Source of the DNA: Diplonema japonicum
Taxonomy: Eukaryota > Protista > Euglenozoa: Diplonemea
Direction of reading: 5' to 3'
Assembly: GCA_964019335.1 (NCBI GenBank)
Contig: OZ025676.1
Coordinates: 559,746 to 623,745 of the forward strand
DNA length: 64,000 nt
Under the pieces are notes generated by a model, which was given only the letters and a program-made list of their open reading frames with translations, had not been told where the DNA came from and did not search any database. Positions 1-64,000 of this stretch are shown here, one piece after another. The translations under genes were made by a program, and so were the position numbers. Every line of letters starts with the position of its first letter. The stretch's first letter is position 1.

Positions 1-267
1 TTTATCTGGCGAGGGAGATGCGGTGGGTTTTGTTTCTCTTCTTCTTCTTTTTTTTTTTTTTTTGTGTATTACAAAGAAATAAAATAAAGGCTAGCGAAAG
101 GAATTTTTTTATTTTCAAAAGTAAGATTTTGTCTATTGGGGAGGGACTAAGGGGAATAAAAAGACAAGTGGACAATGCTTCAGTACACTACAGCTGCCCT
201 GTCGAACAGGACTCTTGACTGCCTCCAACACCTAGCAGCAAGCACTGCTGTGCATACTTTACTACCT

Positions 268-1236
<969 letters not shown>

Positions 1237-1306
1237 CTAATACGAAAGACACTGATGACAACCTGATGCTTATATACGTGTGCGTGCGTGTGTGTGTGCT
1301 CTGTAG

Positions 1307-2557
1307 CTAGAGTTCATCATCCATGCTAGCAATGAAACCGCCTGCGCTGCTGGTGCCTCCAAGGAGTTCCTCCATTGATTTCGGTGCGGCGGACTTCGCT
1401 GCTGGTGTCTTCTTCGCCTTCTTGGGGGCGCTCTGAGGTGATGCTGCTGGAGATGCACGTTTCTTGGAGGCCGGAGCAGCAGCCCCGTCGTCCCTAGTCT
1501 CTTTTTGCATCATGTTGAGGGCAGCTTCCGGTTTGTGCTTCATGCATGCCTCGCCTGCTTTACACTTCTTGCACCTTGGGCCGTCGTTGTTGTGTTTCCC
1601 GCACGGCTTACCCATCTCACACCTTTTACAACCCCCCTTCGCCTTGGGCGGCTTTGCTTCTTTTTTCGGTGCAGGTTTGGCAGGGGCAGCGGCAGGAGCA
1701 GGAGCAGGAGCAGGAGCAACGGCGGCAGGAGCTGCAGGTGTGGGTGCAGCAGGTACAGCTGGTGTGGGTGCAGCAGCTGGGGGTGCCTCACCTCTTTGGA
1801 GTGCCTCAATTTCCTTTTTGATCTTCCCCGCCTCTTCAAAGTTCTCGCTCTCAACTGCCTGCAACTTCTTGAGCTGCAGAGCATCGATCTTGTCTTCTGA
1901 CTCCAGCTCCTTCTTGATCGCAGCCGCCTGTGCGTAGTCTTCCGCCGCCACCGCCGTTGCCTTCTTCGCCTCGAGTTCCAAACGCCTCGCCGACGGCTGC
2001 ACCTTAGGCTTAGCTGGTGCTGCAGTGCTGGGGTCCCACCTCTTCATGGTGCCCTGCTGCACCTTCGTGTCGTTCCAGGACTCGTTTCCCCAGCTGTTCC
2101 AGTTCTGGCTGCCCCAGCTTTGCTCGGCTGGTTGCTCTGCAACAGGCGCCTTCTTCTCAGGCTTTGGCCTTCTTTCCTTCAGTTGTGCTGCGTCGCCCTG
2201 TTCCTCCCGCCTCTGCACCATGAAGTGCTCCCCTGCTTGCTCCACTCTGATCTTCCTCCCGTTGAATGTCCGGCCGGTGAGGTTCGCGATGGCTTTCTGC
2301 CTCATCTGCTCAGTGGAGAAGCTGCAGTGTGCGAACCCCTTGCAGTGCCCGGTGTTGCCCGCCTTCGCCACGTGGATGTTGTTCACACCAGGGTCGACAC
2401 TCTGCAGGAGGGTGGTAAGCTTTGCTGTTCCTGTCCCCGAAGCAAGCCCCCCAATGTACGCCCTGAAAGGCGGCGGCACCACTGAGTGGTCCACGTCATC
2501 GATCTCGGGGGGCGTGTCCGTGCTGCTGGAGCAGGAGGAGACTTCGTCGTCTGACAT
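1307..2557 (-). CDS. RRM protein, NOL8-like RRM, with two UVR-like motifs and two CxxCx5CxxH knuckles
   Basis: RNP2 AYIGGL and RNP1 KGFAHCSF; AVAAEDYAQAAAIKKE and AVESENFEEAGKIKKE repeats; CKRCEMGKPCGKH and CKKCKAGEACMKH. Confidence 0.7.
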   Translation of the reverse strand: MSDDEVSSCSSSTDTPPEIDDVDHSVVPPPFRAYIGGLASGTGTAKLTTLLQSVDPGVNNIHVAKAGNTGHCKGFAHCSFSTEQMRQKAIANLTGRTFNGRKIRVEQAGEHFMVQRREEQGDAAQLKERRPKPEKKAPVAEQPAEQSWGSQNWNSWGNESWNDTKVQQGTMKRWDPSTAAPAKPKVQPSARRLELEAKKATAVAAEDYAQAAAIKKELESEDKIDALQLKKLQAVESENFEEAGKIKKEIEALQRGEAPPAAAPTPAVPAAPTPAAPAAVAPAPAPAPAAAPAKPAPKKEAKPPKAKGGCKRCEMGKPCGKHNNDGPRCKKCKAGEACMKHKPEAALNMMQKETRDDGAAAPASKKRASPAASPQSAPKKAKKTPAAKSAAPKSMEELLGGTSSAGGFIASMDDEL

Positions 2558-2660
2558 TTTGCTGTGTGTCCCTTTTTTTTCCTTTCACTTTTTTTTTAAA
2601 TTTTCTTTTGTTCGTTTCTACGTTTGAACAGAATGATCCCATCTATCCCCTCCCGATTAA

Positions 2661-2736
2661 TCAGTAGACCATCGTGAACGTTACTGCTTCCTAAGTCATG
2701 GTCGGTCAGAGAGCTGGGTTAGTATTGCGTCATCAT
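2661..2736 (-). ncRNA. Box C/D snoRNA type A, copy 1
   Basis: Minus strand ATGATGA...CTGA(D')...CTGA(D); guides antisense to LSU GAGCUGGGUU and AGACCGUCGUGA; flanking stem 2639-2650/2745-2756. Confidence 0.92.
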
Positions 2737-2784
2737 CGAACGTTGGGGATGGATGGCAAAATATATAAAAAAAATTGTTTGATT

Positions 2785-2916
2785 TCAGTATTTAATATGC
2801 GGTGTTGATCTTTTGTATTGCGGTATCAGGAGGGGAAAGGAAAGGAAGAGGGGGCAAACCCTCTACCTCTCTTTCGTCCATCAAATTGACGTGCAAATAA
2901 GAAGATACGTCATCAT
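2785..2916 (-). ncRNA. Box C/D snoRNA type B (132 nt), copy 1
   Basis: ATGATGA...CTGA; guide ATTTGCACGTCA antisense to conserved LSU UGACGUGCAAAU; internal purine/pyrimidine hairpin. Confidence 0.88.
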
Positions 2917-2976
2917 GTCAAAGGCGGGCTTCCAGCCATGCTTCAAAATGTGATTTTGCCTTTGGGGACATTGTGA

Positions 2977-3056
2977 TCAGTAGACCATCGTGAAGTATTA
3001 CTGTTGTCCTAAGTCATGGTCGGTCAGAGTGAGCTGGATAAGTATCTTGTCATCAC
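2977..3056 (-). ncRNA. Box C/D snoRNA type A', variant with shifted D' guide
   Basis: GTGATGA...CCAGCTCACT-CTGA...TCACGATGGTCTA-CTGA; paralogue of type A. Confidence 0.9.
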
Positions 3057-3116
3057 TTCCTCATCCTCAAGAGGTCGTTAGTTGAAAAAAAAAACAAAGA
3101 AATTGTTCCTGACGTT

Positions 3117-3248
3117 TCAGTATTTAATATGCGGTGTTGATCTTTTGTATTGCGGTATCAGGAGGGGAAAGGAAAGGAAGAGGGGGCAAACCCTCTACCT
3201 CTCTTTCGTCCATCAAATTGACGTGCAAATAAGAAGATACGTCATCAT
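3117..3248 (-). ncRNA. Box C/D snoRNA type B, copy 2
   Basis: Identical to 2785-2916 between boxes C and D; flanks differ. Confidence 0.88.
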
Positions 3249-3307
3249 CTTTTTTAAAAAGGTTTATTATTATTTTTTTTTAATTTATTTTTCGGCCCTT
3301 TGTGTGA

Positions 3308-3383
3308 TCAGAAGACCATCGTGAACGTTACTGCTTCCTAAGTCATGGTCGGTCAGAGAGCTGGGTTAGTATTGCGTCATCAT
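3308..3383 (-). ncRNA. Box C/D snoRNA type A, copy 2
   Basis: Near-identical to 2661-2736. Confidence 0.92.
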
Positions 3384-3455
3384 GCACGAGGAGGACAGGG
3401 TGTGGGCAAGAAACTTTTCAAAAAAAAAATTGCAATTCTGGCAAAAGGTTTGTTT

Positions 3456-3587
3456 TCAGTATTTAATATGCGGTGTTGATCTTTTGTATTGCGGTATCAG
3501 GAGGGGAAAGGAAAGGAAGAGGGGGCAAACCCTCTACCTCTCTTTCGTCCATCAAATTGACGTGCAAATAAGAAGATACGTCATCAT
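3456..3587 (-). ncRNA. Box C/D snoRNA type B, copy 3
   Basis: Identical to 2785-2916. Confidence 0.88.
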
Positions 3588-3652
3588 GTCAAAGGAGTCC
3601 TGCGTGCTGCAGTGGGGTTGTGCTGGGCCTCTTGGCTCCCCTCCCATTGTGA

Positions 3653-3728
3653 TCAGAAGACCATCGTGAACGTTACTGCTTCCTAAGTCATGGTCGGTCA
3701 GAGAGCTGGGTTAGTATTGCGTCATCAT
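3653..3728 (-). ncRNA. Box C/D snoRNA type A, copy 3
   Basis: Identical to 3308-3383. Confidence 0.92.
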
Positions 3729-3830
3729 GCACAAGGAGGACAGGTAGTTTTTTTTTCTTCTTTTCTTTCCCTTCCCCCAGTTCTTGAAAGAACAAAAAAA
3801 TAAAGAATAACGGGAGGCATGGCAACTGAT

Positions 3831-4336
3831 CTAGTTCTTCTTCTTCTTGGGGCCGTTGATCTTGCAGAGACCACGGTACTTCTTCTGCCTGTTCTTCCTC
3901 TCCTTCAACTGCTTACGGTTGGCGTCCTGTGGGTGAGTGGTGAGTGGGACAATTAAAAAAAAAAAAAAAAACCTTCTTGGTGCTGAGCCCGAGACGGACG
4001 AGCCTGTAGCGGGGCTCAATCTTCTTGGCCTGCGCGAGCTGTGGGAATTTTTTTTTTGTTTTGTTTTGTTTTGAGCTGTTTTGCTGTGCATACATCGTCG
4101 TAGATGAGACCGAAGCCGGTGATCTTGCCACCACCGAACTCGTTGCGGAAGCCGAACACAGCGATGGTGTTCTCGTCCTGCACCTTGTACATCTCCGCCA
4201 GCTTGGCACGGATCTCAGACTTGGGGATCGTTCCACGCTTGGTGTGGGTGAGGTCGATCACGAACTGCTTACGGCCAAGAAGAGCATTGTACATGTACTT
4301 CCTCGTCTGGATGTTGATGGTACCTTCGCCGCCCAT
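3831..4336 (-). CDS. RPS24: 40S ribosomal protein S24 (eS24), 2 introns (4039-4093, 3927-3972)
   Basis: IQTRKYMYNALLGRKQFVID...FGGGKITGFGLIYDD|LAQAKKIEPRYRLVRLG...|DANRKQLKERKNRQKKYRG; GT-AG introns restore the frame. Confidence 0.97.
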
Positions 4337-4563
4337 TTTGTTGTATGTATCCTCCTGTATGTGTTGGCAAAATGTACTTCTGGTGCAAAATAAGAATGTT
4401 GGTATTACACATTTCCCCTGCGGCTATAGCTCCCGGATGCGACGGGACTACTGATGCGGGGAAAGCTAGTGTTGTTGATTGGTACCTTCTAACCACAATG
4501 CTCTGTACATTAGAGGACATAGCGACGTTGGGAAGGCCTTGTAATTGTTGCTATTTTATTGGC

Positions 4564-6201
4564 TTGTACTTTGCTGTTGTATAATTTGGTTTTCAAGTAT
4601 ATTTTCATCTTGATTAAAAATGTGTGTTAACACTTGGGAGCTTCTCGTGTTGTTGTGGATCGGTACCTCCTGACCACTCTGCCGCGTGGGGAAGTCCTCG
4701 AAGCTGCACAATTTCAGCATTTGCGGAAGAGGCAATACGCCGAGGCGGTGGGTTCAATCATGAGGGTGGTGACGACCATGTGGTAGGTTGGGACAATGAC
4801 GAAGAGCAGGGCCCCCAGAACATGGAAGACGAGGGTGAGAAGGGATTCCTTGTGGAAGGGCCAGAGGAAGCGTGTGCGGTCGCCGAAGAGGCGCATGAGG
4901 ACGAACCCCACGAGGGCTGGTCCCACAACGAGGTTCAGCCCCAAGAGGCGGGGGTCGATGTGTGGTCCGTAGATGGCTCCCTCGTAGAGGGCGTGCAGGG
5001 AGGCGATCGTGTAGGCCCAGAAGAGAATGTGGTCGGGGCTCGTTGGGTAGAAGTTCAGGAGCCCCTTGTCGATCTGGAGGTACTTTGAGGAGACAGGGAC
5101 AACATCCTCCTCCTCCTCATCCTCTTTCTTCGTCTTCTTCTTGTTGTTGTTGTCCACTCCCGTGCCCCCTTCTCCCTTGTACTCCTCCGACACCCCGAGC
5201 TTCTCACGGAAGGTCCCAAATACGCAGTCCAGACAGTACTGCGGGCCTCCGTAGTTGCACTCGAACTTCGCGTGGTGCAGGTAGTGGTACTGGTCTGCCT
5301 GCCAGTGGTCCTCCCAACCCGAGTGTCCCGCTGCGGGGGCGAGGTTCAGGTGCCACCCGTTCCAGTGGAAGACAAAGGGCGACATCTTGAAGTACAGGCT
5401 CACCGCCACCGCAGAGTAGTAGTAGACGTGCTCCAAGGGGTGCATCGAGAGCCCTGCAAAGGGTTCGATGTCGATGTTCCTGTGGTGCAGGGAGTGCACG
5501 TACTTGTACAGGGCGCGGTAGTGGATCGTGCGGTGCGCGAAGTAGAAGTGGAAGTCCCTGTACAGGGGGATCGCTAGTACCCACATCACATTCCAAAGGA
5601 AGGTTGTGAGGGCTGTTGTGCTGTTGTCGTTGTTATAACCCATCGTCGTCCACCACGAGAACCACGCCTCCTCATCCGTGTCGTATGGGACCCTCCCCTC
5701 CGCGAGCAGGTGGTAGTACGCCATCTCCCAGGCACTCCACTGTAGAGCCCCCAGCGTCGTGTACCACACGTTCTGCACCATCGTCGCGAGGGAAGGGTAG
5801 CTGTGCGGGGCATACTTCCGCCTGCTCAGAAAGTGCGACACGAAGTGCCACCACCCGAAGTACAGGTAGATCACCAGCGTGTTCACCCCACACCGCCTCG
5901 CGAACCACGCCCCGTCCCACCGCCCCGCCGCCTCCATGTCGTACGGCGCCAGCACGTACAGCGCAGCAGACAGCAGCAGCCACATCAGGTTCGGCGTCAT
6001 CAAGATGGTCCGCACCACGTTCCAGGGCTGAAAGAACAGCTGCCCGGACATGCTCGTCTCCCCGGGGCGCTTCTTCAGGTCCACCCACCCAGCAGGGCGG
6101 AAGATGCTTCCCCCTGACAAGCCTCCGAGAGACAACAGGAACGACATGGTGGCTTTTCTTGTTCAACTGGCTGAAGAACTGACGGGGGGGGTTGCAAGGC
6201 A
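4564..6201. repeat. Dispersed duplication, copy 1 (partner 14103-15739)
   Basis: Appears identical at offset 9539 except for one G in a G-run; diverged homology extends out to 4501/13987. Confidence 0.95.
4714..6147 (-). CDS. Sterol desaturase / fatty-acid hydroxylase family protein, copy 1
   Basis: His boxes HRTIH, HSLHH, HYLHH; GLSMHPLEH and FECNYG motifs; multiple TM segments. Confidence 0.9.
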   Translation of the reverse strand: MSFLLSLGGLSGGSIFRPAGWVDLKKRPGETSMSGQLFFQPWNVVRTILMTPNLMWLLLSAALYVLAPYDMEAAGRWDGAWFARRCGVNTLVIYLYFGWWHFVSHFLSRRKYAPHSYPSLATMVQNVWYTTLGALQWSAWEMAYYHLLAEGRVPYDTDEEAWFSWWTTMGYNNDNSTTALTTFLWNVMWVLAIPLYRDFHFYFAHRTIHYRALYKYVHSLHHRNIDIEPFAGLSMHPLEHVYYYSAVAVSLYFKMSPFVFHWNGWHLNLAPAAGHSGWEDHWQADQYHYLHHAKFECNYGGPQYCLDCVFGTFREKLGVSEEYKGEGGTGVDNNNKKKTKKEDEEEEDVVPVSSKYLQIDKGLLNFYPTSPDHILFWAYTIASLHALYEGAIYGPHIDPRLLGLNLVVGPALVGFVLMRLFGDRTRFLWPFHKESLLTLVFHVLGALLFVIVPTYHMVVTTLMIEPTASAYCLFRKC

Positions 6202-8651
6202 CGGTAGGCATATGTAAAGAGTAAAATAATGGATAAGACCTCCCAAGGACGGTTAGGGATACTGAGTGCAGGTATGGGAGCCTCCTGCTTGGGGTGAAAA
6301 ATCAAAGGTAGAACAAGGTGGTGGCACCTTTAACAGTTGTTCGTTAAGGTATAAGAGGCTTAGTGGTAGTCTTGCATCTGGTTTTTTTTTTTCTTCTTCT
6401 CTTTTCTATGCCCCTTCTATCAGAGGATGACGGCTCCAAAGAAGAAGGAAAAAAAAAAGGAAAAAGGAAGAAGATAGGGGTACTTTCTTGCTTTCTTTAT
6501 TTTCTTTTTTTTTCTCTTTTTTTTTTCTAGCAGACTTCGCCTCCGTGCTACAGAATGGATAAAAGGGGGAGGAAAGAGGGGGGGGGGGGGGGGGGGAGAA
6601 ATCTTTTTGTTTTTCTTTGGCAATGATACTTTTAACTGTGTTGTTACTTTCTTTTTTTTTTAATAAATACTATTCACCTCAATTTTTCCCCTTCGCCTCC
6701 CCCGCTTCCCCCAGTAATTCTCCTCACTTGCCCTCCAGAGAGACGAAGGACGTAATATAAAAAAAAAACAAAACAAAAACAAAAAAAGGCTTGAATTTTT
6801 CAACGTCAAGTAAGGCGCAGCCACAACCAAAGTGGACCATTGAGCACATGGGAGTGAGTGTCTGCAGAGTCTTGCAAACATTGGAGTGGACTTACTTGTG
6901 GCTGCACACAGACATAGCATGGAATAAAACAAAATATATGTTGCTTAATAATAACACCCACCCATACCAGAAGGATAGGTCCTCTTGTGCGCCGGAAATA
7001 CAAAAAATAAAAATAAAAAACAGAGTGGAAGTAATTAAAAAGAAGGAGAAAAAAAAAGTGAAATTGCTAATTGTGACGAAGTGGTGGATGGGGGGAGGGA
7101 TGATGTGTGGTGTTCAACACCCCCCCCCCCCCCCCCCTTGTTATTTTCCCTCCCTGCACGCAGCAGCGGTTTTTTTTTTTTTTTTTTTTTTTTTTTTGCC
7201 TCGTCCCCTCTCCCCCTCTGAAAAAAAAATTGTCTAGTGGTGCCATGCAGTATGTGGCCACCCTTATGAACCCAAATTTCCCTGAGGTTCCGTAGAAAAT
7301 AAAAGTGGAGAGAACATGTTATCAGAGACCTGTCGGACCCTCCCTGTGCGTTGTAATAGGATAAGGGACTCTCCGTTGAGGGCAATGTTAACTGGCGCCA
7401 CGTGTAGTGTAGGGTGTCTCCCTCCTGACCACAAATTACCAGGAACCACCACAGGACAGGGAGAAAGGAAGAAGAAAAAAATAAATGGGTTTGTTAAAAA
7501 AAATTATTTTAGAGATTTTTTGGTAGGTTTAGAGATGATAAAAAAGAAGGGGGTAATAATACTATGAAGGGAGGGGGGGGAAAAGAACGAAAGAAAAATG
7601 GGAGAGAAGTACCTAGCAGCAGGCAGCTACTGTTGATAGCAAGAGGCCCAAGGCAAGTGGGCCATCTTACAGGCAACTGGCGCTCTGTACTGCACAGCAC
7701 GACTGGAAAGTCCCCCTTGCGCAAAAATATTTAAAAAAAAAAAAGAAAAGAAAAGGCTGGAAAAAAAAAACTTTTTTTTTCTTTCCTACACCATACCATT
7801 TTTATTTCTCTAAAACTAAAAAAGAAAAAAAAAAGAAGGGAGGGAAGGTCCCTTAAGTGGAAATGAGGCAAAAAAAAAAAACTTTATTTTATTTTATTGA
7901 AAAAAAAAATGAAGAATCGCTGCATTATTTTGATATCTATGGGAAAAAAATGGGGGGGAAAGAATAGGGGGGAAAAAAATGAAAACACAATGGCTCAAAT
8001 ATGTGTCGCAACAAGAGGGGTATGGGGGAACTGAGGGATGAAAAAACCATTCCACTTTTTTTCTCCGTTTTTTCCCCCCGACAGTTGCTTCTTTACTCGG
8101 GCCATGTAATCCTCATGTGTTGCAAGCAAAATATTCCACTTTTCGCCACTAAGAGAGACAGTGAGTGCCCTGTGGCCAAAATGAATCACTATTAAGAAAA
8201 AAAGAAAAACCCCCTTCTCATCGCTATGCGCCATCGAGCTATCATTAAAAAAAATAAAGGTAAAAAATAAAATCAATGGATGAGGAGAAGTCTTATGCTT
8301 CCTCCCGCCCGCCCCTGTTTTTTTTTTTTCTTTTTTTGTTTCACTCCCATCAATAAGAAAAAAATTCAATTTCCTTTGGAAAAAAAAAACCCCTTCCCGA
8401 TGTCTTTAAAATACGGTAAAACATAACTGACCAGAAACGAAAGAAGGAAAAAATAAAAGTGTATTCACATAAAAAAAATTCCTTTTTTTCTTTAAAAATT
8501 TCAATTCTAAGGAAAAGAAAAAAAAAAATAAGAGAAAAGAGAAAAAAAAAAAACTATGCTAGAGGTAGGTTTTTTTTTTTTTTTCTTTTAAATTTCCTTC
8601 CTTTTGTTTTATGTATTTTTGTCAGAATTCCTTTCTTCTCTGGAATAAGGG

Positions 8652-8691
<40 letters not shown>

Positions 8692-8777
8692 AGAAGAAAG
8701 AAAGATAGATCAAGAAGCACGTCACGTTACCACAAACACAGGGAAGAAAAAATAAATAAATAAAAAAAAAACCCCCC

Positions 8778-9912
8778 TCAACGCCCGAACAGTTCAGGAA
8801 AATCCTTCATGTCGGCCTGGTTATATAAAAAAAAAATCTTTTTATAAAAAAAAAAAAAAAAAAACACATACCTCACTAAACCCAACAACATTAGGGCTGT
8901 CACCCCCCACAAGCTCGCCCTCTTCTTCGTCCTCAACATCCCAATCTGCCTCCTCCCAATCATCTGTATCTTGCTGCAAACTGAAAAGAGAAGTAGGGCT
9001 ATTAGTTAGGCAAAAACCCTTTTCGCAAGAAGATGTAGAAGAAGAAGAAGATGTGGAGGAATCATCATCATTATCACTATTGTAGCAGAGGAGATCGACA
9101 TCTTCTGCCTCGTGCAAAGCGGCGGTGATGACGACAATAAAAGCGGCAGCAACAGCACCCTGACTGTGCACGGGAAGCACCGAAACAGAGAGCTGCTGAA
9201 TAGATGGAAGACGTGGGAGATAAGACGGCTCGCAATAAGAAATATTCCACTCGAACCCACACGAGGCAGTATGCTTGTGAGGCACCATGACACCGTCTTC
9301 ATAAACAATTTGGCATCTGACAGACAGAGAAGTGGGAGTTGCAATGAGATACGTCGGCTCAACACAAGAAAGGTACCTCTCGAGCTTGCCAACCTGCCTG
9401 AGAGGCGGTTCGTAAAAATTAGCAGGAAGCCCATCATCATCCCAACACACAATACGCACTGTTGTAATGGGTTCTGTGCTGGCACAGAGGCCTTTGACAG
9501 TGACCTTGTCACATGTTTTGAAACCAGAGCTCTGCGCGGTCTTGTGAAGCCATGATGGAGCTCCGTCTTCGATTCCAATAATCGGCTGCCTTTCAATGCA
9601 GGATATGTACTCCAAAGGGGCACGGCACGTGCGGTTACGATAGGTGTTGAGCTGCAGCTCTTTTTCGTACCTGTCCAGCACATGGGCCACATACCAGCTG
9701 TCACCCTGTCTGTACCACCATGGAGTGAGGGAGCCCGACATGGGGCTGCTGTCCTCTCGCGAAGATCCTTCGTCCGCAAAGCTGTCGACCGACCCCGTGT
9801 AATGACGGTCCAACCCGTGATGCTGATGATGATGTTGCTGTTGACACACTTTGATCGCAATATCTTCCGTCTTTTGAACCGGCTGAGAACACTCCATGAT
9901 AGCTACGCCCAT
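8778..9912 (-). CDS. Hypothetical protein (possibly scramblase/Tubby-C-like), 1 intron 8817-8871
   Basis: Long ORF from MGVAIMECS; GTATG...CAG intron gives C-terminus ADMKDFPELFGR; family guess is weak. Confidence 0.65.
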
Positions 9913-10040
9913 TATTATTTTTTTTTGTCTTTTTAGAGAGAAAAAAAAAAGAAAAGGGTGAGGGAGAAAAAAAAAAGGGGGTGGAAAGGGTCTGCGGGGT
10001 TTGGGTAAAACAAGAAAAGATCCCAACTGGACGATGGATG

Positions 10041-10260
10041 GCTTGAGCATCATCCATTTTCGGGGCCGGTTCATTCGGCAGGTGAGTTGTTACACACTCA
10101 TTATCGGATGCCGACTTCCATGGCCACCGTCCTGCTGTCTAGATGAACCGACACCCTTTGTGGGATCTGATGAGCGACCACTCGGACACCTTAAGTCAGC
10201 TCTCGGTTCATTCGGCAGGTGAGTTGTTACACGCTCATTATCGGAGCCGACTTCCATGGC
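10041..10260 (-). pseudogene. Orphan LSU (28S) rRNA fragment, GTPase-associated-centre region, internally duplicated
   Basis: Minus strand reads TCATCTAGACAGCAGGACGGTGGCCATGGAAGTCGG...GAGTGTGTAACAACTCACCTGCCGAATGAAC...GAAAATGGATG, the conserved eukaryotic LSU sequence. Confidence 0.92.
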
Positions 10261-11094
10261 GTTGTTGTTATGAGCAGTGATCGAGGATTGAGGGCATTAA
10301 CACCACCGGGAAAGCATTGCATAACAAAAAAAATAACAAAAAAAAAATAAATAACGTGATGGGGGGTGAAGAAGAAGAAAAAAAAATGAAAAGGGGATGG
10401 AGCGTGGAGGAAGGGGGGTGGACGAAACGTAAAAAAAAAAGGGGGGAGGGGAAAGAGTGTGTGGTATAAATAAAAAAAAGTAAGGTAAATTTGGCTAGAA
10501 AAGGGAATTCGCTTTCATTTCCTTTTTGACTAACGGAGGAAAGGGACGAAAACACCGTCTATTCATGAGTTATTTACAGAAAAAGAAAGGAGAAGGAGAA
10601 TAAAATGTGTTTTTTCCCTTCTTTTTTTTTAAAGAGAAAGGGGAATGTGGACTGCACCATTTCAGATCCCATCGCAAGCAGTGATCGGAAAATTTGTGAA
10701 AATAGAACCCTCCCCTCAACCTCCCGTAAAAACCCCCTTCAAATTTTCCGAACACTTTCGCAAGGGAGCAGTGAAAAGTATGCTGTTACATTGACCTTTT
10801 TTTCTTCTTCTTTTTTTTTTTTCCCGTAATCTTCTCTTTTCCCTCCTTACCCTTTCCTTTTCGTCTTCAAAGACCCTCACCCCTCTTACCAGCAAACAAA
10901 ACAAAGAGACACGGACAACGGATTTTTTTTTCTTCACGAAAAAAATGATTTGAGCCACACTTTTCTTTTTTTTTTTTCTTCTTCTAAAAAAAAAAAAAAA
11001 CCCCGGACAACCCATACTACCCTTATTTTTCACCCCCCCTGGGTCCCCCCTTTTTTCTTTTTGCAAATATGTGTGTAAACTCTCCCTCTCATTA

Positions 11095-11316
11095 TCACGA
11101 ATCGCCTTCCGCGCTTAAAATTTCATCCAGCACAAGGTTGAACACGGCTTCAATGTTTTCAGCCTTTTTTTTTTATTTATTTTTTTTTTTTATTTTAGAA
11201 TTGATATCTCCCATACATTCTTCGCAGAACATTCCATAAAAGGAAACCCCCACGACGATGCGAGTTGCTGCCCCTCTTCGTGTGATACCTGCGTCATTTT
11301 TTTTTGTCCCTCTCCC

Positions 11317-11348
<32 letters not shown>

Positions 11349-12011
11349 TCTTTCAGACTCCGGAAGATCCGACTTGTTCCCAACAAGCACGAGAACCACA
11401 CCATCGAGGATGTTGCAGTCCTGTATTCTGTCGTAGATAGACTTGACCATCTCAAAGCTGTGGTAGTCGTTGATGGAGTAGAGGATGATGTAGCCGTGGG
11501 TACCGATGGAATACTGGGGCTGGAACATCGAGCATTCGTCCTGCCCTGCTGTGTCAAGAATGGAGAGGAGGTATTGGTTGTTCCCGTGCCGCATTTTCCG
11601 TTGGTAGGTGTGATTGATGGTAGGGTTGTAGTACGGTGAGAACCTGTCTTCTACGAACTGCACGCAGATGGCGCTCTTCCCCACCCACGATTTACCTAGT
11701 ACGCAGATCTTCCTTTGCTTGATCACCGGTTCTTTCTTGTCTGACACATGTGGCGTGGCGGCAGCGCCCTGGTCTAATTGTTTTGCGCACGTTCTGCACA
11801 CCCTTTGGCTCTCACCCCCGTACCCCATCTCTTGTCCGAGCACTCTTTTCTCATTGCTGCACTTGTTGCAAAACACCCCACCGCAGTGCCTGCAATGATG
11901 TCTTCTGTTGAAGAATGAAAACTCCGCCTTGCACTCCTCGCAAGTGGACGCTTCGCTGTCGGGAATCCACCTCGGGCGGTGCGTCCCGCTCGCCGATGCC
12001 TCTTCGGACAT
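11095..12011 (-). CDS. RHEB: FYVE-domain Rheb GTPase, 2 introns (11289-11345, 11164-11216)
   Basis: WIPD...RRHHCRHCG...RVC FYVE finger; GKSWVGKS, YNPTI, DTAGQDE, YSIGTHGY, GNKSD, SAK; ends ...EILSAEGDS with no CaaX. Confidence 0.88.
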
Positions 12012-12116
12012 CTTGTGGATGCTTGAACCCCACCCTTTTTTTGTTGCATATTGTTTTTTTTTTCTTAACTAATAAGAAAAGGGGAAAAAAAAGGGGGGGT
12101 GTAGTTAGACCAATTT

Positions 12117-12764
12117 TCACAAGCCCAGGTTAGAGTTGAGCTCCGTAATATCCTTCACACCCTTGTTGAGAGTCTTCTCAAGCACCGCCTGTGCTTCTTT
12201 CAACGTGAGGTTGAACTCCATGTACTTGGCACGGCGCTGCAGGGTCAGCTTCGCCGTGAGGCGCAGGAGGGATGCTGCTACATGGTGGGGGTCGAGGTGC
12301 CACGAAGGTGATGGGGTGGGCAACGGTTGCGGTGCAGCAGCCGGAGTCAAGATGTGCAGACTGATAAGAGCAGCACGGTAGACATTGATGGCAGCTGCAA
12401 AGACGGGGAAGCCAAGTGTGGCATCAGATTCAGCACGCAGCGCACGTACCGATCGACAGATGTCACCGAATACCTGTTTCTCACTTTCTGCCAAGTACAC
12501 AAACCACTTCAAGGTGCCCACACCACCCCCTCTGAAATCTGTCATGGGGTCCTGGCCCTGGAACCCCCACCTCTTCCAACCCATTCCAACTCTCTCGTAC
12601 TCCACCCCATCATTGTACACATCCACACCATCTTGCATTGCAGCCCACAGCCGCTTCAGCAGCACTTCGTCACCCTCCACAAGAGCCCGCCCCACATCTG
12701 CTTGTATCTCCCTTGCCCTTGCCTCCTCCTCAGCAATAGGGTTCCGCGATGCAGTGCCTCCCAT
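12117..12764 (-). CDS. ELMO-domain (ELMOD-like) protein
   Basis: WKRWGFQGQDPMTDFRGGG and FPVFAAAINV motifs; MGGTAS myristoylation-like start. Confidence 0.85.
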   Translation of the reverse strand: MGGTASRNPIAEEEARAREIQADVGRALVEGDEVLLKRLWAAMQDGVDVYNDGVEYERVGMGWKRWGFQGQDPMTDFRGGGVGTLKWFVYLAESEKQVFGDICRSVRALRAESDATLGFPVFAAAINVYRAALISLHILTPAAAPQPLPTPSPSWHLDPHHVAASLLRLTAKLTLQRRAKYMEFNLTLKEAQAVLEKTLNKGVKDITELNSNLGL

Positions 12765-12898
12765 GGAAGTCTGTTGGGGTCTGTTCCTGAAATTAAAATA
12801 CAAACACTACCAAAGAATTTTTTAAAGAATGGACCGGGGGGTGAGTGAGAGGCAGGAAACGTTCACGCTGTATGCCGCATGCAGGGTGGTGCATGCAT

Positions 12899-13921
12899 CT
12901 AGAGCTTGGAGGAGGTGCCGTCCATGGTAATGCAGCACTTACCGATCACTTTCCTGTCAGCCATGAGAGTGAAAGCATCCTTCGCCTGGTCAAGAGGAAA
13001 CTCTGATGTGACCATGGGCTTGAGCTTGCCTTTGGCGGCAAGGTCAAGAAGATGGGTGAAGAGTTCCTTGCGGAGTTCAGGCTGCAGGGCAAGCTGGTGC
13101 CCCATGCGAACGCCCACGAGATCGAAACCCTTGATCAGCGCCATGTTAACAGGCAGCTTGGGTATGCGCCCCATAGCAAAACCCACAACAAGGAGACGGG
13201 CATACCCGCCAGTGGCCACGCACCTCACACACTTGTCAAAGACGTCGCCCCCTACAGGCTCATAGATCACGTCGCACATCTTCCCCTTCGTGATCTTAGA
13301 AACTGCCTTCTTCAAGTCCTCTTTGCCGTAGTTGATTGTGTAGTCCGCGCCTGCCTGCTTGCACACTTCAAGCTTATCGTCGGAACTTGCGGCGGCGATC
13401 ACTTTTGCACCCAGCACTTTGCCCAGCTGCACCGCGGCCAGCCCCATCCCTCCGCCAGCACCAGTCACCAAAAGCCACTCACCAGCCTTGAGATGCCCCC
13501 TGTGCACCAGGGCATGGTAGCCAGTGGCATAACCCATCAAGAAACCGGCACCCTGACTGTAAGTAAGCGTATCAGGCAGGGGCATAAGCTCGCGACCCTT
13601 CCCCACCCACTCCTCCTGGCAGGTTCCCTCCGTCATAGATGAGAAGAACACTCTGTCGCCCTTCTTCCACTGCGAGCACACACTCTCTTCCACAACACCG
13701 GCTGCCTCAGTGCAGAGCACAAAAGGCATCTTTGGCTTGAACTGGTACTTATTTTGAAGCATCAGCAGCTCAGGGAAGTTCAGCGACGAAGACTTCACCG
13801 CCACCCTTACCTCACCTGCCTTCAATGGCTGCCTCTCCCTTGTCACCACTTCCATAGCTGCAATCCCAGAGTAGGGATCCGGCTTGATTTCCTTGCACAT
13901 CAACGCGCGAAACCCAGTCAT
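12899..13921 (-). CDS. NADPH:quinone oxidoreductase (zeta-crystallin/MDR family)
   Basis: SSLNFPE, LVTGAGGGMGLAAVQ, VIAAASS and RKVIGK motifs. Confidence 0.92.
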   Translation of the reverse strand: MTGFRALMCKEIKPDPYSGIAAMEVVTRERQPLKAGEVRVAVKSSSLNFPELLMLQNKYQFKPKMPFVLCTEAAGVVEESVCSQWKKGDRVFFSSMTEGTCQEEWVGKGRELMPLPDTLTYSQGAGFLMGYATGYHALVHRGHLKAGEWLLVTGAGGGMGLAAVQLGKVLGAKVIAAASSDDKLEVCKQAGADYTINYGKEDLKKAVSKITKGKMCDVIYEPVGGDVFDKCVRCVATGGYARLLVVGFAMGRIPKLPVNMALIKGFDLVGVRMGHQLALQPELRKELFTHLLDLAAKGKLKPMVTSEFPLDQAKDAFTLMADRKVIGKCCITMDGTSSKL

Positions 13922-14102
13922 TTTGTGGCTGAAGGGCTTGTAAAAATACATAAAAGCTAGTGATAATAAAACAAACACTTAACATACTCTGTACATTAGA
14001 AGACAGAGCGACGTTGGGATGGCTTTGTACTCGCTGCTGTGTTATTGGATTTCAAGTATATCTTATCTTGATTTAAAATCTGTCATAACACTTGTGGGGG
14101 CT

Positions 14103-15739
14103 TTGTACTTTGCTGTTGTATAATTTGGTTTTCAAGTATATTTTCATCTTGATTAAAAATGTGTGTTAACACTTGGGAGCTTCTCGTGTTGTTGTGGATC
14201 GGTACCTCCTGACCACTCTGCCGCGTGGGGAAGTCCTCGAAGCTGCACAATTTCAGCATTTGCGGAAGAGGCAATACGCCGAGGCGGTGGGTTCAATCAT
14301 GAGGGTGGTGACGACCATGTGGTAGGTTGGGACAATGACGAAGAGCAGGGCCCCCAGAACATGGAAGACGAGGGTGAGAAGGGATTCCTTGTGGAAGGGC
14401 CAGAGGAAGCGTGTGCGGTCGCCGAAGAGGCGCATGAGGACGAACCCCACGAGGGCTGGTCCCACAACGAGGTTCAGCCCCAAGAGGCGGGGGTCGATGT
14501 GTGGTCCGTAGATGGCTCCCTCGTAGAGGGCGTGCAGGGAGGCGATCGTGTAGGCCCAGAAGAGAATGTGGTCGGGGCTCGTTGGGTAGAAGTTCAGGAG
14601 CCCCTTGTCGATCTGGAGGTACTTTGAGGAGACAGGGACAACATCCTCCTCCTCCTCATCCTCTTTCTTCGTCTTCTTCTTGTTGTTGTTGTCCACTCCC
14701 GTGCCCCCTTCTCCCTTGTACTCCTCCGACACCCCGAGCTTCTCACGGAAGGTCCCAAATACGCAGTCCAGACAGTACTGCGGGCCTCCGTAGTTGCACT
14801 CGAACTTCGCGTGGTGCAGGTAGTGGTACTGGTCTGCCTGCCAGTGGTCCTCCCAACCCGAGTGTCCCGCTGCGGGGGCGAGGTTCAGGTGCCACCCGTT
14901 CCAGTGGAAGACAAAGGGCGACATCTTGAAGTACAGGCTCACCGCCACCGCAGAGTAGTAGTAGACGTGCTCCAAGGGGTGCATCGAGAGCCCTGCAAAG
15001 GGTTCGATGTCGATGTTCCTGTGGTGCAGGGAGTGCACGTACTTGTACAGGGCGCGGTAGTGGATCGTGCGGTGCGCGAAGTAGAAGTGGAAGTCCCTGT
15101 ACAGGGGGATCGCTAGTACCCACATCACATTCCAAAGGAAGGTTGTGAGGGCTGTTGTGCTGTTGTCGTTGTTATAACCCATCGTCGTCCACCACGAGAA
15201 CCACGCCTCCTCATCCGTGTCGTATGGGACCCTCCCCTCCGCGAGCAGGTGGTAGTACGCCATCTCCCAGGCACTCCACTGTAGAGCCCCCAGCGTCGTG
15301 TACCACACGTTCTGCACCATCGTCGCGAGGGAAGGGTAGCTGTGCGGGGCATACTTCCGCCTGCTCAGAAAGTGCGACACGAAGTGCCACCACCCGAAGT
15401 ACAGGTAGATCACCAGCGTGTTCACCCCACACCGCCTCGCGAACCACGCCCCGTCCCACCGCCCCGCCGCCTCCATGTCGTACGGCGCCAGCACGTACAG
15501 CGCAGCAGACAGCAGCAGCCACATCAGGTTCGGCGTCATCAAGATGGTCCGCACCACGTTCCAGGGCTGAAAGAACAGCTGCCCGGACATGCTCGTCTCC
15601 CCGGGGCGCTTCTTCAGGTCCACCCACCCAGCAGGGCGGAAGATGCTTCCCCCTGACAAGCCTCCGAGAGACAACAGGAACGACATGGTGGCTTTTCTTG
15701 TTCAACTGGCTGAAGAACTGACGGGGGGGTTGCAAGGCA
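14103..15739. repeat. Dispersed duplication, copy 2
   Basis: Matches 4564-6201. Confidence 0.95.
14253..15686 (-). CDS. Sterol desaturase / fatty-acid hydroxylase family protein, copy 2
   Basis: Translation identical to 4714-6147. Confidence 0.9.
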   Translation of the reverse strand: MSFLLSLGGLSGGSIFRPAGWVDLKKRPGETSMSGQLFFQPWNVVRTILMTPNLMWLLLSAALYVLAPYDMEAAGRWDGAWFARRCGVNTLVIYLYFGWWHFVSHFLSRRKYAPHSYPSLATMVQNVWYTTLGALQWSAWEMAYYHLLAEGRVPYDTDEEAWFSWWTTMGYNNDNSTTALTTFLWNVMWVLAIPLYRDFHFYFAHRTIHYRALYKYVHSLHHRNIDIEPFAGLSMHPLEHVYYYSAVAVSLYFKMSPFVFHWNGWHLNLAPAAGHSGWEDHWQADQYHYLHHAKFECNYGGPQYCLDCVFGTFREKLGVSEEYKGEGGTGVDNNNKKKTKKEDEEEEDVVPVSSKYLQIDKGLLNFYPTSPDHILFWAYTIASLHALYEGAIYGPHIDPRLLGLNLVVGPALVGFVLMRLFGDRTRFLWPFHKESLLTLVFHVLGALLFVIVPTYHMVVTTLMIEPTASAYCLFRKC

Positions 15740-16953
15740 GTTGTATGAATGAGCGTATTTTTTTGAACAGAACAGAAAGGACAGAAAGAAATAATGCGGG
15801 AAATGTGAACAGAAGAGCGGAAGGAAATGGGGAGAGGGTAGGGATGGGAGATGGGCACAAGTGGGTGTCGCTTACACGTTTAGCCATAAAATGGGCATGT
15901 GCAACAGCGCTGCCAAACGAGTCCTTAAGTACTGATATGACTTGTTATCAAAAGAAGATAAAACAAGAGAGAAAAAAGAAGGGAACAGAGGGAGTTGTTG
16001 CATTAATGGCATTTCTTCATTTTTTAAAATAAAAAAGAAGAATATTCTTCATTTTTCTCCCCTCCTCTTGTTTTTTTTTTTTTTTCTTTTTTTTTTTTGC
16101 TCTATTCCGACCTAAGAATGAGCATTGTAGAATTGCTACCTCAGCAGAATTAAAGACTCGGGGACGGAACGGGCTAGATCTTCCGTACACCAAATAAGGA
16201 CAGGGATTTTTTTTTATTATTCGTGCACAAAAAGGAGAAGGGATCATAATTCAAATAAACAAATAAAAAAAAAAAAACATTTAAAATAAAATGAGAAAAA
16301 ATCGCAGGTTTTGGTAAAGGAGACACCCACCCGAGACTTAAAAAAATGAGAAAAGAGAAAAAGAGCTGGGGGAAAAAAAAAATGGGGGAAAATAGGATAA
16401 TAGATTGGAACTGTCCGCCCGCTTCTCTTTGGAGTTATTGCTATCTCCCTTCTCTTTTAACTACGTTCAGCTTGCTTTCGAGCAAATATGTCTTTTTTTT
16501 TTTTTTTTTTTTTTTTCCCTCTTTTTTTTTCTTTTTTTGTTTCGTTCTGAAAGATAAATGGTATCAATTCCCTTCCTTCATACTAAAGGAGTGGAATAAG
16601 GGGGAGGGGGAGAGGAGAAAAAAAAAATTGCGCCAAAAGAAAAAGTATCACACCGTTAACCTCAAGGCGAATACCTTTGGTTGGGTAGTTTTAAAAAAAC
16701 AAAGTATTATCTCACTTACAGTAACTCTTTTGGATGAAAATTTTCCCTCAGAAGTGGAATACTTGGTGAATAAATTTCTTGGTTTACAGCTAAAGCAGGT
16801 GGGGGAGGGGGGGAAATCGAAGACTAAAAATTTGTTTTTCTTTTCTTTTCTTTATAATTCAATTGAGAGAAAAAAAAACAACAGGACATTTTTTTTCTCT
16901 CTTATCTTCTTGGAGTACGGACAAAAAAAAGCACAAAAATTGAGTTAAAGAGT

Positions 16954-16989
<36 letters not shown>

Positions 16990-17007
16990 AATTTCTAAGA
17001 AGAAAAT

Positions 17008-17041
<34 letters not shown>

Positions 17042-17057
17042 CCGTCGCATTCTTCTC

Positions 17058-17561
17058 CTACTCATCACAGGACATTTCCTCAGAGGAGTCATCGTTGTGA
17101 ACATCAGAACACATGCGCTCCAAAATTGCAACAACTTCAGAAGGGTACGTAGGGTACTTCTTTGCGTAGGCAGCCGCCACCTCCAAGGGAGTGCTCCACA
17201 ACTCGTTGTAAATGTGGTGCAGAGGAGTGCTGAGGGCCTCTAAGTGCTTCTCGAACTGGGGCAGTGTCTCTGGAGTGACCCTGCGGAGTACGTCGAAAAT
17301 CCAATGGCAGTAGACAAACGACTCCTCCCCATCTATATCCATAAGCACATATTCGCCATGCGGGATAACATCCAGAATCACCTCGCAAACAACACCCTTG
17401 GGGTACTCTTCGAAGCCCGTAATCCTGTTGAAAACACCACCCTGTCCCTTCTCCCTGCACTTCACAACGTAGCTCCCAGGGAGGTAACGCTTCCCCCACG
17501 CTTTCGTTGCGATCTGCTCAGGCCTCTGCACGGTGAAGTGTTCCGGGATCATGGAGCTCAT
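17058..17561 (-). CDS. Hypothetical protein
   Basis: 167-aa ORF with coding-like composition on the gene-bearing strand. Confidence 0.7.
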   Translation of the reverse strand: MSSMIPEHFTVQRPEQIATKAWGKRYLPGSYVVKCREKGQGGVFNRITGFEEYPKGVVCEVILDVIPHGEYVLMDIDGEESFVYCHWIFDVLRRVTPETLPQFEKHLEALSTPLHHIYNELWSTPLEVAAAYAKKYPTYPSEVVAILERMCSDVHNDDSSEEMSCDE

Positions 17562-17682
17562 TATACGATGTGTTGTGTTAAACTGTATACATTACCGACA
17601 GCTTGAAAGGAGAAAAGAGAAAGAGAGGTAATCATACAACTTTAAGAGGAAAATAAAAGAAATGAGGGAGCGGAGTAAGGAC

Positions 17683-20490
17683 TTACTCACGGTAACCCAC
17701 TAGCCTGAATATTTTTGCCGAGTCTGCGAAAACAGGCTCGATAGTGTTACTAAGGGTGTGCTGTCGTGTTTTGACTCTGGTGTCAGCGTTGGCACGTCTG
17801 TCCTTGTAAAGCATGGCAAGGATGCGGTCCCGCCGCTGTGCGGGTGTCTCGATTTCTGCTTCTTTGTTTTGGGAAGCCCTCTTGCTTGCAGGTGCTGTCG
17901 AGGGACGCATGTTTAACGGGTTTGGCTGTTTAAGTGGGAGCGAGGGCTGCAACATGTCGCTGTCCTGCAGAGATAACGGTGGTGGAGGCAACGAAGGTTC
18001 TGGAGGCTTTGGGACCCCTCGTGCGCTGGGTGCTGAGAAGGGGCGCACAAATACATTGGTCGCCACAGGGGGGGGGATGATCGGCGAGCATGAGGTGCGT
18101 GACTTCACCAAGGACCTCGCGTAGAACAGAACCCTGTCCCAGTTCCTGTTACTGGACTCCTTCAAACGGTGCCTCTCGCTCCTTTGTGAAGACATGAACA
18201 CGGCAAACCTGTGTTCAAGCACATCGATACCACGTTGGATCTTCTTAAGCGACTCTGCCGTGTGGTAGGAGACTCTGTCCAGCTTCACGTCTTCGATCGC
18301 CTGCGAGAGCAAGGACCCATACCGTATCCCCATCGCCAGCAGCGTCCATCCACTCACACGGTACATCTCCTCTGTCATCTCTGCTGTGTTGACAGCCGTC
18401 TTCAGCTTGTCGACGACGGCAATGTTGACAGATGACAGTTTGCTGCCGAGCGTGCTCTCCAACGTCGCGATGGTGGTTTGCAAGTCCTCGAGCTCCTGCT
18501 GCCGCCCTTTCAGCAACCTGTTCTTGCTTACAATCTCTTGCTTAAGGTCCGCGATTTCTTCTTCGTGCGCCTTCGGGTTCCTCAATGACGATATTGTTCT
18601 CCTTGCGTCGCACACCTCTGTCTTCAGGGCGTTTAGACTGTTGACTGTCTCACTGAATTGGTGTTGCATCTGTCTGTACTTCACTAGCCTCTCTTCCAGG
18701 TCAGGCGTCTTCTCCTCGTTCTCGAGACATCCTATGTCCTTCAGCATCTGCCCCAGTATTCTTTCCTTGCTTCGCAGCTCCGCCTTCAATTTTGAAACTT
18801 CGTTCTTTGCTTTGACCTCTTCCATCGCAGATTTCTTCTGCTTCTGTTGCAACTGGAGCATAGTGGACATCGTCTTCTTTGGCTTGTTCGCCCTGTGCAC
18901 CCTGCGTGTCACACCGTCTGAAGAAGAGCTCTCCGAAGACGTTTCGTCCTCGTCCCCAGAGGAGACAGACGACATGACTGTAACTATTTTTTGCAAGTCC
19001 TTAGCCTTGGGAACAACTTGCTTTCTCGAATCAGCCTTTCTAGACAACCAAGTTCGGTGTCGTCCTCGCTTTGACACCATTCCCTTCCCTTTCAGTTTTA
19101 TCTTCTTTTTCCCCTTCACAGGGTTCACCTCATTTGACTTCTGGGATACCAAGCTCAGCGTGTCATCCTTGCTTGTGTTGCTGTTTGATGCCTTGCTCTC
19201 GTCCTCTTCATCCTCATCCTCCTCGTCTTCTTCTTCTCTGTTTGTCTTTACTGATATGTTCGAGTTCTGTGTACTAGCGTTCTCCGACACAGCGACAGTA
19301 GCGTCGATTTTGCTGAAACGCGAATGCGACCGTAAGGACTTAAGGACCGAGCTGGAGGTCATCTGAGACATGCAAACGGGCAGTGTGTTGGCGCTGTCGT
19401 CGCTGTCGGGGTTGATTTGGATCTGCTCAATGCCCGGCTCTTCCTCCTCTTCTACTTCAGGTGTTTCTGGCTTTGAAGAAGAGAGCGTTATTGCCTTTGA
19501 CAGGTCGCTTTCATCGTCACGCAGGCTGAGGGTGGGGATGGGGGTCGCGCACGATTCTTTGAGAACACTGTCTACGGGGGCAAGGTTAAGATCTGGACTT
19601 TCGGATTCAAGCTCGACCCCAGGTTCAGAGACAGTGGTGTGGCTATGAGCGAAGCTGAGATCAAGGCCTTCTGTCTGCACATACACATCGATTCCGCTAC
19701 CGGGGACAGAAATAGGCACAGGCGGTGGGCAGTGCCTCATCCCCTCATCTATAGCTCCAATAGGATCTGGCTCCTCATGTGTCTGCATCTCAAGTGCTTC
19801 ATGGTGTTGCTTCTTCAGATCCTCGATGACAGCGTGCAGCTTGTCGACCTCCTCTCGTCTGCGCATGTCACTCGCGTGCTTTTCTTTTTCGTAGTTCTCA
19901 CGCAGTATCTGGATGGCCTTCTCGTATTGTGTTTTATCCTTCTCGGGGTCACTTTCTTGCACTGGTGGCGATTCTTCATCCCACTCGGCGTCTTCGTCCT
20001 TAGGGCAGTACGAGGTGTTTTGCGTCAGTACCTGCTTCAGATACGTTGCGCGCTGTTCATTGAGCTGTGCTTGCCGTCTCTTGACCTGTCCTTGGAGGGC
20101 GGTGAGTTCAGCTTCGAGAGAAGCGGTTTTATGTTTTCGATCATCGAGTTGTGTGCGCAGTGTATCGTTAGCTGCCATCAGGCTATTCATCTGGTTTTCA
20201 TCGTGCGAGAGCACAACGGGCTCGCGTGTTCCCGGGTGGTGCCCATCCTGCTCAACAGCTTTGTTGCAGATATCGATCAGCAGTTGCATCACGTCACGCT
20301 TACACACCTCTTCGAACTCCAGTTTCAGCTTCGGTGGCGCAAACTCCAACACCCGCTCCCTTTCAAGTGTTGCCCCAAGCAATCTGTTCCGTGACATTTC
20401 AAGATACTTCATAAAGTCTTTGCTTAGCCCTGCAGGCCGCCCATCTCCCTCCGCGTGTACCATCGCCTGTGTGCTTGCTGAGAGTGGCAT
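17683..20490 (-). CDS. Large coiled-coil hypothetical protein
   Basis: 935-aa ORF with heptad-rich segments and an acidic/Ser-rich linker. Confidence 0.85.
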   Translation of the reverse strand: MPLSASTQAMVHAEGDGRPAGLSKDFMKYLEMSRNRLLGATLERERVLEFAPPKLKLEFEEVCKRDVMQLLIDICNKAVEQDGHHPGTREPVVLSHDENQMNSLMAANDTLRTQLDDRKHKTASLEAELTALQGQVKRRQAQLNEQRATYLKQVLTQNTSYCPKDEDAEWDEESPPVQESDPEKDKTQYEKAIQILRENYEKEKHASDMRRREEVDKLHAVIEDLKKQHHEALEMQTHEEPDPIGAIDEGMRHCPPPVPISVPGSGIDVYVQTEGLDLSFAHSHTTVSEPGVELESESPDLNLAPVDSVLKESCATPIPTLSLRDDESDLSKAITLSSSKPETPEVEEEEEPGIEQIQINPDSDDSANTLPVCMSQMTSSSVLKSLRSHSRFSKIDATVAVSENASTQNSNISVKTNREEEDEEDEDEEDESKASNSNTSKDDTLSLVSQKSNEVNPVKGKKKIKLKGKGMVSKRGRHRTWLSRKADSRKQVVPKAKDLQKIVTVMSSVSSGDEDETSSESSSSDGVTRRVHRANKPKKTMSTMLQLQQKQKKSAMEEVKAKNEVSKLKAELRSKERILGQMLKDIGCLENEEKTPDLEERLVKYRQMQHQFSETVNSLNALKTEVCDARRTISSLRNPKAHEEEIADLKQEIVSKNRLLKGRQQELEDLQTTIATLESTLGSKLSSVNIAVVDKLKTAVNTAEMTEEMYRVSGWTLLAMGIRYGSLLSQAIEDVKLDRVSYHTAESLKKIQRGIDVLEHRFAVFMSSQRSERHRLKESSNRNWDRVLFYARSLVKSRTSCSPIIPPPVATNVFVRPFSAPSARGVPKPPEPSLPPPPLSLQDSDMLQPSLPLKQPNPLNMRPSTAPASKRASQNKEAEIETPAQRRDRILAMLYKDRRANADTRVKTRQHTLSNTIEPVFADSAKIFRLVGYRE

Positions 20491-20759
20491 GGCAAGCCAA
20501 ACGATTCAACAAATGAAACTAAACGAAGGAATACAGACGCGCCAAGCGCAGCAAACACACGAGCAGTGCGATTGCCACACAAGGCTACTAAGCTAACTAC
20601 TTGTACATTGTCGTTGGGCATCTTCGCGCTCTTATCAAAGAAGCCAAGGGCAAGTCTAACAAAAGTAAATAAAGCAAAAGGCAACCTCTCTTGTTAACAG
20701 TACTCCTTTCGGAAACTGTTGAAGAAAGAAGGGGGGGGGGGGGGGGGGGGGAATGCAAA

Positions 20760-23611
20760 CTAAGCGAACTCTGGGGGGCTGGCGATGTTCAACTTGCGAG
20801 GGTTCCGGTTGCAGCCTTTGAGGAGATGCTCGTCCCAGCCGAGGTCACCGGGGCCAATAGTTTCCTTGCACAGCACACAAATGTTGCGTGTATCGGAAGG
20901 TGGGCTGCAGGCTGCTTTGTTGAGGTGGTCTTCGTACTCATCTTTAGGGACGGCCTCTAGACAGTTGGGACACTGCTTCATAGCATCCCTGCTCGCACAC
21001 TCCATGAGCCAGTGATCTGTCAGTAGCATGATCTCTATGACCTGTCCACACAGGTGGCATTGGTACAGCATGGGGCAGCTGTGCAAGTAATGTCTGTCGA
21101 GTACTTCCACAGTAAATCTAGGGTCCTGTTTCTTGCAGAACTGGCACACCGTCTCCTCTATGATTTCTATGGGGTCAGGTTGGGGTCGCTTTTGAGGGGA
21201 TTGGGATTGTGCTGCCCTTGCTGCCCTGAGTTGCTGCTTCATCTAAAGGAAGTTCGATGTGAGTCAGGCATACCTGGTCGTTCCCATCCACCGACATGCT
21301 TGAGTTCATCATCTCTCGTTCAACTGGAGAAAGATGTGTTTGCGGCTCCCCGTCCTGTGTTGTGCGTTGTTGTGAACAAATACAACCACCTACCTCACAT
21401 TCTTTATCGATAACTGCCTTAAGCGCAGGCTTCAAATCTTGAATATGTTTTGCAACGTTTTTGTGTCCGCCTTGCTGATGCAGCTTCGCTATCATTTTAA
21501 TTCCTGCCTCTCGCGCCTCGGGGTTTGGGTGGTTAACTGCCGGCAGTGCTAGCTTAGTCATCATGGAGTCAATCGTCAATACGTGGCGTACCTCCTTGCG
21601 ATGGATTCCGAACTTGTCAATTAGGAGGGACACGATGGTTACCCTGTGCTTGTGCTTGTGATTGTGAAGTTCGTGCATACCTTGCGAGAAGAGGGCGCCA
21701 CAGGTGTTGACTCACCTTTTTCTTGGATGGTTGTTCTGATTCGTGAAGAGCTATAGAAGACACCTTTTCAGGACCGTATACAGGGGCGGTGGCAAGGAGC
21801 ATTAAGAGCTCCGTTGCCAGCTCTCGGGTGCGTTGGTTGCTGTCAGCTGCCTTCACAACAAGTGCCGAGGCGATCTGGTGGAAAGCCGGCTGGGTTGCAT
21901 GGGGAGGGTTGCTCTCTACAATGACACGCACGGCCTCGAGGCTGCCGGTGACCACGCCGTTGACGGCGTCGTTGAGCCCATTGCCCTTGGAGGTCAGCTG
22001 CCGCATGAGCAGCACTGTGCATTGAGTGTGGTCGCTAGGGAAGGGACACGCATCGCTCGCAGCAGAAATCTTTCCCGCAAGTGCTTTGATGGCCGCCTCT
22101 CTGGCTTGCCACTTCTTCGAGAACAAACATTTTGTCGCAAATGGACCAAAGCAGCTACTGAACTCGGTACAGTTCCTTTTCTTTGCATCAGTCAGCTCTT
22201 CGACACCAGCCGACTCCGGGTGCACCGCCACCACCCTGTCGTACACGTCTTTCTCCCAGTCCGCCATTGACTTTTCATCGGCAGTTTTTCGCAAGGCCGC
22301 TGCACCAGCATCAGGCGTGCCGTTCCTATGAGTGTTGAAGGGATCGTCGGTGTTGACGATCTTCTCGATGTCCCACCAGGCTTTCGATGATTGATTGTGC
22401 TCTTCTTCCTCAGGCAGCTCGGATGGGAGGTTCGAGAGGTAGGCTTTAGAGATGGCAGGCTTCTCTTCTATACCGCTGGCTAGCATGGGGCGAGGCTGCA
22501 AAGGTGGTGGTGCTTCATGTGGATTAGTGAGCTCCGGTTCAGCCCTTGCAACAGGGGACGGCAAAGGAGTGCTATTCGACAGAGGCGGTAGGGGGTTCGA
22601 ACCCAGAGGCAGCGGCGTCGATGGCGCTGTGTTGGGAGCACCCTGCCCCCCCATAGGTGGCAAGCAGACTGGCTGCGGTGGTGGTGGCATACTCTCGTTG
22701 TTCGCCACATTAGAGTGCCCCACACCTTGGGCAGACGACCGCAGCTGGTCTATTTGCGTCTTCAGCGCTTTCGCAAGGTCGTAGTCTTCCTGCTGCACTG
22801 CCTGTTTCTTCTGGTTCTCGAGGAGTAGTAATTTGCTCGCGACTTGCTTCAGCGAATCTATCATGTCCTTCATCTTCTTCGCTGTGTCATAATCCTCCTC
22901 CTGCACCGCCCGTTGCTTGATGACCGTCATCTCGCGCATCTTCTTCTGCGTGATAGGGTCGAACTGGATGCCGTACCGCACATCGTCGTTGATGTCTTTT
23001 GCTGCGGGCTTCATCTCCGCGAGGTCGATCGAAGGCTCGCTGTGGTCCATAGGAGGGGCCCCCGTCTCGAGGGAGTAGGGTGTGGGTGATTGGTTGTACA
23101 GTTGCCCTACCCTACCAATCACATTAAGAGCTACCAGACCCACCTGGTTGTAGTAATTGTATGGGTTAATGTGGCACTTGTGGAGAAGCAGCCTCAAGTA
23201 CAAAGCCGTGCAGTTCACGTGCACCATTTTAAGCTCACGAGACATGTAGTCCGTTGCCTTGTTTGTCGAAAGAACGAAGTATCCCAGACGCTTCCATTTA
23301 GCTTCTTCGGGAGAGTAGTAGACCTGAGACCTGGAAGATGTGGTGGTGGGTTCGGAAACGAAGACCTCGACCTTCGTAGACACCTTGCTGGCGTGCGAGA
23401 GGTATTGGATCTGCTCAACGAACGTGTCGCCCTTTAACCGTAGTACGAGCTCCTGTGGGTATTCTGAGAATTTTGGACTCGTCCACCCCTTAGTTTGGTT
23501 TGTATGCTGGTGCAGTTCTGCTGCGGGGTAGTTCTCATCCTCCCCAGTGCAGGACACCACGTCGAAGCCGACGCGCTTCTCCGGATGCACGTTGCCATTG
23601 TGCTGGGTCAT
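20760..23611 (-). CDS. CEP104: Centrosomal protein CEP104 (jelly-roll, UVR, TOG, C2HC fingers), about 3 short introns near the 3' end
   Basis: KGWTSPKFSEYPQEL, RELKMVHV, NYYNQVGLVALNVIG; AVQEEDYD repeats; FSKKWQAREAA; CQFC...LDRHYLHSCPML fingers. Confidence 0.92.
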
Positions 23612-23733
23612 CCCAGTCCTGTAGTGCTTATGTGCTATGGTGTCAAGCAACAAATTGATAAAAGTCTGTGTTGGGGGGGGGGGGGGGGGAGGCAAAACTC
23701 TATGCTATTTGGCTCTAAAAAAAGTAAACAAAT

Positions 23734-24348
23734 CTACTTCTTAGCGGGACTAGAAGTCAAGAACGTGCACGGCTGTCCACTGTCGTTTATAAACAGATAT
23801 GCCCCATCCTTGTTTTTCTTCATAGGTGTCAAAGGTTCGTAGTCATCGCCTGCGATTATCTTCCGAACTTCCCAGTGAAGCTTCCGACGGCGCGACTCTT
23901 TCGTGTGTAGGTATTTTTTTTCTCCGTCCACGTTGTGTTGATAAGAACCAACAGGGTCGGAGCGGTAGATAAACTGGTCGGTGCGCAAGGCGGCTTGTTG
24001 GCGCTTATCGCGACCTCCCTCGTTCCTGTGAAGCCTCGTCCTGAAGTCCTCATGTCTGGCCCACGCCTGCTTGAGCTCAGCATGCTTCCGTTGTCTGTCT
24101 GTCTTCACGAAACCTTGACCCCTTTTCAAGTTCGCGTCCCATATCACCCCAGATGAGTCCCGCTTCACCAACCCATATTTTGTCCTCACCACCTCCGCCT
24201 TTTCCTCAACCTCTTTTGTCTCGTTCTCTTTCCGCTGAAGCTCTTCTAGTGCAAGCTTTTCTCTCAAGTGGTCAATGTACTCGTCTGATGCACTCATAAC
24301 GCCCATCCCCTCAAGGATACTGCGCAGCTTTTGTGTACTCGGCTCCAT
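23734..24348 (-). CDS. HYLS1-like centriolar protein
   Basis: RSDPVGSYQH...RRKLHWEVRK resembles the HYLS1 box (TDPVxxY...RKxLRWxVR). Confidence 0.55.
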   Translation of the reverse strand: MEPSTQKLRSILEGMGVMSASDEYIDHLREKLALEELQRKENETKEVEEKAEVVRTKYGLVKRDSSGVIWDANLKRGQGFVKTDRQRKHAELKQAWARHEDFRTRLHRNEGGRDKRQQAALRTDQFIYRSDPVGSYQHNVDGEKKYLHTKESRRRKLHWEVRKIIAGDDYEPLTPMKKNKDGAYLFINDSGQPCTFLTSSPAKK

Positions 24349-24438
24349 CTTTAACTACCTAGGAAGGATAGACTGTTGAACAACTGACACAAGATACCTA
24401 ACAAATTAACGAAAAGAAGCAGGCATGGAAACGCCTGT

Positions 24439-25503
24439 CTACTCACTGACAACAAGCATAGGGAGCGCAGGCTGCTTGCCGTGCATTTCGTTGATGATGA
24501 GCCGCGACGTGGGATGCATCGGGCCAAGGAGGTTCATGGCCACGGTGTGTGCTTCGGCAAGATCTCGCTGTGCTGAGGACTCGAGGTGGTTGCAGGCCTT
24601 GAAAGAGGTCTTGATCTTGTAGAGTGCGTGCAAGGTGAGGATGTACTGCTTTACAGTGTCCTGAGGTGCGCTGTTGTCAGTCTCGAGGGAGGTGGTAACA
24701 GTGCTTTCTAACATCTTGGCTGCTTTGAGACAAGGCAGCAGCGAGTGCGATGCCTCTCCCGAATGGAAGAGGGAGATCCCGAAGTTAAGCAGTGTTGCAG
24801 GGGATGTCTTGCCCAACACGTCCTCCAAGTCCAGGGCATCACTGTACGCTGTTAGCGCTTCGTGGTACTTGCCGCTGTTGTGGCGTAGGCAGCCAGTGTT
24901 GTTTAGAGTCACGGAGCGCAGTAGAAGCCGCTCGTCTTCACTGCTGAAGAGTTGTGCGTGGTCCTCACAGGTGAATCTGTCCGCCACTTCCAGAAGGGCG
25001 TTCGCTTTCAGCAGGTTAGCTGCTTTTTGTGTGTTTATACACTCGATGCTCTGCCTGTTCCATCCCATTATGACTTCGGGCGTCACTTCAGAAGGGAGGA
25101 CGTTGATGTGCTGTGGCATGGGGTGCTTCCGCCGCCTGTCCCTTTCCGTCTGACGCTTCCTGATGTGAGCTGAGTAGGCAGACTTCAGGTGCCTCCTCGT
25201 GCACATGTCTTTTTCGGGGTCTTCTTCATCTTCGCCTTGCTGCGCGGACTTCCTGGCCAGCTTGCCACGAAGCTCACGCTGCTCATCCCTGTTCAGAGCC
25301 AGCTCCCCTTGCCGCTCCTTCACGTACAGTCCCCAGTAGTCCCGCATGGCAGCCAGCACTTCATTGTGAGCTTCTTCTTCTTTCTTCGTCTTTGCGTTAC
25401 TTATCTTCTTCAACTGTTTCCTTATGTCTGCATCCCGTTGCTGTTCTATCTTCCGCAACGTGCGCTGCTTGTCGCGCACCTTAAGCAGTGTGCTGACCCC
25501 CAT
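24439..25503 (-). CDS. TPR-repeat protein
   Basis: VTLNNTGCL...YHEALTAYSDAL and ATLLNFGISL TPR motifs; LGPMHP. Confidence 0.8.
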   Translation of the reverse strand: MGVSTLLKVRDKQRTLRKIEQQRDADIRKQLKKISNAKTKKEEEAHNEVLAAMRDYWGLYVKERQGELALNRDEQRELRGKLARKSAQQGEDEEDPEKDMCTRRHLKSAYSAHIRKRQTERDRRRKHPMPQHINVLPSEVTPEVIMGWNRQSIECINTQKAANLLKANALLEVADRFTCEDHAQLFSSEDERLLLRSVTLNNTGCLRHNSGKYHEALTAYSDALDLEDVLGKTSPATLLNFGISLFHSGEASHSLLPCLKAAKMLESTVTTSLETDNSAPQDTVKQYILTLHALYKIKTSFKACNHLESSAQRDLAEAHTVAMNLLGPMHPTSRLIINEMHGKQPALPMLVVSE

Positions 25504-27817
25504 CAAGCTGTACTGGGTGACAAGAGATAAATAAAAAAGGAAAGCAATAAATAAATACAAGCAAGCAGCAACGAAAGAAACTTAACAGAAACGCAGAGCA
25601 CTAGTGGTGGTTGGGACAGCACCGCCTTAAGGGCCCCGGTGGTGGGTTTTTTGTCAGCCACCCATCACCTATACTAAGCGTTTCAGTTTTTTTTTTTTGT
25701 TTTGTTATGTATTGTTTAACTTTTTTTTTTGTTTTTTTTTCTTAAAATCCTTCGTAGCAAGGTTCCTCTGTCCCTCGTCCGGTCTCGTGAGATGGGTACC
25801 TGGTCCTGGCAGGCTTGGGGGAGTTGCTTGAGCCTGCCCTAAATAAGTGTTTCAAAAAAAAAAGGAAAAAAAAAGAGAAAAAAAAAACTTCACATGGGTG
25901 AATGAAGGAAAGGGACAAGAGAGGCAGTTTTTTGAAACACTTTAGAGCAGGACGAGCGTTCCCTGAGGTAGCTGCTGTTCTTACCAGTTAAGGTGACCCA
26001 ATTGGGCGTGAGGCACGGCGAGTGGTGTTAGATGTGACAGACAGGGTAAAAGGAAGGTTTTTGTGTCATAAACACAAAGAGCGAAGCCAAATTGAGCAAA
26101 ATCGGAGGAAAAGATTTTTTTTTAAAAAAACGATTTTTATTTTTTCGTGTTCATTTGTTGTTTCATCTGATGGTACCAATATATTAAAATAAATAAAATA
26201 AAATAAAAAAACGACATAAAAAGACAATGCTAAAAATCAAAGACATGTTTCTTAAATATCATTGAATTTTTTTAGGAAAAATAAATTCACATAGCATTCA
26301 AGCCATCAAAGATAGAATGTTAAAGTGGAAAAAAAATGTTATAAAAAAGGGAGAGGAATGGCTTAAAGTCTTTTTAATTAAAAAAATTATTGTGTTTTTT
26401 TGTTTTTTTTTTCGGGGGTAAAACGAGCAGGGGAACAGGGAAAAGTGTGCAACAAAACAGAAAGGGTATTCGTCACCGTCTGTTTTTTTTTTTTTGCACA
26501 ATGGGAGAATATGGTTTCTTTTTTTTTTTTTTGTTTTCTGACTTCTTTTATTTTTATTTCTAACTTATCACAGAAAAGTAAAACACCCTCCCTTTTTATT
26601 CTTGTTAAAGCAATTCAAGTGAGGGGGGAAAGGGGAGAAACAACGTCATTTTTTTGACTTAAAATAGGAAGGGTGTAGTAGCCGAAAACAAAAAACCTTT
26701 TTTTTTTCGAGTTTTTTTTTTTCTCTTCTTTTTGAAGGGCAAAAAGAAAAAAAATTGAGCGAAGCAGAAAAGTTTTTTTTTCTTCAAAATCTTCCTACTT
26801 GATTGTCACAACATCACCTCGTAGCACCTTTAAAATTAATGTAATTACAAGGTCCCAGATGACAGCCTCACAGCGATCCCGCAGAGAGTAAGAAAGAAGA
26901 AATGAGGAAAATTGGAAATGAAAGATGTCTTTTTCTTTTTTTGTTTTGGAAAAAAGACGGGGTTCTCTTCCCTTTTTTTCAAGGAAAGTACATCGGGGGA
27001 GGAGGATGCATGCAAAAATTTGCAATTGATGTGGTAAGGAAAAAAAAAATGTTAAAAAAAAAACAAAAGAATTAGAATAAGTTAGGGATCATTTCTTACG
27101 CGCAGTGCGCGAGCAGAGGGTAGCAAAATCAAAAGATAAACATAATAAAGTAGACAATACGTGTTCCTGTTCAAAAAAAAAAAAAAAAAAAAAAAAAACA
27201 GTTCTAATTTGCAAAAAAAAAATCTTTTTTTTTTGGTGTTGTCATTTTTTTTTTCTCAGGTTAAAAACGAAAGGGAAGGGGAAAATCTGGTTACAGAAAA
27301 AAAGAAGGTAGAGAAAAAAAAATTCATTATGACTGATGGGGTGTTAGAAAAAAAAAGAGAAAAAAAAGCGAAATAAAACCCTGGATCAGACCTCCCAGAT
27401 TGTTGACTATAACTGCAAAGCTATATATATAAGTGCTCCTGCCGTAGCCACCTACAACAGCCCCTTTTCGCGCTGATCGCCTTTCATTTCTCCTTTTCCT
27501 CCAGTTGCTTACTTGGTAAGGGAGAAGGATGAAGATCAAAATAAGCTCCAAAAAGAAAAGGGAGAAAGTAAAGACATCTTCGCGTGTGGGGGCACAGTAA
27601 GTACCACGGCCAGCAGTTTATAGCACAAACGTGAGACTAAAACGAGAGTTTTCGTGAAAAAAGGGGGGAGGAGGGAAAAGGATGTAGTTTCTTTGTAAAG
27701 TTTTTTATATTTGTTACATCTTTGCTTCTTTTTTTTTTTCCTTTTTTGATTCCCTTTTGGTGTTCCTTTACCCCTGAGAATAAATGACTTAGAACTGATT
27801 TTGATTTCATGATTTGC

Positions 27818-28864
27818 TTACCCGCTGCTCTCGTCATCGCTTGAGGGAATTGAGGGAGAGCTGTACTTGCTGCCATACTTCTCCTGCCGTTGGAATTTGA
27901 AGGATCTGGGCCAGAACTCGTGATAGGCGATAACAGTAGACAGAACAGACCGGGGGCCCCTTGAGGTAGGCACCCGCCCTGCAAGGTCTGACTCGGTGCA
28001 GGTCATCTGCGACAAACAACACTTCAGTGTCAAAGTCAGCTTTGTCAGCAGCTGTTCCGGCGCCCCCAGCAAAAGGTTGCCACCTTCAATGGGGTCCATA
28101 ACAACGAAAGGCGCGCCCATGGGGCCGGGGAGCATAGGCACAATGCCTTCCGGTCTGGTCACGTCCACCATGTGCGTCTTCCTGTTGAATGACTCGCAAA
28201 TGTACTTCACGAAGCCCTTCAGGAACTCGCCTGGGGTCTGCGTCGTTTCCCCTTGCAGCTTGCTGTACCCCAGCACGATCAGCAGGAACGTGCTGGCCTT
28301 GAAGTTGTCATCAATAATCTTGCATGACTCCAAGATAGTCGTCAGGACGAAAGCTGTCAGGTCAGCGTTGGTGTGGTACCGCAGCTCCTTCTTGAGGTAG
28401 GATGTGAGGGCTCTGTGGTACGACTTTGTGTCCTGTGTGAAGAAGACGTCTGTGGTGATGTCCTCAATCTTGAGCGAGAGGTGGTCGCTGCTCACGATGT
28501 TGACCTCGCTCTCCTTGAAGTCGTTGCAGAGCCCGCTCATCGCCTCCTGCACGTCCTCTACATCCTCCACCACAAGAGCGATGCCCTTTGTGAAGGGTGC
28601 CATTCCATACCCGTGTTCGCTGCACAGCTTGACTGTCGATTTGGGAGAAACCCTCATGATGGTCGCCTGCACGGCGCTGCGCACAGTGCTCCTCACAGCA
28701 CACTCCTCACCGCGAGGCACCATGAACTGTTTGAACAGCTGCATCTCACCCCCCAGCGTCAACCCCACCACATCGCTTGCCCACGGTGTCCCTGCGATGT
28801 CCGTCGGTTCAGTCCTCTTGCTTCCGCAACCGTCCCTCTTTTTCTGGAATCTCTGAGCGCCCAT
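27818..28864 (-). CDS. Trf4/non-canonical poly(A) polymerase-like protein, degenerate catalytic motif
   Basis: PW...L..E...F..FM.P...E...R N-terminus and VMDP...NL PAP-associated motif; GS...DxD region replaced by SE...GIA. Confidence 0.6.
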   Translation of the reverse strand: MGAQRFQKKRDGCGSKRTEPTDIAGTPWASDVVGLTLGGEMQLFKQFMVPRGEECAVRSTVRSAVQATIMRVSPKSTVKLCSEHGYGMAPFTKGIALVVEDVEDVQEAMSGLCNDFKESEVNIVSSDHLSLKIEDITTDVFFTQDTKSYHRALTSYLKKELRYHTNADLTAFVLTTILESCKIIDDNFKASTFLLIVLGYSKLQGETTQTPGEFLKGFVKYICESFNRKTHMVDVTRPEGIVPMLPGPMGAPFVVMDPIEGGNLLLGAPEQLLTKLTLTLKCCLSQMTCTESDLAGRVPTSRGPRSVLSTVIAYHEFWPRSFKFQRQEKYGSKYSSPSIPSSDDESSG

Positions 28865-29313
28865 TTTAATGTTAATGTGTTTAAGAGAAAAGGTAGTCTG
28901 GGTGTAAAGGTAGTCTGGGTGACTTCAACAAGGAATGAGAAACAGCATCAGAAAAACAGTAAAAACAAGAAAAAGACAAGGACTGTAACTCTAACCGATG
29001 GGAGGCTATCCCTCTGCTGCAACCACTCTGAAAGGTGCACGCAACAAGGAGATCCTCAAGGCTTATATGACGTTGGCGCCGGATGCCTATATGCCACGGC
29101 AGACGGGGCGGGGGATGGGAGGGATAATTGACAACAAAAGGACATTTTTTTTTTATTCCCATTTTTAAACATATTTTTTTTGTTTTCCCACTATTTTATT
29201 AACAAATAACATTTTCCATCTTCCTTACACGTCCAAAAAGGTTAGTTTGCAGCGAAGGTGTTTCCTCTATAATAACTATCCCAGGATCCTGGAGCCATCG
29301 TCGGCACTGTGTT

Positions 29314-32300
29314 CTAAAGAACGATATTGCGCTGCCTCGGTGTGCGTGACAGATCCTCAAGGGGCGCATGTGCTGGTGAGCGGTGCTTTGTGGGGTGGTA
29401 TGTAGGGGGGCGCTGCTTCTGAGGAATGGCATCCCAGTCTGGAGTGTAGTCGGAGTACTCCGAGGTACCCTCCTCAGAGAACATAGGGAGCATGAACGCA
29501 CGCCTCCCATCCACGATGGTCCACCAGTTGACACCCTTCTCTTGTTGTGAAAGCTCCGACTCCAAAGAGAGAATCATACGTGAGAACTCCATGTTCCAGA
29601 TGACATCAGCCTCGCCTCTGATCTCCTCATAGGTCGTTGACATCATGGCAACAAGCAGGTTCATCAGGATGCTCGTCACAAGGATAGAATACAGCGACAT
29701 CAGGAAGTACGCAACGTTAGGGTAGGCTGACTGGTCCCGCCCGATGTCAGGTTGGACCTCCCCCAGCACAACTTCAAAACTTGTCTTCAAATGCGAAAAG
29801 AAGACCATGCTGTTCTCAGGGTCTGTGTCCAGTATCAAGTGGAAGGCCTGGGTGAAGCCCAACTGGAAGGTCAGGAAGATAACCAAGAACTGCAGCATGT
29901 CGTTGGACAGCATCTTCCAAATCATGATGATGAAGGGTCCTGTCTGCTTGAACCCCAGCATCAGCCACAACACATAACTCCACAGCAGCAAAGCAGAAGC
30001 AGCACCCAATAAGTCCTCCAGGGGGCTGCCGTTGTACCTAAACACGTAAGACAGTAACGTCGTGAGGCAGAAGAAACTCGACAGGATGTTCTCCAGCAGC
30101 ATTGCACCCTTTACACCGAAGTACCCATTCAGACCTTGCTCAGACAGCTCCGATAACTCCCTCTTGCCCTTGTGCAAGGCGCCGAAGAAGACACCCATGT
30201 CCGCTATCTTTTCAAAAACTGAGGCCTTCGACATGTAGTACGCTATGCCCTCGCACATTATGTACTCTTTCCAACTCTCCAGTGCGTTATAGGGCTGCTT
30301 TAGGATGTTGTTGTCGAACATAGCTGTGTACTGCCCTGCGCACTGCTGCTCTCCCGACGAAGTGCCCTTTTCTCTGAAACCCGCAACTGTGAACATTAAC
30401 ACGTAGCACAGGAGCGTGGCAATACGCTTCAAAAAGATTCTCTTCACATAAGCATTCCATTTCTGAGTCAGAAAGTTCCTGATGAGAGGCAACGCCAGAA
30501 GCTGCATGTGCTGGTTCTCGACAAGGAGCTCCAGGATGGAAGGCCTGCCCTCGTTGGTAGAGATGGTCTCGATTTCATCGATGAACACCGCACGGTAACT
30601 AGCAGGGCCGAAGGTCCACCTCGTCAGTGTATTTATCTCAAGCAGGTGTGTGAATATTTCAATATGTCCCCTCTCGGCAGCCAGGGTGAAGGGTGTCAAC
30701 TTCGATTTGTTGACACACGTCGTGAGGCCGCACTCGTAGAACGCAGGTTTGTGCTGAATGCATAATGCCTCCACAAATTTATACATCTCAGGTAGATTAT
30801 GCCATACACACATGTGCAGCACTGTGTTGCCGTCGAGGTTTCTCTCATCCAGCATCTCTTGCTTGCTCTTTCCTAACCTCGTTTCCGCAAATTCAAGCAG
30901 GTACAGCACCATGTCGGGCTGGTTGCTGGTGATGGCAAACATCTACGAAATAGTGAGCGTATGATAACTCTTCGTGCATACCAAGGGGGACTCGCCATAG
31001 TAAACGCCATTATCGCCACCTCTAAAAAAAAGGCCCGTTGCCCTTGCAAGTACTGATTTAGGGTAGGCTTCACACAGCAAACGTGCCATTCTCATGTCAC
31101 GCGCAAGTACTGCAAAATGGAGTGCCAGCTCCCCGTCGAAGGCTTCCGTGGTGTATGTGTCGGCAGCCAGCTTCGGGTCATGCTGAAGGAGCCAAACTGC
31201 CATCTCTTGCTTTTTTGGGCCATTCATCAACAAGCACACCAACAGAGGCGTAGCACCAAAATGGTCCCTCACCTTGGTCTTTACAGGGTTGCGTCTGATC
31301 ACATCCTTCATGCCCTGCACGTCATCTTGCACGATACGCTGTGCGTGGTGTGTCATAATCCCGGCATACCTTGAACACAGGTTCTGTTTCCCACGCTGTC
31401 TGCTGTGAGTCGAGCTGGTCGTCTAAATCCCTCTCCTGCAGCAGGCCCACAACCTTCAGGATGCTATTCGAAAACTTCTCGACGATCGCCTTCAGTTTCG
31501 GTTTGGGTTTTCCCTCAGCAACTATCTCCCTTACCTTGGCAAGGCGTTGTCTGTCTAGTTCCCGCTGCTTGTGGATTTCCTCAAACATTTCACTGTATTT
31601 CGTCTTAATTGCTCCAGTGAGAGTCTGCAGCTGCACGATGTCATCTGACTTGACACCTGTCGTGAGCAGCAGCTCATCGAGCCCTCCTAATACGGACTCC
31701 AGGGTGATCATTTTATTCCTAGCCTTCTCTTGCTCGTGTTTGTCGATCGCCATGTCAACCACGTTGTCCCAGCCGCAAGACTTCAGTGATTTGAAGGACA
31801 TCCTTGCCTTGTGGCCGCGGAACATCCTTTGGATGTTCGTGACTGCCTTTTCAAGTTCGTGAATCTCGTGTGGTTCCATTCCAGAAAACTTTTGCAGTGT
31901 AGCAGAGTCATAGTTGGGAATAGCCTCCTCTGTTATGCGTGGAGTATCATTGGACACCACGTCAGGGTCGTAAGTGACGTGCACAGTCTCGCTGGGAGAG
32001 CAAAGGCGGATACTCGACCGTGAGGGTACCGGCGACGGGGACGGGGACGGAGTAGTCAACTTTGGGCGAGGGGACAGCCTCCCTAAGACGCGAGTGGGGG
32101 ATGCAGAGGTAAGAGGCAGAATCCTTGCCTCGATGCGTCGCAAGACATAACACGACGCACTTAGGATCTCCTCCGAGGTGCCTTTGTCGGCAACGCTGAC
32201 AGTGTCTTTCCGCCTCTCGCTCCAGTAAGTAGTCAGAGGAAGGGATCCAGTCACAACTTCCTTCACTTTGTAGGCCCATCCCTCGGTTCTTACCTGATTG

Positions 32301-32563
32301 TATCCTTTCACTTCTTGTCTCCCACCAGCAACTAATGCATGATCTTGAAACACAGGACTCCATAGTTGGATGAGAGGAACCAGCCCTTCCTGTGCTTCTT
32401 TGAAGACATGCCCAACAGACCTAATAAACTTGTATTGCTGCTGCGCTGCTTCGTCCTTGCCGCTCTGCGTCGCTACCAGCATGTGATCGTTGGAGGCTGC
32501 ATTCCAGTAAAGGTCAAGCTGCACCGTCTCTGAGGGCTCCTGAGGGCTGACACCTCGCTCCAT
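29314..32563 (-). CDS. TRPV-like ankyrin-repeat cation channel with N-terminal repeats and IQ motif, 2 short introns
   Basis: GELALHFAV, YYGESPL, GNTVLHM, LTPFTLAA ankyrin repeats; TGPFIIMIWKM, ILMNLLVAMM, IWNMEF; three ORFs joined by GTATG...AG introns. Confidence 0.9.
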
Positions 32564-33096
32564 GGAAGGGGACCTCCCGTGTGTACTATGAGGGTAGTTG
32601 CAAGTGGTACTTGGGTTGTATAGGAGAGCAGAAAGCCAAGGAGATAAAGTGGAAGAAAGGAAGCCAAACCGGCAAGATACTGCAGGTAACCAAGAAGCAA
32701 ATGTCACAACACAGGAACACATGCATGTCCCGTTTGTTTTGTTTACTGTGGAAAACACTATAATGGCATTCTGCAGATGTACTTCCGCTAAAGCAATCTA
32801 AAGGGAAGAAATATAGTCCGAACCGCTGCTTTTTTAAACTCATTACTACACCCCTCCCCCCTCCCCTTTTTTCTTCTTTTCTTTCTAACCCTTCAACCCG
32901 TCACCACCATCCCTGCGGGGCTAAGCTTCGAACAAAGCAAGGGACGGCAAGCCCACGACCGACGGGTTTCGAGGAGCACAGCACTTTAAGGAGGAGGAGA
33001 GAAAACCAACTTTACTTTTTTCTTTTTTTCTTTTTAAAAAGGGGGGCTTTCAGAAAATGGGGAACACTTGGGGGTGTGAGAAACTCCTCGTGCTAG

Positions 33097-33378
33097 CTAA
33101 TATTCGGTCTGTGCGTGTTAATTTTTTTTTTCTTGCGATAAAACAATACCAATGAAGCATCCCTGTCTTTCATCTGGCTCTGACCCTGGAAGTTCATACC
33201 CTGCAATAGTTGACTGCGACTGCTTTGCATACCGTGATGGGGTTCATCAACATGGGCGTGGTGGTGGATTGTGGCAAGAATTGCGTCACACGCTGCTGGT
33301 ACAGCTGCTGGTTGTAAGCGGCAGCGGCTTGAGCAGAGGCCTGCGAAGGCTGTGTGGGTTTCATGGCCTGGTGTGGTT

Positions 33379-33413
<35 letters not shown>

Positions 33414-34756
33414 ATTTTCATGAGGTCCTGCGAAGGTGTCATCTGCTGCATTTGTGGGGTCTGCGAGGGCCAACCAGTCTTTGCAGGTTGTGCCCACTGC
33501 TGCTTGGCCTGCTGTTGCTGGTGTTGAAGGCCAGGTGTCGGCATCTGTCGCTGTCCCAGACCAGATTGCATGCCCACGCCGGACATGCTAGGCATGTTGG
33601 ACATGCTTGACATTCCTGCCATACCCGGGGCACGCATCGCTTGGTTGGAGAACATGCCTGTGCCCAGCTGTGCAGGTGGCATGCCACCAGCCGAGAACAT
33701 CGTCTGCTGCGGCGGATGTTGGGGAGGGTGCTGGGGGTGCTGTGGGTGTGTGGACTGGAAACTGCTGCTGATAGGTGCCCTGGTGCCTGTCTGGAGCAGT
33801 GGCTGTGCATTCATGTGGTGTACAGAGCTATGCATCGGTTTTGCAGCTGCGGCTGCAGCGGCAGCTTTCTCAGCTGCAGCCGCGGCTGCCTGCTTTTCAG
33901 CTGCCGCTTGCTGCTCTTTGGCCATGTCACCAGCTTTTTTCACCATCAAGGAAAGCTTGGTCTGCAGTGTTTCCATGTGCCCACCATACGAGTCGGGCAG
34001 CGCCATGTGCCAGTCGGCCTCCTTGCACTTGAATTGCAAGTGGTTTGTTTCGTCGAAGAATTTCACTTGGGTCACGGTCCTCTTCTTGGCGGACTTGATC
34101 CCACTGTCGACGTGCAACACGATCTCACCATCTTCAAGGGTCACCGTGCACTGCTGGCCTGCTTCATCTTCTATTTTAATCTCTGTCTCAGTGAAGGTAG
34201 GTGGGGGTGCCACCCTCTGAGGCTTTTCGTTGATGTCGAAGCCAGTAATGTCTTCGTTGTTGCCACGGTAGCCTTTTCCTCCCTTACCGCCATAACCCTT
34301 TTTGCCATGCCCCTTCTTGCCACCATGACCTTTGTATCCCTTTCCTTCGTTGGAAAACTTTGTGTCAAAAAAGCCACTACTCGGCTCGATCTCGTGGGTA
34401 ATGGTGGCTTCTTTCTCCCTAACTCTGTCCCTGCTTCTTCGATCTCTCTCGCCGTAGTCATAGTCGTATCTGTTTTCCCTCAGGTCCTTGGCGTCCTTAC
34501 CCCAGCTTTCCCATGTGGCTCCTCCTTTCCAGCCCTTGCCTCCTCCCTTGCCACCATGACCTTTGTGCCCCTTTCCGTGCTGCATGGACCCCTTCCCCTT
34601 CCCCTTCCCTTTCCCCCAATCATCACCACCCTTGTGCCCGCCCTGCACAACGTGGTGGACCTTAGTTTTCTCTTCCTTCACCTGAACTTTGTCTTTGCTT
34701 GGCTCTGCCTTGACCTTCACCTTAATAGACTTCTCACCATCACTACCACTGCCCAT
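33097..34756 (-). CDS. Low-complexity (GK-rich and Q/P/M-rich) hypothetical protein, 2 short 3' introns
   Basis: 520-aa ORF; predicted introns give ...MNPIT|GMNFQGQ...ASL|TEY*. Confidence 0.75.
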
Positions 34757-35006
34757 CGTTAATATAGCGGCCCCCCTGGGATGTGTTAAGGCTCGGTAAA
34801 GTGGCGAAGAATGAAATGGGGGAAATTAAGTTAAAATTGCTAAAAACAGGCAAGAGAAACATTACTTCAAGAATAATGTACATCATCTACTAGCAGCAGC
34901 TTTATGTTTCAGGCCATAACCAGCACTTGGGGGGGGGGGGGGGGGGGGTTCATACGGAAGTATTGAGTTGAGGGTTCTTTTAGGGGAAAAAAATGAAAAG
35001 GGATAA

Positions 35007-36904
35007 CTATTTTGCACCCCAGTATGCCTTGTTGTTCTCGCAGAAGTCGATTGTGAAATGCATCTCAGGGAGGAACTCCGACATGCATTCAAACAGTGGG
35101 ATCACAATATAATTCATGAAGGCGATCTGCCCTTTAGCGACACTGGGTGTGTACCTATCCATGAACGGTGATATGACCTGGCCCATTGCCTGCTCCCTGT
35201 CGCCTTGCAGGTAGAACTCGTCCGAGATGTGATCACACCATTTTAGGTACAAGTCCTCTGGCCGGCCGCAGTTGCTAATATCTGCCATTTTCATCGCCAT
35301 TGACAGTGCCAGCCTCACATCTTCCTTCTTTGAGAAGGTCGAATCCTCGACTAATTTTCTTTTAAACGTGCTGATGATCTTCGCATGCAGGCCCATGTCT
35401 GTAGCTAGCACCATTTCAATAATTGTGTCCTTTATGTTCCTCCTCTGCTCCTCACAGAAGCACTCCAGCACGTTGTATTGGTCCAGCTTCATCAACTCAA
35501 ACACACAAGAAAGGTGAACGCTCTCCAAGATAGATTTGTCGTTGAACAGCGTGGCTAGATATGTCTGTGCTTTGATATGGAAGTTGTTGTTGATCCCCGG
35601 GTGGTTGTAGTCGTGGATCGCAGCAGAGAACAGTGCTGCAAAGATCTCTTCATCGGACAGCTTTGCTATCGCTGAGAGGCCGCCACTTGTGATGATGAAA
35701 TTGGTGACGTGCAGCACGTCAGCAGCGTGCATGCTGTTATGGTACGGGTTGGGGTGGTATCCTGCTTCCACGATGGATAGCCAGTTCAGGAAGATTTTCT
35801 CATTGATGTTGAATTTCTCCAGCAGCCTGTTCTTCACGAAGACGCAGTAGGTGACAATAAAGAGAGAACCGCCGTTAGGTTGCGACACAAGACCTTCGTA
35901 GCCGTATGAGCCGGAGAGAGCAGCCTGCACATCGAACACATTGAAATCCCAGTCCCCGAGCTTTTGGATGAGGTTGTACACAATGCTGCATGTCTGGTCT
36001 GGGAAGTTTTTCTTTATTTCCCCAAACTCCGCAACGGAGTACAGGGGGATAACGTTTGAGAACTTCGGATTAGTGGGTGTGTCCCCTTCTTCGGACTGAG
36101 GTTGCCACAAGTCTGTCTTCAGGATCTTCAAAAGATTCGCGTTGTATTCCACACACATCTTGCTCCCCAACGGGTTCCGCACCGCTGTGACCTCTTCCTC
36201 AGGATCGTCCTTCGCGTTCTCCACACCCTTGCTCTTCTTGTGCTTGTCCGCTCTCTTTATCTCACTCTCAATGTTCTTCAGGTCATCGAGTACCTTCTTG
36301 CTTTCGTTGTTGCTGAAGCATTCCTTTAGCTTGTTCACTTCAAACGCAGAGTCTTCCAACTTTTTAGACGCTTTTGCTTCTTTGTTGGAGACTTCCTTAA
36401 TCAGCTTATCGGGGTCTTTTACCAGTTTAAACCTCGAGTAAGACACCTGTGTGCGTGTGTGACGCAGGGAGCATACAATATTGGAAAGGATCATCGTCTC
36501 TCCATTTGCATCTTTGCTCTTAGGGAGTGTGAACATTCCCACAGAAGGAACCTGTGACTTGGTTATCTGCAGGCAAACATACCTCGAAATAACAGCTGTC
36601 TGCCTCAGCAGATGAAGTACATCGGTTTTCCACAAAACCTGACTGCATCAATTCCAACAGCTTCGGCCACTCAAGGTTGCTGGTCACCTTATTGCACTCG
36701 CTCTGTCGTGTTGTTGTAAAGAAGGCCGTTGCATACCTCCGTGAACGTACGGCCATAGGAAACCCCATCAGGATGGACTGACACAAAACACAGTGACATA
36801 GGCGTGGGCCCTGCCCGCAGTATTGTGAAGGTGTTGTTCGTCCCCCGTGTGAACATCTTCGGAGCGTACTCCATGTCATTGAAGTGCTGGTTATCCTTGG
36901 CCAT
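35007..36904 (-). CDS. Class I 3',5'-cyclic nucleotide phosphodiesterase, 3 short introns
   Basis: YHNSMHAADV, HDYNHPGINN, ATDM, MADISN, EFYLQGD, GQIAF. Confidence 0.95.
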
Positions 36905-37108
36905 GCGACCTATAAGCCTCTGCCTTTGGTTGCCAAGCCTCTTCCCATAAACCTTGCGCTCCTCCTGTGTGTATGCTGAATACACGTTGAAAATATAACT
37001 TATACAGGCTGGTATTGACAAATAAAATGTTAGAGGGTTATCCTGTTGGGTGAATCTAAGGAACAACAGCACTGAGTGCTATGATCTAGGGGTTTAACAT
37101 AGTGTGGT

Positions 37109-38202
37109 TTAATGGTTCAGTGTAGCATTTTGGATTCTGGCAAGAAGAACTTCTCTTTTGCCTGTAGCGTTGATCCCCTTGCTTTTTGCTTTTAGCTGCA
37201 GGTCACGGTATGTGAGCCCGCTGAAAGCGTCGTCGGACTCGCTGTCAGAAAGGGACTGGTTTTGATCGGATGGGCACTTTAGCTTTTTCTGAACTGCGCA
37301 AGCAAGAAGCTCCTTCTTGCCTCTACAAGGCACACCAACCTGCTTGGCAAGCAACTGGAGTTCCCGGTACGACAAGTCAAACGGGTTGCAAGGGGGCTCT
37401 TCCTCTCCTTCGCTAGAGGAAGACTCACTTTCCTCACGAATGATGGTCAACACAGACTGCCTATTCTTATGCACATCCACCGGACATCCGGCAGGGGGAC
37501 TTACATCCCCCAGAGTAGTAATAATACTTTCGCATGGAGTACCTTGCACGAGAGATCCTGTAAAGATGTTAGATGCAACAGGCATACCCTCCGTCATGAA
37601 TGAAAGCCTAGCTCTGGGTGTCAGCATAGTGCTCGTGGGTGACGGTGTCTTCTCCCCAACTGCACCGTCGGTCAAAGGGTACCTGTCGCAGTTTGGAGGG
37701 GAAATGCTTCATACTTAAAACTAACACTCTTCCTGGCAGACCTGACAGGTGTTTCCTCCTGCTCTTCCATAGCCTCTTTCTGAATGGTGGGTGGCATTGC
37801 GTTATTAACACCGATCTCTTGCACCTGAGGCAAAACTTCGGGATACACTGCACGAGTCACCGCAATCTGCGATTCCAGTGTGCTGTGTGCATCAAGCGTG
37901 GTGGCAAAGCTCATATCTGTATCCATCTCGAGGTCGTCCTCCATTTCAACGTCTTCATCAAATGTCATCTGCACAGGTGGCGGCGTAACAGGGGGGAACG
38001 TGATGGGGAAGCACGTGCTTGTTTTGACTGAATTCCTGTTGGCTGAGACACTTCCCAGAGCTCTACGCGTGCCTGACGTAGGTGTGGAGGACATGCCCTT
38101 CAACGGTGTGGGGCAGCCGAACCCGTCGTGCGAGTTGTAAGGTGACCTAGATGTGTACTTCTTCCAAGCAGGCATTGTGCCTGAGGCATGCGCAGCGTCC
38201 AT
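37109..38202 (-). CDS. Protein with two C-terminal SAP/HeH-like motifs, 1 intron
   Basis: LSYRELQLLAKQVGVPCRGKKELL and LTYRDLQLKAKSKGINATGKREVLLARI; a GTATG...CAG intron near 37685-37714 joins two ORFs. Confidence 0.7.
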
Positions 38203-38272
38203 GTGTAGTTCTGCAAAGATAGCTTCAGGATTGTGGGCTTAGATACTAAGCAAGTGACGATGCTGGAAAGCA

Positions 38273-38683
38273 TCATGTAAATGTATGACCCCCGGGACCA
38301 GTACCAAGGTCTCTAGTGCATTTTCCTGATCGATGGCAACGCTGCTTTGCCGCTTCTTGCTTGGCATGGGCAGAATCTAGATCCCTGTCTCTGTAAGGGA
38401 CCTGCAGACTGGTGGTGCCCTCCGATTGTCCGCGCAGTTTGTGGCGCTCTCTCAGGAGTTCACGGTACCTGTCGCCCTTCCTCTTCGTGTAGTTGACCAA
38501 GCGTGCTTTAAAGTACTGTCCTGCATCACCCTTGTTGTTCAGCACGCTGCCCCCCTCCTCCCTGCGATAGTCGCTGTTCTTTGTTCGCTTCTGGGACCCG
38601 TAGTAATCCCCACTCACCACACCCACTGCCCCACCTAAAGCGGCGTACAGGAGGCAACCAACAAAGCACACCCACAGTGACAT
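38273..38683 (-). CDS. Small hypothetical protein with hydrophobic N-terminus
   Basis: 136-aa ORF; signal/anchor-like N-terminus. Confidence 0.55.
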   Translation of the reverse strand: MSLWVCFVGCLLYAALGGAVGVVSGDYYGSQKRTKNSDYRREEGGSVLNNKGDAGQYFKARLVNYTKRKGDRYRELLRERHKLRGQSEGTTSLQVPYRDRDLDSAHAKQEAAKQRCHRSGKCTRDLGTGPGGHTFT

Positions 38684-40465
38684 GTCTAGCTGTGATGCGA
38701 ATAGAGTTCTTTTACACTGAGGCTCAGAAAAGAGAGAAGAAAAGAAAAGAAAAAAGGGGGAAGGAAGAAAAAAATGTGTCTTTTAACAAGAGGGAGGGTG
38801 AGGAGGGATTGAAAGAAATGGGGGCGGGTGGGGGAAAGAATAATACGAGAGTGTGGTGGTAAAAAAAACGGGAATGGGGGGGGGGGGGGGGGTTGTATGC
38901 GGGTTATGCTTTCTTTCTTTGTTTTTCAGTTTCTCTTTCGTTCTTTGCTTCTCGTTCTCTCTCCCCCTACTCTTTTTTTTCTTTTCTTGCTTTCCCCCCT
39001 TTGCCCTTGTGGTTTACAAGACAGGTCTGACAGCAATCACCCTCGCCTGCGCTGACATCACAGGGGAAAGAATTCTTGAGAGCAAGGGGCATGCAGTCCT
39101 TTGTTCCCCACTTTTTTTATTGCTTTTTTTTCCCTTTCAGTTTTGTCCATTTCACGTCTGTCGCAAAAGAAAGAAATATACAGTATGCGATCAATAAGCA
39201 AAGTAAAAAAAGGTGGGGAAAGAAATAAACTCATGTGACAAGAAAGAGAGAGCGTGAGAGGGGGAGGGAAGGGAGAATAAATCACTGTAGTGGGGCACCC
39301 CTAAAGAAAATAAAAAACCAAGCCTCTTGTGTTTCTGACACGGTGAGGTGGCCGTGTTGCCCCCTCGTGATATTTGGCCGTTTCCTTTCTTTCTTTTTTT
39401 TTGCAAACCTCTAATTTTTCTAATTCATTTTTTTTTTTTTTTTTTTTTTTTTTCAATTTCTCTTTTCTCCCAAACCTCACAGAGTACCAAGTGAGGAATA
39501 ATAAAGAATGCGCAGTGCCTCGAGGGCTTGGCAAGACAGGCGGTGGGGAAGGAAGGGAAGGGGTGTGAAATGAATAAAATATGGGCAAAGTCTTTTACTT
39601 TCTCGAACCCAGTAAAAAACGCCCAGATTTACAAGGGGAAAAGAAAAAAATGGAGGGGAGTGGATGTGTAGTAACATAACGCACATTCTTTCTTCTTCTT
39701 TTTTATTTCTTTCTTTTCTTTTTTGTTTTTCTTTGAAAAATGAAATAGCCTGTCTCCAGGAAGAACATAAAAATGGGACGAGGGGGAGGGAAGGACTGGT
39801 GCACTCCTGGCCGCCTTTCTCTCTTTTCTTTTTCAGAACTCGTCTTTTCAGTGGAACTAGCGCCTCTTTCGGGCTCCTAAGACAGAGGAAAAAGAAGAAA
39901 AAAAACTAGATTGTTCGGGGTGGGTTTTTGTCTTCTTTTTAAAATTGTTTCTTTCATTGACTTCCTCCTTTTTTCTTTTCTATTCTTTTCTTTTGTGGGA
40001 ATACAGAACTGTCGAGGGGAGAGCTGCACGGAAAATGGGACATTGGTGAACAAAAAGGGATGAGAATGAGGGGTAAAGAAAAGGGTGCAAAAAAAAATCA
40101 TTTACAGTCATAATGGAGGGTGTTGTCAAGTGCAGATTTTTAGAAAAGAACAGTAAGGTTAAAGAGGGAGGGAAAAAGATGGGAAGCAAAAAAGGGGGAG
40201 GTATCTTTTCCCTTTTCCTTTCATTTCCTTTTCTTTGCCCCCTTCTTCGCCCAGAGACGGGAGGAAGGGCGGGTAGGATGGGCAGGGGAAAAAAAAGAAT
40301 AGAAGACAAAAAAAAAGGGTGATGTGGCTGACAACAATAATAAGAAAAAATTGTATGTATTTTTTTTTTTTTTTTTAAATTCTGTTTTTCTCCCCGCAAT
40401 TGTTGTGGTCTTTTTTCTTTTTTTGTCCTTCCCTTCCTATGCCCCTCCACAATCTTACTGTGCAC

Positions 40466-43400
40466 TCACCAGAACTCATTCTCCTGCCAAAAGCCCTTGT
40501 TTTCGTCGACAATTGAAGTTGCCATCTGCATGTGCTCAAGGAACTCACCCATACACTCAAACAAGGGCATGACAATGTAGTTCATGAAGCCAATCTGTGC
40601 CTTGGACATGACTGCGGTGTACCGGTCCATGAAGGGCGACACTGGCATTCCTGTCAATGGGTGGTGATTGTACTTGCAACAGCATACCATGAAGCCTCTC
40701 TCTGTCGCCCTGTTGGAAGAACTCGTCGACAATGACATTGCACCATCCGTGGTACAACTTCTTGGGACGCCCGCAGTTCGAGATGTCAGCCATCTTGATG
40801 GTCATGGTAAGAGCAAGATTCCTGTCCGACTTCTGTTTGTACATTCTCATCTCCGTTTCGTCGATCCTCTTCTTGAATCTGGCCACGAACATGGAATGCA
40901 GCCCCATATCCGTCCCCAGCACGAACTCCACGATGTCGTCCCTCATCTGCGAGTAGTTCTCACCTTCGAAGGCCTTTAAGATGTTGAATTCGTCCATCCT
41001 CATCAACTCGAACACGCTGCTTGCATGGATGTTCTCGTTCACACTCCTATCATTGAACAGCACAGCTAGGTAGTTCTGCGACCTCACATGGAAAGCATTG
41101 TTTATCCCCGGGTGGTTGTAATCGTGGATCGCAGCCGCAAAGAGTGCTGCGAAGACTTCCTGATCCGTTGCTCTCACGAGACTCTGAAAATGGTGTGGAG
41201 AGGGTTACCAAAGCATACCTTGCACCCACCCTTGCCCAAGATGTAGTGTGTGACGTGCAGCACGTCAGCAGCGTGCATGCTGTTATGGTACGGGTTGGGG
41301 TGGTACCCTGCTTCCACGATGGACAGCCAGTTGATCAGCGTTTGTTCGTTGATATTGAACTGTAGGGTGGCATTTGTGTTGCTCTTGCTGGCATACCTGC
41401 TGCATGAATCCCCACTTGAAGCACAACGCGTACATGGTGATGAATAACGACCCACCATGCGGCTGCTCTCTGAGGTACTCACCCGAAATGCCCCCCGACA
41501 TGGCTGTCTGCAGCTCGAAGACGTTGAAATCCCAGTCATCCAGCTTCGTAACTAAATCGTAGATCAGCTGCCTTTTGTGATTGTCGATAGACTGCGTGAC
41601 CTGTGGGTGTGGTGCGGGTGGTTCCCTGTGCATACTGAGTAGAACTCAGATGAGAAGTAAGGCAGAATCACGTTGTTGTACTTTTCTGTGGGCAAGGGGT
41701 CCTCCGTCACCCCCCCATCGGGAGACATGTATCGCGATTTGAGAATTTTTAACAGCTCGTTGTCAACATCTTTACATTGCGGCGGCTTAGCAACACCAGG
41801 AGGGAGGGGCGACTTCAAGGGGTTTCTCACCTGTAGCATTGATATCGAGTAACAAAGTGTGTCACACCTTGATAGCTAACGCATCTTCTATTTCTAGTTT
41901 TTGATTGGGGTCACCGCCCTTGCTTCTGACATCCTCCTCAAGCTTCTCTAAATCTCCTTCGCCTGCCTTCACCTTCGCGTTGCACGCCTCAATGCAGCCC
42001 TCGAGAGTCTGTAGTGTGTTGCAGGTGCTTTTTATTGGTACCTTCTTCTCGCGTTCAAGCGCAACGCACTTGTTGCCCTTTGCTTCCACTTTCGTTCGCA
42101 GTTCTACGATCTTTTTGTCGATCTCCTTCGGTTTTTCTAGTTGCCGCAGCTCTGTCCCGCTGATGATCTCCCGCAGCATGAAGCCTTGCACGTCAGTCAC
42201 AGACTCCAGCGGCAGTGTCAAGTCAAGGTTCGCTCCCAAGGACAGTGTACACTCGCCTTCACCCCAGACCACCTTCACGTCGCCAGTCTCGAACCTCTTG
42301 ATGACATCTTCTATCTTGGCTTCCCGCTTTGCCAGTGTTGCATCTCCAAACCTCTGTGAATAGCCTCCTCTCTTCTGACTGGCAACCGTTATCCAGACGG
42401 TCCCATCATCAGGTCCCGGTCTGGCACAGGCGACTGCGTCGTCTAGTTCCTTGTAGACTCTTCCCATCAGCGCCAAAGCATGTCCTGCCCTTGTTGAATC
42501 CCCTCCATGTTCCTCCCACGTTTTCTGTGCACGAATAAGTTTGGTTGTTGGTGCATACTCTGTTCATTTTTACGTTGTCTGCAATGTGCTGCAGATCTTT
42601 GCAAAGTGCGGCGATTGAGGTGGCGAGCGGCAAGGTGACCTGAGCGAGTGATGTAATTTGCAAGTGCATACATTATCTATTATTGCAACTTGTCCAGATG
42701 CGAAATCATAATCGTGTTTTGAGCTGTCGGTACTCCACTTGGTACCATGGAAAGGTGTAGAGGTGATGCCTAGGGCAATTTCTTTCTCGCCTTGTTTGTA
42801 GAATTCATCTGCAAGGAGTTTCACCCATTTTTCGTGGATTTCAGGTGACTGGGCCCAGGCTGACCAGTGCGCCAGCTGCAGCACGTGTGTGAGGGCTACA
42901 CGCTGGTTGTCCTTGTTGGTCCACTCGGTGTTGTTGTTGACCATGTTTTTGAAATCTGCAAGGCGAGTCTCTCGGGTTCCCATTTGCACATTCGCCCTAA
43001 TGACGATGACCTCCCTCACTGTATCGATGATGTCGCGGACCGAGTCAGAAGGCAGAGTAGCAAGGATATTGCAGTGGGAGTTGTTCATGAGCTCGAATGC
43101 CACTGTAGAGTTGTTCTGGCAGTTGGCATACAGGTCACTGTAAAGCATCGACAGCATCGATTGCGCTTTCTTAATGAAGGCGTCATCCACTCCTTCGTGG
43201 CCAACGTTGTAAATGCCTGCTGCGAGGATGCAGCTGAAGATGTCCTCAGGGCTCATGCTTAACGGTCCCTTCAAGTGTTTTATCAGATAGTGCATGGCGC
43301 ACAGCCCCTGTGCGGACTGCTGCGTGTTGTGGAATTCCGGATTCTTGCTCAAATTATCGATACTGGTCCAGTAGTTCAACACGACGTTCTCATCCATGTC

Positions 43401-44475
43401 GAAGTGCTCAATAAGGTCGTAATGCTTGAACAGTGCCATTGCAACATCAGCGGCCACCAAGCCTTTCTCCAGCACGTCGTAGTCCCACGTGATTTCTTCA
43501 CAGTTAATCTCTTTCACCTCCCTCTTGCAGGGCGGTACAGTATCATACATCGTGTCCAGCGGGTGGGTGGGGAAGTGGTTCAGAACTTGTTTCATCTTCG
43601 CCATCTTGCCCTCCTGCTTACCAACTGCTCGCTTTGCTTTCGTCGCCTTTTCCTTCAACTCAGGGATCACGTCTACGGTGAAGTGACTTCACATATTGTC
43701 CATACCTTTGTATTTCTTCTCTGCATCTTCACCCGCTTCTACGATCGACTCAACAATCGACATCTCTGCCTCTTTTTTAAGGAAGTCGTTTTCTTTTGAA
43801 CCTCTCGAATCCTGTTGGATATGATGTGCTAGACGAGCATACCTTTACTTCAAGCCTAAGGCTCTTCAGTTTGGGAAACGACCTCAGGAAGTGTGTGTAA
43901 ATAGCTTCCGATTCATTCGAGACTTTTTCAACAGGGATCTTGCACAACAGATCTTTTGGTTCCTTGCCTTGCCTCATTTTGATTTCCACAACGGAGTCTT
44001 TCAGTGAAAGGTACCCCTTTGTGAAGGCGTTGTTGAGCATCTTCCAGAATGACGGCCACTCGACCTCTCCAAGGGTGTCCTTTAGTGAGGTGATTTGCTC
44101 ATCAGTGAGCTGCACGGAATATGTTTGCGGATTCTTCATATTGTAACAAGCAAAAGTTAAGCCGTTTTTGCTTGTGATGTGCGAGTAGGCAATAAACAGC
44201 TTGTCGGAAGCAACACACATCTTCATTCCAGGCCATACTCGTTCCCTCCCAGGCAGCACAGTGTACTCTTCAGCGCATTGGTTCACGCTGCTGACCCCAC
44301 TCCCATTCCCGCCACTCACTGCAGGTGATTTCGTCCCACCTCCCTCAATACCCCCATCCTTGATGTTTAATGGCTGTTTGCCATCTCCAGGATGCTTTTC
44401 CGGCTTTTTGTCCCCTGGTGTAGTTACTGTGTCAGGTCTACTATTCTTTTGTGATGTTGAGTTTCCACACCCCAT
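40466..44475 (-). CDS. Tandem-domain phosphodiesterase (degenerate PDE plus intact PDE), many short introns
   Basis: MGCGNS start; first domain FHNTQQ...IYNVGH (degenerate), second YHNSMHAAD...HDYNHPG...ADISN; splicing AIIDN|VTLP...KMNR|KTWEEH...ALMGRV links the halves in frame. Confidence 0.85.
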
Positions 44476-44622
44476 CGCATTGATATGTTTGTTTATATCA
44501 AGGAAACAAGCATCACGGGTTGCACTGTGGTGAGATGAAGTTGGTGGGATAACAAATAAATATGACACTTCGTTTGGACAGAAAAACACGGTGCAGATTA
44601 ACAATCTGTGAACTGTATGTAC

Positions 44623-46501
44623 CTAGCCGTTCACTATGAAAGGTGCTTTCGGTGAGCGTGTAACAGTTGCCTTGCAGCTTACCAAGCCCGTATTTTCTTT
44701 GTGGAAAACATATTCCTCAACATGTGGTACTCGGTGATGTGCACAGACTGCACGTCGTACCTGTTGATGATAGTAGAGTCTAGCTGTGAGGCAATGGTGA
44801 TGTCCACAAGAGCTGCCACTGAAGGAGACGCGTATGTACCTAGTGTGGTAGAATAGTAATTAAAATGTGCACACCTGGCTTTACTCGCACTACTGGCACA
44901 CGAATACTACTCACAAATTTTCCCCATTGTACATCGCCGAGGTCTGTCGAGACGAATACTTTCTCTACGTGCTGATTCTTCACCATGGTGTTAATGGTCT
45001 CGGTCACGAGGGAAAGAGGGGGGTCACACTGCTCCGAGATGTCTGACGAGGTTTCCTGAACCCCATTCAATAGCGAGGTCATAAACATGAGGGGCTCTTC
45101 GTTTTGTGTTGTGCACTTCTCTATCCATTCTTTGGTTTTAGGCAAGCGAATGGAGAGGGATTTCTGTAAAACATGAAATGAGACAGCAGAATGCATACCA
45201 GGCTTGTTAAATTATTTTCTGCGATGAAAGTGGCTGCTTCGTTCCTGATCTTGTCAGAGGGAACGAGTTTCGACCTGGTCTTCCAGAACAGCTTGGATCC
45301 GTATTGCTCTTTCGAAGAGTACCCCAAGCACAAAAGCCTAAACGCACCTGTCTGATGCTGAACGGCACAGTCCTTGCAGAAGGATACATGCGGTGTGACA
45401 ACGAGGTCGTGCAGATATTCAATATCACCTAGTTGGTTCTGGAACATTGTTGGAAAAGCAAGCTCCGACGAGATGTTAACACCTGAAGCACACAAGGTGT
45501 ACTCATACAGCATGCGCATGAGTCGCGGTGCAGTTGACTTCTGGATTGCCGCATCGACCATGATGCCGTATGAGAGGGGGCGGTTGCCCTCGTACCCCTT
45601 CCATACAGGCTTGGACCAGGTAGTAGAATCCTCGCTGCTGCGGACTGCGCTGAAGTACTCAACATCTTCAGCAATCCCCTCGTTGACCTGATAGGGTTGT
45701 TTGTAGGTGCTCGATATCTCTGACTTGTTCGGAGGGAGAATGTCCCCCAACCTTAAGTGGAACTTTGCGGAGTTCTCCGAGGACCAGCGCATCATGAGCT
45801 CAGTAAGGTAGTCAGGTGTGACTGTGACTTGCTGTTCACCCACTCGCTGTTTGAGGCGGTTGTGTTCGTTGGCTAGTTTCCCTATGTTCGCCAACAACAA
45901 TTTTGCCTCTAAAGATGTTGTAGAACTGAGCCTCTTGGCTCTCTTTTCAAGCTTAGCATGAACCTGTTCTAGCTTTGCGATCTCCTGTTCATGTGGTACG
46001 TTCAGCTTACAGAACATAAGAACATACCGCAATGTCCTCATTGTCCTGACGCTCTCGGACAGCCCTCTCGACTTCAGCAGTCTCAAGACAGTCAGCCTGC
46101 CTGCAAAGTATGATGACATGGTGTTGCTAGCATACATCTTAACAAGGTCAGCTGTTGTCGCACGCAATTTATTGTTTTTTGTTTCAAGGTCTTGACGTCT
46201 GGAGAAAGCAGCAGCGGCAGAATCTTTCATGCTGCCTTCCAACTGTGGAAATATACAATACATTAAGACATACTATATTGTCACTCTTTATCATCTCTTC
46301 GTTACATTTGAGCAGCTCTTTCATCAACACTTCGTCCCTCACTCTGTTTTCCTGGAAACCAGTGACGTGCTTCTCACTTCCTTGTGAAGCTCCCAGCTTG
46401 TAAGCAAAGGTGAAGAGTCCAAGCACTGCTGCCACCAAGGCAAAGGTGACAAGGGTGCCATCTTTTTCGGGTTTGCGGGTTTCCTTTGAAGACATTTTCA
46501 T
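44623..46501 (-). CDS. Type II membrane glycosyltransferase-like protein (O-fucosyltransferase-like), several introns
   Basis: N-terminal TM, coiled-coil stem, C-terminal KVFVSTD and AALVDITIAS motifs. Confidence 0.55.
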
Positions 46502-47233
46502 TTTAGAACCACCTGTTGCGTTGTATATGGTAGTGGTAGTAAGCAGAGCTATAGAATAGAATACAGTATTAAGGCAGCTCACTGCGGGCGTACCTAGCGG
46601 AGGAAGCAGTAAGTCCCCGCAGCAAGCGTCAAGCTGGAGTGGAGGGCAGCGAGCCGCACGTGCCTGTCGGTTGAAGGGTTCGCCTCGCAATGCGTTCCTG
46701 CGATTGGGCTTCTGGTAAAATACATGGCAGTGCCTGTCTCCTGGGAAGGAAAAGAGAAAAGAAAAAAATGGTGAAACACTTATCTGCACAGAGTCATTAA
46801 CTAACCAACCTACACCAGAGGTCGCAGCAGCTGTTTCGGATACGTCATCCTTGAGGCCAACGCCTTGCGGAGCAGTCACGCGGTCAGCATTCATACATAC
46901 TGACGGTTGCTGCCGCGACGTGCTCGGTGGAGATCTGTCAAATCTACCAGTAACTACTACTAGGCCGGATGGTTACTGCAGAGACGCAAAAGAACTGATC
47001 GGATACTATGTACAGTAGGCCCGTTGGCATCCTGCAGTGCTTGACTCGAGTGATACTCGTCATGACTCATTAATGCACTTTTGGACAATTGAAAAGATCT
47101 GTGTTACATATGAAGTGCCTTCTTGCATACATCCTCGGGTGTGACGCCTCTCTCGATGGACTGCTGTGTTGCTTTCTTGAGCATAGACTCCGACTGCGGT
47201 CTGACAGAGACACCTTGCACGGAAAGAGTGTCG

Positions 47234-48337
47234 TTAGATAGAGCAGCTTTTTTCTTCTTCTTCTTCTTCTTTGCTTGAGAAACGGAACGATTTGATACAT
47301 GCGAGATCTTTGTCTGTAAAGGTGTTGAGTACGGGGTAGCATACCTGTGACCTGTTCACGCCGGAAGACTTCAACGTTGGCGCCGCTTTCGCCGGTTGGC
47401 GGGTCGGCTCCAGGTGGAGTTTCCCTGCATAGACAACACATCGGGATAGTGTCTCACTGGGACTGGGCCGTTTAGTAGGCGAAGAAGGAGAAGGAGAGAC
47501 AGGAATTCTGCTTGGAGAAGTATGGCTGCTCTCATTGCCAACAAGTAGACCATGTCTTATGTATGCAATTTCAAGGAGTTTTTCTAAATCGTCCTTCGTG
47601 AGTGCCCTGTTTTTGGTACCAAGAACATAATTTACATCTGCCTGTGAGTCTTTAAGTCCCTGCGGCTCAGCAGGTTTCCTACAAAGAGGAGAACGTGAAT
47701 GAGGTGATGAAACATTCGCAGACATGACTGATGCAATAGGAGGGGACATGAGAGGGTCACGCCTATATGGTGAGTAGTTCGGAGATGGTACAGGAGGCGA
47801 GAGGGAATGGGCAGGAGAGAGGCCGACGAAGACGTTGTTGAGGTCAATCTCAGCATCAGGAGGATCGGGGGGCTTGGGGAGTGCTATGGAAGATGTAGAT
47901 GCGGTGGAAGGTGATGAGACAGGTGCAGGACCAGAACTAGGCAGAGGTGTAAGTGTGGGAACAGCTATGGCAGCTACCGGGAGTGGCGTAGGTGGTTGTG
48001 GTTGTGGTTGTTGTGGTTGGGGCTGCGATATCGCGTGGTACCCTTCCAAAGTGTAAGTCGGGTGTTTGCTGTGAGGGTGACACACATAGCCGCAGTTCCT
48101 CATGGCCTCATCAGCGACGTACTTCGTCTTCACTAGATCCTCAGCACCCTTATCATCGGCGGCTCTGTGCATATTTCCGTTCTGTTGTTGCAGTGCACTA
48201 GTGCTTTCTCTTCTTTCAATTTCCTTTACCCTCTCTCGCAAGATTCCGCAGACATCGTTCACCATCTGCAAGTCTCCTCCATGTGCCCCTTCTGCCCGTT
48301 CTAGCATCGCGAAAGCTTTTTGAAGCTCGAACACCAT
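47234..48337 (-). CDS. Pro/Ser-rich hypothetical protein (further 3' exons likely toward about 46600)
   Basis: 367-aa ORF with internal GTATG sites; true 3' end uncertain. Confidence 0.6.
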   Translation of the reverse strand: MVFELQKAFAMLERAEGAHGGDLQMVNDVCGILRERVKEIERRESTSALQQQNGNMHRAADDKGAEDLVKTKYVADEAMRNCGYVCHPHSKHPTYTLEGYHAISQPQPQQPQPQPPTPLPVAAIAVPTLTPLPSSGPAPVSSPSTASTSSIALPKPPDPPDAEIDLNNVFVGLSPAHSLSPPVPSPNYSPYRRDPLMSPPIASVMSANVSSPHSRSPLCRKPAEPQGLKDSQADVNYVLGTKNRALTKDDLEKLLEIAYIRHGLLVGNESSHTSPSRIPVSPSPSSPTKRPSPSETLSRCVVYAGKLHLEPTRQPAKAAPTLKSSGVNRSQVCYPVLNTFTDKDLACIKSFRFSSKEEEEEEKSCSI

Positions 48338-48416
48338 ATTGTTGGGAGGGGACTGTAAATCGAGTAATAAGATCGAACTCTTTCTAGTTTACTGAAGTAC
48401 ATTATTCTTTTACATT

Positions 48417-49592
48417 CTAAGCATCGTAGTAAGACGGCGTACCCTCTTCAGTACCCTTCTTCGGTCTCCTATACAAAGAAGACGCATGAACAACAGGAGA
48501 GGAAAACTTTTTTGGGGAGTAAGCATCGGCGGTGGCCTCATTGTAGATCAGGGTGGGTGGTGGGTTGAGTGGAAGCGAGAAGATAGATGCTGTTGAAGGG
48601 GCTGGCGAAGGGCTCTTTGTATTCTGTGATCGCAGCTTCAGCACGGGGCGGTTTACGTTCGAGCTTGGTCGCAAAGGTGAAGCGTGTCGACTCACGAGCA
48701 CGCACTTGCCCGGGCTGGCTTCATTGACAGGCGGGGTGACGCATGATCTGTGTTTTTTCCCATCGGCATAAACGGGGTTAACAGGAGTCTTTGTCTTTAC
48801 ATGGAGCTGTATGGTTTTTTGCAGCTCTTCGTTTGCAACCGCTTGCTCCTCTATTTTAGCATTGAGTATTGCTACTTTTGTCTCCGTTGTTTGTGCAGTG
48901 TCCTTCAGCTGATCTGTCTCTTCAGCATATCGGCGTGTGGCATTGTGCAATGTCTGTTGCGTCCTCTCCAACTCAGTATTTCTGTTCTTGATCTGCTCTT
49001 CAAGGTTGCTGATGAGGTTCGCCTGAGTCTTCTGGAACTCTTCCGCCGTTCGTTGAGCTTCTTCTAATCGGAACTCCATCAGAGTAAGTCTCTCGTCTGG
49101 TTCTGGTTCTGTGGCCTGCAGGGTACTGAGTTCTTGTTGCAGTTCTAGTATTTTTCCTTCGTCACCCCACTGCTGTGCAGCTTCTAGTCTGCCTCTAAGC
49201 TCAGCTTCACGAGTGCCTCGTTCACCACCAGTGTTTAGGAGGGCATGTGACTCAGGTTGCTGCGAGCGTGCCTTCTGCTCTTGAAGCTGATAATGTGCCG
49301 TCTCTACTTCGTCTTCTAACTCCCTAATACGCTGTTTAAGTAGCTTCTTGCTTCCAATTGATTGTTTGAGCTTTTTCAAAATGACCTCTTTTTCAGCTGA
49401 TGCCACACATGTTGGCCTACAGCCCGTCTCATAGGTACCCTCTTCCATGTTTAACAGATCCTTCCTCAGCATACTACACTCTCGTTCGCTTTCTCCCAAC
49501 TTCTGCTCAAGTAAGCAACAGCGTTCTGCCAGGTCTTGGTTGGCCTTCGTAAGCTCTCTAGCGATGTGTAACTCGTCCATTTGACTGGCCAT
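48417..49592 (-). CDS. Coiled-coil hypothetical protein
   Basis: 391-aa ORF, E/Q/K/L heptads. Confidence 0.8.
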   Translation of the reverse strand: MASQMDELHIARELTKANQDLAERCCLLEQKLGESERECSMLRKDLLNMEEGTYETGCRPTCVASAEKEVILKKLKQSIGSKKLLKQRIRELEDEVETAHYQLQEQKARSQQPESHALLNTGGERGTREAELRGRLEAAQQWGDEGKILELQQELSTLQATEPEPDERLTLMEFRLEEAQRTAEEFQKTQANLISNLEEQIKNRNTELERTQQTLHNATRRYAEETDQLKDTAQTTETKVAILNAKIEEQAVANEELQKTIQLHVKTKTPVNPVYADGKKHRSCVTPPVNEASPGKCVLVSRHASPLRPSSNVNRPVLKLRSQNTKSPSPAPSTASIFSLPLNPPPTLIYNEATADAYSPKKFSSPVVHASSLYRRPKKGTEEGTPSYYDA

Positions 49593-49663
49593 CTCCTGGT
49601 AATGGGTTTTAAGGCAATTTCATGCAATATTAATAACTGGTGCAGTGATCTTGCAGATAAATG

Positions 49664-50221
49664 CTATTTTCTGTTAAGCAAACACGAGTTGGTGAGAATG
49701 AATCTTTGACTGCTTAGTTCCAGTTCTATCGACGTAGTGTGCTTGTCCATGTGCAGGCACTTGTTGTTACTTTGGACAACATGGAGCTGGGTATCAGTTT
49801 CATTAACCACAATACCCCACTTGTTGATGTTAAAACGTGAAGCTGCCTCCACTACAGCAGCCTTCGAGCCCACCAGCTCGAGGGTCGAAACCACTTTCCG
49901 TGCATCCATGTCGCAGGAATTCAAAGCCGAAGCAGCATATTGGAGCCATAATTTATTTAGGGAAGCGGCATGTTCAAATGTAATACCTTCAAGCAGTTTT
50001 GCTTCGCTTTTTATCGGTGCTATTTTTTTCCAACATCTCACATTCACACTTCTTTTTTTTTTTTTTGCTCCTTGTTTCCTTTTTTCTTGCTGTAATGAAA
50101 CGAGTCTTGTTTCGCCCCCTAACTGATTTTTGCACGTCTTCTCCAACATGCGCTTTTGCTCACCTGTGGCACCATCATACGCAAACCCCAAGATCCCTTG
50201 TATAGCTGCCGCACCTTCCAT
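49664..50221 (-). CDS. POP4: RNase P/MRP subunit p29 (Pop4/Rpp29)
   Basis: LNKLWLQYA...LELVGSKAAVV...GIVVNET...KCLHMDK pattern of the p29 Sm-like domain. Confidence 0.78.
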   Translation of the reverse strand: MEGAAAIQGILGFAYDGATGEQKRMLEKTCKNQLGGETRLVSLQQEKRKQGAKKKKRSVNVRCWKKIAPIKSEAKLLEGITFEHAASLNKLWLQYAASALNSCDMDARKVVSTLELVGSKAAVVEAASRFNINKWGIVVNETDTQLHVVQSNNKCLHMDKHTTSIELELSSQRFILTNSCLLNRK

Positions 50222-50278
50222 CTTGGTGTCACTGTCTTCGTCATCGTGATGTTTGATCTCAAGAATAATTACAGATAA

Positions 50279-51727
50279 CTAAATTTTGCTATACAGCAGG
50301 ACTTCATGTCCATGACCGCGCTCTGCTGGGGTAGGAGAGTGGGGGAAGACAGCTTCTTGCTTGTATCCATTCTCGTGAAGAAATGGTTCCAGGAGAATTC
50401 TGTTTTGCGAGAAAATAGCAAAGAGGGTCGGGAACTGTCGATGGACGTGATAGAGCGAAGTAACAAGGGCAAGGGGGTCGGTGTTGAAGAGATCATGTTC
50501 TGTGGCTTGCTGTGTAAGGGGCGAGCAGTCAAGCTGCACAATTTCTTTCACTGAAGTGCCGTGAAGGTATGAGTAGCCAGGTGTTGTATAGCACGGAAGC
50601 AAAAGGTGGAGCTGTTCATGCCTCTGAGGACTTGCTCTTGTCCGACGCAAATGAGACATTAACTCCACACCTCCAGTTTGGTGAAGGTATGAAAAGTAAC
50701 CCATTGCCACTATGTTAGATACCATAATGAACCCAAGACCCAATACCACAATCTTTCTTTTCTTTGAAAACAACTGGCTGCAACCACCCCCTGCGACCAC
50801 AAGGCCGAGGTACAGTACAGGGAGCAAGAACCTAAACTCCTTATGACCTATCAGCGAGTAGAAGAATACTGAAGTGCCAATCTGCGCTGCGAAAGAGTAC
50901 AGCTGCATGCAACGTACTTCCCATCTCCACAAGCCAGCGATAAAGAAAGGTAGCATTGTGCCGATAATGGCGGGGTAGCCTTGAGTGATGTACCAGTGCC
51001 ATGGGTGCGTGCCAAATAAGGCCGACTTCCCCTCCACGAAGTTGAACTTGAGAAATTCAATCTGATTCACCGCAATTGTGCCCGTGACGCTGTAGTCCAG
51101 TGCAACGCTGAAAACAACCCAAACCACAACAGTGAAACCCGTTTTTAGAAGTATTTTAAAATCGGGATTCTGTACCATGTACATCACACCACAGGGGAGC
51201 CACAGGACACATGATGTAGGACGGAACACTGTTGTAAGGCCCGCAACATTGAGAAACGTGAAGTAGTTTCCGCTGAGCAGGTAGTTCAAGGCAACGAGCG
51301 AAAGTGCTGCCTCGGTGCTATTCGAAAGGGTGCGAGGGGCACAGTAGAATACAAACCAATTTAACACCACAAAGAATGTTGTGAATCGCTGCGCGGAAGG
51401 ATCCTTTTTAAACACTTGTCCCGAAAGGCGGATTGTAGCTACGTCCGCTAAAAAGGCGACGACCCCCTGAATAATCCTTGGGCTGTAGACCATGCTGGTT
51501 GGCGTGGCACAACCAAAAAAGTCTAGTCCTTTAAATAATAGCCCAAAGGTCATCGGGTGCAACCAACTCCTGATCCCAGCTTCCCATTCCCAAGTAAGGG
51601 TACCCTTGCCAAAAGCAAGCCAATAACCTACCTCTGGACCTTGCCAGTATTCGTCAGGAGGCCCTGACGTTCGTATAATGCATGCATTTAGTATTCTAAA
51701 GGTCAGCAGCGCAACATACTCAAGCAT
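50279..51727 (-). CDS. PIGB: GPI mannosyltransferase III (PIG-B/GPI10)
   Basis: PDEYWQGPEV, TWEW..GIRS, RTLSNS.E, GTHPWHWY, HKEFRF, LLPCYTTP. Confidence 0.95.
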   Translation of the reverse strand: MLEYVALLTFRILNACIIRTSGPPDEYWQGPEVGYWLAFGKGTLTWEWEAGIRSWLHPMTFGLLFKGLDFFGCATPTSMVYSPRIIQGVVAFLADVATIRLSGQVFKKDPSAQRFTTFFVVLNWFVFYCAPRTLSNSTEAALSLVALNYLLSGNYFTFLNVAGLTTVFRPTSCVLWLPCGVMYMVQNPDFKILLKTGFTVVVWVVFSVALDYSVTGTIAVNQIEFLKFNFVEGKSALFGTHPWHWYITQGYPAIIGTMLPFFIAGLWRWEVRCMQLYSFAAQIGTSVFFYSLIGHKEFRFLLPVLYLGLVVAGGGCSQLFSKKRKIVVLGLGFIMVSNIVAMGYFSYLHQTGGVELMSHLRRTRASPQRHEQLHLLLPCYTTPGYSYLHGTSVKEIVQLDCSPLTQQATEHDLFNTDPLALVTSLYHVHRQFPTLFAIFSQNRILLEPFLHENGYKQEAVFPHSPTPAERGHGHEVLLYSKI

Positions 51728-51785
51728 GTTCCTGTCGTAGGTTTGTACAAAGAAAATCTAATATGGTCCTACACGTTCTTTTTTT

Positions 51786-52349
51786 TCAAAAAGGTAACTC
51801 CCTATCTCGGGATATTCGTAGCAAGACCCGGTTACACAAGTATGTGCCCAACACACCGAAGGGCAGCAGAGCGATGGCGATCAAGAGGATAATAAGGTCC
51901 GTGGAGGAGGGTGTCGAGAAGAAAGGGGGGTCAGGGTTGTGGATGAGCGCTTTTTGGTCTTCGAGACATAAATCAGAAGTATAGCACGTTAGGTTTGAAC
52001 TTATGGAAAAATTTGCTGCGGGTTCACACCCCAGTGCGACTCCTGAGTATGTCTCGTTCAATTTTGCCGTTGTGTTGCAAGCGTCAACAAACACTCCCAA
52101 GATGCACAAACTGTTGTTCAATGGGTCGGTCTCCTTGTTTTGCACCACACAGTTGCTCTCTACGAAGTCATCAGCACCCTTCAGCGAGGTGATCACAACC
52201 AACAGCAACACCAGTCCCAGCCACCCGAACGTGCACAGGAAGCATATAATAACCTTGCTGTGCAACACATCCACTATCATCGAATACCATTTCCGCTTCC
52301 CAGGTCGCTTGCCTACCCACGCCCCATGTATACCCCCTTTCGTCGCCAT
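51786..52349 (-). CDS. Two-TM membrane protein with Cys-rich loop
   Basis: Two hydrophobic helices flanking a Cys and N-glycosylation-rich loop. Confidence 0.7.
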   Translation of the reverse strand: MATKGGIHGAWVGKRPGKRKWYSMIVDVLHSKVIICFLCTFGWLGLVLLLVVITSLKGADDFVESNCVVQNKETDPLNNSLCILGVFVDACNTTAKLNETYSGVALGCEPAANFSISSNLTCYTSDLCLEDQKALIHNPDPPFFSTPSSTDLIILLIAIALLPFGVLGTYLCNRVLLRISRDRELPF

Positions 52350-52448
52350 CCTGAAACAAGCTGAACCAAATGTGTCCGAACATAAAATACATAATTTCCA
52401 TCAGGAAAAATAAATTAAAACATAGTGGTTAGGATGAGGATAGTAGGC

Positions 52449-52814
52449 TCATGGCTGCCTTGGTTTGTCGACCACCTTTTTAGCTCTAAAGTCGATTGCG
52501 TTCGCAAACTTCAGAGTCGCGTCAAACGTATGACGCAGCAACCACTGAGAAGAAGGGTGGATAGTGATAGGCGCGTATCTCTTGTTAATTCTGAATAACC
52601 GTTTGTACAATCTCTTGAAGCCGAACAACGACGCAGCAAGGAATACAACTGTCTTCTTCGCTACCCAGAAGGCAACGAACCCTACTGCTGGTGGAGTAAG
52701 AAGATGTTTCGTGTTTCTGAATGGTCTACATTGGACTTGTCGCACAGGGTGCAGCGGTTGCATTGGGACAGCGCGTGTTGCCCTGAGCCCTATCGCACAT
52801 GAGGTTCGTAGCAT
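52449..52814 (-). CDS. Small protein with mitochondrial-presequence-like N-terminus
   Basis: MLRTSCAIGLRATRA start; Arg-rich, almost free of acidic residues. Confidence 0.6.
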   Translation of the reverse strand: MLRTSCAIGLRATRAVPMQPLHPVRQVQCRPFRNTKHLLTPPAVGFVAFWVAKKTVVFLAASLFGFKRLYKRLFRINKRYAPITIHPSSQWLLRHTFDATLKFANAIDFRAKKVVDKPRQP

Positions 52815-52984
52815 ATTGCCTGTTATGGTTCTTTTTAAGTTTAGGGAAAAAAGAAGAAAAGAAGCTTTGATTTTGCCCTTAAAGTAAAAAGGAGGAGAAC
52901 GCCAAAAGAAGTCAATCTAGAACTCGCAACAAGCGAAGCACCAACGTGTTTATCTGTTCCCTTCGGCCGATCAAGCTTACGGGC

Positions 52985-53089
52985 CTATTTGGACCTCTGC
53001 CTCATCTTCCGCCTTCTCCTCTTCAACCTTTTCAACCTCTTCTTCTTCCACTTGGGGCGCATGCCCCTAGGCCTGGGGACGGAACCCAT
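52985..53089 (-). CDS. RPL41: Ribosomal protein L41 (eL41/eS32), 34 aa
   Basis: MGSVPRPRGMRPKWKKKRLKRLKRRRRKMRQRSK*; too short for the ORF track. Confidence 0.95.
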   Translation of the reverse strand: MGSVPRPRGMRPKWKKKRLKRLKRRRRKMRQRSK

Positions 53090-53280
53090 GTTGACTTAGA
53101 TCCTGTGAAGTAGTTAGTGATTAATATTGAATCAATAATATAGAATGCAGTAAAAAAGAAATGTTATCTATCCCTATTTACTGCCATACGAGGTTCGACC
53201 AGAGCACTGAGCCGAACCCAAGATGGCACTAAAGTAAGAATGGATATACAGGCATTGAAAGGGCTCTGAAAAGAGAAACT

Positions 53281-54162
53281 TTATTTCCCCCTTTTTTTTT
53301 TACCGTTTTTTTTAGTACTCGTTGGGTCGAACCCACATTTTTCGAATTCTTTCAAGAGCCACCAGTCTGCATCACTGAACGGGATCTCTGTAACAGGTTG
53401 CAGCGTTTTAAAGAAGGAAGCAGGGAGCTTGGGGAGGTCTTTGGTGTAGTAAATATGTGCCACCACTTCGAGAATAGTTTTTTGGAACGCGCCCACAAGA
53501 ACAGCGTCCCGTGTCCACCATTTTTGGAAATCGCTCAGACTCACAACTAAGACATCAGGCCGAGGATATAGATCCAAGCACCTGCGAGAGGCCTCTTGGA
53601 TAGAGTACGTAACCTGTCCCTGGGTTGGTTCCGAGAACGCGTCTGGTTGTTGGCTTTTTTTTTTTTTTTTTTGCACTGCTGCAGGATCTGTGAGTTTTAG
53701 TGTGTGTGTAAAGTACTTGACGTCAATGTCCTCCTGGAAGGGCCCCCTGCTGTAGACGTCATACGCAGAGAGAGTGAATGTTGGTTCTTGAGGATCATTC
53801 ACCATTGTGAACAACAGGCGACAGAACCAGACCCCGTTAAAGTACCCCTCCCCCTCTTTGTCGAAGATCTGCAATAGCCGCTTAATTAAATGCTCTGATG
53901 TCAGCCCGCATTGTCGGCAGAATGTTGCAAACCTCGTATGAGTTAGAGCCCAGCCGTCATCAGAAACTTCCTTCACTCTCTCCCAAATCTTCTCAATATT
54001 CATTCCCTCGAACTGGCACTGGTCTGAAAGATATTTCTGTACCTTTGGGTCCTTGGCTCTTTTTTTCCGTTCTTCGTAGGCTTGCTCCCACAGCTGCTTA
54101 TTGGGAGGGCATGGGTTTGTGAAGTGCTGATTGTACTCAGCAGAGAATGGATCGTCGATCAT
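53281..54162 (-). CDS. EF-hand-like protein (start uncertain)
   Basis: IKRLLQIFDKEGEGYFNGVWF EF-hand-like segment. Confidence 0.65.
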   Translation of the reverse strand: MIDDPFSAEYNQHFTNPCPPNKQLWEQAYEERKKRAKDPKVQKYLSDQCQFEGMNIEKIWERVKEVSDDGWALTHTRFATFCRQCGLTSEHLIKRLLQIFDKEGEGYFNGVWFCRLLFTMVNDPQEPTFTLSAYDVYSRGPFQEDIDVKYFTHTLKLTDPAAVQKKKKKSQQPDAFSEPTQGQVTYSIQEASRRCLDLYPRPDVLVVSLSDFQKWWTRDAVLVGAFQKTILEVVAHIYYTKDLPKLPASFFKTLQPVTEIPFSDADWWLLKEFEKCGFDPTSTKKNGKKKRGK

Positions 54163-54340
54163 TTGTGTTGTTTGCACCTAGAAAATTAAAACCAGAACTG
54201 GAGGCTGAAGATAGACTACGCTAGTGGTCCTGAGAAAGACCTACGTGGTGTTGGCAAAGTCCTCCAGATCCCTCAAGGACTTTGCCAACACTGAAAAGAG
54301 ACCGTGTTCGTACTTAGGTAAGTCTCGGGCAGGATTGTGT

Positions 54341-54688
54341 TCATGCTAAGTACGTCTTAGGCAAGGTAACAGAATTGAACGAACTATGCGAAATGCGAAC
54401 TAACTGTCTTGCTAGTTCGTAATTTGTGATCAAAGCTCCGTTCAACCCAACTAGCATTAAGGGCGATTTTCCTTGTGTGAGAGCCGATGCAGTAACTGCA
54501 ACCTCTATTTTTCCTGCATTTAATTTTTTAAGACGGTCTAGGACGCAACTTTGCAACTGCAACGCGTGAATGTCGTCTGCGATTATTAAAATTCTTGCAC
54601 CGTTTCCCTCTTCCGTAGCCTTCATTATCCATTTTGTAAGCACCTCCTCTTCGTCCCCAACCACTACTGCGCAACGGCAGTCTTCCAT
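54341..54688 (-). CDS. Small hypothetical protein (possible extra 3' exon near 54241-54291)
   Basis: 115-aa ORF on the gene-bearing strand. Confidence 0.5.
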   Translation of the reverse strand: MEDCRCAVVVGDEEEVLTKWIMKATEEGNGARILIIADDIHALQLQSCVLDRLKKLNAGKIEVAVTASALTQGKSPLMLVGLNGALITNYELARQLVRISHSSFNSVTLPKTYLA

Positions 54689-54745
54689 ATTTACCTATGA
54701 AATGTAACGTGAAATCTTAAAAAAGACAAAAGTAAAAAAAAAGAC

Positions 54746-57700
54746 TCAACGTCGTATGCAGATGCCTGGGCCTTCTCTCCCTTCCTTTGCCCGCAACTTG
54801 TCAGTTGACGGTCGCTGTAACGCGAGCGAGGGGCTGATCTTTTGTCGCATGTTTGCCTGAAGGCAGGGGAGCAGCTTCTCCGTTTCTGTTAACGGCTGGA
54901 TTAAGCAGTGGTTTAAAGATCGCACAATGTGGAATGGTGCCTTCGATGGACCTGCGATATAGTCACTTAGTGTAGAGTGCCTGTTCAAATTATTCATGTG
55001 TGGTGCAACATACATTGGCCGCTCTTGAAGCAGTCGTGCACGGAACGACTTTACAGTGTCGTTGGCGTTGACAACGGCCAGCCACGGAGTGCTATGAGGT
55101 TTAATCACTAAAACGTTCGGGTCAGGTATGTTCAAGTGCATGTTGGCGTGGTTGTGGTTGCTTTGCTCAAAGTGTAGGATCTGTACCAAAAAGCGATCCT
55201 GATCAAATGGGGGAAGTTTCATCGTAAGGTCAAAAGAGACCTGGTATGAGCTGACTGCATTCAGACCGGGAGCAAATTGGAAGGACGAGCTGCGCACATT
55301 TTGAAGAATTTGAGTCTTTACAACCTCTGCGCACAGAATAAGACTTTTCGTTGTTTCAACGAGCGGTTCATGATCATCCCAAAGCACTCGTGTTATCGTG
55401 TTGTAGACAGCTGATAGTTCATACAACAGCACTTTACCTGAATGAGGATGCTGTTTCACACTGCCGCTCGGGACTGTTCTGTCGATCGCGCAAATTGAGC
55501 TTTGAGTACTCCCTGATGAGCCGCTTGTAGTAGTATCTTGTTCACCACAGCAGTCAATTCCGGTGATGTGTTCTCTGCCAAGAATTTGCGTGTCCTCAAT
55601 GAGTTTTGTCTTCAAGTGGCCAACTTGAGCACCTGGTTGCAGAGTTAATTTCACCGATTTTTCTAACTCGCCATGAATGCTCGAAATTATATTTACGGTC
55701 ACGAAAATACTGCCCTGTGGATACAGTGTACTCAAATCCGCTTGCTTCACAAAGTACAGCGTGTTCCGCAACCGGTTCCAGCCAATATTAAGAACAGTGC
55801 CGAGGGATAGAGTACCAGCCAACAGTGCAAGTTTGGGGGTGTAGTCAGGTTCTGACACAAAGAGCTCCAACTCCATAGGGTTGACTTTCAGCTCAGCAGC
55901 AAGCAAAGCCCTTACTGCCGAAATTGACAGGTCACTGGATAACTCCAGTGTCGTAGTAGCAACGTCCGGTTGGTCGACAGCACTGAACCTAACCTGCAGG
56001 GCAAGGGCTTTTTGCTTGATGACATCCCTCACGTCACGGTATTTCGCCGTTAGCGTATTTGAATCTGGTGAAAATGGATGCATCACTAAGTTCGTTGTAC
56101 CGGATGTGATGACCACAATATCACCGCTGCTCAGTTCTGCATCATTCAAAGTGACGTCACCATCGAGTTTTTCTAAGAGACCTTCGCGGACTTCTTCGAA
56201 GAGTTGTCCTTGTTGCTGGAAATTGCAATCCGACATGCCATCTAACAAAGCCCTTAGAGGCGCATCGCGGTTCAACACGCATCGCTTCTTTACAACACAA
56301 GAGTCAGTATTCTGCGGAATGTGAATCTTTACGAAAAGCATAACGAGATCACCGTCAACAAGAGATTTCTGAGGTGTCAATGTTGCAACCCCAGAATTAT
56401 CCTCCACTGGCCAAGGGTGGGCATAGAGTGTCACGATGTCTTTGTGATGCGAGCCTAAAGAAAAGGCTTTCTCGAGCGTTGTGTCAGGATTTTGTATTAC
56501 AAGTGACGAGGGTCGCATGGTGCCATTTAACCGCCCCTCCCATCGCCAAAGAGCTATGTCCTCGAGATCAGGATAATAGGTTTGTATCAATGTGCTTTTC
56601 AGCGATCGGAGAGTTGTTTTCCTTAGGTGTTTAACAGGAATACAACTTTCTGGTGGTGCCACCTCCTCGCAACCAAAGATGTCATTGTCGACAACAACAC
56701 GCACATTGATGAACAAGTGCGCTTCTGCAACATCTTTTTCAACATCTTTTTTGGGCAATCGACCAAACCGTCTGTGAACACTCATCGGCACTGTTGCGTA
56801 AGTTATTGTTGGAGTAAGCCAGTCGAGGTCACTAACTCTTAAATAGATCAACACATAGGCGGAAGCGTACCTAGGTAGTTGTCCTCCACCATAGTCCCCG
56901 CCAAAGTTTTCTGCTATGACATCTTTTTCAGTTACACGTATAACCCTTTCATCATCAAAGCGGTACCATGGGCCACTGAGCACAGGCCTCAGGAACGAGT
57001 AGTAGTGTCCCCCGTTCACATCTCCACTATGTACCAGAACTGAAAGCAGTACATATGCGTTGTCCTTTGGTGAAGGTGTTGCCAGGTATCGTTCGATATC
57101 AAGTTCAACAGGGAACTCCTGCCTCTCGTTCACTTTTGCCTGTTTTTGTGTCACAATATCATAGTCAAATCTCTTCAGATGTAGCAGCAGCACAGGTGGT
57201 GCTTTATCCATGATACATTTTCGAGTAGCAGCTTGAAGGCCCTGGTCCGGGGTTGCATACTTGTTCTCTCCTTCTAAAACCTCGGGGGAAAAGTACTTGT
57301 CTAATGCGTCGTATAAGGTTGGGCAGCCCTTCACGTTTAGTTGGAGGTCGTAAAACAGCTCTTCGGTTCTTGATTCATAGTCGATGTCATTGCAAACAAT
57401 AGTGTGCACGAGTCCTCCTCTGAAAAGGGAATCAAGTGTACCTGCAACTCTTGTGCCCTTCAACTTCTCTTCTAACGATGAGTACAGCACCCTAATCAAC
57501 TCATGGATATCGTGCTGGCGGAAGACGCCTTCTTGAGTCCAACCAAATGCCGCTGTCAGCTCTTTGGTGGAAACGGCCTTTTTTTGAAACTGGAGGTTGT
57601 AAAAGACTTGTTGCAAAGCCCCAACCAAGCTCTTTTCTTTTTGTTCAAGCGTGGGGTATGGTGAGGGGTAGGGGCTGAAGATATTGCTATCGAGTTCCTC

Positions 57701-58357
57701 ATCCGATACTTCATCAAAGTTATCTCCAATGGGTGCATGGAATATTTGATCACGTAGAAATGGGATGTGAAACCATGTTTGAATCAGCGAATTCAAGTAG
57801 CAGGTTGCACCTTGGTTGCAAAGCCCCACAGCGCCGCTGGTTCGTGGTGTTGTATTCCCTTCGTCAGAATCATCACAGTCACTTGGTGATATTGTCATCC
57901 TGAAGTCGATCTGCAATGTGTCATCTGCAATGAATCCTTTGTCTTCGTCATAGAGAACGGAAAGTGGCATGAAGCGTCGGAAGCCCCAGTCATGAAGTGC
58001 AAGGCAGAACACATTTTCTGATTTGCAGAGTACTGATGACACAGACTTCACATTACTTAGTGCTGTGAACGAGAAGAAAGCAACTCTGCACCAACCAACA
58101 GGAAGTGCATGAGCATTTGCAAGATCAAGATAAATTGACAAATACCTAACACCATTGCCATTAGGGTATAGTAGCAGCCTCCATGGAATTCCATCCATTT
58201 CAAAAACACTTGAGTAAATGTTGTCAGGCATTGTGTTTGACTCTGATGCATGAAGTAACCCTTTTATTGTCCATTTGTAACTTGCTGAAGAACCCCCAGA
58301 CTTCACAAGTGATAAGCCTTGCTTCACACCATCAGTCAATGAATCATCTTCTCCCAT
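54746..58357 (-). CDS. Ubiquitin-specific protease, USP7/UBP15 family (MATH, catalytic, UBL domains)
   Basis: MATH WRLLLYPNG...DWGF; Cys box GLCNQGATCYLNS, QHD, His box VHSGDVNGGHYY, WYRFDD. Confidence 0.95.
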   Translation of the reverse strand: MGEDDSLTDGVKQGLSLVKSGGSSASYKWTIKGLLHASESNTMPDNIYSSVFEMDGIPWRLLLYPNGNGVRYLSIYLDLANAHALPVGWCRVAFFSFTALSNVKSVSSVLCKSENVFCLALHDWGFRRFMPLSVLYDEDKGFIADDTLQIDFRMTISPSDCDDSDEGNTTPRTSGAVGLCNQGATCYLNSLIQTWFHIPFLRDQIFHAPIGDNFDEVSDEELDSNIFSPYPSPYPTLEQKEKSLVGALQQVFYNLQFQKKAVSTKELTAAFGWTQEGVFRQHDIHELIRVLYSSLEEKLKGTRVAGTLDSLFRGGLVHTIVCNDIDYESRTEELFYDLQLNVKGCPTLYDALDKYFSPEVLEGENKYATPDQGLQAATRKCIMDKAPPVLLLHLKRFDYDIVTQKQAKVNERQEFPVELDIERYLATPSPKDNAYVLLSVLVHSGDVNGGHYYSFLRPVLSGPWYRFDDERVIRVTEKDVIAENFGGDYGGGQLPRYASAYVLIYLRVSDLDWLTPTITYATVPMSVHRRFGRLPKKDVEKDVAEAHLFINVRVVVDNDIFGCEEVAPPESCIPVKHLRKTTLRSLKSTLIQTYYPDLEDIALWRWEGRLNGTMRPSSLVIQNPDTTLEKAFSLGSHHKDIVTLYAHPWPVEDNSGVATLTPQKSLVDGDLVMLFVKIHIPQNTDSCVVKKRCVLNRDAPLRALLDGMSDCNFQQQGQLFEEVREGLLEKLDGDVTLNDAELSSGDIVVITSGTTNLVMHPFSPDSNTLTAKYRDVRDVIKQKALALQVRFSAVDQPDVATTTLELSSDLSISAVRALLAAELKVNPMELELFVSEPDYTPKLALLAGTLSLGTVLNIGWNRLRNTLYFVKQADLSTLYPQGSIFVTVNIISSIHGELEKSVKLTLQPGAQVGHLKTKLIEDTQILGREHITGIDCCGEQDTTTSGSSGSTQSSICAIDRTVPSGSVKQHPHSGKVLLYELSAVYNTITRVLWDDHEPLVETTKSLILCAEVVKTQILQNVRSSSFQFAPGLNAVSSYQVSFDLTMKLPPFDQDRFLVQILHFEQSNHNHANMHLNIPDPNVLVIKPHSTPWLAVVNANDTVKSFRARLLQERPMYVAPHMNNLNRHSTLSDYIAGPSKAPFHIVRSLNHCLIQPLTETEKLLPCLQANMRQKISPSLALQRPSTDKLRAKEGREGPGICIRR

Positions 58358-58810
58358 GCAAATAGTAGCGTGTCCTGTTAGGATTGCAAACAAATGTGAC
58401 GTGAAGACGTGTGAGTAAAATGTAAGAAGGAACTTAGTGGCAAGAGGAATATCAGAATAGCAGAAGGCTGGCTAGCCCAAAGCAAAAAGAAGGAGGAATT
58501 CCCAAGGATTTAGGGGAACAAAAGGGAGCGAAGGGAGCAAGGGGAATGAGGGGAACAAGATCCATTTCCATACTATGGTCAATTGGCTTGCATTTTTTTT
58601 TTGGTTCAAAAAAAGGGATCCTAGGTTTATTAAAAAAACCAGGCTCAGGTCAGCTGTTGTTACAAGATTTTTCCAGGGGGTGAAAAAAACCAGGTGAGCT
58701 ATAGTAAATAAAAAACATAAATACACAAGGGAGGGTGAGAAGGGTAGGTTTTAAATGAGAAGAGTGACAGAAGGAAGCCAAAGAGAGCACCACAAAGAAA
58801 AAAAAAAGAA

Positions 58811-58957
58811 AAAACTAGTTTGGCGCTCCATTTGTTTGTGTGCATGAGCGGAATTTTACCTAATAAAATAGCTCATTACACTGCCATCAACTAGTTTTTA
58901 GTCTCGACAATAATATTGTTAAAACAAAAAACTAGTTTGGCGCTCCATTTGTTTGTG
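58811..58957. repeat. 120-bp inverted repeat, left copy, plus a partial tandem second unit
   Basis: Reverse complement of 61721-61840 with 5 mismatches; unit restarts at 58927 (116-bp period). Confidence 0.9.
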
Positions 58958-59099
58958 CACACAAGCCGTCCACTTATGAACACGCCCCCCCCTCCCCACT
59001 GCATGTCCCTTAGGTCACAGATTCGTCTTAGCGAACCTTGGTCAGGAGTGGGGTGAGCCACCAGCATGCTCATGCCAAGAAAAAACATGTCACAACCTA

Positions 59100-59570
59100 G
59101 TGTACACACCCAGACACCTCGCTTTGCACCTCCTCCGTGATCTCTCGGCCCCAGCACAGCATCTCGAGCATGACCTCATCACCAGAGTAGGCCTTCCACC
59201 AAGCACCAAGGACGACAGTGCTGTCAATACCCATGCAAAGCACCACGTTCCAGAGACCCAACACCCGAAAAGCAAATTCCAGCAGTTCCAGCAGGGCAAC
59301 TACATCTCCAGTCGAGCAATGACTGCTCCTGCCAAGGCTCGTGGTATACCTCTCCACCTGATGTGTCTCCTCCCATCAAGCATCAGCATGCAGCACCACC
59401 CCATCAAGCTGGCATCTGTGAAGGCCTCGAGCCTTACTGTAGGTCGCTTGGCCTACTGCTTCCATTCATTCTGTCCCAACTCCTCGAAAGCAGCCTGCAA
59501 TGCACGTTGCACCAACGCTGGTATCATTATGAGTGTAGTCCAAAAACCCGCTCAACTGGCAGCATTGAGG
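59100..59570 (-). mobile_element. Decayed RNase H of a DIRS/VIPER/TATE-like retroelement
   Basis: FTDASLMGW (59408-59422), IARLE, then after a frameshift GIDSTVVLGAWWKAYS; in-frame stops. Confidence 0.65.
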
Positions 59571-59722
59571 TCCTTGCCTTTGCATACACCCAACATTTAC
59601 CTAAGGATGGAGTTCAACCTGAAAAGAGGGCCACAAAGTACCCTGGGCTGGGTGAAACATTGGTTTCAGCCAAAGCTTACTTACAGGAGGTGCTGTGAGT
59701 TGGGTTTTAACCTCCCTTTTTT

Positions 59723-59777
<55 letters not shown>

Positions 59778-60129
59778 ACATCTAATCTGAAAAGGCAGAA
59801 GGAGACTGCAAAGGGGGGTGGTGGGTGCACTGTGTACATGCTGCATCTTTTCTAAGCATATCTAGCTCACCTTGAAGTGCTTCGTTTTCAAGTTTTAGAT
59901 TATGATGTTCCTCCAGGGAAACCTCAACCTCAGGGTAGTGAGCATAGAGAGGGCTTTGGGAATTGGGCTGCTCAAGTTGCACTGACTGTGAGTGTGTGGA
60001 ATGGGGAACAGAAGGAATGGAAGGTGGTTCAGGGACTCCAGGAACAGGAGGGGAAGCAGTAGCCACAGAAAGAACAGTTTCTACTGCTTGGTGGCAACAA
60101 CCCCTCCAGGGCATATTGAGCAGTGTTGT

Positions 60130-60260
60130 GTTCCCTCAAGGGAATTTGAAGGAATTCAGGGGAACAGAGGGAAGGGAATGATTCCCTCAAGGGAATTTGG
60201 GGGAACAGGGGAACAAAAGGGAACAGGGGAACCAAGGGAATGGGGGAATGGAGGGAATGG
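60130..60260. repeat. Degenerate GGGAA(C/T) short-repeat block (similar block at 58495-58560)
   Basis: ttccctcaagggaatttg twice plus many gggaac/gggaat units. Confidence 0.6.
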
Positions 60261-60701
60261 CCATGAAAAAAAAAATTTTTTATCTGGGGTCACATGGCAG
60301 TGTTGTTATGGGAAAAAACCTGGGGGGTGGGGGGGTGGGGGGGCAAAAAAAAATTTTTTTTTCTAGGGACCCTCACTCATATAGCACCCTCAAAACAGAC
60401 TTTTTTGGAAATTTTTGGCCAAAAAAAAATTTTTTTTCCCAGGGGACCCCAAACTTGGGGTCACTTTGGCCATTTTTGACCCCAAAATTTTTTTTCTGGA
60501 AAAAGCCAGAAATCATGAAATTTATATTAAAAACACCTTATAAACCCATTTCTGCAAACCAAAAAGTTCAGAAAGGTGTTTAGGTGGAATACACATCTCT
60601 AAACTATATTCTGAAGTAAAAAGTAAGTAAAAATCTGAATCTCAGGGGGGTAACTCATCCTCATGACAACACTGGGAGCAGTGATGGGTGAATCCTAATT
60701 A

Positions 60702-60892
60702 GGACTAGACCAGACTGGACCGGACCAGACTGGATCCAGTGTGAATTTCAACCCAATTATGCTGGACTGACTGGACTGACCAGACTGACCCAGTGTTGGT
60801 CAGTCCCATCCCATCCCCTAAAACAGAATACGGGCCTAGATGGGACTCACATGACTCCATGGGATGGGACTCGACAGGACTCACAGGACTCT
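60702..60892. repeat. GGACT/GACCA subterminal-type short repeats
   Basis: Clusters of gactg, ggacc and gggactc in both orientations, resembling DNA-transposon subterminal repeats. Confidence 0.55.
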
Positions 60893-61336
60893 CCCCAACA
60901 CTGTCATTATTTTTGATAGTTTTGCAACTTTTTTTTTTTTTTTTTCCCTTTGGAAAAAAAAAAAAAAATGGGGAAAAAAAAAAGAGAAAAAAATCCTTGA
61001 TTTTTTTTGACATACATGATGTGTTTACCTTTTTTTTTTCCCCCCTTCTTTTTTTTCTTGTCTTCTCACATTTTTTCACACACCTAAGCCAAGCTGTTGT
61101 TTCTGCTTTCCACATCAAATGTTGTATTTGGATGTAATAGAAAAGGGGGGAAATAATAAATAATATGTATAAGAGGAGGGTGTGTATGTTTATACAACCT
61201 GTGTAAACAGATCAGTTCCTTGCTTTCAGTGCCATGCCCCTGATGTGTGCGATGTACAGCTCAACCCCTGCATCACACTGCCTGTTTGTTGCACATATTT
61301 TCATGTTATCCCCCCCCCACCTGAAAATAATATATA

Positions 61337-61526
61337 GGAGATAAATATATGAGTTAAAGGAGGCTGGTGTTGGCAGCACCCTGCACAAGAACTGTCTACT
61401 TGATTACAGGGGGTGCACTGCAGCCGAGTTGTAAAAGCTACAACCCGGCCACAGTGAGAGATATATGAGTTAAAGGACCTGCACAAGACTACTTGATTAC
61501 AGGGGGTACACCACAGCCGAGTTGTA
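61337..61526. repeat. Degenerate tandem duplication (about 115-bp period) encoding a zinc-finger-like remnant on the minus strand
   Basis: atatatgagttaaagga...ctacttgattacagggggt...cagccgagttgta twice; RLWCTPCNQV...SYISH. Confidence 0.6.
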
Positions 61527-61720
61527 GCTTCTTCTACGTTCCATGTCATGTCCTTAATGTGTGTGGTGTTCAGCTCAACCCCAGCCAGGGTGTCCTGGGT
61601 AACCAAGATTCTGCTTGTGCAGGATTGGGTCATTCCATTCCCTTCTGCCAAACTGAAAGTCGGAACTTGGCAGAATGGCAGAACCAGAACTTGGTGGAAC
61701 AGGGAATTCCTTACTTTTTT

Positions 61721-61840
61721 TTTTGTTTTAACAATATTATTGTTGAGACTAAAAACTAGTTGATGGCAGCGTAATGAGCTATTTTATTAGGTAAAATTCC
61801 ACTCATGCACACAAACAAATGGAGTGTCAAACTAGTTTTT
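61721..61840. repeat. 120-bp inverted repeat, right copy
   Basis: Reverse complement of 58811-58930. Confidence 0.9.
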
Positions 61841-62291
61841 TTTTCTCCCCCCTTTTTTTTTCCTCTTTGCATCATCAAGGTTGAAAGTGGTGACTATATC
61901 ACCACAACACTGACAGCACAATATTCCATGTCGTGTCCTTAATGTGTGCAGTGTGCAGCTCAACACCAAGGTGAGGGAGGGGGCAAGGGAGAAGAAAAGG
62001 CACCATTATGCAAGGAAAGAAGGGAGGAGGAGGGCCCACAGAGAGGAACACAAGGCCACCCTGGAACAGAAGCCAGATGACCCTACTTCACCCTGGGGCT
62101 GAAGTGGACCAAGGTGGGAACACCTGGAGCCCAACCCCTGGCACCCAGAATCCCAGCACCTGGGGCTGCAACCAGCACAAGGAGGCACCACCTTCCTGCA
62201 TGCAGCAGTGTTGTGGAAGAGGCCAGGGAGCTTGCTTGGCTAGTGGTAGGGGGCACTCTGGTGGGAAGCACTTCAGTTTGGATAGGGGCTG

Positions 62292-63743
62292 ATGTCACTC
62301 TGGGCCATGTTGGAAGTGACAGTGGGGAAAGCTGGTGCTGACCCGACCCAGAGATTCGGACTGGTAAAGCTGAGGAAGACAAGACGCGGATCAAGAGGTC
62401 ACTACCTGCCAGTGTACTTGGGCCCACCTAGAAGCTCAAGACACAGAAAAAAGAAGGAGGACGCCAAGCAAGCAGCGAAGGAACGAGCTGAGACAGAGGA
62501 TAAGCTCTTTCAGGCTGAACACCTGGACCCCTTTGTGGACTTGATGCTGTCAGGGGACACATTGCAAGGAGGTGGTGACCCTCCCCCCATGGATTTGGAT
62601 GATGAGCACACAGAGGCACAGAAGGAGGGGGAAAAAGAAGGAACAGACAAACATCAATGCTGGATGGAAGACTGCTCTTTCTGCACCAGTGGCAAGCTGT
62701 CTAGTTAAACACCTCAATGCGGTCCACCATCATTTTGTGAAACAAGAGCAGGTGAGGAACATGAAGGTGAACCTCTGTGGAACGTGTGCTGCAGCGTGCT
62801 TGTCAAACCAGATGCACTGTGCACTTCACAGGCAGTGGAATCTGTGGAACCCTGACAAACAACCCAGGGCTGGCAAGTCAGTCAATAGGACAAGATCATG
62901 AAGAGCTTCAAGCTGACAAGGAGATCAACAGAGAAGGATGGGAACTGAATGGATGAAACACTGCGAGGAGCACTATGCCCTGTTTTACAGTGAGGGTTGG
63001 GACTGGTACTTGGAAGGGATGGGCACAGTGGCAACGTGGGGAGACCACTTATGCCTGCCAGCCGCAGCACAAGCATTTGGCCACATGATACTTGTGGTTG
63101 CTGGGGGAACAACCCAGTCCTGATGATAGGGGAGTACAACTCCAACCACAAGAAGGTGGTGGTGCTGGTGTACAATGGCAACCACTATGAGTATGCAGTC
63201 AGAGAGGAGGAGTCGAACAGATGATGATGCTCCTTGATGAGTCCCAATCAGTTGCTCTACAAAAGGCAGGTAAGCAACCCTCCAAGGCCCTGGGTGAGGA
63301 CATTGGGGAGTGGGACATAATAGACCATGCGATCCCTGGATATGGGAAGGCAGGGGTGTTGGACCAGATGGGGGCAAGGAACCAGCAATTCCTGTACTGT
63401 CCAGTGGCAAACTGCACTAGGTTGAAGTGCAAAAGCATGACCCCATTCAACTCAACAAGGGTGTGGAAGTGTCACCTGGATGGGCACCTGGAGAGTGATG
63501 AGATCCCAGAGAGCATTCTGAGGAGACTGGACCTCAAGAGGTGCCTGGTGTGCAGGGGCTGTGTGTGGAAGGGTCAGGGGTGCCACGACGAGTGCAAAAA
63601 GGCAGTGTGAAGGGAAGGGGAATACACAACCCCCCCACTGGCCCCAACGAGGACTGAGTTACCCAGCCTGGAAGCCATAGCCACCATGAACATCACGACC
63701 ATGGGGTTGATCCTGACAAGCCTTCAAAGACTGTGGGGGCCAA
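62292..63743 (+). mobile_element. Decayed non-LTR (CRE/SLACS-like) retroelement 5' half: zinc finger, OTU protease, zinc finger; 3'-truncated
   Basis: CWMEDC...HLNAVH...CGTC; KDGN*, TWGDHL, YNGNHY; CPVANC...HLDGH...CLVC; ELPSLEAI; stops and frameshifts; 5' boundary uncertain. Confidence 0.6.
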
Positions 63744-64000
63744 GCAAACCCGCAAACCCGCAAACCCGCAAACCCGCAAACCCGCAAACCCGCAAACCCG
63801 CAAACCCGCAAACCCGCAAACCCGCAAACCCGCAAACCCGCAAACCCGCAAACCCGCAAACCCGCAAACCCGCAAACCCGCAAACCCGCAAACCCGCAAA
63901 CCCGCAAACCCGCAAACCCGCAAACCCGCAAACCCGCAAACCCGCAAACCCGCAAACCCGCAAACCCGCAAACCCGCAAACCCGCAAACCCGCAAACCCG
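63744..64000. repeat. Perfect octamer array (GCAAACCC)n / (GGGTTTGC)n, at least 32 units, telomere-like
   Basis: Uninterrupted 8-bp repeat running to the window end. Confidence 0.95.

What the first reader, a model, noticed from the sequence alone, without database searches (positions are those of the whole stretch)
63744..64000. Telomere-like (GGGTTTGC)n array in the wrong orientation, joined abruptly to a broken retroelement
Seen: at least 32 perfect units with no degenerate transition zone, starting mid-ORF of the element. The strand running toward the window end is C/A-rich. Known: telomerase adds the G-rich strand toward the end, studied euglenozoans use TTAGGG, and retrotransposition truncates 5' rather than 3' ends. 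Inference, alternatives: (a) a novel telomere octamer at an end-to-break fusion or mis-join; (b) a chromosome end healed with reversed strand polarity, which would imply unusual end maintenance; (c) an interstitial satellite.
Basis: partly seen in the sequence, partly recalled or inferred. Interest (0 to 1): 0.78.

Follow-up and report, generated by a model that had tools for sequence, protein, structure and literature searches.

The report
Octamer-capped insertion inside decayed diplonemid retrotransposon
A perfect 8-base repeat starts abruptly inside an old, decayed jumping gene of a marine flagellate; it is likely not a backwards chromosome end but the fresh, telomere-like end of a younger mobile element that landed there, and the same repeat interrupts related jumping genes in a second species, so it may be this group's undescribed telomere repeat.

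Summary
Confirmed: 32.1 perfect GCAAACCC units start 3 nt after the point where a decayed OTU/zinc-finger CRE/SLACS-like retroelement leaves its family sequence. The host is a diplonemid. Contigs of two runs, one study, carry the junction at roughly single-locus depth. The array keeps 32 of 32 CpG while the element lost at least 33 of 46, so it is likely young. The repeat is very abundant, and one contig joins it to a spliced leader. D. papillatum homologues run mid-ORF into the same octamer, same polarity. Unnamed chromosome-size records hold internal arrays of 12-35 units with a shared, fixed-phase flank on one side and varied DNA on the other. Best reading: an internal array that caps a younger insertion beyond base 64000, not a reversed-polarity end. 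Whether the octamer is the telomere is open (about 45%): no chromosome end or telomerase was seen. The scan noted this element family with an 8-base repeat before, on another piece of this genome (e1-10630253).

The parts
63744..64000 (+). Perfect (GCAAACCC)n array, at least 32.1 units, runs off the window; G-rich strand (GGGTTTGC)n on minus; 32 of 32 CpG intact
   Evidence: minus strand matches the G3-N1-7 four-run pattern 8 times
63741..63743 (+). Three bases (CAA) that belong neither to the element's family sequence nor in register to the array: filler or partial unit
   Evidence: family copies fit to 63740 and then continue differently (table 7)
63317..63740 (+). Zinc-finger region and pre-RT segment of a decayed CRE/SLACS-like retroelement; one in-frame stop at a decayed CpG (63608); RT and endonuclease absent from the window
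   Evidence: 35% to D. ambulator P0121 and 32% to D. papillatum P0122/P0136
62938..63191 (+). OTU-like protease domain of the same element, frameshifted
   Evidence: Pfam PF02338 E 3.4e-05, above the curated cut-off; C-terminal part matches P0122 315-343
62012..62937 (+). Likely 5' part of the same multi-copy element; left boundary approximate; no spliced-leader remnant and no octamer found in front of it
   Evidence: depth step near 62012 and family differences; no Pfam match in read-through frames
58472..62011 (.). CpG-poor cluster of high-copy repeats between the last gene and the element; 126-nt inverted repeat arms at 58806-58931 and 61719-61844; T60 run at 59717-59776
   Evidence: CpG o/e 0.21 against 0.71 in the gene region
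54746..58471 (-). USP7-like gene, first of a minus-strand gene cluster that reads away from the array (context only)

Best explanation
The array is likely the internal, variable-length head of a younger retro-insertion that lies beyond base 64000 and that interrupted or replaced the 3' part of an old, CpG-decayed CRE/SLACS-like copy. Shown: the abrupt junction, the decay of the old copy, the intact CpGs of the array, the abundance of the repeat, one array-to-spliced-leader junction, and the same mid-ORF junction type in D. papillatum. Inferred: during insertion the free 3' end of the new element's first DNA strand (for a full-length copy, the complement of the spliced leader, whose last four bases are in register with the repeat) is extended with GGGTTTGC units by telomerase or by a reiterating reverse transcriptase, and is then ligated, with a few filler bases, to the broken end in the old copy. 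This gives fixed phase on the element side, variable length and unique sequence on the target side, and C-rich strand = element sense strand, the normal polarity of telomere-associated CRE elements. That the octamer is the true telomere repeat is a separate, open claim (about 0.45).
For: Junction in contigs of X1 (depth 427; five other window-identical pieces 471-1006) and X2 (179; three others 205-298). 33 of 40 listed differences to the family are CpG decay, 13 CpG remain in those intervals, the array keeps 32 of 32. X6 record 24 (depth 137) joins 30 nt of array to a 26-mer that matches a published euglenozoan spliced-leader consensus at 24 of 26, with the leader's first 4 bases supplied by the array. 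3 of 14 members of the D. papillatum cluster (2 distinct junctions) run mid-ORF into the C-strand peptide, 0 into the G-strand peptide, 0 of 121 control proteins hold either. Of 66 proteins from the G-strand search, 16 hold runs of 12-35 units; all 16 have other sequence after the run and 14 before it. Flanks in front of the G-rich run are shared in 13 of 23 cases, flanks behind it in 2 of 26 (Fisher p 4e-4, rows not independent). In families A and B, 4 of 4 arrays start in the same phase and differ in length and in what follows. FoTeR and MoTeR have the same polarity.
Against: Nothing beyond 64000 was seen, so the incoming element is inferred. The two junction contigs hold only about 19 and 26 nt of array (under the tool's 31-letter bridging rule), differ from the window at 3 letters, and come from one study that may be the assembly's own source; X3 and X5 show no contig over 63743 and X4-X7 none over 63680-63735. 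The leader junction rests on one contig of one run. None of the 16 long G-strand runs reaches the end of its protein, as run-off frames at true telomeres would, which counts against the octamer being terminal in those records. Long internal telomere tracts are fragile and rare in Pyricularia. Euglena and kinetoplastids use TTAGGG. Intact CpG could also mean that the array is unmethylated or homogenised.
Confidence: 0.45

Rival explanations
1. The array is the 3' tail of a different LINE or SINE inserted antisense into the old copy: (GGGTTTGC)n is a simple-repeat tail lengthened by template slippage when reverse transcription starts at the target nick.
For: Same anatomy as observed: fixed phase and shared flank on one side, variable length and unique site on the other; young CpG-intact array; several flank families share one repeat. 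Simple-repeat tails of LINEs and SINEs are recalled knowledge, not from a call.
Against: The one flank whose direction is known is a 5' end (spliced leader). All 3 distinct junctions in CRE-like copies have the same orientation (only p 0.25 by chance).
Confidence: 0.2
2. MoTeR-like relic: the old copy once inserted into a pre-existing octamer array (telomeric or satellite); a later deletion removed its RT and 3' end and brought the body next to its own target array.
Against: An array as old as the element should have lost CpGs (32 of 32 intact against at least 72% lost); no octamer in front of the element; MoTeR relics keep the 3' terminus, this copy keeps the 5' part; flanks on this side are mostly unique in the ENA records.
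Confidence: 0.14
3. End-to-break fusion or telomere capture: a real (GGGTTTGC)n telomere of another chromosome arm was ligated to a break in the old copy; the shared flanks are subtelomeric repeats.
For: Perfect, CpG-intact array with filler bases; high abundance; motif identical in two species whose proteins are 74% alike; internalised telomeres are documented in Pyricularia.
Against: Such junctions recur at many sites, twice on contigs of the same length (P0143/P0151), which needs frequent fusions; no run-off frame among 16 long arrays.
Confidence: 0.1
4. True chromosome end with reversed polarity: the C-rich strand runs to the 3' end.
For: Abrupt perfect array in mid-ORF resembles healing; the array runs off the window; 2 of 16 long ENA arrays (P0141, P0142) start at the array and cannot be classed as internal.
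Against: [quoted passage not shown]
Confidence: 0.03
5. Assembly mis-join or base-calling artefact.
For: Junction contigs come from one study, differ at 3 letters and do not meet the 31-letter bridging rule.
Against: They share the window's own decayed letters at 63637, 63639 and 63708 and have single-locus depth; the same junction type exists in an independent species assembly.
Confidence: 0.04

Closest known systems
MoTeR1 (Pyricularia/Magnaporthe oryzae) and FoTeR (Fusarium oxysporum); PMC7367193 and PMC8381367 passages, PMC12857005 abstract and sections 18-19
   Same: CRE-related RT/restriction-like-endonuclease elements beside a telomere-type repeat; element sense strand = C-rich strand; internal relics with variable tracts.
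   Different: There the repeat is the known TTAGGG telomere, it follows the element's 3' terminus, and long internal tracts are rare. Here an 8-mer follows a mid-ORF break, tracts of 12-35 units are internal in related-looking records, and the element carries an OTU domain.
SLACS/CRE/CZAR of trypanosomatids; D. papillatum 'SLACS 132 kDa protein' KAJ9436461.1 and cluster
   Same: Homologous OTU-zinc finger-RT-endonuclease layout; same octamer junctions in D. papillatum.
   Different: Trypanosomatid elements insert into spliced-leader RNA genes (recalled); no such target is seen here, and no paper searched links the diplonemid element to an octamer.
Short interstitial telomeric sequences inserted at breaks by telomerase (PMC2246262, abstract and section 9)
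   Same: Telomere-type repeats at an internal break, sometimes with a few random bases; in-register overlap on the side that primed synthesis (here the leader junction, 4 nt).
   Different: Those are stand-alone TTAGGG inserts at unrelated sites; here one side is a repeated family sequence in fixed phase.
Athena Penelope-like elements and ciliate telomere-bearing elements (Athena named in PMC10088271 passages; details recalled, source paper not held)
   Same: Mobile elements that carry telomeric repeats at their ends.
   Different: Other element classes; no Penelope RT or transposase was seen here.

Membership tests
Telomere (telomerase-made terminal repeat) | Short tandem repeat with a G-rich strand | tested here: met
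   (GGGTTTGC)n, three-G runs, four-run pattern
Telomere (telomerase-made terminal repeat) | This array lies at a chromosome end with the G-rich strand running to the end | tested here: not met
   C-rich strand runs to the window end; whether 64000 is an end is unknown
Telomere (telomerase-made terminal repeat) | Same motif at most chromosome ends of the species | tested here: inconclusive
   No genome held; abundant in reads, but 0 of 16 long G-strand runs in unnamed records reach a protein end
Telomere (telomerase-made terminal repeat) | TERT and a template RNA matching the motif; Bal31 sensitivity; overhang | not testable with these tools
   needs the genome or bench work
Telomere (telomerase-made terminal repeat) | Motif conserved between related species | tested here: met
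   same octamer peptide in 3 of 14 D. papillatum cluster members; an element-borne repeat would also give this
CRE/SLACS clade non-LTR retrotransposon (host copy) | N-terminal zinc-finger region homologous to clade members | tested here: met
   E 9.5e-05 to P0122 among 1.8 billion proteins; tblastn 32% over 129 aa
CRE/SLACS clade non-LTR retrotransposon (host copy) | RT followed by zinc knuckle and restriction-like endonuclease | tested here: inconclusive
   absent from the window copy (broken before RT); RT by Pfam in relatives, knuckle and endonuclease motifs in P0136 read by eye
CRE/SLACS clade non-LTR retrotransposon (host copy) | Placement in the clade by RT phylogeny | not tested
   no RT in the window; clade label comes from the source's name and layout
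MoTeR/FoTeR-type telomere-targeted element | Sense strand co-oriented with the C-rich repeat | tested here: met
   window, 2 D. papillatum junctions, leader junction
MoTeR/FoTeR-type telomere-targeted element | Repeat directly follows the element's own 3' terminus | tested here: not met
   the array follows a mid-ORF break at 63740
MoTeR/FoTeR-type telomere-targeted element | Intact copies confined to chromosome ends | not testable with these tools
   no genome held
Telomerase-inserted interstitial telomeric sequence | Break nucleotides in register with the repeat | tested here: inconclusive
   not in register at 63740-63744, which is the side where ligation, not priming, is expected; 4 nt in register at the leader junction; the priming side of this array is unseen

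The most novel reading that the evidence does not exclude
Diplonema has replaced TTAGGG by the octamer TTTGCGGG, and its telomerase routinely caps the free DNA ends of retrotransposing, spliced-leader-headed RNAs, so that each insertion plants a fresh 50-280-base telomere tract inside a chromosome: telomere-capped retrotransposition shared by several element families and conserved across the genus.
Probability: 0.27. Interest if true: 0.8.

Novelty: new variant of a known kind. Interest (0 to 1): 0.54.

Why it matters
The telomere motif of diplonemids, one of the most abundant marine protist groups, was not found described in the papers searched (passages). This gives a concrete candidate that a glance at chromosome ends can test. 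If it holds, Euglenozoa are not uniform TTAGGG, and diplonemids tolerate many long internal telomere tracts made during retro-insertion, a link between telomerase and retrotransposon integration that can be assayed. If the octamer is not telomeric, it is still a genus-wide, element-borne repeat that marks young insertions. The CpG decay of the old copy is also sequence evidence for methylation-driven decay of transposons in a diplonemid.

Tried and rejected
No whole genome held. No RNA holder listed among 14 runs: says nothing on expression. Pattern scan of metagenome contigs: 22 loci with 3-12 units, mostly internal or degenerate simple repeats in DNA of GC 0.28-0.67, taxa not examined; not informative on telomeres. 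Viral contigs: 0 for the repeat, 0 for P0122. Word-based search with the zinc-finger frame: none of 36 candidates; the HMMER scan of representatives then found the relatives (third hit, a sushi-domain protein, dropped as chance). Atlas searches gave only scores under 0.9. No leader remnant, no TTAGGG dimer and no copy of the X4 flank in the window. An OTU-like stretch that I read by eye behind the array in P0142 is not supported by Pfam or BLAST; I draw no polarity claim from it. Back-translation test of 23 shared-side flanks against the leader: none beyond chance after allowing for 23 tries. Loose-end motifs match no fetched protein. A census of junctions on each side of the array failed: only 5 loose ends in 4 runs. 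The two mentions of telomeres counted in the search listing of PMC13598402 are not in the readable text. The Athena source paper is not held. Additional file 1 of PMC10161547 (repeat section) did not surface in the 7 supplements searched and may bear on the motif.

Full report
Observation. Bases 63744-64000 are 32.1 perfect copies of GCAAACCC; a 16-mer search gives 32 matches against 0.87 expected, 31 of them in the array. No whole genome is held, so nothing beyond base 64000 could be read.

Host and context. The best named relative of a window oxidoreductase is from Diplonema papillatum at 74% identity, so the host is another diplonemid; earlier notes on this genome say the same. 24 of 29 frames of 280 aa or more lie on the minus strand and read away from the array. 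Between the first gene (USP7-like) and the array lie 5 kb of repeats with CpG o/e 0.15-0.21 against 0.71 in the gene region.

The broken element. 62938-63740 carries an OTU domain (PF02338, E 3.4e-05) and a zinc-finger region homologous to a D. ambulator protein and to D. papillatum 'SLACS 132 kDa' proteins, whose complete forms go on to RT and, read by eye, a zinc knuckle and restriction-like endonuclease. Family copies in runs X1, X2 and X5 fit the window to 63740 and then continue differently; three bases belong to neither side. Of 98 differences to the family, 40 were listed; 33 of these are TpG/CpA for CpG, and 13 CpG remain in the same intervals. The array keeps 32 of 32 CpG. It is therefore likely much younger than the element, or shielded.

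Is the junction real? One contig each in X1 (depth 427) and X2 (179) covers it, close to other window-identical pieces (471-1006 and 205-298), and shares the window's decayed letters at three diagnostic sites. Limits: about 19 and 26 nt of array only, 3 other letters, one study that may be the assembly's source; X3 and X5 show no contig there and X4-X7 none over 63680-63735.

The repeat elsewhere in the organism. Five loose ends were listed. One (X6, depth 137) follows the C-rich strand with a 26-mer that matches consensus 'Euglenozoa 14' of spliced leaders at 24 of 26, the leader's first four bases being the array's last four (PMC3795323 passages). So at least one leader-headed sequence sits directly behind an array, in the same polarity as the old element.

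A second species. In the 14-member D. papillatum cluster, 3 proteins (2 distinct junctions, one after the RT, one before it) leave the element frame and run into the peptide that the C-rich strand encodes; none holds the G-strand peptide, nor does any of 121 control proteins. One array is about 6 units and internal, the other about 24 units.

Anatomy of other arrays. A search with the G-strand peptide gave 64 proteins; with 2 cluster members, 66 were analysed. 28 hold 6 or more units and 16 hold 12-35 units; 15 of these 16 are unnamed ENA records, most on contigs of 0.19-1.5 Mb. All 16 have other sequence after the run and 14 before it. Flanks before the G-rich run are shared in 13 of 23 cases (four families), flanks after it in 2 of 26 (p 4e-4, not independent rows). 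In the two four-member families the array starts in one phase, varies from 7 to 27 units, and is followed by four different sequences. Read on the C-rich strand this is unique site, array, conserved family sequence: the window shows the first two. The taxon of these records is unknown, the window's own locus is not among them, and no run reaches a protein end, which counts against a terminal position in those records.

Mechanism. Most likely the array is the head of a younger insertion beyond the window edge. The free 3' end of its first DNA strand would be extended with G-rich octamers by telomerase or a reiterating RT and then ligated into the old copy with three filler bases (inferred; 0.45). 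Rivals: a slippage-made 3' tail of an antisense LINE/SINE (0.20), a MoTeR-like target array reached by deletion (0.14), fusion with a real telomere (0.10), mis-join (0.04), reversed-polarity end (0.03). All but the last two make the array internal.

Comparison. FoTeR 3' ends are followed by 3-8 TAACCC units, and MoTeRs lie 5' end outward, leave internal relics and make fragile internal tracts: same polarity, but there the repeat follows the element's own 3' end. Telomerase-made interstitial repeats show in-register ends. A list of known telomeric retroelements names no euglenozoan case in the passages read. Euglena telomerase makes TTAGGG; kinetoplastid TTAGGG is from search listings. No paper in searches or 79 gave this motif or a diplonemid telomere motif; passages of PMC10161547, PMC13598402 (part 1 of 4 plus term search), PMC11633173, PMC7052976, PMC8061765 and PMC7859406 did not either; unseen supplements and referee text may.

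Verdict. Real feature, new variant of a known kind, interest 0.54. The dramatic reading (reversed end) is unlikely; a genus-wide octamer tied to young retro-insertions is well supported in outline; its identity as the telomere repeat is open and easy to test.

Noticed in passing
window 58472-63743: Strong CpG loss confined to the transposon cluster (o/e 0.15-0.21 against 0.71), with TpG/CpA in place of family CpG: suggests 5mC-driven decay of transposons in a diplonemid.
   Followed up: partly
window 10030-10193 (minus): 164-nt fragment of 28S rRNA (Rfam RF02543), like the scattered 28S pieces described for D. papillatum.
   Followed up: no
window 4564-6190 and 14103-15729: Exact 1627-nt duplication that holds most of a fatty-acid hydroxylase family gene, 9539 nt apart.
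   Followed up: no
window 2656-3744: About three units of 332-345 nt with a conserved core of about 97 nt, non-coding; possibly a small-RNA cluster, no Rfam match.
   Followed up: no
window 58806-58931 and 61719-61844: 126-nt inverted repeat arms, 95% complementary, in a very high-depth region: MITE-like copies or a TIR-bounded unit.
   Followed up: no
window 46468-46482 (minus): Single 15-nt dimer of the octamer inside the gene region.
   Followed up: no
window 275-1185 (minus): Polyubiquitin gene, four units.
   Followed up: no
P0132, P0136: D. papillatum gene models of the element continue past the endonuclease region to a UCH-family protease domain, a second deubiquitinase-type domain beside OTU; may be a fused model.
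   Followed up: no
P0150, P0156, P0192, P0199: Complex minisatellite with degenerate octamers behind perfect arrays of two different flank families in unnamed records.
   Followed up: no
L001, L003-L006, L016, L018: The same octamer forms 5-12-unit simple repeats in unrelated metagenome contigs; L003, L004 and L006 are three copies with identical flanks on one 567-kb contig.
   Followed up: no
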